Source: Paragordius varius (taxonomy: Eukaryota > Animalia > Nematomorpha). From it: a stretch of 64,000 nucleotides of DNA. Below the pieces are notes generated by a model, which saw only the letters and a list, made by a program, of their open reading frames with translations, was not told where the DNA came from and made no database searches. Shown piece after piece: positions 1-64,000 of this stretch (the first letter of the stretch is position 1; the number at the start of each line of letters is the position of its first letter). The stretch is taken from NCBI GenBank assembly GCA_964247055.1, contig OZ176055.1, positions 6,138,001 to 6,202,000 on the forward strand, given 5' to 3'. Made by a program: the position numbers and the translations under genes.

Positions 1-3000
1 GAGATTCTCCGTGGTTCGTTAAAATTGGCAAAGGATTAAAAATTGTATCAGTAGACCTGCGCATAACATATTATATTTTTCGTAAAATTTATACAATATT
101 ATATATTAATGGTTATTTAATTGATTATTGATTATGACGAATCCATAACTGCTTAAAAAACGAAGGATAATACTAGTTTATTTTATAATTTCCTAAAAAA
201 GACCAAATTCAATCAAAATATTCAAAACTTGTATCAATATACCTCTAAATTTTATTAAAACACAGAAAAGGCAAACTAGTTTAGAAATAGCATAATTTTT
301 AATGTTACTCCTATAAAATAATAACTAAAACATAAAGGGGTTATGATACGGATAGCATGTTTTCCCCAATAACGTATAAAAAATTTATTTAACTATTTTT
401 TAGGTTTGGTTTTTTTATTTATTAATTTACAAATGAGTTAAGATGAGTGAATTAAAATTTTTTAAAATAAGTTTCAATAAATTCTAGTTCAATACATTAA
501 GGCACACAACTTTAAAAAATTATATAAAGCCAGTTATGAAACTGCTTTATTTCGGTATGTATATATTGCCGTTTACCGTGTAAAAAAATTCTTAAAATTC
601 CCGAAACATTTATAAACTATCAAAAAATTATACAAATAACAACGTTTTAATTGAAAAATTATTTGCCTTTATATAAATAAAGAAAATTACAGATTAATGT
701 AAAATCCCTTTCTGCAGGCTGTAATGTGATACACCTTTTCCTCTATAGTTGTTACAGTAAGATAGGCTAAATCTCCTATAAACCATTCATAAACAATATA
801 AATATATATTAAATATAAAAGCAAAAAAAATAAAACAAATTTTATGATTTATGGGAAAAATAATTTTTATATATAAAAAAAATTAGCTAAATAATAAATA
901 TTTTGTTTAACCTCTGTACCTTTTAATTTGCGTTGTGAGGGAGGTGGGTTCCATTGATTAAAATGAACTGATCTTAAGCATGGGATATGCTGTAATTTGT
1001 ATTAAAAATTATATTAATTGTCGCAAAATATTAATAACGTGTTGAGGGTAAAGTCAAATTAAAGTTCGACGCAAATTTAAATTTTATTTTTAACATAAAT
1101 TAGGTTTTTTAATTAATTTAATAATATACAGTAGCTGTGGTAAAAAACACCAAGGTTGCATATTTCAACAAATTTTCCCTTATAAATTTAAATTTATTGG
1201 TTTTTTACTAATGGACAAACTATTTAACTAATATACGGTACTGTAATTATTTGTTTTAGCCGTGATTTTATCCGCTTAATAAATAATATAATTATTAACA
1301 TCATTGCAAAATATGCCACCATAATCTGTACAAATTATATAATTTGCAAATTTTACACAAATTCTCTTATATAACACATAAAACGATCTTTCATTCTTTG
1401 CCGTAAGAAATATATAAACCACCAAAACAACATGATAATGAATAAACCTTTTCTTTAAGATTAACCGGATGAAGTGGTAATAACCTAATCTCTTTACTGT
1501 TTTGTGGGTCGTTTTTACTAGTTTGATTGGAGGTTTTTTGAGTATTTGATAAATTATCTCCATGATGTGCAACTATTAGAATATCGGGCGAAGGTAAAAG
1601 ACTTTCCTCTGTAGTTTGGGTCGCGATAGGTGTATGCAAAAGTTTAATCATATTTTGTTTCTCCAAATGTTCTATCATTTATAAACATATATATGTAAAA
1701 AAATCTTTTTTGCTATGTATATAACAGGACTTGGAACCCGAGTCTAAATTTTGAACCGGTTCTAACACGATTTTTAAAAATTTTAACTGGTTACGGTTCT
1801 TGCACTTTACGTTTTTTTCGATTCTAAAGTTTTTATAAAATCGAATTTCCGGTTCTCATCGTGGAACAACGCCTGGTTTCAGGCCTTGGTTTATAACTAA
1901 AGAGTGCAGAATCCCTGATATCTAAATACAGCAAAAGGTTATTAATCAAACAGTCATTATCGTTGGTTTTATGGATTTAATTGGTTAATAATCATAATTA
2001 TACATTTAGAAGATTACCCATTAAAAAACCATTATAACCAATAATATGGATGTTTACTGCATTATAAAATAAATATATGTTATTGTATAGTACTGATCAA
2101 TAAAAATATATAAATTCACTATTGGTTCAAAAGTATATAATATCATTATTATTTTAAAAGTTTTAATCAAATTAAAAAATAAATTACATTAAATTAGATG
2201 GCCAATCAACCTCGCCTGTACTAAAAAGTTGTTTAATCATAAAAGTTCATTTTGCCTTATATTATTAATACTATGGAAAGCGAAAAATATGTGAGTGAAG
2301 AGCTACTATATATTAATAATAATACATTAAAACAGATCACATTAATATGTCCAAACATCACAGATTCAAAAAAATTGGCATTACATAATACAGTAAAGAC
2401 AACTATATTGTTGGCCATTTCGGTATTTTAATTGGCTAAAATGGAACACATGTCTGTTGTCATGTATGAGATTTTTGGTTTTTTTAGTTATCTGTTCCTT
2501 AAATTATGAGTACAGTGTTTAAAAAGATATGTTATTAACACTTCGATTCAAATTGGGTATCGCCCCAGACAGTTGATATTTCAAAAAATATATTGAAAGA
2601 AACGACTATCATATAAAATTGTATATATAAGCTGTAATGTCTAAATAAATTTAGTTTGGAAAAAGAAATTTCCTTTCAAATTGCTTGGACGCCATTTTTA
2701 TTTTCCAACATTTTCGCAAAAGGTGGTGTTTATTGTATTTTAAAGCTAAAATTAAAGCTATTTTTTTGTTTTTATCATATCTAACATTTATATAAAGAGA
2801 AAAAGTGGTTGTATAATTTTTAAATTTAGCTAATACACACATGTCATATTGACTAAATTTTTACCTTTGGGTTTTACCTAAAAATAATTAATATCAAGTA
2901 TTTTTAAATGATTTTTTTCTATTTCGGTTCATTAATGTTATATAAGTGCAAACCCTTATCATAGTTTCAATTCATTCCATATTTTTTGAAGTATATAATT

Positions 3001-6000
3001 TTAAACAAATCTGGGGTATCTAAGGACCCCACTTTGATACGACGTGTGTTGTATCCAAAAATTAATAGAATGTAAAATTTCAGACATACAGAATTAAATC
3101 CGTTTTTATCCATTCAAAATACAGAAATGGTCAATAGTAGCTCTCGTTATTGTATACAATACTTTTACTTTGTTATATTGGTACACATCACATCAGAGAA
3201 ATCCTAATAATCTTTTTACGTTTTGGTTATCGATAAAATGGTAATATACCATAGAAGTACTTTTGTTTTATAGTTTGGACTCAGAGAATAAATATAATTA
3301 CTCTTAATATTATAACTTATAATAATAATCGAATATAATGCTTATTACATATAAAGTCTAGTTGACTTGGGGATATTTTATAATCTCAAAGTTTTTAATT
3401 TTACAATATATAATACAATTTGTTTGCGATATAAAGTTAAATCACAAAAAAGAACATAAAATAAATTCAACTTATATATTATCATAAAACGACAAACATG
3501 AGACAAAAAACAATATCCTACCTATATTAAACGGTTGACATATTTATAATATAAACTACAAATTACTTTAATGAAAATTATTTTAAATTCATATTTTTAT
3601 TTTTGCAAAGGACAAATAAATATTGGAATCGCAAGGAAGGACAATTGGAAAATGATTTGAAAGATTAATCTATATATTTATAAAAATGGAAAATGCTGGC
3701 TTTGTGATCTGGTACAGGAAAACCGGTAGACCCAATCAAATCCAAATATCGAAAAAATATAATCATTAATAAATGTCCCGACAATAGCTTCGCCCTTTTT
3801 TTGAAATAGGCCCCCAGTTCGGGCCCACCCCGTATGAAAAACGGGTTTTTTTTGAAAACAGAAGTCCACAAAATCGTGTTTTTGAGACAATTTTCCGGAG
3901 AACGTGTTGGACCATTCAATTTCAAATATAATTTTTGTTTACTTATTTTCGATTGCGCTGAACATAGCCGAGCCACTTTTTTGATTTAGGCCCTCTTTTT
4001 ACCCGCTCCCCCCGTGAAATGCCACCTTTTTCAAAAAACAAAGTCCACAAAAATAATTTTTTAAATCGATTTTTCGCCCTAGGTATGAGACCGTAAAAAT
4101 TCAATAAAGATTCCACGTATTCCCTGTTAAAAGGCAAAAATTTTAGTCTACCGTTATTTGATGATAGCTGCTTGGTAAGGAGTTACCCGCTAAAAACTGA
4201 TTTTTCATATAACTTTGTGATCTGTTCCTGGAAAACCGGTGAAGCCATTCAAATCCAAACATCGAAAAAATTTAATCATTAATAAATGCCCCGACAATAG
4301 CTTCGCCCTTTTTTGGAATTAGGTCCCCAGTTTGGGCCCACCCCGTGTGAAAAATGGGTTAAGTCAATTTTTTGGAGAACGTGTTGGACCATTCAATTTC
4401 AAATATGATTTTTGTTTACTTATTTTCGATTGCGCCGAACATAGTCGAGTCACTTTTTTGATTTAGGCCCTATTTTTACACGCTACCCCCGTAAAATGCC
4501 ATTTTTTTCAAAAAAAACAAAGTCCACAAAAATAATTTTTTAAATCGATTTTTCGCCCTAGGTATGAGACTGTAAAAATTCGAGAAAGATTTTTCGTATT
4601 GCCTGTTAAAAGGCAAAAATTTTAGTCAAGCGTTTCTTTAATGATAGATGCTGAGTAAGGAGTATCTATCATATGTATAGCATGTTAAAAGATATATGGA
4701 TATTAATACATTATTTATCCTCATCTATATATTTATAAAAATGGAAAATGCTGGCTTTGTGATCTGGTACAGGAAAACCGGTAGACCCAATCAAATCCAA
4801 ATATCGAAAAAATATAATCATTAATAAATGTCCCGACAATAGCTTCGCCCTTTTTTTGAAATAGGCCCCCAGTTCGGGCCCACCCCGTATGAAAAACGGG
4901 TTTTTTTTGAAAACAGAAGTCCACAAAATCGTGTTTTTGAGACAATTTTCCGGAGAACGTGTTGGACCATTCAATTTCAAATATAATTTTTGTTTACTTA
5001 TTTTCGATTGCGCTGAACATAGCCGAGCCACTTTTTTGATTTAGGCCCTCTTTTTACCCGCTCCCCCCGTGAAATGCCACCTTTTTCAAAAAACAAAGTC
5101 CACAAAAATAATTTTTTAAATCGATTTTTCGCCCTAGGTATGAGACCGTAAAAATTCAATAAAGATTCCACGTATTCCCTGTTAAAAGGCAAAAATTTTA
5201 GTCTACCGTTTATTTGATGATAGCTGCTTGGTAAGGAGTTACCCGCTAAAAACTGATTTTTCATATAACTTTGTGATCTGTTCCTGGAAAACCGGTGAAG
5301 CCATTCAAATCCAAACATCGAAAAAATTTAATCATTAATAAATGCCCCGACAATAGCTTCGCCCTTTTTTGGAATTAGGTCCCCAGTTTGGGCCCACCCC
5401 GTGTGAAAAATGGGTTAAGTCAATTTTTTGGAGAACGTGTTGGACCATTCAATTTCAAATATGATTTTTGTTTACTTATTTTCGATTGCGCCGAACATAG
5501 TCGAGTCACTTTTTTGATTTAGGCCCTCTTTTTACCCGCTACCCCCGTAAAATGCCATTTTTTTCAAAAAAAAACAAAGTCCACAAAAATATTTTTTTGA
5601 TTGTATTTTTTTGTCCACGGTATGAGACTGTAAAAATTCGAGAAAGATTTTTCGTATTGCCTGTTAAAAGGCAAAAATTTTAGTCAAGCGTTTCTTTGAT
5701 GATAGATGCTGAGTAAGGAGTATCTATCATATGCATAGCATGTTAAAAGATATATGGATATTAATACATTACACTAGACAACAAATTTTAACTTTTTTTA
5801 ACAGCCATTCTTGTAAATTTAAAATTTATTTCATTAAAGTACATAATTAGTATATCTGAAAAGAAAATTGGTCTTACATGAAAGAATTTTTTTATATTAG
5901 AGTTTATCGATAATTTTTGACCCCGATTTAACATTAAACTCGAAATTTCATAAATTTAAAGTTTTAGATATGAAGCCATGTATTTTATATCATTCGAAAG

Positions 6001-9000
6001 AGCGCAAAAAACTGCATCTTTTAAATGGTAGTAAGTCAATTAAATCCATCGGATGTAAAAGTTATTTGGATTTAAATGGTCAAAATTTTCAACCCTTAAA
6101 TAAGTCAGGAATTTTCACAGACAAACTAATTTTTAAATCATTTATTTAATATTATTATTAGGGTTATATTAGTATTTAATTTAAAAAAAATGTTTGGAAA
6201 AGCTTTTGGTTTGCTTTTTAAATAAAAATTATAATTATCATAAATATTTTACCTAGTGGATACTAAAATGCATAGTTATAACTGTAAATTTATTACATAA
6301 TGGCTATAAAAGATCAAAAATACCTTAAACTTTGTTTATATTTTTAAATTTTCGAAATTATCAGCCTTGTATAGAAAATAAATTAATATTGATGAGATGG
6401 TAATTTTTAAAAAACAAAAAACTTAAAAATGGCTGTTTTGAGTGACATAAAAGCAATAAAAAATGTTTTAATCAAAAAAAACTTTCTTGTGTTATCTTTT
6501 TTGGACATTCATCTCCATCTAAACAAAGTTTGAGCTATTTTCATCTATTAGTTTTAAAAATATTATAATTAAAAAAAATGCTCCCGCTTCGCGCGTTTGT
6601 CGCTCTTTGTGTCCAATATTAACTGTCGATGTAATACATATTAGTATACATTTTATAGAGTTTTTAATACTCTTTCGAATGATATATTACAAATGGGCAT
6701 TACTTATATACTTTCAAAGAAAAACATTTTTTAGTAAAATTTTGATAAAGAGGGCGCATAATCTAAAAAATCAAATTATACAAAATTCTTCCAACGAGTT
6801 ATAATTTTTATTTCAGATTTACTGTTAAAATGATATTAAATATCAAAAAATGCAAAAAACTCGAGTGGAGAAAAAATTTGTTGTCTAGTGTTATTTATCC
6901 TCATCTATATATTTATAAAAATGGAAAATGCTGGCTTTGTGATCTGGTACAGGAAAACCGGTAGACCCAATCAAATCCAAATATCGAAAAAATATAATCA
7001 TTAATAAATGTCCCGACAATAGCTTCGCCCTTTTTTTGAAATAGGCCCCCAGTTCGGGCCCACCCCGTATGAAAAACGGGTTTTTTTTGAAAACAGAAGT
7101 CCACAAAATCGTGTTTTTGAGACAATTTTCCGGAGAACGTGTTGGACCATTCAATTTCAAATATAATTTTTGTTTACTTATTTTCGATTGCGCTGAACAT
7201 AGCCGAGCCACTTTTTTGATTTAGGCCCTCTTTTTACCCGCTCCCCCCGTGAAATGCCACCTTTTTCAAAAAACAAAGTCCACAAAAATAATTTTTTAAA
7301 TCGATTTTTCGCCCTAGGTATGAGACCGTAAAAATTCAATAAAGATTCCACGTATTCCCTGTTAAAAGGCAAAAATTTTAGTCTACCGTTTATTTGATGA
7401 TAGCTGCTTGGTAAGGAGTTACCCGCTAAAAACTGATTTTTCATATAACTTTGTGATCTGTTCCTGGAAAACCGGTGAAGCCATTCAAATCCAAACATCG
7501 AAAAAATTTAATCATTAATAAATGCCCCGACAATAGCTTCGCCCTTTTTTGGAATTAGGTCCCCAGTTTGGGCCCACCCCGTGTGAAAAATGGGTTAAGT
7601 CAATTTTTTGGAGAACGTGTTGGACCATTCAATTTCAAATATGATTTTTGTTTACTTATTTTCGATTGCGCCGAACATAGTCGAGTCACTTTTTTGATTT
7701 AGGCCCTCTTTTTACCCGCTACCCCCGTAAAATGCCATTTTTTTCAAAAAAAAACAAAGTCCACAAAAATATTTTTTTGATTGTATTTTTTTGTCCACGG
7801 TATGAGACTGTAAAAATTCGAGAAAGATTTTTCGTATTGCCTGTTAAAAGGCAAAAATTTTAGTCAAGCGTTTCTTTGATGATAGATGCTGAGTAAGGAG
7901 TATCTATCATATGCATAGCATGTTAAAAGATATATGGATATTAATACATTATTTATCCTCATCTATATATTTATAAAAATGGAAAATGCTGGCTTTGTGA
8001 TCTGGTACAGGAAAACCGGTAGACCCAATCAAATCCAAATATCGAAAAAATATAATCATTAATAAATGTCCCGACAATAGCTTCGCCCTTTTTTTGAAAT
8101 AGGCCCCCAGTTCGGGCCCACCCCGTATGAAAAACGGGTTTTTTTTGAAAACAGAAGTCCACAAAATCGTGTTTTTGAGACAATTTTCCGGAGAACGTGT
8201 TGGACCATTCAATTTCAAATATAATTTTTGTTTACTTATTTTCGATTGCGCTGAACATAGCCGAGCCACTTTTTTGATTTAGGCCCTCTTTTTACCCGCT
8301 CCCCCCGTGAAATGCCACCTTTTTCAAAAAACAAAGTCCACAAAAATAATTTTTTAAATCGATTTTTCGCCCTAGGTATGAGACCGTAAAAATTCAATAA
8401 AGATTCCACGTATTCCCTGTTAAAAGGCAAAAATTTTAGTCTACCGTTTATTTGATGATAGCTGCTTGGTAAGGAGTTACCCGCTAAAAACTGATTTTTC
8501 ATATAACTTTGTGATCTGTTCCTGGAAAACCGGTGAAGCCATTCAAATCCAAACATCGAAAAAATTTAATCATTAATAAATGCCCCGACAATAGCTTCGC
8601 CCTTTTTTGGAATTAGGTCCCCAGTTTGGGCCCACCCCGTGTGAAAAATGGGTTAAGTCAATTTTTTGGAGAACGTGTTGGACCATTCAATTTCAAATAT
8701 GATTTTTGTTTACTTATTTTCGATTGCGCCGAACATAGTCGAGTCACTTTTTTGATTTAGGCCCTATTTTTACCCGCTACCCCCGTAAAATGCCATTTTT
8801 TTCAAAAAAAACAAAGTCCACAAAAATAATTTTTTAAATCGATTTTTCGCCCTAGGTATGAGACTGTAAAAATTCGAGAAAGATTTTTCGTATTGCCTGT
8901 TAAAAGGCAAAAATTTTAGTCAAGCGTTTCTTTAATGATAGATGCTGAGTAAGGAGTATCTATCATATGTATAGCATGTTAAAAGATATATGGATATTAA

Positions 9001-12000
9001 TACATTATTTATCCTCATCTATATATTTATAAAAATGGAAAATGCTGGCTTTGTGATCTGGTACAGGAAAACCGGTAGACCCAATCAAATCCAAATATCG
9101 AAAAAATATAATCATTAATAAATGTCCCGACAATAGCTTCGCCCTTTTTTTGAAATAGGCCCCCAGTTCGGGCCCACCCCGTATGAAAAACGGGTTTTTT
9201 TTGAAAACAGAAGTCCACAAAATCGTGTTTTTGAGACAATTTTCCGGAGAACGTGTTGGACCATTCAATTTCAAATATAATTTTTGTTTACTTATTTTCG
9301 ATTGCGCTGAACATAGCCGAGCCACTTTTTTGATTTAGGCCCTCTTTTTACCCGCTCCCCCCGTGAAATGCCACCTTTTTCAAAAAACAAAGTCCACAAA
9401 AATAATTTTTTAAATCGATTTTTCGCCCTAGGTATGAGACCGTAAAAATTCAATAAAGATTCCACGTATTCCCTGTTAAAAGGCAAAAATTTTAGTCTAC
9501 CGTTTATTTGATGATAGCTGCTTGGTAAGGAGTTACCCGCTAAAAACTGATTTTTCATATAACTTTGTGATCTGTTCCTGGAAAACCGGTGAAGCCATTC
9601 AAATCCAAACATCGAAAAAATTTAATCATTAATAAATGCCCCGACAATAGCTTCGCCCTTTTTTGGAATTAGGTCCCCAGTTTGGGCCCACCCCGTGTGA
9701 AAAATGGGTTAAGTCAATTTTTTGGAGAACGTGTTGGACCATTCAATTTCAAATATGATTTTTGTTTACTTATTTTCGATTGCGCCGAACATAGTCGAGT
9801 CACTTTTTTGATTTAGGCCCTATTTTTACCCGCTACCCCCGTAAAATGCCATTTTTTTCAAAAAAAACAAAGTCCACAAAAATAATTTTTTAAATCGATT
9901 TTTCGCCCTAGGTATGAGACTGTAAAAATTCGAGAAAGATTTTTCGTATTGCCTGTTAAAAGGCAAAAATTTTAGTCAAGCGTTTCTTTAATGATAGATG
10001 CTGAGTAAGGAGTATCTATCATATGTATAGCATGTTAAAAGATATATGGATATTAATACATTATTTATCCTCATCTATATATTTATAAAAATGGAAAATG
10101 CTGGCTTTGTGATCTGGTACAGGAAAACCGGTAGACCCAATCAAATCCAAATATCGAAAAAATATAATCATTAATAAATGTCCCGACAATAGCTTCGCCC
10201 TTTTTTTGAAATAGGCCCCCAGTTCGGGCCCACCCCGTATGAAAAACGGGTTTTTTTTGAAAACAGAAGTCCACAAAATCGTGTTTTTGAGACAATTTTC
10301 CGGAGAACGTGTTGGACCATTCAATTTCAAATATAATTTTTGTTTACTTATTTTCGATTGCGCTGAACATAGCCGAGCCACTTTTTTGATTTAGGCCCTC
10401 TTTTTACCCGCTCCCCCCGTGAAATGCCACCTTTTTCAAAAAACAAAGTCCACAAAAATAATTTTTTAAATCGATTTTTCGCCCTAGGTATGAGACCGTA
10501 AAAATTCAATAAAGATTCCACGTATTCCCTGTTAAAAGGCAAAAATTTTAGTCTACCGTTTATTTGATGATAGCTGCTTGGTAAGGAGTTACCCGCTAAA
10601 AACTGATTTTTCATATAACTTTGTGATCTGTTCCTGGAAAACCGGTGAAGCCATTCAAATCCAAACATCGAAAAAATTTAATCATTAATAAATGCCCCGA
10701 CAATAGCTTCGCCCTTTTTTGGAATTAGGTCCCCAGTTTGGGCCCACCCCGTGTGAAAAATGGGTTAAGTCAATTTTTTGGAGAACGTGTTGGACCATTC
10801 AATTTCAAATATGATTTTTGTTTACTTATTTTCGATTGCGCCGAACATAGTCGAGTCACTTTTTTGATTTAGGCCCTATTTTTACCCGCTACCCCCGTAA
10901 AATGCCATTTTTTTCAAAAAAAACAAAGTCCACAAAAATAATTTTTTAAATCGATTTTTCGCCCTAGGTATGAGACTGTAAAAATTCGAGAAAGATTTTT
11001 CGTATTGCCTGTTAAAAGGCAAAAATTTTAGTCAAGCGTTTCTTTAATGATAGATGCTGAGTAAGGAGTATCTATCATATGTATAGCATGTTAAAAGATA
11101 TATGGATATTAATACATTATTTATCCTCATCTATATATTTATAAAAATGGAAAATGCTGGCTTTGTGATCTGGTACAGGAAAACCGGTAGACCCAATCAA
11201 ATCCAAATATCGAAAAAATATAATCATTAATAAATGTCCCGACAATAGCTTCGCCCTTTTTTTGAAATAGGCCCCCAGTTCGGGCCCACCCCGTATGAAA
11301 AACGGGTTTTTTTTGAAAACAGAAGTCCACAAAATCGTGTTTTTGAGACAATTTTCCGGAGAACGTGTTGGACCATTCAATTTCAAATATAATTTTTGTT
11401 TACTTATTTTCGATTGCGCTGAACATAGCCGAGCCACTTTTTTGATTTAGGCCCTCTTTTTACCCGCTCCCCCCGTGAAATGCCACCTTTTTCAAAAAAC
11501 AAAGTCCACAAAAATAATTTTTTAAATCGATTTTTCGCCCTAGGTATGAGACCGTAAAAATTCAATATGGATTCCACGTATTCCCTGTTAAAAAGCAAAA
11601 ATTTTAGTCCACCGTTTATTTGATGATAGCTGCTGGGTAAGGAGCTACCCGCTAAAAACTGATTTTTCATATAACTTTGTGATCTGTTTCCGGAAAACCG
11701 GTGAAGCCATTCAAATCCAAATATCGAAAAAATATAATCATTAATGAATGCCCCGACAATAGCTTCGCCCTTTTTTGGAATTAGGTCCCCAGTTTGGGCC
11801 CACCCCGTGTGAAAAATGGGTTAAGTCAATTTTTTGGAGAACGTGTTGGACCATTCAATTTCAAATATGATTTTTGTTTACTTATTTTCGATTGCGCCGA
11901 ACATAGTCGAGTCACTTTTTTGATTTAGGCCCTATTTTTACCCGCTACCCCCGTAAAATGCCATTTTTTTCAAAAAAAACAAAGTCCACAAAAATAATTT

Positions 12001-15000
12001 TTTAAATCGATTTTTCGCCCTAGGTATGAGACTGTAAAAATTCGAGAAAGATTTTTCGTATTGCCTGTTAAAAGGCAAAAATTTTAGTCAAGCGTTTCTT
12101 TAATGATAGATGCTGAGTAAGGAGTATCTATCATATGTATAGCATGTTAAAAGATATATGGATATTAATACATTATTTATCCTCATCTATATATTTATAA
12201 AAATGGAAAATGCTGGCTTTGTGATCTGGTACAGGAAAACCGGTAGACCCAATCAAATCCAAATATCGAAAAAATATAATCATTAATAAATGTCCCGACA
12301 ATAGCTTCGCCCTTTTTTTGAAATAGGCCCCCAGTTCGGGCCCACCCCGTATGAAAAACGGGTTTTTTTTGAAAACAGAAGTCCACAAAATCGTGTTTTT
12401 GAGACAATTTTCCGGAGAACGTGTTGGACCATTCAATTTCAAATATAATTTTTGTTTACTTATTTTCGATTGCGCTGAACATAGCCGAGCCACTTTTTTG
12501 ATTTAGGCCCTCTTTTTACCCGCTCCCCCCGTGAAATGCCACCTTTTTCAAAAAACAAAGTCCACAAAAATAATTTTTTAAATCGATTTTTCGCCCTAGG
12601 TATGAGACCGTAAAAATTCAATAAAGATTCCACGTATTCCCTGTTAAAAGGCAAAAATTTTAGTCTACCGTTTATTTGATGATAGCTGCTTGGTAAGGAG
12701 TTACCCGCTAAAAACTGATTTTTCATATAACTTTGTGATCTGTTCCTGGAAAACCGGTGAAGCCATTCAAATCCAAACATCGAAAAAATTTAATCATTAA
12801 TAAATGCCCCGACAATAGCTTCGCCCTTTTTTGGAATTAGGTCCCCAGTTTGGGCCCACCCCGTGTGAAAAATGGGTTAAGTCAATTTTTTGGAGAACGT
12901 GTTGGACCATTCAATTTCAAATATGATTTTTGTTTACTTATTTTCGATTGCGCCGAACATAGTCGAGTCACTTTTTTGATTTAGGCCCTATTTTTACCCG
13001 CTACCCCCGTAAAATGCCATTTTTTTCAAAAAAAACAAAGTCCACAAAAATAATTTTTTAAATCGATTTTTCGCCCTAGGTATGAGACTGTAAAAATTCG
13101 AGAAAGATTTTTCGTATTGCCTGTTAAAAGGCAAAAATTTTAGTCAAGCGTTTCTTTAATGATAGATGCTGAGTAAGGAGTATCTATCATATGTATAGCA
13201 TGTTAAAAGATATATGGATATTAATACATTATTTATCCTCATCTATATATTTATAAAAATGGAAAATGCTGGCTTTGTGATCTGGTACAGGAAAACCGGT
13301 AGACCCAATCAAATCCAAATATCGAAAAAATATAATCATTAATAAATGTCCCGACAATAGCTTCGCCCTTTTTTTGAAATAGGCCCCCAGTTCGGGCCCA
13401 CCCCGTATGAAAAACGGGTTTTTTTTGAAAACAGAAGTCCACAAAATCGTGTTTTTGAGACAATTTTCCGGAGAACGTGTTGGACCATTCAATTTCAAAT
13501 ATAATTTTTGTTTACTTATTTTCGATTGCGCTGAACATAGCCGAGCCACTTTTTTGATTTAGGCCCTCTTTTTACCCGCTCCCCCCGTGAAATGCCACCT
13601 TTTTCAAAAAACAAAGTCCACAAAAATAATTTTTTAAATCGATTTTTCGCCCTAGGTATGAGACCGTAAAAATTCAATATGGATTCCACGTATTCCCTGT
13701 TAAAAAGCAAAAATTTTAGTCCACCGTTTATTTGATGATAGCTGCTGGGTAAGGAGCTACCCGCTAAAAACTGATTTTTCATATAACTTTGTGATCTGTT
13801 TCCGGAAAACCGGTGAAGCCATTCAAATCCAAATATCGAAAAAATATAATCATTAATGAATGCCCCGACAATAGCTTCGCCCTTTTTTGGAATTAGGTCC
13901 CCAGTTTGGGCCCACCCCGTGTGAAAAATGGGTTAAGTCAATTTTTTGGAGAACGTGTTGGACCATTCAATTTCAAATATGATTTTTGTTTACTTATTTT
14001 CGATTGCGCCGAACATAGTCGAGTCACTTTTTTGATTTAGGCCCTCTTTTTACCCGCTACCCCCGTAAAATGCCATTTTTTTCAAAAAAAACAAAGTCCA
14101 CAAAAATAATTTTTTAAATCGATTTTTCGCCCTAGGTATGAGACTGTAAAAATTCGAGAAAGATTTTTCGTATTGCCTGTTAAAAGGCAAAAATTTTAGT
14201 CAAGCGTTTCTTTAATGATAGATGCTGAGTAAGGAGTATCTATCATATGCATAGCATGTTAAAAGATATATGGATATTAATACATTTTTTATCCTCATCT
14301 ATATATTTATAAAAATGGAAAATGCTGGCTTTGTGATCTGGTACAGGAAAAAGGTTATACCCATTCAAATCCAAACTTCGAACCCCCCCCCCCCCCCCCA
14401 GAAGTCCGAAGGACTTCCTCGGGCTGCGTAGCAGCACGAGATTCACGCTAGTATATTATATATGTGAACTCAACTCTTCTAATTCTTCGTTATCTTATCT
14501 AATTCTAGCTGTTTGTTGTTAAAATAAAAAAATATTTTTGAGAATTATGTTGGCATAAACTACGTAAAAAGATTTAAATATATAAGTTAAAATGAAAAAA
14601 ATGGTAATGTGGAAAGTGATACATATTTATTAAAATATTATCATTAATTAAAATGATGAAAACATCCTCAACAATAATTTACGGAATATGCGAAATTTCA
14701 TCGATTAGTACATAATTTTTTTCTTATATTTCGCTTCAATTCATTGGAAAAAATAATTTTTAGATTTTTTGCAAAAAATATTCATATTTTATTGGTTATC
14801 TGTATGTATATTCATCCATTTTTTAAAAGATATATGAATGATAAATGATATTTGATTTATAGGCCGCATTTTCTCTAATAAAATAATACAATTTTTTAGG
14901 AAAAAAATATTTTATACAAACCACCACACCACGCATTCTTTTTCAAAAATATATATTTAAAAATAAATTTTTGATAAAAATTCAGATATAAATAAATTTT

Positions 15001-16745
15001 ATTAGCGAATAAGTTTGTTATACCGATTATATTATCAGGTCCAAGTATAGCGTTAACATAGGTGAGAGATGCCCCATCCGTACCATTGAAAGCATTCGTA
15101 AGATCCAAAGTATTTAAAATATCTCTCAAATGCCTAACATGCAATCTTATTTCACGCAAAGTGTATGGCTCTATACAATAATGTAAAACATAAAAACTTG
15201 ATTATAATTTTATCGATTGGGATAGATATACATTTGAGTGGTTATATTATGTATTATAATGATGCCATTCTTAACAAAGAATTTTATATTCAAAAGTGAA
15301 CAATATACGAGATATATTACGGAGGGAATTGCTACTACATTTTTTACAATATATACTTAGTAAAAAAATGGGACTCTAAAACATATGGTGATGTCGGGAA
15401 ATAAATCATTTTTAGTAATAAAATGGCTAATTTTAATTTATTTTATTTTATTCAGCGTGATTATACTTTTGCTGTTAACATGTAAATTAAAAAATTCAAT
15501 AATGGAAAAAATTAAAAAACAAAAACCTGACAATGCCTATTTTTAATAGGAATTTTGCGGCTTCTCTAGAAGAATCTAAAATTTATATCAAACTATTTAA
15601 TTATCAAGTACTTATTGATTGATTTTTGTTAAAATTTTACCATAACTTGCCAAGTCTGTAAAAAATTATGGTTATAATAAAAATAAGAAAGGCTGTAGTG
15701 GTGGTTTCTTTCTATTACCCATTATTTTTACCGATGTACCGTTTTATCATTATTACTCAATTTTTACCCTTAACTAAAACAAAAGTTAAATTTCACCAAA
15801 AAACCCGCATTTCCATGTTAAAATGTTTGAAATTTGTAACTGATCGTATTTTATATTTTAAACCTACCTTGTTTGATCATTAATGTATCATTTTCACATA
15901 ACGTAGGTATACTCTTAAGTTCAGAAAATTGATCTAAAACCGTGCCCTTGTGGACGAGAGAAAAGCATGTTTCCATATACGTTTCCATTCTTTCCATCAA
16001 TATTTGATGTAATTCTTGCACCATTTCCGACGATGTTACCTGAAATTTTTATAAATTGTGATTAAAAATTTATAAAAATAAAACTTCCAAAAACAATTTA
16101 AAAACCAGATCAATTTTTATACACTTAAACGGAGTGAAAATTAAAAATAATCTCAATTGGGGTTTATGATTATAAGGGTTGCATAAATAATTTTAACATT
16201 TCCTCACATGTTAATAATATATCATCATAATTTTGAAGAAACGAAATTAAATTTGATGATAAAAACAAAAGAGCTATTGAAATCTAAAGCAGTGACTCCC
16301 AAAAGGGGGCGTGAAAATTTAATTAAATTAATGATATTGTGAGGATCTCAGGTGCAAATTTTCATGATTAGTCTCCGATATGGATAAAAATTTTAATTGG
16401 CAGATAATTTTTATAAAATTATAATAAATTTTGCATTTTTATCTTTGTTTTTTTGGGAGGAAAAGAGCCAGAATTCGTTTTCGTTTTGGTGGGGCGTGAA
16501 CAAAAAAAGGTTGGAAAGCACTGGTCTACAGGGTGTAAATTTAAGAAACAGACGAAATATTTGGTAAAACCAACCTTAAAAAATAGGGTAGAGAGGAATG
16601 CAATATTATATAATAAAATTATAACTATTAAGGTTAGAATTTTCGTTATACTATAATAAATGTATACTTGGATTTCTATAAGGGAATCCGGATTTTCCGA
16701 ATACTGAATGTTAAGGTTAAAAATTGAATGCTCTTGAATTCCCAT
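1..16745 (-). CDS. CLUH: Clustered mitochondria protein (CLUH/clueless), 5' portion; gene continues beyond the left edge. Exons 16668-16745, 15868-16039, 15024-15170, 1448-1671, 920-989, 691-775, <1-56. An additional upstream exon is possible.
   Basis: Spliced translation gives IEIQ|[45 protein letters not shown]...[19 protein letters not shown], then [36 protein letters not shown]|[29 protein letters not shown]|STDTIFNP. These match recalled CLUH motifs (SPQEMVQEIHQVL, EPYTVREARIHVRHVRD, WNPPPGNRKMHGDL, ITASTRGFYLNQST). All junctions are GT-AG with consistent phases. Confidence 0.93.
1725..1888. mobile_element. hAT-type MITE; related copy at 55353-55550
   Basis: Imperfect TIRs CAGGACTTGGAACC / GGTTTCAGGCCTTG, with a 7/8 matching 8-bp TSD (GTATATAA / GTTTATAA). 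Confidence 0.6.
2539..3061. mobile_element. TTAA-flanked piggyBac-like MITE, copy 1
   Basis: Starts TTAA|CACTTCGATTCAAATTGGG and is collinear with the copies at 17624-18199 and 38183-38759. The right end is degenerate. Confidence 0.7.
3669..14350 (+). repeat. Tandem array of nine ~1056-bp units (starts 3669, 4724, 6904, 7962, 9018, 10074, 11130, 12186, 13242) plus a partial tenth at 14298; each unit contains two ~0.5-kb related subrepeats
   Basis: Near-identical sequence recurs at a 1055-1058 bp period, mirrored by the repeated ORFs in the track. Subrepeats begin CTTTGTGATCTGGTACAGGAAAACCGG and CTTTGTGATCTGTTCCTGGAAAACCGG. Confidence 0.98.
5772..6890. mobile_element. Non-autonomous CACTA (CMC/EnSpm-type) DNA transposon nested in the array
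   Basis: 17-bp perfect TIR CACTAGACAACAAATTT / AAATTTGTTGTCTAGTG. The 3-bp TSD TTA (5769-5771, 6891-6893) is confirmed against uninterrupted units, which read ATACATTATTTATCC. Confidence 0.92.
16290..16523. mobile_element. hAT-type MITE in a CLUH intron
   Basis: Ends CAGTGACTCCCAA / TTGGAAAGCACTG, with a 6/8 TSD (ATCTAAAG / GTCTACAG). Confidence 0.55.
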
Positions 16746-17623
16746 TTGAATATTGGAATCGATTTGATAGCAAGATATAAGACTTTACTTTAAAAGGTAT
16801 TTAAGATATATATAAATCAATACATATATGGATGAATTTTTTGCTGAAATGTAAACAACAAAAAGTTATAAAAAATAAAAAAAATGTAAACTAAAAATTG
16901 GGATAGTAGGTAAAAGATAGGGGGAAAAGGATACTTTGTATATGTATATCATTTTTTTATTTTATTTTTTTTGTGATATTGTAGATTAGATTAGGTAATG
17001 TGAGAACATACGTAGAATGTTAATATTAGTGTGTATAAAATGAAACAATATTTATTTAATATTTATATATTTGATTTATTTTTAAGCGCCTCATCATACT
17101 CAAAACAATATTTATTTTTATCCTGTGAGGGATGTGTGTATATGTTTATAACAAAAATATTTTCCCAATTTTAAATTTTACTATTTTTTTATCGTAGTTA
17201 AATATTTTATAGTTGGGAGTTTTGAACTAATTTGAATATTATTATATATAAGGTCCAAAGATATTTTAAAAAAAGTAAACATTGGAGGCTTGGTGGGAAA
17301 TGCAATTGTAGAATGATGCAAAAAAAGCATGGGTGTGTTTGTGTTTACATACAAATTATATTGTACAAATAAACAATGTACGAATTTATTTTTGACCCCC
17401 GGATATGGATCTTGCTAGCAAAAAAAACACACCCCCATTTTAAAACATTTAGTTTTTTGTGTGTTTAATTTTCAAATGTGTGTTGTGTAATCGAAAAGCA
17501 AATCATCGTATTATTAATTTTTACTGTATATTATATATTAGATTGAGTTTAATCGATTTGCGATGCGCTCTATGCAAGCCAAATTTATTGTTGCAAATTA
17601 ATTAAATTTAAAATTTCCATTAA

Positions 17624-18199
17624 CACTTCGATTCAAATTGGACTATTTAAATACCCCGACTAAATTTGAGTTAGGGTTTATAAAAAATACTGTAAGAAAC
17701 GGTTCCAATTTAAATTTATGCTTCTATCCTAATAAAAATTATATAAGTATGCCAAAATATCTAAATAAAATTTTGTTTTGAAAAAAAAGTTCCATGTCAA
17801 ACTACTTCGACGCCATTTTTATTTTAAAAATTTTGCAAAATATCGTCTTCATTTAATTTTAAGGGTAAAATTAAAGCTAACTTTTTATTTAAATTATGTA
17901 CATCTAATATTGATAGAAATAGAAAAAGCGGTTTATTTTGTATTATTTTCAATATTTTTATTGCACACATGTCATGTTGACTAAATTTTTACCTTACGGT
18001 TTTAGCTTAAAATAGGTTATATCAAGTATTTTTAAATTTTTTTTTTAAATTTCGGTTTTTAATGTTATATAAGTGCAAAATTTTGCCATGGTTTCGATAC
18101 CTTCCATATTTATTTAAGAATTTAATTTTAAACAGGCCTGGGGTATTTAACTACCCCAATTTGAATCGGAGGACTAAAATGAATGTGTTGTTCCAAGTG
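17624..18199. mobile_element. TTAA-flanked piggyBac-like MITE, copy 2
   Basis: TTAA|CACTTCGATTCAAATTGGG ... CCCAATTTGAATCGGAGG...GTTGTTCCAAGTG|TTAA. Confidence 0.8.
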
Positions 18200-18798
18200 T
18201 TAATGATTGCATATTTTAATTAAAAAGAAAATATACAGTAACCAAAGCTATTAATGGCCATTTTTTTAATGGCTAAAAGTTGATTTAATATACATGTCTG
18301 TTGCCATGTGTGAGATTTTTCTTGCATTTATTACATTAAACAAGCTCTATTGTATTTTTTATCCACAATTTCAATTAAATATGTAATTTCCAAAAATGAA
18401 AAATTATACATACCAAATAAATCTCTTTTTAGCCAATTACCGAAATGACCAAGAGCCCTTGTTACTGTATAAAATTTAAATCAGATCACCCATAGTACAC
18501 ATTTTGACTATCTGATGGGATCATGATCTATTCGAAAATTATACTGTAAAAAATTGAACTCAAATGACAACGGTTACATGCGGAAGTTGCATCAGGTCGA
18601 AACCCAGAATTCAGTATAACTATAGAAATTAACTTTCAAGATTCAATTGTTTATAAAAGAGAGCCAACATTAAATACAGCTCAGGGCGCCCAAAAATCCT
18701 AGGTTACTAGTGTAGAGATAAAGCTTAAATAAAATAACACATATGGAACAAAATAACGTTTCAAACACATATATTGATATATATATATAGGTATAAAG

Positions 18799-21169
18799 CA
18801 GTGGTACTCACCAAAAAAATTTGACGGGCCAAATAAAATATATTTTTTTTTCGAGGGCCATGTCCCTTATAATGGATATTGCAAAGCTATTTAACACATA
18901 TGCACATATTTATACTCTAAATCAGCACAATGAATTTTTTGCGGATCGCATGTAAATCCAGCTAAAAACTGGTTTACCATTTAGTTTAAAAAATTAAAAT
19001 ATTTTGATAAAAAATTTTATTTCGATATTAACCAATATTTTTTGACAAATTTGGTTTCACCTCATGACAGGCCAATCTTAATACGTCGTTAATATGAACA
19101 TCGGTTAGGCAGTTTCTGTATGTATTCTTGAGATATTTTATTTTTGAATATGACGTCTCGCTCGTATAAGTTGAGGGAAAAAGAGTTAGGATAACTTCAG
19201 CCCATTTTTTTATATTTTCATATTTATTTGGCACATCTTGCCAAAACTCTACATATCTTTCTTCTCTACGATTCTCTTTTTTATATCCAAATTGGAATTT
19301 TTAAAACCTACGAAGTCTTCAATGATATGCGCCTGATCAAAACCGAAATGCTCAAGTTGCTTAATGCTGGATATATCCATATGCCATGGATATTCAACGA
19401 GTTTTAGGCAAAATTTAATATATCTTAATTTTTGAAATCTTACTCATTAGATAAAAATGTTGATGATCTATTATTAAATTAATCTCCGCGGTGAATTCCA
19501 TATTTTCTTTATGAATCGTTTTAAGTGTTGAATACAGAAGTTTTTAATAAAATCTAGTTTATATTATTAATTTTTAAAAGATATTTTATTAGCAAATTGG
19601 GTTAAGCTGCAACTCTTATTGCTACAAATATTGATTCCTTGACGACGTATTGAAAAAGTTTATAAGTAATGTCGCAAAGGTACACTAATAAAACCCACCA
19701 TTTGTCGCTATAAATTTCCTCGTCAAACTTTCTGTTATCTTTTCTAAATATTAAAATTTCATGTCTTAAAACAAAAAATCTATTCAATACTTTGCTAAGG
19801 ATTAGCCATTTCACAGCGGTGTACAAAAGAATATAATCAAACTCACTGTGAATATCTTTCAGAAGGTTTTTGAATTTACGGCGGTTGAATTCTCTGCCAC
19901 GGATGTGGTATTATTACAACCGTTTAAATTACTCAACGAGTGATTCATCTTTTACACGCGAAACCAAGTTTGATGAATAAAGCAGTGAAAGGATAAAATA
20001 TTTTGTAAATTATATTTGTTTTTCAAAAGAGGAATAAATCCTTTGGTTATTCCAATCATAGAGGGACAGCCATCTGTGCAGATCGAAACCGATTTTTCAT
20101 AGATATACCATTATTATCGAAAAAAGTTTTAATTATTTCGAGAAAATCACTTCCTTTCGTGTATTATTCATTAGTAAAAATTTTAAATATTTATCGTTGA
20201 TTATGTTGCCGTTGCAAAATCTTACAAAGAGCGCACATTGAGGTGTTGTATTAATATCAGTGCTAGAATCAATAGTATTACTAAAATATTTGCAGTTTTT
20301 CTGAGCCAATAATGTATCGTTAAAAAGATATTAATACATATCTTCAATGCGTCCAGCACATGTTCAGAAAGTTGAAGTTTTTTAATTTGCCTCATGATTT
20401 GTTCTTTATATGGAATTTATGAAATAAAAAAGTGCAACCATTTATTAGACATTCTTTTAGTTGGAAATCAGTAAATGGTTTTATATTTTTTCCTAAAATA
20501 TAATTTCATACGAAGCTAATTATACAACTTTTTCCTGGAAGAAAGCTATGGACATAATACATTTTCCTTTCTGGTATAATTCCTTAATATTTTTATGTTT
20601 TTCGTTTTTCCTCATTTTCTGGTAATTTATGAGAAAAATGGATTGTAAAATTCTTTCAATATTGTATTTTTTTTTATAATTATGTTGTCCTTACATATAA
20701 GGCTGGTAACAACATTTTTATTTTAAACGACAAAGGGATAATTTACGTTTTTTAGCATTAGATGTCATCCTTTGAATGCTATAAAAAAACAGGTCGAAAT
20801 TTAATGATGTGGATTTGAAAAATATTTTATGGGAATGAGTTATATAAAATGAGGCAGGATAGCTATGAAAAGATATGTATGCAAGTTTGGGTGAAAGGCT
20901 TGCTTAAATACAAAAAAGGAATGCAATAAAAATTTCAAAATAGAAAAGAAAATAGAATACAGAAACAACGCGTGCCAAAATTTTGAAATTATTTTAATGT
21001 AGGGAAATTTTCTACAAATCGAATTGGGTAAAAAATAACCACCAAAATTAATTCTAAAGAATATAAATTAATATTAAAATAATCGAAAATTCATTTATGT
21101 GTTAAAGGGCAATTTTAAAGCACTCTTAGGGCCGCATGCGGCCCGCGGGCCGCGGTTTGAGTATCACTG
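18799..21169 (-). mobile_element. Decayed hAT DNA transposon, Buster/Charlie (ZBED5/FAM200-like) type
   Basis: TIR CAGTGGTACTCA / TGAGTATCACTG with a perfect 8-bp TSD GTATAAAG (nnnTAnnn pattern). Transposase remnants are YTAVKWLILSKVLNRFFVLRHEI (cf. HTEVRWLSRGKVL) and LFPSTYTSETSYSKIKYLKNTYRN (cf. PFPSTYLCE, hATC dimerisation region). Confidence 0.93.
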
Positions 21170-21989
21170 GTATAAAGTATCCCCTAATTTATTATTACTG
21201 TTTTCAAATTCTAATATATCCAAACTTAATTATATTAAGTATATAATTAAATACCAATTTATTTAGTATTTCTATTATTATTATTATTATTATAGAATAT
21301 CAAAATACTAAATAATTTTATTTTGGCTTGTAAATGTGATGGTGAAAATTCACAAACAATACTAATAATACATTTAAATAAATATGATATGTGCATAAAA
21401 GTGATGCGCATACATCTTTTCTCGCTGGGGAATTAATGAACTTCAATCAGCGCTGTGTTGTATTGGCTGTTACATTGACAAAACTTAAGTTACTACTTTT
21501 CGCCAATGGAAAGGGGAATGGGAAACCTGTTTTATTACATTGTAAAAATGAATTTACCAATGTTAAATATCAAAAAATGTCAAAATTTCAATAAAATTTC
21601 GATGGCAAAGTTGGACAATGTTCCTGTAGGGTTGGGCATCTTCGTTTTAATTTGAGCCTGTGTAACCGCTTATAAAGAAAAAACCTTATGAACATATGTT
21701 ACTTATTTGATAAAATAAATTTGGTTAAAAAAATCAAATTTGCCATTGCTAGTTTTAGGTAACCAGCCAATTTAAATGGTTCATTAGCTTTTTTTATATT
21801 ACTGACAACATGCATTACCAATCGTGAAAATGATTGCTTATGACCAATGATTGTATTCATAAGGTGTCAGCTCGGTTATTATTTTTACTTATATACCAAA
21901 CCAAAATCTAATGGCATCCATAATTCAAATAAAATGGGTATGTATTTGGTGAATCATATAAAATTATAACATAAATTAGATTATTTTAC

Positions 21990-23836
21990 TGCAATCACAA
22001 ATCAAACATCCTTGTCCATTCCGTTTTTTGCGGCAAAATATGGGGCAAAATACACTAGGGCATTCTATTATTATAAACATATTATCAACATTTAAAGTTT
22101 TATTAAGTCGGCGCTAAATCGATGTTTATTATATCCAAATAATTTGTTGCTAAAGAAAAACTTAAACCTCATGTACAAATGTAAATTTAAATGTTTAAAA
22201 AATATGTTTTATTTAGAAATTGGAACTATGTTCAAAAATTGATTTAAGAATTGGTATTTTCAACCAGAAAGATTTCAAAAAAAAATGATGGGCGCAAAGG
22301 ATTTAAGGGGGGCCACGGAGAGTATAGCCAAGGACTCTGGTTAATTAGATTTACATTTTTTAATTAGCTTTAGTTAAAGGGCCACGTTAAGACAACTTTA
22401 AGGATTACAAAAGATAAACTCTTAAATTATTTAATATAAATTAAAATAAATTATATTTTTAATAAAATAAAAAAGCGGTAATAATATACTGCACTGACAA
22501 GTCCGGCATCCATCACTATCTATAACATTTCCATTTTCACATTCTCGACATCTGAGAGCAAGGCATTCTAAAAATTATTAAAACCAATCAAACAAAATGC
22601 AAAAAAATTAAAACACTATGCACATTAATACTGGTCAATTCACAAATTGTTGGGCAATTGGTACTACAGTAGCGTATGGGTAAAAAACAACAAAAGGTTG
22701 AAATAACATTTTTTTCCAATCTTACAACATTAAATTTTATTTAATTATTGAGACAAATTTTGTTTTATACCATATGATATTGTATAACCAATTGGCCAAC
22801 AATAATGTAGAGTAACCAACGTTAATGTGCATTATTGTAATATATTATACCGCATTTACAAGTTGGGCATCCATATTCATCGGGCACGTAGCCTTTGGAA
22901 CAATTTTTCGGGCATTTTCGTTTCGGACATCCTACATTTTAGTTTTTATAATATAGTCTAAATTTTTTTAAAAAATAATTTCCCCTAATTAAAGCGATCA
23001 AAATATTTTTTTAGGAATTAAAACTGAAACTCCGCAGCTAATATTGTAACCGCTTTGAAACTAAACAAAATTAATCAGAAACACTTAGGAACGGTTTTGG
23101 ATCCAGAATATGATGTAAAACAGTTTTAAAATATATGATTTATTAATTTTTTGGTTACACCTTTAATATGATCTCTATTAGTCTTGTTTACCATTTTATT
23201 TGAAAAATATTTCTTGAATTTTTTAAAGGAAAGCAGCATAATAAATGTTTTAAATATTTAAAGGCATATATTTCTAAGTAAAATAGTAAGATTAAGACAA
23301 AAAATTAGTTATCTGGAAGCGTTTTTCCAAAAACTTGGAACCGACCGAAAATAATTTTTCTTTCAATCCCTGGTTAAATTTTTTGTCCTCTCTTGTAAAT
23401 AAAAGTTAATATTACGGCATTTGCAAGGAGAACAGAAGCCACTTTCAAACCCATATTTACATTTTTGAAAGCTTTGGGCGCATACTATAATTAATTTATA
23501 TATCATAAATATTTACATTTATTTAAATTAAAAGTACAGTATGAGTAGGTATACATTGCTATAAAGTTATTATTGCCAAATAGCATATACTACAAAGGGC
23601 AGTATTATTGGTTTATAGTTATTTTTTTCACTTTTTCCTATTATAGGCCAATAATAATTCTCTTTGCTGTATTTACTATTTGGCAATAATCAATAACTTT
23701 CCAGCAATATATACCTATTCATACTGTAATATAATATTATACATTTTGGGGGCAGTTTGAGAGTTTTTTCAGTTGCTTGTTGTAGGAGAATGGGTATAAT
23801 TCCACACAAACAAGTGAGAACAATCAAGGTATTCAT
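21990..23836 (-). CDS. Secreted antistasin-repeat protein (putative serine protease inhibitor). Exons 23743-23836, 23416-23484, 22851-22931, 22490-22567, 21990-22064; 3' end unresolved.
   Basis: Signal-like MNTLIVLTCLCGIIPILLQQATE is followed by four Cys-rich exons: CAQSFQKCKYGFESGFCSPCKC, CPKRKCPKNCSKGYVPDEYGCPTCKC, CLALRCRECENGNVIDSDGCRTCQC and CPSVFCPIFCRKKRNGQGCLICDC. All are phase 1-1 with GT-AG junctions. Confidence 0.85.
22619..22832. mobile_element. Small TIR MITE in an antistasin-gene intron; inverted partial copy at about 24437-24633
   Basis: Terminal inverted repeat ATGCACATTAA / TTAATGTGCAT with longer imperfect inverted arms. Confidence 0.65.
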
Positions 23837-23949
23837 TTGGCAACAATAAAATTTATAAACTAAAAAAACTAATTTTTCAGAGAGCAATTTAAACTAATAA
23901 AGTTCATATAAATTTGAATAAATTAATTTATATAGGTTTCAAAAGGTCG

Positions 23950-23956
<7 letters not shown>

Positions 23957-23992
<36 letters not shown>
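23957..23992. repeat. (TA)n microsatellite; others near 31876-31900, 47590-47620 and 61973-62010
   Basis: Visible directly in the sequence. Confidence 0.95.
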
Positions 23993-23995
<3 letters not shown>

Positions 23996-26900
23996 TTATA
24001 ATTTAAAGTAATTAACTGGTCGTAATTGACTTAATTTTGTAATTTATTAAATTTAAGTATACCAGTGTGTTTTTAGAGATCGTTGAATGGCTAGATTGTT
24101 TTTAAAATGATTAATTATCCCTATATTTATAAGTATCAATTTAAATATTTTTTTGGTATTTAAACAATTTAATCGACCTCGAGAAAAAAGGATTATAAAA
24201 TCCCTAACCAATATTTGATTGAGGTTGGAAGCAAAAATAAATAGCCGAACTAATATTACAGTAACGAGAGCTATTAATGACTTACTTAGTTTTGATTGGT
24301 TAAATGGGTTTAACATAATAGCTATTACTGTAGTTGGAATTTTATATTTCATAAATAACTTTTCTAATTTATTAATTTATACGATGATGCATAAAAAATA
24401 GAATATCACGATTAAAATTTTAAATGAATTTAGATAGGGTCAATTCACGTTATTGTTGGTCAATTGGTAATACAAAAGCGTATGGTACAAAATAATTGGT
24501 CCATAACAAAATAAAAAATGGTGTTTAAGATAGGAAAAAATTTTAATTTTAACCATTTGTTGTTTTTAACCTATACGCTACTGTATTGCCGATTGGCCAA
24601 GAATAATGTGAATTGACTAGGATTAATGTGCATACTATATGTATATGTAATAAAGTTAAAAAATACAAAATAAGCTTTGTGTAATGGAAAAAATGGTGTA
24701 ATTATGTACAATGATTGTATCTTTTGGACATGTAAATTCAATTAAAACATGATTTGCATACGAAAAAATATTCCTATTATTTTGGAATATTGAGACACCG
24801 TTGTTAGATTGTCTTATGTCAAGACGTTCCAGACCGGATAAAATAATAAACTTTCCGGTATTTGAATTCAGCATAGTTAAGTAACATTTCGAGGTTTGAT
24901 TAAACCATATCTATTAAATAAATTCATCTTTTTTATAATAATAATAAATTAAAGTTTCTAAAAGAAATCACTCTTTCCTTAATTGTGTCGGCATTAAAAC
25001 AGATGAAAATTAAATAAAACAATAATTTATAAAAGGCTAATATAAAAGCGTAATGATTTACAATTTCTGTAAAATATTAAATATATTAGTCAATAATCAT
25101 GAACTTTTGTGATTATCCCTTACAACTTATTCGGCAACCAAATATTAGCAATAAACTTTAAAATAATAAATTTTAGAATCGCACCTAAAATAATTGAGCC
25201 GGTATTATAATAGTATTGATAATTATAGTAAAATTATACTATTGGTTTATATTTAATTGCTACTATTAGTGTTAAATCTACCCTTTCATTTAAACATTTC
25301 AGTTATTCCTTAAACAGCACTCTTTTATGAAAATTTTTCCCCGCCAGATCATAACATTTTCATGTACTTCCATGAATATCGTTTATTTATTGTTTGAAAA
25401 ATTCTGACTGCGACTGTTTAAAGTTCTAAATATAAATGCTGGTTTACGCAGTCCTTCGCGGTATTAGCTTTAAATTTTCTGATTAAAGTGCGGTTTTTAG
25501 TCTGTTGAGCCCTGAAAAAACATTAAAACTTAAATTTAATCTATTTTATATACTGTGTGCCAATTTATGGGCCTACTTGAAAACGCACTTTGGTTTTTAA
25601 AAAAGATATAGAAATTTGTTTTAAAATAAATAAATAGGAATCTCTTTTCTTGGTCTATAAATTTTCAATCTGTTAGCAAATTATAAAATATATGATATTA
25701 CTGGGTCTCTCAATTGAATGTTAAACTTTTTAAACATTACATCCTGGACCCATTGATTGAATATACATAAATGGGACTTTTCTAAATCCAAGGGTAAGGA
25801 TGTTAGGTTACGTATAATTTTAACCGAGCCATTCAGATAAACAACTTGAGTTGAAGGAATCCTTTTAAAAATTTTATAATAAATAGAATTATCATTCCAA
25901 GTTATGTAACCACATTAATTTTAATGCATACATAACGTATTTTTTCGCTAATTTTTATCTCTTTTCTCCTCTAAGTAACATTGTTTTATTTAATTTCTAA
26001 TTTATGCCTTTCCAAATGAATAATTTTATATTAGGTTACTTTAAAAAAATTCAGAATATTAAGTCTGGGATGATATAAAAATCTTATATACATAATATAC
26101 ATAAAAACATGTCATTTAATAATTCATATATTAATTTAAAGGTGAGCTTTCAACTAATTATCACATAGGCCCATTTGATTACACGGCTCAACAAGGTTTT
26201 GCAATACCCCATTTTTTGCATTTTCTGTTACCTAATGGCATGGAAAGGCCCTAGTAGAATTTTTTCCAAATTTATTTTTTAATTTTGTATTTAATTTTAA
26301 AAAAATTATTCCTGGTGGACACATATTTAAATATTTAAACGAGCAAGTGAATTCAAGTGGTATTCCAGAGCCAGGTTTATATTTTGATTTAGAACAAAAA
26401 TGCAAAAATCCAAATATACCAGCGCCAATCTACGATACCACAGAAGATTATTATATCACTGCAGAAAATGTTATAGATAATGCTTATGATAAAACTTTAT
26501 CTTAAAATACCATCTATCATTAAAAAAACTGCTCAAAATCACTGCTGAAGGTTTTTGTCTCTTATTCAGACATACGTCTTATAAAGACGGCATGCTCGAC
26601 ATTGAAATAGACAATATACAATAAATAAATATTCATTGTGAAATATATTAATTAAATTCTGTGTATTAAATAAAAAAGGATACGAAACTTTAAGAATATA
26701 GAATTAAAATATATTAAAAGCTATAAGCCGTATTATTAAAAATCTAAAAGGGCTAATAAATGGTGAGATCCGGGCGGCTTGCACAAGCTCTGCAAAATAA
26801 CATCCGCCAAGCGCTCCTATAATTACACCAGATATGGCAAAGTATACAATAGGTGATCGTAGAGCCCATAGGAGAGACCTATACCTACAGAGAATATTAC

Positions 26901-29900
26901 GTAGTTAACTTTAGCAAAATCCACGGAAAATGAAATGTGAAATTAACCAATTAACAGAATAGAGTTAAAAAAATTCGACCATTAAATCGAATTAAATTAC
27001 AAGTGGTCCTATTGTAGATAAAAGTATCATAAAGTATCCATCTTCCAAAAATCTGAACAAAATATGCCGCACAATGATTTAAATAAATAATATCCACTAG
27101 GTATAATTAACACGGTTTTTCGTAACAATCAACCGAAGAAAAAAACTCTAATATGTACTAAAAATAACCAAAATAACAAAATATGGCCTATCTGAAAGCC
27201 GAAAATTTACCACCAAATGTCTCTTTTAGTTTTTTTTAATATAAATTAAATTGTGTTTTAAATTAGCTAAAAAAATTATAACGTTTATACCCGTATTATT
27301 TTCTCCTTGATATTTAAATGACATATTTATATTCAAAAGATAGAGTTAGTACGCTTTATAAAATTTAGTAATTTTATAATATAATAACTTTTTATAAAGT
27401 TATATTTGATTTTCTGATTTTTATGTTTTTGAAAAATTGAAAACCTGTAATATCACAAAATTCTGATTGAGGCGATCGATTTTTTTTCAGATTCGGTTTT
27501 ACATCGAAATTAGTCAAAAAAATAATTGGTGGTGCTCTAAAAAGTTTGAAATTGTCGAATAATGTTTTATTGACCAATTTCGATATATGATTTGATCAAG
27601 TTACTAATGTGTGTAAGCGCCTACCCATGAAATACATAGTCAGATATTTTTATTTTAAATTATATAACTACTGTTGTAAATTAGCACATGAATCGACAAC
27701 TACGGTAAAAATAATTATTATAAAAATAGCGCTATCCTCAGTAAGAATTTTAATATCTTCATATATTAATAGTCGAAATTGTGTATAAACATTCAAGATA
27801 TTGTCACCCAAAGCTGTTTTTGGTGGAATTGGTGAATCCCCAAAATATTTATTTTAATCTATCTATGTAAAAATGTAAAATTTTGGTTTTAATTCAAGTA
27901 GAAAACATGCAGCATAAAGTAATTCCCATTTGAAGAAAAATTGTTTGCTCATGTGGAAAGTCTTACAGTTAAAAATCATAAAGCAGGATTTTCAACCATA
28001 ACCTCTGGATCAAAAGTAATTTCTAGCAGACGGTTTCGATAGACTAAAAATGGCTTCGTTCTCGACCATTCTGATTTCGATATCCACATTTGAACCATAT
28101 CTCGGTTCCACTTTATTTTTTATGAAACCAACGTTTCTGTTCCAACCCAATTATCGTTTGTGTGGAAACCAAATACCCAGATATTATTATATAGAGTAAA
28201 AAACGTATTATTTACTTGCCTAATAAACATCACTTAACACTGCATGTATTATTATGCAATCAATGCATATATTAGTTACAAATTTCCCGCATTTTAAACA
28301 GTTATCGTACTCATTTTTATTTGCTAATTTTTACATACTTGTATGGCATTAACGAATTCTTTTCATACAATTTTGATAAATAAAATAAATTTCCGGCAAA
28401 AACAATGAAACTATATAAAAAGACTTAATCACTTGATCTGTGTGGCAATTAGGCGATTGTTGTATTTTCCAAAGTTTCACATAAAGAGAAAATAATTTTG
28501 GCGCTAGCTTAAATTTAAATCCGATTCAAAAACCTTCTAAAATAAAACCTAAACCAGAATTAGTTTCGATAAAGAGCCATTTCACAACCGTGGTTAATAT
28601 TTTGAAGATAAAATTGGTCACATTTTTAATAGAAGGAATTGATTAGTTTTCATCAACTGTTACGACGGTCTAACGCTTGAAAAAAGTAAGAGAACAAACT
28701 TGGACACCTACAATACTAATATGTTAATATATAAGAAATACCCTGTATTTATGCTATTATTGATATTGACCATTTCGGTTAAATTAAGTAACTGACCATT
28801 TTGATACCAGCATTGACTTGTTGTCGTCAAACGAGCATGATTTCTTCCTAATTTTTTAAATTTCTAATATATTAAAATTTTTGTTTCAATTCAGTAGTTA
28901 ATATTTTATAAAACTAAAGGTAGTTTTTTAAAAATATTTTTCTTTTCTACCATTATTTTGTATTTCTATAATTTATCGCATGACATATACTCCTCATTAA
29001 CAAATTTTCGGGTCCGTTGTACCCAATATTAGGAATGTACAATTGTAGTTATGATGCAATTTAAGAAAGATAAACTACCCCTGGTCACCATATAAAATTT
29101 TGTTAATGTGCTATCTCAGCGTTTTTTGACAAACCTAATTTTTGCCGCAAATATTACATATAATTAAAATTTTCGCGTCATCGTGTTCTTCTTGCTTGAA
29201 AATGCGCATTTTTATATGTTGAAAATTAACATTGTGTGCCCGGATTTGGCGATATTTTGATTTCGGTAATTTTAGAAACGATAGATCTTAACGATAAATA
29301 TTCGTGTTAATAAACATAATAAACTTAAAATTAAGTATTCTAAAAAATTTATCCATAAATACGAGCCCTAAGTACGGTTAAACTTTTAGCAGAACCATAA
29401 ATATTAATATTTAAATAAATCCATTAAATAATTAATTTTGTTCAATAATATATAATTAATTGTTTAAGATACCTGTTATAATAAATAATAGTACAATCGG
29501 GTAAAGCATCAGGTAAAAGATTTAATAAAAAAATACACCGTATAAATAAAAAAATGCTCTTATTTTTCAATAATTAGAGTACGTTAACTTTTAATATAGC
29601 TTTTTGCCTTACTGGCTTAATTTTAGCTAATTATTATGAATAAATAGTAAAAACAACCATTATAGTTAAATTCTATTTATTAAAAAATTAACAACTACTA
29701 TAGTTCAACAGATGATTTAAAATGCAACTCTTTTATCAAACACGAACAAAATCAATGAGTAGATCCTATAGTTTAGTTATAACATGAAGTCTTCTAAAAA
29801 ATTTAAAAGTAATGTAAAAATTCCGATTTAGTAGCCCAAATTTTATAATAAACAGAAAAAATTTATTCAGTAAAAAGACAAGCCTTTTTGAGCGTAACAA

Positions 29901-30262
29901 GGGACCCTATTTTTTTATCCAACTATTAATGTTTATAAGTTAAGTAAAAATAGGATAAAACGGCTATTTTAACGTTAAAAACAGGTACCCTTTCTTAAAT
30001 ATTTTCCTTTTTTTTCAAAGGATTATAAAATATTTTTAATGAAAAATTTAAATTTCTTATGGATGATAATCGACTTAATCATATTGAGTGCATTTAAACA
30101 ATTATTTGATAGCATAAACATATATGTGAATGGAAAGGGGCGTCTTTATCAATATGTAATTGTCACAGCTCTCGACTTTTAAAGTAAAATTAACTTTATA
30201 CCAATAAAATAAAAGACTGATATAATTATTAACCACTTTCATTTATAAATATATAGATTATA

Positions 30263-30549
30263 CCATTTACAATTCAAATTCACCCTCAAACAATTCATGA
30301 TCACCCTAAAATAAATTGTGTTTTTAACAAAAATTACCGTTATCTTTTAATATTAATATATGATCTATTTATAACTGCTGAAAAAATAATAAACTATGTC
30401 GTAAAAATAAATTTCATATTAATTATGGGTTATATTAGATTGAAAATACATAATATATTTTTAGGGTGAATATAAGTTGTCCAAGGGTGAATATAAATTG
30501 TTCGTGGGTAAAATTGAATTCTTTAAGGGTGATTATGAATTGTAAATGG
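30263..30549. mobile_element. TA-flanked MITE with subterminal short repeats
   Basis: TA|CCATTTACAATTCA ... TGAATTGTAAATGG|TA, with repeated AGGGTGA(A/T)TAT motifs in the right arm and inverse TCACCCT motifs in the left arm. Confidence 0.7.
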
Positions 30550-31311
30550 TATATATCAGCCAATATTGATCTTGTTTTGGTAGGTTTGGGAATGCTAGTG
30601 CTAATGGAATTTGAATAGAGAACTGAAAATTATGTTTATATATATTGGATAATGAGAACTTTTGAGCTTATGAGACTGTTATTGAAATATCATTCATTAG
30701 CAAATTCTGAAACAAAATATGATAAAATACCTATTTTATATAAAGACAAGATTATATTGATTTTTAAAAGGTGATTTGTGATAGTAATTAAAGTTATTAC
30801 GCCATAACAATTTAAATGAAATTTGATTCCCTGCTTACACATTTTTTGTCTGTATTTTAGGTGTTTTTTCCCTTAATCCGTTATTTATTTGGCTTGTGAT
30901 CAAAAGAATTTTTCTTTTTATTATATTGAAAAAAGATTGTCGTCAAATAATTACAAAAAACTTTTTATTAAGACCCACAAATAAATGCCGCGCAGAAGTG
31001 TACATAATAAAATCTTATTTACATGGCATAAATATCATGAAAACAACAATCATTAATATCCAACAATAATTTATTTGACCCATCAAAAGTTAGATAGTCA
31101 GTATAATTTCATGTACACACTCCTGATATACGAGCGTTATGTTATTGAATGAAAAAATTTTTTAACGTATAAACCAAAGTTTAACAACAAAATACAACTG
31201 GAAATATATTTATTAATATTATTTCTTTTAATAATCTTTATATGTGGTATATATATACAACACAGTTATATGTACTTGTCAAAAAACTCTTAATAATTCT
31301 AACACATCGAT

Positions 31312-34300
31312 TTATTTTTGATGCGGTACAATTTGGCCATTATTTCGTTTACCTTTTATACTATGAATATTGATAGATTTAGGGTCATGATTCAAAACTT
31401 CGAGATTATCATTAACCAATTTTATTTTTTTCGCAGTGGGTGTTAACAATTTCCTTTTATATCGTTTTGGGTGTGATGTTTCCCTATCATTTGTTAGAGA
31501 ATTCGACATAGATTGAGGTGTATGTTGTAACGCTTCATTCTTATCATTTAAAGTTGTCTTTTTTGCGTCTCCGGATGTATTATTCATACCACAAGGGGGT
31601 AGGGTTAATTTCCAAGGCAAACCACTAATTATTGCATCGAATAGGGAATCATCTCTGTAATGGGTACAAATGTATTGTTTAGTATCCGTATAGTTTGGGA
31701 CAGATGTGGCATTCAACAAACTAGCCTGCTTTAACCAAACAGATTGTCGACTAGAAACGTATGAGGATCCAAGTTTTTCACGCCGTATGAGCATGTAAGT
31801 CAGATTTCGAACCTATATATATTATAGAAACAATATTATAACTGTTAATCAAAATACAAAAAGGTATTTTAACAATATATATATATATATATATATATAT
31901 GTTTACCCTTTCAAGATCTTGTCTTAGTTGTACACACATCTTAAGCCTGTGATAAAGTTGACAAGATGATTCTAAAGCATTTCCCATTCCGGTTGATGTG
32001 ATAGGTGTTCGCCCAGGTCCCAAGTGTGTCATATTTGTTAGGGGTATGCCATTATTATTATTAAAAGTATTTGATGTAATAACATAGTCATTTTTGCGAT
32101 GATGATTCATGATGCTAAAAGAGGGTGGATAAAGCAGTGTTGCAAACGGAGTTATCTCAGAAACGTTATCCGGAACAAAAAGCGTAGACGACGTTATGGG
32201 ATCCAAACAACTAATGGTATACAGGGAATGTGCTAGGCTTGCTTGTGAATAACTATTTTGCAAATCAAATTCAACGTTTTGTGGTGGTATCAGCAAGTGA
32301 GTCATCATATTTTCTTCTTGTTCAAAGGTTGGATTATTTGATAAGAATGTTAAGAAATATGCCTTTTCCAAATCCGTACAATTTAAAGTAGAGACGGGAT
32401 GTAATACATTTCGATATTGCTGCTGTTGATGACTGTTAGCGTGTATGAAACAGCCGCCCTTCTCCCGCATAACATTTGCCATAAAAGCCGTGGGTGGACT
32501 CTTGGTAAGTGGAACGAGGAACGGAATTAAGGGTCCATTAAACCGATCTTTGCGTTTAAGAATCCAATATGCAAATGTCAGATTTACGAGTTGCTTTTCA
32601 TTATGGAAGGAAACCTTATCGTTGTCAGTATGCGTAAGTAAGGGTTTGAGATCCACATATTGATAAAAATGTTTTTCCATATCCCTCAATTTTAACAGTC
32701 TAGACTGTTCATATAACATATCATCTGACGACGCCTTTGTTGTAGAGATTGATGTTGGAGAATGATGTTTATAATTGGTATAATGACCAGATTTTTTTAC
32801 GCTCTCATTGTTGGCTGAATTGATATAAATGGGGGAAAGTATATGCTTATCACACATATTTTTGTTCCCTATACCAATATTGTTGTTGTTAATAGTTGGT
32901 TGACATAATGGGGAATTATTATTGATACGATTATAAATACTTTTTTGTGGAGATAGGGATTGTGGGGAGGATCTTTTGTAAACATTGTTATCTAATTTCT
33001 GCAAAATTGATGGCGGTTGTTGATTAGGTGATACCAGTTCACCGTTTTTGATAATTCGCTTAACTCGACTATGCTTTGGGCAAAAAGCCTAATATAATGG
33101 ATTAAAATACTGTAAAAACCATATATTGGTTAAACTCAATAATATATAAAAATGTATTTGAGCATTTGATTCCTTTTAATAGGACTTATGTAAATTCAGC
33201 AAATAAATATAATTGATTAATATTACTAATCTTTATCAAACGCAAAAAATAAAACAAGACAAATATACTGAGCCCACATAAATTTAATATATTATCCTAT
33301 TATGAATTAAAACCCCTACAATTAGTACTTTAATATTGGACAAACCGATTTTATAAAAATATATAATTTGACACATTCGAGTAAACGACAATATATATAC
33401 TTTCAGCTTTACACCAGATGGTACTATATTGGCGTTGTTAGATGGAGATGATATACTTTGCATATTATCATTATTAATATTATTTTGATTTTTAAGGGCA
33501 GCATTATTGTTTTCTAAGACGGTCCAATCAGCTCTCATGTCCAAGTTTCCACGGAACCCGCATGTGACATGAAAAGCTATTCTACAACCCCGTGCACTAC
33601 ATTGAATACAGGCGCCATTACGACGACCTCGACAAACGGCACATCGTAAATTCCATCGGACAGAAGGTATCCTACTAACACCTAGAGTGTAATATAAAAT
33701 CATATATAGTAATAACAGTTGTAAAATCCGTAATAAATAATTATCTTTCAGTTGATTTTCGATTATCATTATATTACGGATTTTACAACTGTTATTACAA
33801 AACGTAATCAATCCTTCATTTACCATTATAAATAGGTTGGGTTTTAGATGGGAAGGGGGGTGAGGAGTAATTAAAAATTGTGGGTAAAAGTTGACACATG
33901 ATATTCCGTAAATTTAAAAATAGAACATTTAAGTAGGAACCAAAATTGATATAAAAATATAAAAAATATTAAACATGATAAAATATAAAAAAACCCTTCA
34001 CTTATTACACAAGGTAGATTTCCCCTTTTATACATCCTTTTTTGCCAAAAACCCGTAAAATTCATAAAAAAAATTTCATACCCGTTAACGGTTCCATTCT
34101 ATCAGGATCTCCAATCCCAATTTCCGGGATCCAAAGTGCACAACTAACATGACACCAACGAGGACGAGTAGGGGAGCTTTCGAATTGACTAGCAGCTGAG
34201 GCAGAATGTGAACGATTCGTCGTTACTGTAGAAGAATTTAATTGGGCTGGTTTTAGGGCACCCCCTGGATTTGGGCAAAGACAACATTTTGGAGTTACAA

Positions 34301-37131
34301 TGGTTTTACCATTTGGTGTTCGTTGACCAGAGAATGATGAACGAGCTTGTCGTAAATAAGTGCAAGGTGAACATAACCAACTACCTTGGGGTATGGTTAA
34401 GATACCATAACAAGCCTAGGAAAAGACAAAAACAACCAATTTTGTTAAATTTTGTAACAAAAAGATCAAAATTAACTAGAAGACATTTGTTACATATATA
34501 AAATTTTAATACCACACGTAAATTTGATTAAATAATGTTCAGGAAGTTAGTGCATGGTATAAAAACCCTGGCAATCAATTTTCAAATACACCCTTTAATA
34601 TTCAACATTTGTGATAAAAATGTAAAATTTATACAACCAAAAATTAAATTGAACTTTAAAATCAATCAATCAATTATATATACATATTATTTAAATAAAC
34701 CTGATGAACACAAATGTTGCAATCATCGCAAAACACCATTTCATTCCCATCTTCACTGTCAGGCTAAAAGGATTCAAAAACGTATACAAAAATATAGTAC
34801 TTATTTTGGCATATAAGCGAATTTCTTGCAAACAATTATCCCCTTACTTTTTTTAATCTTTTATAAAAGAATTACCATAAAACAATCAAACACCATAAAA
34901 ATTAATTTTTAAAAGAATAAAATGGCAAATCTAGTAAAATTAATCATATATAATTTACAAAATGCCAAAAAATGAATAAAAATTTACTGATCGGCATATA
35001 TCACAGATAACATTTTCATCATATTCAAGGGCGAAATTTTTGTCTTGAAAAAACATTTGTTTGAAATTGTGGAAACACACTTTTTCAAAATGTTCCACGT
35101 ATAATTCAAATAAATTAATATGGTTTGGAGTTAACATTGAGACATCAGTGGCTAAATGTAACAAAAATTAAATTGTTCCGTGTCGCTTCATGCGAAGGAT
35201 TGGTATTTTATAAAAAAATTAACATTAATGAAATTTCTATAATTTTATACCAGGGGCGACCAACACGTAGCCGTCCAAAACATTTATGCAGCCCGGGAAA
35301 AATTTCATATACAAAATTTAAGTAAAATTAATGATCTTAAAAGTTTTCTAAATATGTATATCTTCCCGAATTTTAGGCAATGAACTAGAAAAAAATTAAT
35401 AAAAAGGGTATTTTTACAATATTATGTTTAAAATTTAATAAAATATTTGATGATGCCCATATATTTTGGGAATGGAGACCGTCGGATTTTTTGATTTGAA
35501 AATGCGGTCCGCAAAGCCATTTGTGTTGAACAATCCTGGTTTATGCAAACACTTTAACTATACGGTACTCATTTACAGAGTAAAAATAAAAGTCTATATA
35601 AAAGAAAATTTTTGGGGTTTATGGAGTTGAGAAGGGAAATTTATTAATCTTTCATATACAACGATTAGGTTATTACATAATATCTCAATAAACAATTTAT
35701 CTCTTTTTTTGTAAAGTTAATAAAAAATGTGTCTTATCGAATAACAGATAAAATATAAGCATGCCTTTTAACAATAATGATAGAAATAATAAATAGGTAA
35801 GATTTGACCATTTACAACGTTTAAAAAAATCAAGGAATATATATGTTATAAAACCATAAACCAGGCTATATAAATAAAAAGGCTCCATTTACAGTGGATT
35901 AAAAAAAAGAATATTTGTGGTAATTATGAGTAAAAAAATGAATATTAGTGAAAATAAAAAAGAAACAAAGTGCCATGGTGCACGAGCAAGCATTACCATG
36001 CCCATTAAATAATAATTTTTTACCATTTACTAATGAAGGGAAATAATATTACGTAGTAGTATGGTATTACATACTCAATATTCCTTTTTTCTTTCACTAA
36101 TAGTAAAAATAATTATTATTTAATGGGTATGCTCGTGCACCATGGCCCTTTGTTTCTTTTTTATTTCGCTAATATTCATTTTTTACTCCCAATATTAATT
36201 TCTTTATTATAAATATTCTTTTATTTAATCCACTGTACCAAGTATAATGGAAGCTGACGAGCCAAAATTAGTAAAAAAAATTAATTTTAAAAAAATTATA
36301 CCTTTATATATTTTTTAAAAGGGGTCATAATGGAAATAATGACCTTGTAAATTTCAGACAATTGGGACAAGTTTCAAAAGGGCACCCAAATATATTTTTT
36401 ATTTAAGTATTGGTGAAAAAATAATTTGTTAATGAAAAATAAAAACATACCGTCCTTTAGCCGTCCAAGTTTGGTAAAATTATTATTAGGATAATTGATA
36501 TGGTTAAGTATTTTCATCCAAATTATATCGGTAAAATCCATATTATATTGACAATATCCCCCTTCGATAAGGGGTAAAACATTAATTTTACAAAAACTAC
36601 GCATGTTAAATGGTTGATAATATTTTTCAAAAATATTTTCTTTTATATCTTTTTTATCAAGGCTGTGTTTAGCTAAATATTTTGCATTGTGTAATATATT
36701 TTCCGTGGATATATGTAAATTTTTTGGTAATCTAGATAAAAGTTCTGGGCTGGCAACAGGGACCTGTACACCTTTATCCCATTCTGATCTCCATGGATCA
36801 TTTATCAAAAAATATTCGTATCGCTGATAAAAATCAGAATCAGGTATTTTCATGGCACTAATGAGATCAGCTCTAAATAACTAAAAATTAAACAACTAAA
36901 TAAACTTCAGCCGGTTTTGTTATCGTATCAAAATTATTAGACAGACCGATTTTCGAATTTTTAAAACGTTTTCCTAGATATTATTTTAAAAATACTTTTT
37001 GTGGATAATTGACCATTTTTAATTTTGTTGCCATACTTCGCTGAAAAACTTTTAACACGATTAGATTTATAGAGCGATGAAGATTTTTTAAACATTGGGG
37101 CTCCCATAGTTGAGGAATTATTTTTTAGCAT
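31312..37131 (-). CDS. JADE: JADE/PHF17 (rhinoceros)-family PHD-zinc knuckle-PHD scaffold of the HBO1 acetyltransferase complex, about 1050 aa. Exons 36996-37131, 36906-36973, 36451-36880, 34988-35151, 34701-34763, 34082-34415, 33401-33681, 31907-33088, 31312-31812.
   Basis: Motifs KPAE|LFRADLISAMKIPDS, DPWRSEWDKGVQVPV, EYDENVICDICRS|PDSEDGNEMVFCDDCNICVHQ|ACYG, WCHVSCALWIPEIGIGDPDRMEPLT, AFHVTCG, YWILKRK and LRQDLER|VRNLTYMLIRREK. All exon phases close. The start codon is uncertain. Confidence 0.95.
35251..35538. mobile_element. hAT-type MITE; relatives at 53858-54123, about 51810-52105 and about 49185-49219
   Basis: Ends CAGGGG...GCCATTTGTGTTG(A/G)ACA(A/C)(T/C)CCTG. The 53858 copy has TSD TTTTAGTT / TTTTAGTC. 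Confidence 0.7.
35892..36235. mobile_element. Fold-back MITE (Tc1/mariner-like ends) in a JADE intron
   Basis: TA|CAGTGGATTAAA ... TTTAATCCACTG|TA; almost the whole element is an imperfect inverted repeat. Confidence 0.8.
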
Positions 37132-37286
37132 AATTTTTACATTTAAAAATAGTCGATTCAAACCATTTTTTAGTTTAGTCCTCTAGGAACATCGGATCCA
37201 TATTAAAAACCTAGCGGATTATTGTTTATAATTACCGCCTTTTCTAACCATTCACAATAATAGTATGAAATAACAGCCCTATTTGA
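37132..37286. promoter_or_regulatory. Putative compact bidirectional promoter between JADE and DEK
   Basis: The divergent predicted start codons are only about 155 bp apart. Promoter function is inferred. Confidence 0.55.
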
Positions 37287-40200
37287 ATGGCTACCTTACA
37301 AGTACCGATTTTATATTTACTTATATAGTCTGAAAATTTGACAAACCATTTAACAAATAATTTAACGGGAAATTCCTTTAACCAGTCGAATACTCTTGAT
37401 CAGGAATACAAAAAGGAATCTTCTCCATCACATCAAAATAAAATACAGCATAACAATCATATTGTACAAGATAACCTTACCACAAACGAGGATAAAATTA
37501 ATCTGGGTGTAAAAGATAGGAAATCAAAATCCAGGACACCCTCACCTATTCGCAGGACATCACCATTTAAAGAACGTATCTCACCGCCTAAGGAAACTCT
37601 AACAAATCAATTATCAAATGGTATATTTACTTTTTTTTCCAATATTTATGTAATCTCTTAAAAATTATTTTAAAATTTAAAGATGATCTACCTCAAAAAG
37701 TTCAATCCAGATCTCCATCCAGGGAACGACACCTAAGCCCACCTCATAAAGTATTTTTTAACTAATATATCAGGAAAATATTGCGGAACAATCTCCTATA
37801 AAGACATCACCAATAAAAAAACATGTGGATGTTGCAGATGCTAAAGCTAGCCCATCAAAATTAGAAAAGTCGAAAAAATCGACCGTTAAAAGTTATTTTT
37901 TATGCACTTTAAATTTTTATATACCAATTATGTATATGAGATGTAGTTTAAAACTGTCTTCCTTTAAATATAGAAAACATTTTTACAGAACCAGTTGAAA
38001 GAAAGGGAAAAAGGGAACGCAAATCTATTGAAAGATTTGCAATGCCAGATAAGCCTGTATCCACTCAAAAAACTTTAAAAATTGAGAAAGGCAAGGGAAA
38101 AAGATTAAATGAATGTCCTCAAGGTAATATAGTTTTGATAGAATTTCACATTTTCATTTAAAAAAAATTGGGTTTGGTTTAACACTTGGATACAACAAAC
38201 TCATTATAGTCCTTCGATTCAAATTGGGGTAGTTGAATACCCCAGGCTTGTTTAAAATCAAATACTTTAAATATGGAAGGAATCGAATTCATGGCAAAAT
38301 TTTGCACTTATATAACATTAATAAACCGAAATATATAAAAAAATTTATTAAAAAATAGTTGATATTACTTATTTTGAGTTAAAACCGAAAGGTAAAAATT
38401 TTGTCAACCTGACATGTGTCAAATGGTAAAATTATAAAATAATACAAAATAAACCGCGTTTTCTATTTCTATCTATGTTAGATATAATTTATATTAAAAA
38501 TTAGCTTTAGTTTTACCCTTACAATTAAATGAAGACGATATTTTGCAAAAATTTGTAAAATAAAAATGGCGTCGAAGTAGTTTGAGATGGAACTTTTTTT
38601 GAAAACAAAATTTTAGTTGATTATTTTGGCATATTTATATAATTTTTATTAGGATAGAAGCATAAATTTAAATTGGGACCGTTTCCTTCAGTAGTTTTTA
38701 AAAAAAATTAATTTATATTTAGTCCGGGGTATTTAGATACTCCAATTTGAATCGAAGTGTTAAAGGCGAAGTAAACTCATAATATATATATTTAAATAAT
38801 TTATATAAAATTTATCTACAGAGGTTTGTCTTTATATATGGTTTATGTAGTGTGATTTTTTTTTGTTTACTCTACTTTTTAACCTTAAAACATTTATTTT
38901 TCAATAGTTGAATATGGATTGCAACGGGCTAAACCGGATATTTTAAAAGTTGTCCATCGCTTGTTATTCAGCAAACCCGGAACAGTAATTTTATAATCAT
39001 TATTTTAGGCTACTACTTTCAAGAAACATATCAGAGAATTTAGCGGATTTCCCTTTTCTCATGAATCAAACGATTACAAAAAACGATTTGACACCTTACA
39101 CAAGTTCAATTTGCCCATTTTATATGTATATAGAATTCCAATCGATACACTTAAACAAATTTGTACCATATTTGATTTGCCAAAAAGTTCACATAAAGAG
39201 GATTTAATCACTCGTATCATGGAATTTCTTATGTTACCTGTCGAGGGTGCTGTCCCTACAAGCGAAAAGAAAAAATCAGGTTTCCCTTATAATTTTTAAC
39301 TCAATTTTATAATGTTATTTATTGGATGTGTATAGTTAAAAAACCTGTTGGGTCCAAAAAAACTACACCTAAATCAACCGTTAAAAAAAGTAGCGCAACA
39401 AACACAGCGGGTTCTACCAAAAAGGTCAGTGCCAAATTAGAAGTGACACCTGTTAAAACGACTCCAACGACGTCCAGTTCGAAAAACACATCAGGGACCA
39501 AACGTAAATCTAATGAAAAATCTGGTGTTGGGGAAGGGACACCTAAAAAACGTTTAGATTTTGCCGATGATGATACTACTGTTTCAAGTGCCAAGAAAAA
39601 AAGAGTTGTTGCACTGAAAAAGGATGGCACCTCTAAAAAAGTAACTACCCCCAAAACAAAAAGCAGTAAAACTTTGACAGCAGCTAGTGGCAAAAAAACG
39701 CCGAAAAAAGGGAGTAAGCATGTTTCGTCCCACGCATCACCTAAAAAGTCTGGAGGAAAGGAGGCTGACAAGGTTTTCTTATTTTCGGTTTTTTTGTAAC
39801 CTGTTTTTGAGGAAAATTGAATTTGCTAACATTGGTTAGAGGTAATAAATGTTAACAAAAATTAATTGTATAAAGTGTGTAAATCTCTTACTCATTCGTT
39901 ATGTCAGATTAGTATGTGCTTGTTTACTCATTAATCACTTTTTCAATTTACTATTTGATTTTTTGTTTACTTTGCTATTATCTCACAGCCGTGGCAAAAA
40001 GTTTATACAAAATATCAAATCCGTAAAATACCATATTAAAACTTATATATTTTGGCTAGGAAATTTATACCGATACCGAGGAAGAAAATCACGATTCAGA
40101 CACGGAAAAGGAGGAAATTATTGAACCTGCTAAAACCAATAATACCCCAAATAAAAGTTCTCCGATAAAAAGTATGTTTCCTAAATTTTTATTTTGCATG

Positions 40201-40989
40201 ATGACTTTTGATCTTATATGCAGCAGATTTTAAAATTCTGCGATGATTTATACCGAGAACTGATACGTTTATATAAATATAAATTGAACAAATATTTTGG
40301 ACCATGTATACCAGGGTAACATATTTTAAAAATATTATAGGCCCGTCTAAAGCCACGAATCATACCACAGATGGTAAGGCTCCGCATGTTTCTGTCGATT
40401 TCCCAACTGTAAATATTAACTACTAATTGGAAACAGATTCATACTTTCTATATTAAATTTTAAATTATAAATATATTAATAATTGTTAAATCCGTGAAAT
40501 AATGATTAAACGAAAATTAAACTCATAATTAATTGAAAATGTGCGATTACTACTGATGAAGGATTCTGCATATCATTTAGTATTTTCAGTTTAAAATAAT
40601 ATTTTTATATCATTATTTATCTTCTTTTATTTCACGGATTTAACAATTTTTAATACAAATAATCCTTCGGATAGCTGTACGTAAGCCTCTATATATATAT
40701 ATTTATATAATTTATTTATTATTTGTAGGATGACCAAATAAAAGCCGTGATACAAAAGATTTTGGACGGAGCCAATCTTATGGAAATAACTATGAAGAGT
40801 GTTTGCAAAAAAGTTGGTGATGAGTTTGCAAATTTTGATTTGTCATCGAAAAAAGATTTTATTAAGACAACAGTGAAATCGGTATAAAATTTTATAATTA
40901 TAATATGAATTTTATATAAAATATATTTTTTTTATTTTGTCAAAAATAATACATAAATTAATTTTTTTATTGTTTAGCTTTTGGCTTAA
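37287..40989 (+). CDS. DEK: DEK chromatin protein (SAP-box region plus DEK_C). Exons 37287-37301, 37329-37620, 37683-37750, 37774-37891, 37989-38123, 38908-38984, 39009-39103, 39134-39279, 39336-39772, 40060-40171, 40341-40387, 40729-40881, 40978-40989.
   Basis: GKRERKSIERF...KIEKGKGKRLNEC, HRLLFSKPGT|ATTFKKHIREFSGFPF, LKQICTIFDLPKSSHKEDLITRIMEFLMLP, and C-terminal DDQIKAVIQKILDGANLMEITMKSVCKKV...KKDFIKTTVKS|LLA*. Confidence 0.92.
38183..38759. mobile_element. TTAA-flanked piggyBac-like MITE, copy 3 (inverted), in a DEK intron
   Basis: TTAA|CACTTGGATACAAC...CTTCGATTCAAATTGGG ... CCAATTTGAATCGAAGTG|TTAA. Confidence 0.85.
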
Positions 40990-42309
40990 TCGGCAAAATG
41001 CGTATACTGATCTACCGATTCCCATGAAAAAATGGAAATTTTACATATACGTTTTTAAGTGACATTTATGTTTGTAATTTTTGTCAATTTTACATCATAT
41101 TTTAATATATTTTTCATTTTAATACCTTCTTCACTGTAAAATGTACATATTTTTTAAATATTTTAAAGCATAATGTCTACGTACATATATTTAAGTGGTA
41201 GTTTTTTACCATAACTTTTTTTATTCCTATCCTTTGTAGTTAGAAATAAATGATTATATTAAATATGAAAGCTCCTTTCATTCATATTTTAATGTAAAAT
41301 GTTGGCTTTGAGTTTCTAAAAACATGTAACCTTATAATTAAATTGTGGTCCCAAAAACAGCGGAATGATAAAAATATTTTTAATTTTTTTCCCTTACATT
41401 TACCGTGTGCCCTAGAATTTTCATTCTAAAACAAAAACTCAAATTACAAATTGTAAATTTATACATGTATTAACCTTTTTGCAGTTTTTCGGAAAACTGT
41501 AAATATTCAATTAAAAGCTTATTAAATTTTTTTATGAAGACACCAATCATAATCAAGTTTCTTTTTTTAAATTGCCTCTCTGATTACCCCTACTGAATTA
41601 GCGCTTACCAATAAAATCTTGTGAAGCATTTTTTTGAAAAATTGTTTAATTCCTAAAATGGAATTTCATATAAAAAACGTGTTTTAAATCAATGATACGA
41701 GCCCAGTTTCAATAATGGATATTTACATAATCTTTAAGAATATGACAAAAGTGGTACTTTGTAAAATTAATGCGTAACTTTACAAAAAATGTTTGTATAA
41801 TTACTTTGACATTAAACATAACAATTTTACGAAGTTTTTAAAAGGATATTATTTATGGCTTTTAATTAATTATACGGAGAAAAAACCTTTGACAATTTCA
41901 TATAAATCTATACAATATTATATGAAACAAAACACAGGAATAGTAAAATTTCGGAGTTTTATGTAATTTTAAAAAATAATACACGATCTGCACCAAAAAT
42001 AATGTTCAAGTTTCATATGTCAACTGATAGCTAAAATCATTTTATAGAATATCGAAATTATAAATAATGTTAATATATTATAAATAAAATATTAATTAGT
42101 GGTATTAGCCAAAATTATATAATCGCATTTTCAACGTACATTAGGCCCAATAAAAATTAATTCAATAAGGAAAAACGTGTCAATTTTATGTTTATATATG
42201 TCAAAAATATAACTAGACGTAAAACGTTATGGCCATAATAAAATAAAGAATTAAAAATAAATATTGAAAAATTTCCTATTTAATTATTAACAAAATAGAG
42301 AATAATCTA

Positions 42310-45270
42310 AAATGGTAGGCGAACGAGAACAGAACATAACTCAAATGATGTATCGTCTTTGTGTAATGGCTAGCCATTGTATCCATATAGAAACTGTCTG
42401 TAAATTTTGCGCTGCCAGGCGTTATCATCAATGTTTGCAACACTAAAATCATTATTTATTGTTTTTTCCCAGTTAAATGTTAGTCTACCCCTGCGATTGT
42501 TACCTTCAAGATGTAGGGATAAAATTTTATTTGTCCATTGTTCTGGAGCACGTTTGATGTGTCCCAAATATCTAAGCCTATTTTTTTCGGAGCATAACAT
42601 TTAAAGGTTCGATTAGTACAGTTGATGCAAATTTGACTTATTGGGGTCGAATAAATTTAGCATTCGCTTTTCTATGTCATTAGTTTTTTCTGGATTGAAT
42701 CTGTCATCGGCCACTTCTCGCTTCCATATAGGAGTATGGGACGTATGCCGGCTTTGTAGATCAAACCTTTGTTTTTTGCTGTTATGTGTTTATTTTTGAG
42801 CACAAATTTAAGTTGGTGATATTTTACCCAAGCCTGTTGGGATCTATATTTGACTGACTGGTTTATTCCACCTAGGCAATATATGACATCGCCCAAGTTT
42901 TTGAAATTATTTACCAATTCGATTTTTGCATCTGCCATATAAGGGTAATTTATAGAAGTGTAAGTGATTTATTGTTTTATTTTTGCATGATTCACATATA
43001 AATTTATCATTGTTGATTAATGTGTCCCTTTTATAAGCGAGCATTTTTTGTTTACCCACTTATTCCATGATGTACATAGGATTGAATTGAGTTTTATATC
43101 TAAATATATTTCACATGGAAACTTAGGTCATTCATATACAGTTTCGTTATCAGCACCTTTGTTTTGCTTATCCTTATCTTCCTTCTACCCTTTTCTAAGT
43201 GTTATTTCCATGTGTTGTACTTTTGATTTAGTTCACTTCCGCTGATGTTGCGGTGAGGACAATGTCGTCCGCATAGATAAGTTCCCATGGTGGGCCTTGT
43301 TTTATATCTTTTGTTAGGTAATCCATTATTAAAATAAAAAGTATAGGGCTTAGGATGGAGCCTTGATGAAGACCAGATTCGTTTGGAACAAAAGGTGTGT
43401 TGCCTAGTGTTAATCTGACGCAGTTTGTTGTTTTGTAATATATCATTTCTACTAATTTAATTATCCAATCATCTACGTTGTTGGCTCGTAGTGTGGATGT
43501 GTTTAACTTCCTGGGGATACAATCAAAGGCCCTTTGTAAATCAATAAAACATGATAAAATTTTTTACTTTGATTGGGGACCAATTGCTGGTGGTTGGTTT
43601 ATTGTTTCAAAATCATGTATTTGTGCGAATTGTCTTGGTAACACGTTGTCCAGACATTGCTTATGTCACTCCAGTCAGTTGCTAGATGTTGGTCTTTATC
43701 TTTAATATAGGAAATTTGTTTAATGTCCTTTTTATTATTGTTAACTGAATTTATTGTTCGAAAAATCTTAAGATTTTTCATGTCTTGTTCTTTTTTAGCT
43801 AAATCCAAAGCTTTTTTATTGGCTGAAATATTGATGGCTTGTTGTAAATTTTTATTTGATTTGATATATGATTCCAAGTCTCTTTTATCTTTTGTTTGTT
43901 TCCATCTTTTGATGTTATTGCGTTAAATTATGATTAAAAGTTTTATGGATTCTGACCACCACAAATTTGATTGTTGTTTTTTCCTGCATGTTTTCTTTCT
44001 GCCACAAAAATTAAGCATATTTGGGATAATGCTGTTTTTAAAACCACTTGTTCAGATGTCTTGTAGTTGAGGCTGAGCGTTTCATTGTCAGTTTCTGAGA
44101 GTTAAAGTTTAAGATCAGGAGGGTGTAGTTTTTCTAAGTTTATTTTATGTTTCTGGTTACCAGTGAGATATGTTTTAAAATCTTTGATGAATCTATCTTG
44201 TATAGGTGTTAAAATGTAGTCTACCATAGAGTTTTAATTACCACTTGTATAAGTTATTAATTTATTTGCTGGTTTTGTGAAGAGGTGCAGATAGTAAGTC
44301 TAAGAGATGCGCAGTATTCTAATAGTGTATTACCTTCTTTGTTACGGCTGCCAAAAGCGTTTCCTCCATGTATTTTCATATGGTCTTGACCATTAGTGCC
44401 AACGTGGGATTAAAACTCCACCTATAAAATGGAGGTATTGCATGAGAAATGTCGTATAGTTGGTTCCAAAAGGCTTGTTTGGTTGCTTCGCTTAATCCAA
44501 ACTGGGGGGTAGATGGGAAGTATGTTAAGAATTTGTTTTAAGCCGATACGTATTTGGATAATTCTTTCGTTGTGTCTGTTTATTTCTAATATATTCACAA
44601 TATTCATTTTTAATAGCTATATCCACTCCATGTTGGCCTTTCATTTGACCTTTGTAGAATATTGTATAGATGTCAATATTCAGCTATTTTGTTTTCTGGA
44701 GGAAACAGATGTCAATGTTTTTCTCTTTTATTTGGTCGATAACTAAATTTGATCTACCGACTAGTGTCGAGATATTCCAAGTGCCGATCTTAAGTGGTTT
44801 TTCCATATTGCTGGCTGTTTTTTAATGTTTGTGGTTTTTTAGGAGAGCATTAATATTGTTACCACGTAAAATAATATTATTATCAAAATTGAGATTATCA
44901 CATATATTAATTTCATCAATAAAATTATTTGTAAGATTAATATTATCATTTTTAAGATTATTATTTTTAAAATATCATTATTTAAAAGTGTTGTCATTTC
45001 ATTCATTATTTTCATATACGGTTATATAAGGCGCTTGTTATAGAATTAGTATGCCTTTGCAAATCAAGAGACTATTTCGGTGTCCCTGACCGATGGAATT
45101 GGCTTTCTGGGGTTACGAAGTTCCATCTCCGCTTACATATATTACTAGCAACTGGTTATAGCGCCAGATAAACCCGCTTTATCATCTGTGTGAATGCAGG
45201 TATTGTGGTATTTTATAAGAAAAAAATGGTAATTATCTTTTTCCACCACACCCCACAGAGATGATTTTTT
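42310..45270 (-). mobile_element. Decayed RTE-clade non-LTR retrotransposon (APE plus RT); boundaries approximate
   Basis: APE remnant RIGTWNISTL...DICFLQ; RT GLHQGSILSPILF...YADDIV; RTE-type C-terminus IRPILLYGSEKW and LRYLGHIKRA...RRGR. Multiple stops and frameshifts. Confidence 0.9.
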
Positions 45271-45604
45271 ACCTTTGCCACTTCCGTTGGTATTAACCAG
45301 GGTGCACCACGTGGAGGTTATGTAATTTTATATATCCCAAAACATTTTTTAGAAATTCGCTATCAAAAGTGATAATATGGGTAAATCTAAAAACTATTTT
45401 AAGCAATTAAAAAATTAATTTTAAGGTAATGTTAAATTTTAAAATCAAACATAGACAAGTATTTATATCAATTTAGAAAATAATGCAGATATTAATTTGT
45501 GCCAAAAAGTGCAAAAAGCAATGACTATTTCGCTAAGCCAACTATTAAATCATTAAGAGCATATACAACAAAAATTTATTATTGTAACAAAAATAAATAC
45601 TATA

Positions 45605-46033
45605 TTAATATCGATATTTTGTAGAATAATCCCGAGGTGAAATAACAAGACCTCTACCTTTTCTTGCACCTCTGTATATTGTTTCTATTATATCAATCAT
45701 TTCTTGTTTATCCGTCATAGGCCAATTAATTTTATTATTGTTACCAGTTCCCAAATCAATCATCATATGTTTGTTGCGATAAAAAAACATCGTAGTGCAA
45801 GGATCATAAAGCTCATACATTTTATTAAAATCTGGAACTTTAGTTATATCCACCAAATATATAACTGCAAAATTTTTGACTTTTTCAGCTATCCCATACA
45901 AAATTTCATCCATTTTCATGCAACTGGGATCCCAATCATGCCCAAATCGTATAATCACTACACGGTCTTCTTCAGAAAGAATGGCTTGATCTACTTGCCA
46001 ACCATTTTCTAAATGTGTTAACATATATGACAT
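45605..46033 (-). CDS. TXNL4A: DIM1 / thioredoxin-like protein 4A (U5 snRNP), 142 aa, no coding introns
   Basis: MSYMLTHLENGWQVDQAILSEEDRVVIIRFGHDWDP...DYSTKYRY*, the characteristic near-invariant Dim1 sequence. Confidence 0.98.
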   Translation of the reverse strand: MSYMLTHLENGWQVDQAILSEEDRVVIIRFGHDWDPSCMKMDEILYGIAEKVKNFAVIYLVDITKVPDFNKMYELYDPCTTMFFYRNKHMMIDLGTGNNNKINWPMTDKQEMIDIIETIYRGARKGRGLVISPRDYSTKYRY

Positions 46034-46232
46034 TTTTACGGTAGTTGGGGATCTTGATATTACACAAATGGCTATGTGCAAATGTGAAATCAAGATGCTA
46101 AAAAGATTCTAATTTTTGGCACTATCTTTGAACTATTATTCTGAATAAAAATAATCGAAAAAATTTTTTAATTGTGAACACCTATTATATTACGGTATAA
46201 AACGGGTTATATATCCATCTCTTCTTTTTAAA

Positions 46233-46970
46233 ACTTGGATACAAAACATTCATTTCAGTCCTTCGATTCAAATTTAAAATTAAATACTTGAAAAATATGG
46301 ATATGAGAACCATGGCAAAGCTTAGCACTTATATCACATTAATGAACAAATTACAAAAAAATTCATCCAAAATAACTTGATGTTACCTATTCAGAGGTAA
46401 AACCTAAAGGTAAAAATTTATCCACATGACTTGTGTGCATAAGCTTAATATTATAAAGCGATATGTTAACCCTTTATTATCTTTTTCCTTTTATAGTAGT
46501 TTTATATCCCAGAACTTAATTTTATATATAAACTACTGTTTTAAAAGTTATTCTAGTTAAAATTTAATTTTCAAGCATTATTCTCATCATTTAAAAATAC
46601 AGCTTATATTTTTTACAGTTTTGTGATTTCTAGAGTCTAAAATCGAGACAACGCCAAACGCTATTGAAACAAACAGCACAATCAAAATCAAAATTTATCA
46701 AATTTTTATTCTTAATGGGGCCTTAAAGCTTTATATTAATTATGTAAATTAACCATAATATACATTTATTTGCCTCTTAGAGATTTAAAAAATTCCCGAA
46801 AGAAATGGCGGTAAAAAAGTTTGAGATATGGATTTTTTACAATTTTACATTTTTTAAAATTTTTAGAAAATGCGCCTTATCCAAAGAAAGCATATTTTTA
46901 AATATAGCTTAATCCTTTATTTTCAAAATTCAAATCTCTCTGGGATATAAAACTATCCCAAGGAAATGAA
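46233..46970. mobile_element. Degenerate, interrupted copy of the TTAA MITE family
   Basis: CTTGGATACAAAAC...CTTCGATTCAAATT and later internal matches such as AAATGGCG...AGTTTGAGAT. Confidence 0.55.
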
Positions 46971-47620
46971 GTGTTATTTATAAAATTTTTGGGGAAAATT
47001 AAATTCATTCAAATAATATTAAAATATATCATAAACCGTGTTTAAAACAAATCTTAGGCAAATTTTCGGACCCCTTTAAAATGGGCTATTTTTTTAATGA
47101 AAATGCCGAGGTGGCGCGATAAAAAATTTGAATTATGGGCTAAATTTTGACATCAAAAAAAGCATTTTTCTAATAAATGGATAAAGTTTAATTTATAGCA
47201 AAATATTGAAAAAGCGAATTTCATTGTATTTTGAAGAATACGGTATAAAAACATAAGATATACACTTTTTCTTCTTATTCAATAATGCTAATAATTTGCA
47301 TTATCTAAATTTTTTATTTTTAAAGGTTTGTTTGCTTTCAAATTTGGGTAAGTTTTTGACAACAATTTATATTTAAATAATTTCAAAATCAAACTAAGCT
47401 TTTATTCTAAATTATGGAAGTTATAAATATTAAAAAACATCGAATTTTTTAAAGGTTTATGTTATTGTAATGCCTTAAAATAAAATACGATCTTTAAATT
47501 CCATAAATTTAATTTTTAAAACATCCTTTTTTGGAAATTTTATTATATTAAATATCATATACAAAGTGTTTACAAAAGATCCTGATTAATTATATATATT
47601 TATATATATATATATATATT

Positions 47621-49135
47621 GATAGGAGAATATATACAGTATTATCATGTTTTTTGGGCCTAACGAGTGATTTATCACTTCGATTCGAATTGGTGTATAA
47701 TATACCAAACTATATTTAAGCTGATATTTTTAAAAACTACTTAAAGAAACAGTCCCAACTTAAATTAATGCTTCTAATTTTCCGAAATATTATAAAAATG
47801 AGTTTTGAAAATAAAAGTTTGTTATCAAACTGCTTCGTTTTCATTTTTATTTAACATTTTGCGAAATGTCACGTTTAATTAATTTTAAAACTAAAAGTAA
47901 AGCTAATTTAATTTTTAAATCACAGCTTGCATTGATAGAAAAGAAAAGGTGATTTATATTGTATTAATTTTATATGCTAATGCACACATGTCATGTTGAC
48001 TAAGTTAGTTACCTTTGAATTTTACTTTAAAATAACTATTATCATGTATTTTTGAATGAATTTTTTTATTATCTCGGTTGATTAATGTTATATAAGTGCA
48101 GCCTTTTGCCATAGTTTTGATTCCTTGCATAGTTTTTTTAAACAAGGCTGGGGCATCCAATGTTTGAATCGAATGATTAAAATGAATGTATTATATCCTA
48201 GTGTTAATAAGGTTATTTATATTTTTACTTTTGAGGTAAGCGGTCCATATCCGAAAATCGTAAAATTTGCGAAGATTTTAAATATTTTTTTTATGAAAGC
48301 TAAATGCTTCATTTCTAAAAAATATCCCCAAAAATATATACTTATTAAACTATATCTAAAACGCAAAACAATATTTTTAAAAATTTTAATTGATGTGGGC
48401 CCCGAAAGTCCCAAATTTTTTCGCTCGATTAAGATGATCTGTTAATTTTAAAATAAACCCAAGACTGCCGAGAATGCGCAAAAAAATTTTTCTATATATT
48501 TTGATAACACTGATCATTTCTATTACCTCAGAATGATATAAATATTCGTTCGTCTTTAAATTTATGAATATAAATTGGGTCTTTTTATTAAAATTTACCA
48601 AAATTAGAAAGCAAACGAACCTTTAAATAAAGGGATGAAGAAATGTTCAGCACCACCGAATTAGAAAAGTGATATTACCTAAAAGCGTTTTTTACCATTT
48701 TCATCCTTCCCTAAATAGTGTGAAGTACGCTTCAACAAAACTCTTTATTATATCTTTGAAAAAGTTTGCATTTTTCAAAAAATATTTTTAGTTGCTATCA
48801 AAATTTAGCATATATTTAAAAATTATTATTGCACAACGGCATTTTTGCGTTTATCCTAAGAGAACTAGCCCAATTTAGAAGAGCAAAGAAATTTGGCACT
48901 TTCGGAGCCCACATCTAAAAATATTGTTTTCCTTTTCATTGGTACTTTATGATATATTATATTTTTTGGAATAAAGCATTTGACTTTCACCAAAAATATT
49001 ATATTTTTAAAAAATTTGCGCGAATTTTACCATTTCTTATATGGAGCACTTACTAAAAAGTGTAAATAACTTATATCACTCGTAAGGGCCAAAACCAAAA
49101 GCACCATGATAATCCTGAAACATATACATATTATC
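47621..49135. mobile_element. Long-TIR fold-back element carrying a nested TTAA-family MITE (47676-48203) in its left arm
   Basis: Left arm (47621-47675 plus about 48204-48480) is an imperfect reverse complement of about 48840-49135, e.g. GGGCCCCGAAAGTCCCAAAT / ATTTGGCACTTTCGGAGCCC. Confidence 0.7.
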
Positions 49136-50143
49136 AGGTTATTTTTTACCCCCAATTTTGGACACTGTGTATATAACTCGAATGCGGCCCGCGAAGCCGT
49201 TTGTGTTGAAAACCCCTGCTTTAAAGAGTGAAAAATATATCCAAAAATAGATGATGTTTGAATGAGTATTGAGGATGGCCTATTAGATTAGTTTTCATAT
49301 ATAAGAGGGATGGGTGTAATTAAAGATTTATCATTACAGATAGTAAAGTATTATAAAATCAAGGAAATTTTAAAACGTTAATACGATCGAAAAAATTAAG
49401 CTATTTTTAATTAAAATATAGGAGATATCATTGTGAAGTTTGACTCAACGCATCTTGATATTAAATTTGCAACATAATTATATTAAGTTGGCCCAGTATT
49501 AAATTTATTCAATTTAAGTTTTTTAAAACTTAAAAATAATATTAAAGTCGCTAAATTGAAAGTTGCTAATAAATGGAAAAGTTTTTATCCCGTAGATAAA
49601 AAACAGCCAATTAATTTATACATTACACTCAATATTTCATTCAAATCCTATGTTACTATGAAATATCAACTTTTTAACCAAAATCAGCATAGTTTCATAG
49701 CAATAAGAAAGCCGATTGATAAATGCCCAATTAATTTTCCAGAGTAGTTTTTATAAACTTCGATTTGACATGACTATATATTTTTGGGCCCATACACAAA
49801 AAGACAATGTATTTCCATTAAAATTTTAATATTACATTTGAATTAATCTCAAAACACAATAGAAAGAATTAGGTGTTTGTTAAATTTCAAAAATAATGTT
49901 TTTTTGTTTAAAGTATAATAATTATTTAGCTTTTCATAAGCGATACCGATATAAAAAGTGTTCACGTTTTTATTAAATATAATTATGCTAATAACTCCAT
50001 ATTAATCCGTTTTATCTAAATCAAAATGCCATTAGAGCTTATTATAACGGCAATATCCAGCATTAATGCCATACTAAAAGATATTTTTTAAATATTATTT
50101 TTAGATTAAGAATGCAGAGTTCTAAAAATTCATAAATTAAAAT

Positions 50144-53100
50144 ATGCAAAAATTAAAATCTTATTTCACGAAAAAAGACGAGGTAAATTATCATGTTTAT
50201 CTAATATTAAGCCATTAATCAAAAATAAGAATTTGAATGAGAATAAGGATCGAGAAACATGGAATAATCATTTGGAATTTATTTTGGCTTGTATTGGATA
50301 CTCGGTTGGCTTAGGAAATGTATGGCGATTTCCCACCGTTTGTTACGAAAACGGAGGAGGTATAATTTTATCTGCCTTACTAAACACGTTTCTGCCTTGC
50401 GATTTAAAATTTTGTTTTTATATATTAATTTAATTAGGAGCCTTCCTTATTCCTTATTTAATAACCCTAATTTTGATTGGAAAACCTATGTATTTGATGG
50501 AATTGGCTATGGGTCAATTTACGAGACAGGGACCACCCGGGTGTTTTAATTTTGCACCTATTGCCAAAGGTTTAATTTATTGTTCAGATTTTCATGGAAA
50601 AAAAATAATATATTTTTAGACCCGTTTGAATTTTATGTTGCAAAAAAATGTTAAATTCACAATTTTTCGACACAAAATATATATCTAGGGTGTGGTTGGG
50701 GAATGATAATAGTTTCATTAAACGTGGCCATTTATTACAATGTTTTGATGGCCGCAACAGTCCATTATATGTTTGGTGCAATGCAAAAAGAAATGCCATG
50801 GACTCATTGTAACAATGTAAATTTTCAAAAATTTAGATTTTTAATATCAAAATAAATACAGTAAAAATTGAAATTATAAGCAGACAAAATGTAAAAATAA
50901 AAAGTTTTATACTTGGTTTTTTAAAATAAATTTAATAAAGGAATAGAAATGTAAATTGGTAACATTATCAATTTTACATGTTAAAATTTAAATAATTAGT
51001 TTATGTCGAAAAAATCAAGGTTTGAAAAATTATGGCTCTCTTCTTAATGTTTTTACATTTTGTTTGTATATTTAAATTTTTACAGTAATAACTATAATTT
51101 GAAGTTAAAGTATTGGATAATGTTTGATATATATTCTCTTATAAATGATTTCAACATATCTTCAAAAAATAGGGTTTCAATAGTCCACAATGTCAACCAT
51201 TTAATTATACCTCCACTGAAACAAAAAGATTGCCGAATTCAACGTTTCCAACCCAGGAATATTGGGAGTGATTTCTAAAATCTATTATTTTAATTCAATT
51301 TAATCTTCATTATATGTTGGCTTAAATAATAAAATTAATATCTAGACGGAAAGTAACTAGAATATATGAGTCTACTGGGATCGGAAACCTGGGAAAATTA
51401 AATGTGGAATTTAGCCTTTGCCTACTCTTTTCTTGGTTGATTGTATTTGCCATAGTGTTCAAGGGTGTCAAATCAACTGGGAAAGTAATTAAAATTTTTA
51501 TGCAAACATTTGTAAATGCAAAAATTTTATTATATACATTTCAACTTTATGAATAACGAATATGATGTTTAAGGGTATTCTGAATATTAACATTGTTATC
51601 AATCTATTCATTTGCATCAATTTTTTTCAGTTTATCCCGCCCAAATTTTTTAAATGTATTTGTGTAAAATATTATGTTTTTTAGAACCAATGTTAAAGAT
51701 ATATATCTAATATAAATCTGAAAAGATGACACCCCTGTTTTAGGTGATAATCAATTACCCTAAAAAACTTATATATAGTTATAACATATTAAAATTATGA
51801 AATAACACAATGTTTTCCAGCACAAATGCCTTCGCGGGCCGCATATTTGGATAAAAAATCGGACAGGCCGCATTCACAAAATGGGCATTAACTAATATTT
51901 TATTAGATTATAAATTTAAGACTGTAAAAACTACTATTTATTTAAACAATTTTTGCTAGTTCATTGCCCAAAATAGGATAACCTATTGAGAAAATTTGTT
52001 AAAGAAGATCATTTTTACTTAGGTTTCGTAAAATTTTGTATGTGAAATTTCTTACGGGCTATAGAAAAATATTTCGGAGGGTCGCGTGTTGGACATCCCT
52101 CAAATAAAGATCCTATATAATGAAAAGTACATTTTTTTACATTTTATATAATATTTATATGTACAAGGTTGTGTATGCAACGGCTACCCTGCCCTACGTA
52201 TTGCTCATCTTACTTTTGATCAAAGGGTTAACATTAAAGGGATCTCAAACTGGAATCTATTACTTTATTAAACCACATTTCAAAAAGATCCTGAATCCAA
52301 CAGTATCCTTCTAATATTTTACAGTGAAATAAAATATATCTAGATCTCGAAGGCCGTTCAAAAAATCTCGAAGCCGTTCAAAAATATATGTACAACATAA
52401 AACATTTTATTTGATTTTAAGCACAACTGTCAAAAATAGATTGTGCCAATCAAAATTTTTTTTCAGCTATCGTTGCCAGTTAATTGCCATATGGAATGAC
52501 TTGTATAGAAAACTTGTTGATAAATCAATTTTAATAAGATTTTAAGATTAATTTCGCAACTTATGGAATTTTATATTTATTTGGTACTTTCTCAAAATTT
52601 CCTTACGATCCCGATAGTTAAGATCGCCGCATGTTAGATAACCCCCTGTTTTCGATGAAAAAGTTTTGTTCATATTTTCAATTTTTTTACGTTTAGGTTT
52701 GGCAAAGGGCTGTCGGTCAAATGTTTTTTTCGTTGAGCGTAAGCTTTGGGGGTATCATGACTTACGCTAGTTTTATATCCTTCAATAATAATTGCTATCG
52801 TGACACGTTCATTGTTACAGTGTTGGACACTTTTACGAGTCTCGTGGCGGGATTTGTTATATTTTCCGTTTTGGGTTACATGGCACATTTGAAGCAATCC
52901 ACAATCGATACGGTGATCAGTAGTGGTATCTTTTTACCCTAATTTGATATATATACTTTTATTTTTAATTATTCCCTTTATCACAATATAATTAAAACAT
53001 TTATAAGATTATTGTCATAATTATGCTGATTCAGATTTCGGCATGGTCGGTCATATGCATAAACTATTGATGAATACTTTTATTATTTTTTAGGCGAAAA

Positions 53101-56100
53101 TAATCAGATCATCAGACTGTAAAGAATAAAGTAATAACTGTTTCTAATCTAAGTTTAATTGTAGTCTTTAAACCATTTTAAAATCCCACTAGGTTTGTTT
53201 TATTATATTTTAAGTTTTGTTTGATTAATATATAAAATAGGGTTACATTTCCCATTCGGCCGCGTATACAAAATATCTAATATTTCTAAATATTCCCTGA
53301 TTTTAAACTTCGCATGATATTATTTGCAAAATGAAAGGATATATATATCATTTCCCAGTCAAAAAACGTTTTCCCAGTCAATCGAAACATTTTCCCAGAC
53401 GACAAAACTTTTCCCCCTATCGAAACGTTTTAGACATTTTCCCAGTCAATAAAAACGGTTTTATTTTTGATGATAAATAAAACAAGATATAATAATAACT
53501 TTTAACCATTATTAGCGTAAATCTAGCATATTTTTTTTATATAAAGACAATTATTGAATGACAATTTTACCTATATGTTCCAATGCACAATCATTAATGA
53601 CCTACTCTATAAAAGTTAAATTTAATAACTGGACGTGTATTTTATGGAATTTGTATTTTTAGAAATTAATATTTTTTTTGTTATTTTATCAATGGTTCGC
53701 ATTATTATTCGGACTTTTAAAATCTAGAGTTACGCATGAAATATTAAATTTATGAAAATATACTTATCTCAAATTGGTCATTTATCACTTCAAAATGGAT
53801 ATCAAAAATCTGCAATCAACTTTACCCTAATTTATGTAATATATTTATCTTTTAGTTCAGGGGTGGCTAACATGCGGCTCTCCGAGATTTTTTGTGCCGC
53901 CCTCAAAAATTTTAAAAAATCTCCTAATTAAAAATATACCCACAACTTTGTAAAATTAATGTTTCTTACGCAATTTTTTTGAATGAATCTATTTGGCAAC
54001 GAACATAAAACGTTTAATTTTACAGTCTTATTTCTAAAATATATGAATGTCCATATATATTTCGAATACGACCTTTTGAATTGAAAATGCCGCTCGCGAA
54101 GCCATTTGTGTTGGACACCCCTGTTTTAGTCAAATAAACTTTTTTATTAAATATTTATCAAAAACATTTTTATCCAAAAAATATTTTTTAGATATTTTTT
54201 CCCAACACTATTTTTATCGACAAACCTGACATGAAACCAATTTGCATATATTTTTATAAATTTTATTATTTCATCCGTAACCATATATTTAATTAGTTAG
54301 ATCCGAATATGATTGGAAACCATCAATAAAATAAAAAAAATATAAATTTTATCTTAAAAATATCTCAAATTCCATAAAATACTCATCCAGTTAATAAAAT
54401 ATAACTTTTAAAGAATAACTCATTAATGATTGTGCATTGGAACATATAGGAAAAATTGTCATTCAATAAATGTTTTTTCTAAAATTTACTAATATTACGC
54501 TGATAATGGTTAAAAGTTATTTTTATATCTTATTTTGATATTTATCATAAACAGTGAAACCGTTTTTATTGTCTGAGAAAAAGTTTCGATTGACTAGGCA
54601 AACGTTTGTTGACTGGGAAATGGTATATACCGAAGTAGCCAATTTTAAAATCTCTAAAAAGTATATTAAAAATATATATATATTTAAATAATTTCTCATA
54701 ATTATCATTTAATTGAACAAACCAATGCGCATAAAATGCTATATGTAATTTAACTCTTTACACTTTCTATAATTGTTACAACAATTACGAAGGGCCTGGT
54801 CTTGCTTTTATCGTATATCCCGAAGCCCTATCCCATATACCATGGGCCAATATGTGGAGTGTCCTGTTTTTCTTTATGCTTTGGACACTTGGGATTGATA
54901 GTCAGATTGCTTTTATTGAAACGGTTCAAACGGCACTGCATGATCAATTTCCGCAAACGTTTCCGCGTTCACGCAAAACCCTAATATGTGCTAGCCTCTG
55001 TATATTTGGGTTTTTAGCTGGGTTACCTTGTGTCACACGGGTTCGATTTATATATATTTATGAATTTATACGAAGAGCTATCTTTAACAAAAATAAGCCT
55101 TTTTTATTTTTATAGGGTGGGATGTATGTGCTAGATATAATGGATCACTATGGTTCTAATGTCTGCATGATTTTCATTGCTATCTTTGAACTCATTTCCA
55201 TTTCATGGATTTATGGTAACGAAATGTGAATATACGTTTTCTATATAATAGTATCATATAGGTTAATTTTATGCATACCATCAAAATTTATAATTTCATC
55301 CAGTATAAATCTAAAATAAAGATTTAAATATTAAATACCTTTTTGACGTAATCAGGGCTTCAAACCGGCCCTAAAAAGTTGAACAGAAACCGAGGTTGTT
55401 CCCGGACGGTATGGAACCGGTCTAGTTTTTAAGAATTTGAAAATAAAACTGTGATAGTTACCGGAAAAGTGGTTCTCAAACAAGGGTTTCAATCTAGCGG
55501 AACCTGTTCCTAATAAAATTTCAGGTGCCGTGTTTTGGTTCGAAGCCTTGTATAAATTTTTTTTTTACAAAAATCATTGTGTTTTATCCAAAAAATGCCT
55601 TATGTCTATTATCTAGGATATCAACGATTTACAGATGATATTTCATACATGTTGGGATACAAACTTCCCCAGGCTAAACTATGGCAATTTTCATGGGCCA
55701 TATTTGCCCCTATTGCCCTTATAGTAATCTTAACAATATTTTTTAAACAGGGAAACTAATAATTAAATTATAACAAAATTATATTTCCAATTATCATTTT
55801 TATGTTAAAACTGATTATATAAACTATAGTTTCTAACGCTAATTAACGTATGGTAAGGCACCTCGATAAATAACCATATTACAGCGGTTCTTTTTTTCCG
55901 TTAAATCGTGAGGTTATCTGGCCCTTATGTGATTGGATTTTAGTTTTGATTATAAAATTTTAATTGTTTAATAAACTTTTTTAGATAATCTGTATATCTT
56001 ACTTTATCCAAAGCGTTTTCTTTGATCAAAGATTTCGTTCAGGCTCCTACATTTTCCCAGTTTGGGCGCAATTTATTGGTTATTGTCTGTTTTTAGCCGT

Positions 56101-56392
56101 AGTCTTGCAAGTCCCAATCTGGGCCTGCATAAGAATCTACAAAACCAAGAATGATGAATCTTTCAAAAAAGTTTTACTTTTAATTTCGTTAATTACTTAA
56201 TTTTAACAAAATATAATGAATTAACGGTAAAACGGGTATACATTGTAATCATATACTTTTTAATAGAAATTGATGAATGCCCTTAAACCAAGCAAATCAT
56301 TCGAAAAAATCCGTCCGGTACCACAATATAGTATTGATGGTTTTACCAGTCCTTTTTCTCAAGTAGCCAGCCTTTCATCGTCGTCAAATTAG
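50144..56392 (+). CDS. SLC6 / neurotransmitter:sodium symporter family transporter (amino-acid type likely). Exons 50144-50182, 50212-50359, 50438-50569, 50689-50816, 51173-51267, 51346-51484, 52168-52302, 52697-52925, 54793-55040, 55116-55215, 55617-55723, 55985-56170, 56267-56392.
   Basis: [84 protein letters not shown] and GGMYVL. All phases close. The subfamily is not resolved. Confidence 0.96.
53361..53452 (+). repeat. Short degenerate minisatellite built on TTTCCCAGTCAA
   Basis: The motif recurs about four times at roughly 20-bp spacing. Confidence 0.6.
53494..54521. mobile_element. TIR element (about 120-bp arms) in an SLC6 intron with a nested hAT MITE (53858-54123)
   Basis: AATAACTTTTAACCATTATTAGCGT...TGCACAATCATTAATGA is mirrored by TCATTAATGATTGTGCA...ACGCTGATAATGGTTAAAAGTTATT. 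Confidence 0.7.
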
Positions 56393-57494
56393 ATTGCAAA
56401 AATTGATTTGAAAAATATTATAACAGAAACGCATATTAATTATGATTCATATTAATGTTATTTCACTGTGTATATTTAGTAACCAGCAAAATAAATAATA
56501 ATCCCTGACTGATATAACAAAAGCCAAATGGCAAATTGATATGTATCTACGAAATAATTTCGTGGGTCAGTATTTTAAGCATTAGATAAACCATTTATGT
56601 TATTGGACTGGCAATAAAATTACTGAACATACATAAAAATGCACACTGTAATACACATAAGTAATTCTTTATCTTCCATGAAAAAATATTAAGGTTCGAA
56701 CTGTTATACAGAAACTTTGACATTTACAATAATTATAAATGGCAAATAGCTTGCATTAAAATAAGCTATTATAAATATGGCATAATTTTTTATGTCTGTC
56801 AGTAATTTAGAGGCAAATCAAACGTTAGCATAAAAATAAACTAAAATGTAGGCGGGTTAAATTACGGCACAAATGCATAGCTGAATTCACAAGCAAACAA
56901 ATTTAACTTGATATGGTTATTCAACAACCTCATTATGTATTGTGTTAATTATTATTTTCGTAAATACTTTTAGGTTTTATCAGGATTCATCTTAACAACA
57001 ATTATAAATTTTATGTGTTATCATTGATCTTATTTTAGAATTTTTTAGCTGTTCAATGAAAAGCCCAAACATGATGATTTTAAAAAAAATAGCCTTTGTT
57101 ACATTATCACACATATTTCAGAAGACTTGATAGAAAGGAGCGTTTACGATCTTTTAATTTCCTTTAAAGTTCTAAATGCACTAAAAGTTTGACAATTAGA
57201 TGGAATATTCTCACGTATTTAGTTATTTTGTTTAATGATATATTAATAACAAATCTCTTTTTGGAAAATAGTAGGCAATTGATTACACGAGCAAAAATAA
57301 TGGCAGAATTGGATTTTTTGAAATAAACAAAATTATGGCCGTTTAACAATATTTTGCACATTATTTTTTATATTTTATGGCTTAGAATGTATAATAAGTT
57401 CATTTTCAAATATTCTGACCTTATTTTGCTGAACGCATCAATTTCTAGGTTGTTACCTTTTAATAAAAAACAACACTATTGTATTTTTTTAACT

Positions 57495-60400
57495 ATGAAT
57501 TTTTTTATAATTTTTGTAAGTTTTATCGTTACAACTGTGGGCTTGGTGACTTGTGGAGAACATGCTTATCTGTGTTATATGAACGAACCTGTATTAAATG
57601 ATAAGGATCAACGCGGATTTGAGGAATAGTATATGTTTTGTTTATAAATAAAGTTGAAATATAATTTAAATGGATAAATTACTTTTTCTATGGAAACATA
57701 GGGTGGGCTACACATTTATCCCGTTAGCATTTTAAAAGCAAATGTTAATATAGGTTTCCTAAAAGTATGATTCCGGAGTTCCGTAATTATCCCCTTAATT
57801 GACAAACTTATATTAAAACAGTATGTTAAAATTTAGTACATATTTTTGGAAACTAATACTATAATTAGTATATATATATTAATATATATAATAGTCATAA
57901 GTCTTTATGATTTGGTAAAAAAATGTAAATTATTTATTTTATTCAAAATTGTCCGTCGGCTCTCATATTTCGCCCATCTTTTAGCTGAAAAAATTGATTA
58001 TTTTTTGAGACAAACCATAATTTAAGCCATTTTTAAGTCATTGAATCTATTAGAATCCTGCTCTGTGAGCGTGTGCCCCATTGATGCGAGTCAGTAGAGT
58101 ACAGCAAAACAACTTCTTATTGAGGCGGTTATAAAATATCTTTTGGTTTTATTGTATTAGAAGATCATATATATGATATATCTTTATATATTAAAGGTTT
58201 CACCAGGCTGAACTAGCTCATAATAACAATATCACACTGGTCATAACAGAGATAATTTTCTTGAATTTGCTTTTAGTGAGGACCGGCGTGGCAAGGTAAA
58301 AGCCACATTTTTTTTGCTCTGATTCCGCAAAATTAATTTTCTCATCACCGGTCACAATTTGATGCAAACATGATTTTTTTTGTGAGATTAAAGCAATATT
58401 TTACAAGTCACTTGGCAATTTTTGATTTTAGGGTCATTCAAATTGTGTTTAACCTATTTATCTAGTTTGTTGGTCTTTCCCTTGTTCCTAGGAGTTCACT
58501 GATTGTTTTTTGTTATACATGCAATTCTGCCAATTGTTGAGTTTAAATTGTTGCATCTTTCAATAAGTCTTCCCAGTTTGGTGATCGACAATGCCCACTC
58601 TCTTTCATATTTAAATCACAACATAATATTTTCCATTACATGTTTTGATCAATGAACATGTTTACCATATATTTCTACCAGAAAACCGTTTTTGAGTCTT
58701 TTTCATCTGAATAAAAAACGATGCGTGCGATGTTCCTTTTTAGGCACAAAATTCGACAGATTACCGAATAGGAATGCGCTAGTTTTTGGCGGACTTAACT
58801 TGTGTTTTTTTTGACTACTTTAAGCTATTAAAAAAATAGTGTCTGTGTCAAAAATCGTCTGCGTATTATTCGATGATGTTTTTTGTTCATTAAGCTGGTA
58901 ATATATGAAAGAAAATTATAATCAACATTAGCTAATTAGTTTATAGGCGCTGAAAAGGCTCATTAGGAGCGGAGGGGCAGATGGTGGCTATATATTTTAC
59001 ATGTTATGTCAAATAATTCTTTAATTTGAATAATTCAATAATTTATAGTGCGGGGATGCACGTGCCCAAGTTCAATCTCACACGTTATGAAAATCAAATT
59101 ATAGTGAAACTACCTCAAACCATATATTTATACCAAAACAATAGTTATGTTTATTCCCTCACGCATGAATACTACAATTTGTTTACCAAGATTTATTATT
59201 ATTTTCAATCAGCGGTTAATTTTTATGTCAATAATTTATTAATTAATTGTTATCCCAAATAATTTTCGAATTATCAAGTTCAAGTAGTTTGTTGGAGAAA
59301 TTTATTAGTAATTTATTCAGGGGCATTAATTTATCACACTATTTATTTTGGGGTAGTTTTGTGTCCCAAAGCGATTTAAAATCGAGTAACTTAAATTAAA
59401 TATTAAACCAATTTCAATAATTCTTTTTTAGGCGCATGAATTATTTTTTAAAAAAATGTATAATTTAAAAACTGCATCTGCTTTTTCGCCATTTTTTTAA
59501 CCTTGGATTTAATTTAAATCGCATGATGGCTAAATAAAATAATTAACTAGAGTAAGCTTACAATCAAGTTTTGGCACCCATGATATACTAATTTTATATG
59601 TGGGTTTCAACCGGGTTCTATCTCGATTTCGGACTCTTGATTAGAAAACTGTTAAAACATAAGTTTACTTAAAATAAAAAGGTAGTCCAGTGTTAAAATC
59701 ATTTGTAATCCCAATAGTTTAACAAAATTGTTATATTTAACTTATTATGAAAATATTTCACAACAGTATTACATAGAAATCAATGAATCAACGACTTTTA
59801 AAAACATAATTGTGCGAAATGTAAGATCAAAATATAAATATGGTTCTATATTTCAACACGATGATATTGATTTTACAAGACTGATTCCACCCAAACCCGT
59901 CATTGATCAATCAGTTCAACGAAAATTGGTATTTAATATTTTCCTTTAAAATAAAATATATTTAAATTCTCTAGGGATATCTGTTTCATTCCATAAATCG
60001 GTGATAGAGTAGGGGTTTAACTCATTATAAATACATCTATAAATTAAATAAATTAATGCTCTAAACTGTAACTTTAAAAAAACAAGTCAAAAATTAACCT
60101 GTGTTTATCACGTGATATAATGTAAAATAGCATTTAAGTTAATTAAATAAATTTTTGTATGAATTATTCTCACCCTTTATAATACATAATTTGATCTAAA
60201 CTATTATTTATGAAATTGAAAATTGTTAATTATGCAATTTGCCATAATCGTGTGGGGTCATTAGACAATCATAGTCAATTTTTTCGATAAGCTCCAGTAT
60301 GTTCATCGGTAAAATTGGCGTTTTCCCGAAATCAGAACCTTGAAGGAATTTTTGTGAAAGCGTACAACAATAAATAATTATTACGCAGCTGGGTATTTCC

Positions 60401-61967
60401 CTTATAAAATCAAATTCTCTACGTCGGCTTTTTAAAAGCCCTTGTATGGAGTTCACCCTATGCACGTACCTCATGGGCTTTTTTTGGAAAACGTGTTCTA
60501 TAAACCTTTTATATTACTTTTACGAACAGTTGTGACCAAGCGTTTCGCAAAACCGATTTAATTATTGTTTTGATTAAGTCAATATAGTGTAGGAATTTTT
60601 ATATTACACCATAGTTATTGCGCTTTAACGAAATCAAAAATCGTAAAAATTATAATGATTTATATATATATACTTGAATGAATTATCGGCCTATATAATA
60701 TATTTAGTTAAAAGTAGAGATTAGTTTATTAGTTAATATCATTATGGACATACGATTTTTGGTTTCAATCAAATATTAAAATTAATATATCTAGCTACCT
60801 AATGCTTACCTGCTACATACGAATTTCAAACGCTTTTTTTGATGAAATAATACAATTTCATCATTCTAAATACTATTATTATAAATATAATCCTATTTTT
60901 TAGGCATTCAAAATAAAATCGAGAATCTATCAACATTATCTTGGCTCCACCGCGTTGTATGATATTTATAACGACAATATTATGGTTTTACGAAAAGATG
61001 CACATTATCGGCCTTTGGAGTATCTGGCAGCAGTTGAATTATATAGAAACCACTCCGAATTCCAAATAAATTCGGAAATACCCAAACTACATGTTGTAAT
61101 CGAAACTTGCCATGATAGAGGTATCGGAAACATTATCAGCAAATATTAAAAACGTGCCAATTTTATTAAAATTAGAGTAATTAAAACTATAAGGAATCAA
61201 AATAAGTACAAGCATATTTGTATATATCATCGTATAGATGGTAGGCTCTAAAAATGAACTAACCGTGACTATAACCGCTTTTCAAAATATTCAGTTAAAA
61301 AATTTGCACATATGTTTGCGCGGCTGTATAAAAATTTATAAAAACTGTTTAGAAATTAAATTATTCCAAAATATTGTGATTAAAAACACTACTATCAACT
61401 ATTAAACTAAAATTGATTTGTTTGTTCTTGCTATATATTATCGTCTTAATTGCTACCGTAAACTGCATTTATAATGATTTGACCGGTTTTTTGGCCGGTT
61501 TAAACCCAACCATTATTATAATATATGCTTATTAAATGCAAAATTAATATTTTTTATTTTTTAGACACATTTCCAACCAGCTCATTGTTTGGCTACCGTA
61601 TATTATTTTTATATTTAGTTTAAAAATAATATAATCTCGTAAAAATAATATATATAAGCAATCGAAAACTTTTCAGAATACAAGATCTTACAAAAAATTT
61701 TCACAAAAAACGGGTCCACAAAAACACAAATGTATAATTATGTCTTTTTATAATTTGTTTAAATATTGGTTTATTAATATGATTAAATAATGAAATGACT
61801 TTTTCGATTATTCAATATAAAACACTTAAGGATCTTTATTAAATTGAAATATTTTATTCATTTTCGTTTTTTGTGTTTCTCACATAAAAAGTCCCAAAAA
61901 TTATTTTTCTAAAAGTGAAAATGATCAAATTTACTGTCTTACACAAAACAGACTAAAAACATCTGAC

Positions 61968-62014
<47 letters not shown>

Positions 62015-62635
62015 TTTATGTTCTGGAACATATCATTCATGGTGCTTTTGTTTTGTTTTATGAGACATTTTAAAAATATCTACATCTATTTAGGATAACT
62101 GCTCCATAACGAAAAATTGCAAAATCTAATAAAAAAATTCTCAAAAAATATCCAATTAAGCTAATTTGTTTGTATCAATACTGTATATTGAAAATCAAAA
62201 CAGGTGTTGTTATATTTAATGTTCATATTCACTTAAAAAATTTAAAGTTTCGCGTGTCTTGAAACTAGTGTTAAATATTAATTGTGTTTTTAGTTTTCAA
62301 AAGTAACCAAAATTTGAAGAAAAACGATACTTTTAATCAAATTGTAAAGATAATAATCTTGGATAGGATAAAATGTTGTACAAGTGTTATCCCATTTCCG
62401 GGCATGCTAAATTAACATAAGTTTTTTTGATGTCATAATCTACCATTTAAAAAATTATATAGAGCTTTCTCACATTTTTATTGCTCGGACAGATCTAAAA
62501 TTAAAATATGACAATGAATTTGGCTGTTTAAATACACTTTATGATATTTATTTGCTTTGTTTTTGCTTCTACCAAAGATTTAATATTATGTACCCTATTT
62601 TAGCAGCTTTCAATTTGGAGCAATTACGACAATAA
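57495..62635 (+). CDS. Putative orphan secreted protein; exon structure only partly resolved (57495-57628, from 59049, about 59690-59930, 60903-61119, 61565-61597, 62604-62635)
   Basis: Signal-like MNFFIIFVSFIVTTVGLVTC. The phase-2 junction EY|AGMHVPKFNLTRYENQIIVKLP closes. Further open exon-like blocks include QQYYIEINESTTFKNIIV and AFKIKSRIYQHYLGSTALYDIY...ETCHDR. No family recognised. Confidence 0.5.
57930..58870 (-). pseudogene. Decayed mariner (Mos1-like) transposase remnant in intron 1 of the orphan gene
   Basis: Broken reading TQQLAELHV*QKTISELL, CLHQIVTGDEK (cf. FLHRIVTGDEKW), YYELVQPGET (cf. YYELLKPGETV) and C-terminal ADGQF. Confidence 0.8.
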
Positions 62636-63607
62636 TGTTAATAAATTTCTTAAATGACTCTCGTAAGCCCCCAGAACCATACGTGGAATTTCTATCATAT
62701 TATATATATTTCAGGATATAGTTTTATGTACAGTAAAAATTTATGTGAACAAAAAGTAAAAATATAAAATGACATTTTTTTTTCAAAAGACAACCATAAT
62801 TTTCAAATCTTGATTTTTTAAATATAAACCATTTTTTATATGCAAATTATGAAATCATTGGTAACGTAATTATATATTTTACAATTGTGATTAAATAGTT
62901 TATGAGTTAAGGTTTTAGAAGGCATGGTTGTTTGAAAAAAATAATTATTTTTATGTCTTTGCGATTTGTCCGCATAACTTCAATTTTTACTGTATCTTCT
63001 TATATTGAGTTCTTAAATTAGGCGAAAAAATATATAACAAATTTAAAATTAATATCTTAGTACAAATTAATTTTAATAAGTATTATATACACTGTGTGAA
63101 AAAAGAAGGTCATTTTGATTTGCCGAAATTTTTTTTTCATGAGATAGCATATGACCAATGAATTCATTTGCCGCAAAAATTATTATTTGTTGATAACCTA
63201 GTTTTTTAAATATTGCGAGAAAATCGAAATCGGGCTAAAAGTGAAAATTAAGGATAATTAAGGATATTTCAAAAAATAATGCTAAAATTTGAGATATTAT
63301 GGTTTATTATCATTTCAGGATATATTTTCAATATATAAATAGCCAAAATCATATAGTTAGGGTATAAAATTTCAGCTTAAAAAATGGCGTTTTTCTTTTA
63401 ACACACTCACAGACAAAATTTTTTTTAGGAAACTATATTAAATTTTTTTTAATTGTTTACTAGCTAAACACACTGTTAAAATATTAACATCCATATTTTA
63501 TTCAGTAAAAAATTTATATATCAAAATAAAGCCAAATATTTTTTTTATTTTTTAAGTGTATAAAAAATTTATACTGTTTGATTTTAGAATTTTACAGGAG
63601 TGCGAAT

Positions 63608-63785
63608 TATAATGTATGTAATTTATTCAAAATAGGATTTAAAATTAGTGGAATATGAACCAACGATCCGTACAAATCACAACAAATATTATTTTGTAAT
63701 AAAACAGATTTGTTACAGGATTTGTAAGGATTGTTGGTTGATATTCCACTACTTTTAAATCCTATTTTGCATAATTATATAATTA
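63608..63785. repeat. Inverted repeat / MITE-like hairpin
   Basis: AAAATAGGATTTAAAATTAGTGGAATATGAACCAACGATCCGTACAAATC pairs imperfectly with GATTTGTAAGGATTGTTGGTTGATATTCCACTACTTTTAAATCCTATTTT. Confidence 0.7.
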
Positions 63786-64000
63786 ATATTTTCCACTTAT
63801 GTAAGAATCCAAAATAAAACAGTATAAATATTTTATACACTCATAAACCAGATGACAAAAAAATGCAAAAATAAAATACAATATTTTTGGTTTTATTTTG
63901 ATATATAATTATTTTTTACTGAATAAAATATGAAAGTTAGATTTTAAAAGTGAGTTTAGGTAGTAAATAATTAATAAAAATTATTTTATAGTTTCATTAA

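Follow-up and report, generated by a model that had tools for sequence, protein, structure and literature searches.

Structure of the Helitron copy and its host gene

A non-autonomous Helitron copy of 10.8 kb, consisting of an A|TC start, nine units, a 154-bp module, and a CTAG|T end, was delimited at positions 3669-14451 of the analyzed stretch of DNA (64 kb, hereafter the window; Table 1). In genome coordinates it spans C6:6141669-6152451. The start motif TCTATATATTTATAAAAATG (20-mer) was counted in exactly ten copies on the + strand of the window (3669, 4724, 6904, 7962, 9018, 10074, 11130, 12186, 13242, and 14298); its chance expectation was approximately 0.36 matches, and 11 matches were reached in no shuffle. 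An extra match to the 5′ motif at 32652, with three mismatches, falls inside the chance expectation and was rejected. The first copy is preceded by ...GATTAA, giving the junction A|TC, and successive motifs are spaced by 1055-1058 bp with the sole exception of unit 2, in which a 1119-bp TIR element extends the spacing to 2180 bp. The nine units are mutually 97.5-100% identical.

A twin-hairpin 3′ signal (fold, -15.3 kcal/mol; z = -5.6; equally stable folds in 0 of 200 shuffles) occurred once in the window, at 14401-14435, and is followed by 11 unpaired nucleotides closing with CTAG, and then by T. Ten 5′ motifs therefore stand against one 3′ signal, and the units have no terminator of their own. 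The termini read TCTATAT... at 3669 and ...CACGCTAG at 14451, with no target duplication. The terminal module is 92% identical to the start of a unit over the leader and the following 54 nt. Tandem Repeats Finder did not report the array, solely because the longest period considered was 500. In the initial annotation, made from the letters alone, the array had been described as starting at A|TC, with units of ~1056 bp each restarting with the same motif and only the last module ending in a hairpin plus CTAG|T, and had been assigned to the Helitrons; this description was confirmed, and the TC...CTAG ends, the 3′ hairpins, and the A|T target agree with the assignment.

Table 1. Positions of the Helitron copy, its parts, the inserted TIR element, and the host exons
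Feature	Position	Strand	Remarks
Whole non-autonomous Helitron copy, nine units and terminal module	3669..14451	+	Between A (3668) and T (14452)
Leader with true Helitron 5′ terminus (TC...)	3669..3699	+	Same 31 nt open every unit and the terminal module
Unit 1, type A	3669..4723	+	One 1-nt deletion and one substitution
Unit 2, type C	4724..6903	+	Split by TIR element
TIR element, 1119 bp, inside unit 2	5772..6890		Ends CACTAGACAAC...; TSD TTA; strand not assigned
Unit 3, type C	6904..7961	+	Equals unit 2 minus insertion
Units 4, 5, and 6, type A	7962..11129	+	Mutually identical
Sub-repeat a	7993..8477	+	Unit positions 32-516, then 29-nt linker 1
Sub-repeat b	8507..8957	+	Unit positions 546-996; 83.8% identity to a; then 60-nt linker 2 before next leader
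Unit 7, type B	11130..12185	+	Family-ancestral states at unit positions 506-617
Unit 8, type A	12186..13241	+	Same as units 4-6
Unit 9, type B	13242..14297	+	Three differences from unit 7
Terminal module	14298..14451	+	Leader and first 54 nt of sub-repeat, 17-C run, twin hairpins, CTAG
Twin 3′ hairpins	14401..14440	+	7-bp stem 14401-14417; 9-bp interrupted stem 14418-14440; 11 nt before CTAG end
Open stretch with next host exon	14899..15201	-	CLU_N model positions 59-78; E 0.0028; collinear with exon at 15854..16048
Host exon	15854..16048	-	CLU_N model positions 2-48; 27.6 bits, above cut-off
Host exon, weak GSKIP-like match	690..848	-	Downstream of array in gene direction; Pfam E 0.094; Atlas 0.86
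CLU domain exons, after GSKIP-like exon	C6:6135429-6137109		Just before window start

The host is a CLUH-like gene present in a single copy, and the array, in antisense orientation, lies within the intron that separates its CLU_N exons from the GSKIP-like exon, as its earlier placement inside a gene had anticipated. This interval measures roughly 14 kb. In the Pfam search the open stretch 14896-15159 corresponded to the end of CLU_N; the Atlas search of the same stretch returned chance-level bacterial matches only. The 10.8-kb insertion makes for a very large intron in a conserved single-copy gene for mitochondrial distribution.

Unit 2 with the TIR element removed is identical to unit 3, and the TIR element entered unit 2 after the duplication of units 2 and 3. 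Since the insertion is absent from the otherwise identical unit 3, the events in the array were spread over time. The TIR element itself belongs to a dispersed family; full-length copies number at least 40, at 93-99% identity.

The dispersed family and its inherited double 5′ end

The array is a member of a young, dispersed, non-autonomous Helitron family and not a unique event. In the 110-Mb genome, 2015 5′ 25-mers and 541 3′ 25-mers were counted with at most one mismatch, and control matches were zero; the termini are thus common to a dispersed family, as the initial annotation had proposed for genome-wide checking. TC/CTAG ends like those of the present copy were read at 40 loci. All of the ~28 independent 5′ flanks at the sampled loci end in A, and all 40 3′ flanks begin with T (composition of the loci, 34% A and 34% T). 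The present copy has the features of the Helitron1 type, namely TC/CTRR termini, a GC-rich hairpin ~10-12 nt before the 3′ end, and insertion between A and T without duplication.

Of 40 sampled 3′ ends, 37 have a leader copy at most 175 nt upstream, and a solitary terminal module was found at none of 30 loci. Nearly all family members close with a short module in which the leader recurs ahead of the polyC, twin hairpins, and CTAG. The 85 nt of the terminal module are ~92% identical to the unit starts at every locus, a consistent divergence of ~8%. This steady divergence, together with the near-universal presence of the internal 5′ copy by the 3′ end, places its origin before the spread of the family; a family member would accordingly hold two or more 5′ ends even prior to expansion. 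For a possible nested-insertion origin of the first internal 5′ end, sequences other than the leader were sought after linker 2; the leader came next in 77 of 78 cases, the TIR insertion was the one exception, and no parent was found.

The number of units was 1, 2, 3, 5, 6, or 9 in the loci read, and at least 15 leader copies were present at C1:7348137-7363459. The family also includes half-units of 576 bp and arrays of a sub-repeat with a period of ~480 bp, in which no 5′ end occurs. Several multi-unit loci have CCTCA at the internal junctions and GGTAA at the last junction. At two of three variant loci, terminator-less units lead up to a complete 549-bp mini-Helitron at the end. In a tree, the units grouped by locus. 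With regard to satellite status, the array comprises only nine units, the units are grouped by locus, and higher-order patterns are present.

RepHel candidates were sought with Helitron_like_N, which gave 16 matches, mostly with stop codons and with a mutual likeness of only 75-86%; no intact or young RepHel was found. Remnants lie at C2:10244966, C8:2823927, and C1:10595303. At one of the matches (L069), an A|TC junction and a leader 84.6% identical to unit positions 1-497 lie 1.4 kb upstream of, and in the same orientation as, Rep. As to the RepHel element with the same ends that the initial annotation had proposed to look for, this decayed element has a homologous 5′ end.

Growth of the array

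The units represent three mosaic types in the non-periodic order A C C A A A B A B. Seven of the nine units, but none of 41 units from other loci, carry a derived haplotype defined by three sites, and at 100% identity this haplotype was found only within the array when 40 of 2210 candidate genome matches were scored. A second patch with several variable sites has two alternative haplotypes, and the derived haplotype is combined with each of them; a private haplotype on two backgrounds requires exchange between units. Moreover, the ~480-bp arrays, whose unit has no 5′ end, argue that Rep cutting at 5′ ends is not required for amplification. The variant pattern speaks more for unequal recombination or gene conversion in several steps than for one burst of rolling-circle copying.

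The account that we regard as reasonably probable is an inherited double-5′-end Helitron, inserted in trans, that gained its units stepwise by recombination. The body of the elements is a hierarchical tandem repeat whose unit comprises the leader (carrying the 5′ terminus), the two sub-repeats a and b, and, behind each, linkers 1 and 2, respectively. To judge from the termini and the target, a Rep/helicase acting in trans would have inserted a copy at an A|T site, antisense in the CLUH-like intron. The variant pattern suggests that the direct repeats then underwent unequal homologous recombination, slipped in replication, or were subject to gene conversion, so that the lineage gained its nine 1056-bp units step by step. 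Any internal A|TC may act as an alternative transposition start and give daughters with fewer units. Three points count against the recombination account: runs of identical units are equally expected from rolling-circle copying, the scoring of 40 of 2210 matches could have missed a donor array with the private haplotype, and growth in a lost donor would leave the same picture as growth in situ.

Rolling-circle amplification, to which the initial annotation had attributed the array while naming unequal recombination between 5′ direct repeats as the alternative, is possible but doubtful; Rep would cut two successive 5′ ends, or recombination would strip the terminator from a circular intermediate, and the one-unit circle would be copied and closed at the remaining 3′ end. 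For plants, in which arrays combine many 5′ ends with one 3′ end, such a model is in print (Xiong 2016, as cited in PMC12628747), and the two variant loci with a complete mini-Helitron resemble the published layout. The units span exactly from one A|TC to the next, the A being retained at all 77 internal junctions, and identical-unit runs do exist (units 4-6 of the present array, and five units at C1:8320624). However, the phase of the units is set by the left edge of the element under any model and is not diagnostic, and the internal junctions read CCTCA|TC or GGTAA|TC, not CTAG|TC. At 154 bp, the usual last module falls short of unit length, and the units therefore are not truncated prefixes of it; the ~480-bp arrays likewise expand in the family. 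One circular template would give units that are identical at birth or periodic, and the observed order is neither. This lowers the rolling-circle mechanism, although later recombination could have overwritten an initial burst; recombination is required in any case by the non-periodic order and by the private haplotype on two backgrounds. No support was obtained for a special event here in which Rep cut from one 5′ end to another: the double 5′ end seen in 37 of 40 3′ ends predates the family's spread, arrays also grow with 5′-less periods, and the units are recombinant mosaics. Of the two mechanisms offered earlier, it is the alternative, unequal recombination, that fits better.

That Rep actively cleaves the internal A|TC junctions, cuts at two successive 5′ ends freeing exact one-unit circles that are re-amplified and re-inserted, is considered unlikely. 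If true, ~540 elements with ~2000 start signals would form a natural series for the choice of Helitron initiation and termination in an animal. Inheritance of the nine-unit array as a whole, from a donor copy in which it was assembled and which transposed as a single element that has since changed hardly if at all, would agree with the multi-unit members that have different flanks at many loci, and the layout of CCTCA internal and GGTAA last junctions that several of them share suggests that arrays transpose as arrays. Nevertheless, it is quite improbable, as the derived haplotype of seven units was seen nowhere else in the scored matches; the TIR insertion is also later than the duplication of units 2 and 3, although it is silent on where that duplication occurred. 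Least credible, to the point of being nearly dismissible, is a shorter array inflated or mis-joined by the assembler. Four units identical over 1056 bp are the type of repeat that assemblers miscount, and the count of four could be wrong. An artefact of the whole layout is, however, unlikely because the three unit types, the unique TIR insertion, and the unique flanks fix the unit order, and the layout recurs at many loci in the 44-contig assembly.

Relation to known Helitron arrays

Plants and fungi have already provided examples of many 5′ ends combined with one 3′ end, and the layout is nothing new in kind; the earlier statement that the units lack their own terminator was correct, though this arrangement had been published (Xiong 2016 via PMC12628747; PMC5148889). 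Plant Helitron arrays (Xiong, Dooner and Du 2016, Plant J 88:1038; PMC12628747), as described in the review PMC12628747, share with the present array terminator-less units that each open with a 5′ end, a single closing 3′ end, and repeat numbers from a few upward. The plant arrays sit in the centromere, whereas the present array occupies a euchromatic intron of an animal genome; its last module is usually a 154-bp stub and not a full element, and its variants are better explained by recombination than by one burst of rolling-circle copying.

Multiple 5′ termini are also present in the FoHeli elements of Fusarium oxysporum, in which the initial 31-85 nt of the terminus are duplicated internally (Chellapan et al. 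2016, PMC5148889); the corresponding stretch here is also 85 nt. Elements with the duplicated terminus are found at different genomic sites, indicating spread by transposition, likewise in the present family. FoHeli elements belong to the Helitron2-like group, bear asymmetric terminal inverted repeats, and have short, few duplications, in contrast to the canonical TC...CTAG ends and up to 15 or more kilobase-sized units of the family described here.

The array is a well-anchored animal example of a Helitron tandem repeat that contains its own start signal, and the family data suggest that the double start is inherited and that the unit number then drifts by recombination. This is relevant to how transposons seed satellite DNA, and it tempers the habitual appeal to rolling-circle copying. 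Satellite-seeding Helitron/Helentron elements with central tandem repeats include Drosophila DINE-TR1 and the oyster Cg170 carriers (PMC7492417, PMC8268682), and further cases are Xenopus Heli2Xen (PMC12001565) and the subtelomeric Helitron repeats of Hydractinia (PMC11934779). All resemble the present family in their conserved ends, copy-variable internal array, and element-borne dispersal of satellite-like repeats; in those elements, the repeat is internal and, as described, leaves out the 5′ terminus of the element, whereas the unit here contains the 5′ terminus.

Layout and anatomy of the array

By motif search of the window, exactly ten plus-strand copies of TCTATATATTTATAAAAATG were found between 3669 and 14298 (0.36 matches expected by chance), and the first copy was preceded by ...GATTAA, giving an A/TC junction (slashes mark junctions). 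The array was composed of nine consecutive units of 1055-1058 bp each, except that one interval measured 2180 bp and contained the inverted-repeat (TIR) element; after removal of this element, unit 2 was equal to unit 3. The 3′ hairpins of the terminal module gave -15.3 kcal/mol (z -5.6) on folding, and the twin-hairpin 3′ signal occurred once in the window. The ten 5′ ends and one 3′ end described in the initial annotation were therefore recovered, and the array is a real, well-anchored feature.

Features of the array, its relatives and the host gene
Feature	Position	Strand	Details
Leader	unit start		31 nt; holds the 5′ terminus
Sub-repeat a	unit 32-516
Linker 1	between sub-repeats a and b		29 nt
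Sub-repeat b	unit 546-996		83.8% identical to a
Linker 2	directly before the next leader		60 nt; last base A
Terminal module	window 14298-14451	+	154 bp; first 85 nt of the unit at 92% identity, 17 C, two hairpins, GATTCACGCTAG, then T
TIR element	window 5772-6890		1119 bp; CACTAGACAAC... inverted ends, TTA duplication
CLU_N exon	window 16048-15854	-	model positions 2-48; 27.6 bits, above cut-off
CLU_N exon piece	window 15201-14899	-	model positions 59-78; E 0.0028
GSKIP-domain signal	window 848-690	-	weak; Pfam E 0.094, Atlas 0.86
Rep locus L069	C2:10244966-10248298		...CTTAA/TCCATATATTTATAAAAATG; about 500 nt 84.6% identical to unit 1-497
Variant member	C4:9400273-9405380	+	unique 170-nt region before the 3′ hairpins, replacing the 154-bp module
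Variant member	C6:2888838-2893953	-	as preceding

The layout is already known in kind, and the array is a further example. As summarized in a 2025 review (PMC12628747), Xiong et al. 2016 described numerous arrays in plants that combine multiple 5′ ends with only one 3′ Helitron end, as in the window array, and explained them by a circular template that loses its terminator and is then copied by rolling circle. In Fusarium oxysporum, Chellapan et al. 2016 (PMC5148889) described FoHeli elements with multiple 5′ termini, 31-85 nt of the terminus being duplicated within elements found at different sites of the genome. Helitron-borne tandem repeats have also been described in Xenopus (PMC12001565) and Hydractinia (PMC11934779) and in oysters and Drosophila (PMC12628747; for oysters, PMC7492417 and PMC8268682).

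The dispersed family and its autonomous relatives

The assembly (110.5 Mb, 44 contigs), in which the window corresponds to C6:6138001-6202000, was searched with the unit and with the terminal module, each of which yielded more than 2000 first-look candidates. At no more than one mismatch, 2015 matches to the 5′ 25-mer and 541 to the 3′ 25-mer were counted, and the control gave none; because many 5′ motifs lacked a matching 3′ end nearby, the leader is probably common to related subfamilies. From a landmark sample of 70 loci, merged into 46 regions, A was found to end every 5′ flank in about 28 independent cases and T to begin the 3′ flank in 40 of 40. In these loci a block made up of leader, sub-repeat, an optional linker 1 with a further sub-repeat, and linker 2 was repeated n times and closed by a leader with 54 nt of sub-repeat, followed by polyC, the hairpins and CTAG, with n = 1, 2, 3, 5, 6 or 9 across the loci read and at least 15 leader copies at C1:7348137-7363459. 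One repeat period was about 480 bp, made of a sub-repeat and linker 1 with no 5′ end; further periods were 576 bp and 1056 bp, and repetition in blocks of two units also occurred. A five-unit array at C4:8197536-8203691 (minus strand) alternated 1040-bp and 1058-bp units as a two-unit higher-order repeat. Copies differed in the length of the polyC run that precedes the hairpins (window 14383-14399 and the corresponding position elsewhere), the modules measuring 143-160 bp; on the opposite strand this run forms a G-run adjoining the hairpins.

A leader copy lay within 175 nt upstream of the 3′ end in 37 of 40 cases, and a solitary terminal module was found at none of 30 loci; the second 5′ end is thus a family trait older than the spread of the family, and did not arise as an event at the window locus. 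Two of three variant loci ended in a complete 549-bp mini-Helitron with its own 3′ region. The common 154-bp module appears to be an internal deletion of this form, which may be the ancestor of the module. The internal junctions read ...TATCCTCA/TC (n = 44) or ...TATGGTAA/TC (n = 30); neither is CTAG/TC, which excludes simple joined-end junctions of a circle. The first internal 5′ end may derive from a mini-Helitron nested at an A/T site of a sibling element, but at the sampled loci linker 2 was never seen to run into anything except the leader.

The genome contained 16 Helitron_like_N matches, mostly with stop codons. Broken Rep and helicase-leader frames followed the unit-like stretch of L069 on the same strand, 1.4 kb downstream of it, and copies of the L069 coding part were 75-86% alike, versus 93-100% for non-autonomous copies. 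The ten Rep loci L061-L070 are decayed remnants of autonomous Helitrons, and no young autonomous partner was found in the assembly. Between the leader and Rep frames of L069, a stretch of 238 nt (L069:640-877) had matches of 86-91% at dozens of further loci, often accompanied by weaker copies at a spacing of about 320 bp, and looks like another Helitron-carried tandem-repeat family.

Growth of the nine-unit array

The units were classified into types A (1, 4, 5, 6, 8), B (7, 9) and C (2, 3), giving the order A C C A A A B A B, and their differences were clustered in patches. At patch 1 (unit positions 506-617), types A and C carried a derived state that was present in 0 of 41 units from other loci; among the 40 scored of 2210 candidates, 100% identity to it was confined to the window array. 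Patch 2 (868-893) had two family-wide haplotypes, the major in 29 and the minor in 8 of the 41 other-locus units, and types A and B carried the minor form and type C the major. The private patch 1 haplotype on both backgrounds requires exchange between units of the array's lineage, and in a tree of 50 units those of the same locus grouped together.

The mechanism preferred in the initial annotation, Rep nicking or circularising between two 5′ ends followed by rolling-circle amplification, could produce runs of identical units. However, the non-periodic order is not explained by one rolling-circle run from a single template, and the arrays of about 480-bp period also expand, without a 5′ end in the unit, so that a general process of recombination or slippage is enough to account for growth. 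The TIR insertion in unit 2, absent from its twin unit 3, indicates that events were spread over time. Growth by rolling-circle copying is considered unlikely, and recombination was probably the driving process; the annotation's own alternative, unequal recombination between 5′ direct repeats, is more likely than its first choice.

Host gene and neighbouring elements

CLU-domain matches were found in the whole genome only at C6:6135429-6137109, on the minus strand just ahead of the window start. CLUH/clueless proteins have the domain order CLU_N, GSKIP-like, CLU, and WNPPP, GDLAYL..HITA and similar motifs of the translated frames are taken by us to be of this type. With minus-strand CLU_N, GSKIP-like and CLU matches flanking the plus-strand array, its placement inside a gene held; on this evidence it lies antisense in a gap of about 14 kb between exons. 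The two CLU_N pieces are about 650 nt apart (window 15202-15853 between them), which, besides the array interval, gives the gene at least two long introns.

The TIR element, with inverted CACTAGACAACAAATTT ends and a TTA target duplication, is PIF/Harbinger-like and non-coding. Elsewhere in the genome it had 1027 first-look candidates and at least 40 copies of full length, 93-99% identical, so the family is young and active-looking. A short open frame at window 19028-19234 (minus strand) matched the hAT C-terminal dimerisation domain just under the cut-off (E 5e-4) and is probably a hAT transposase remnant.
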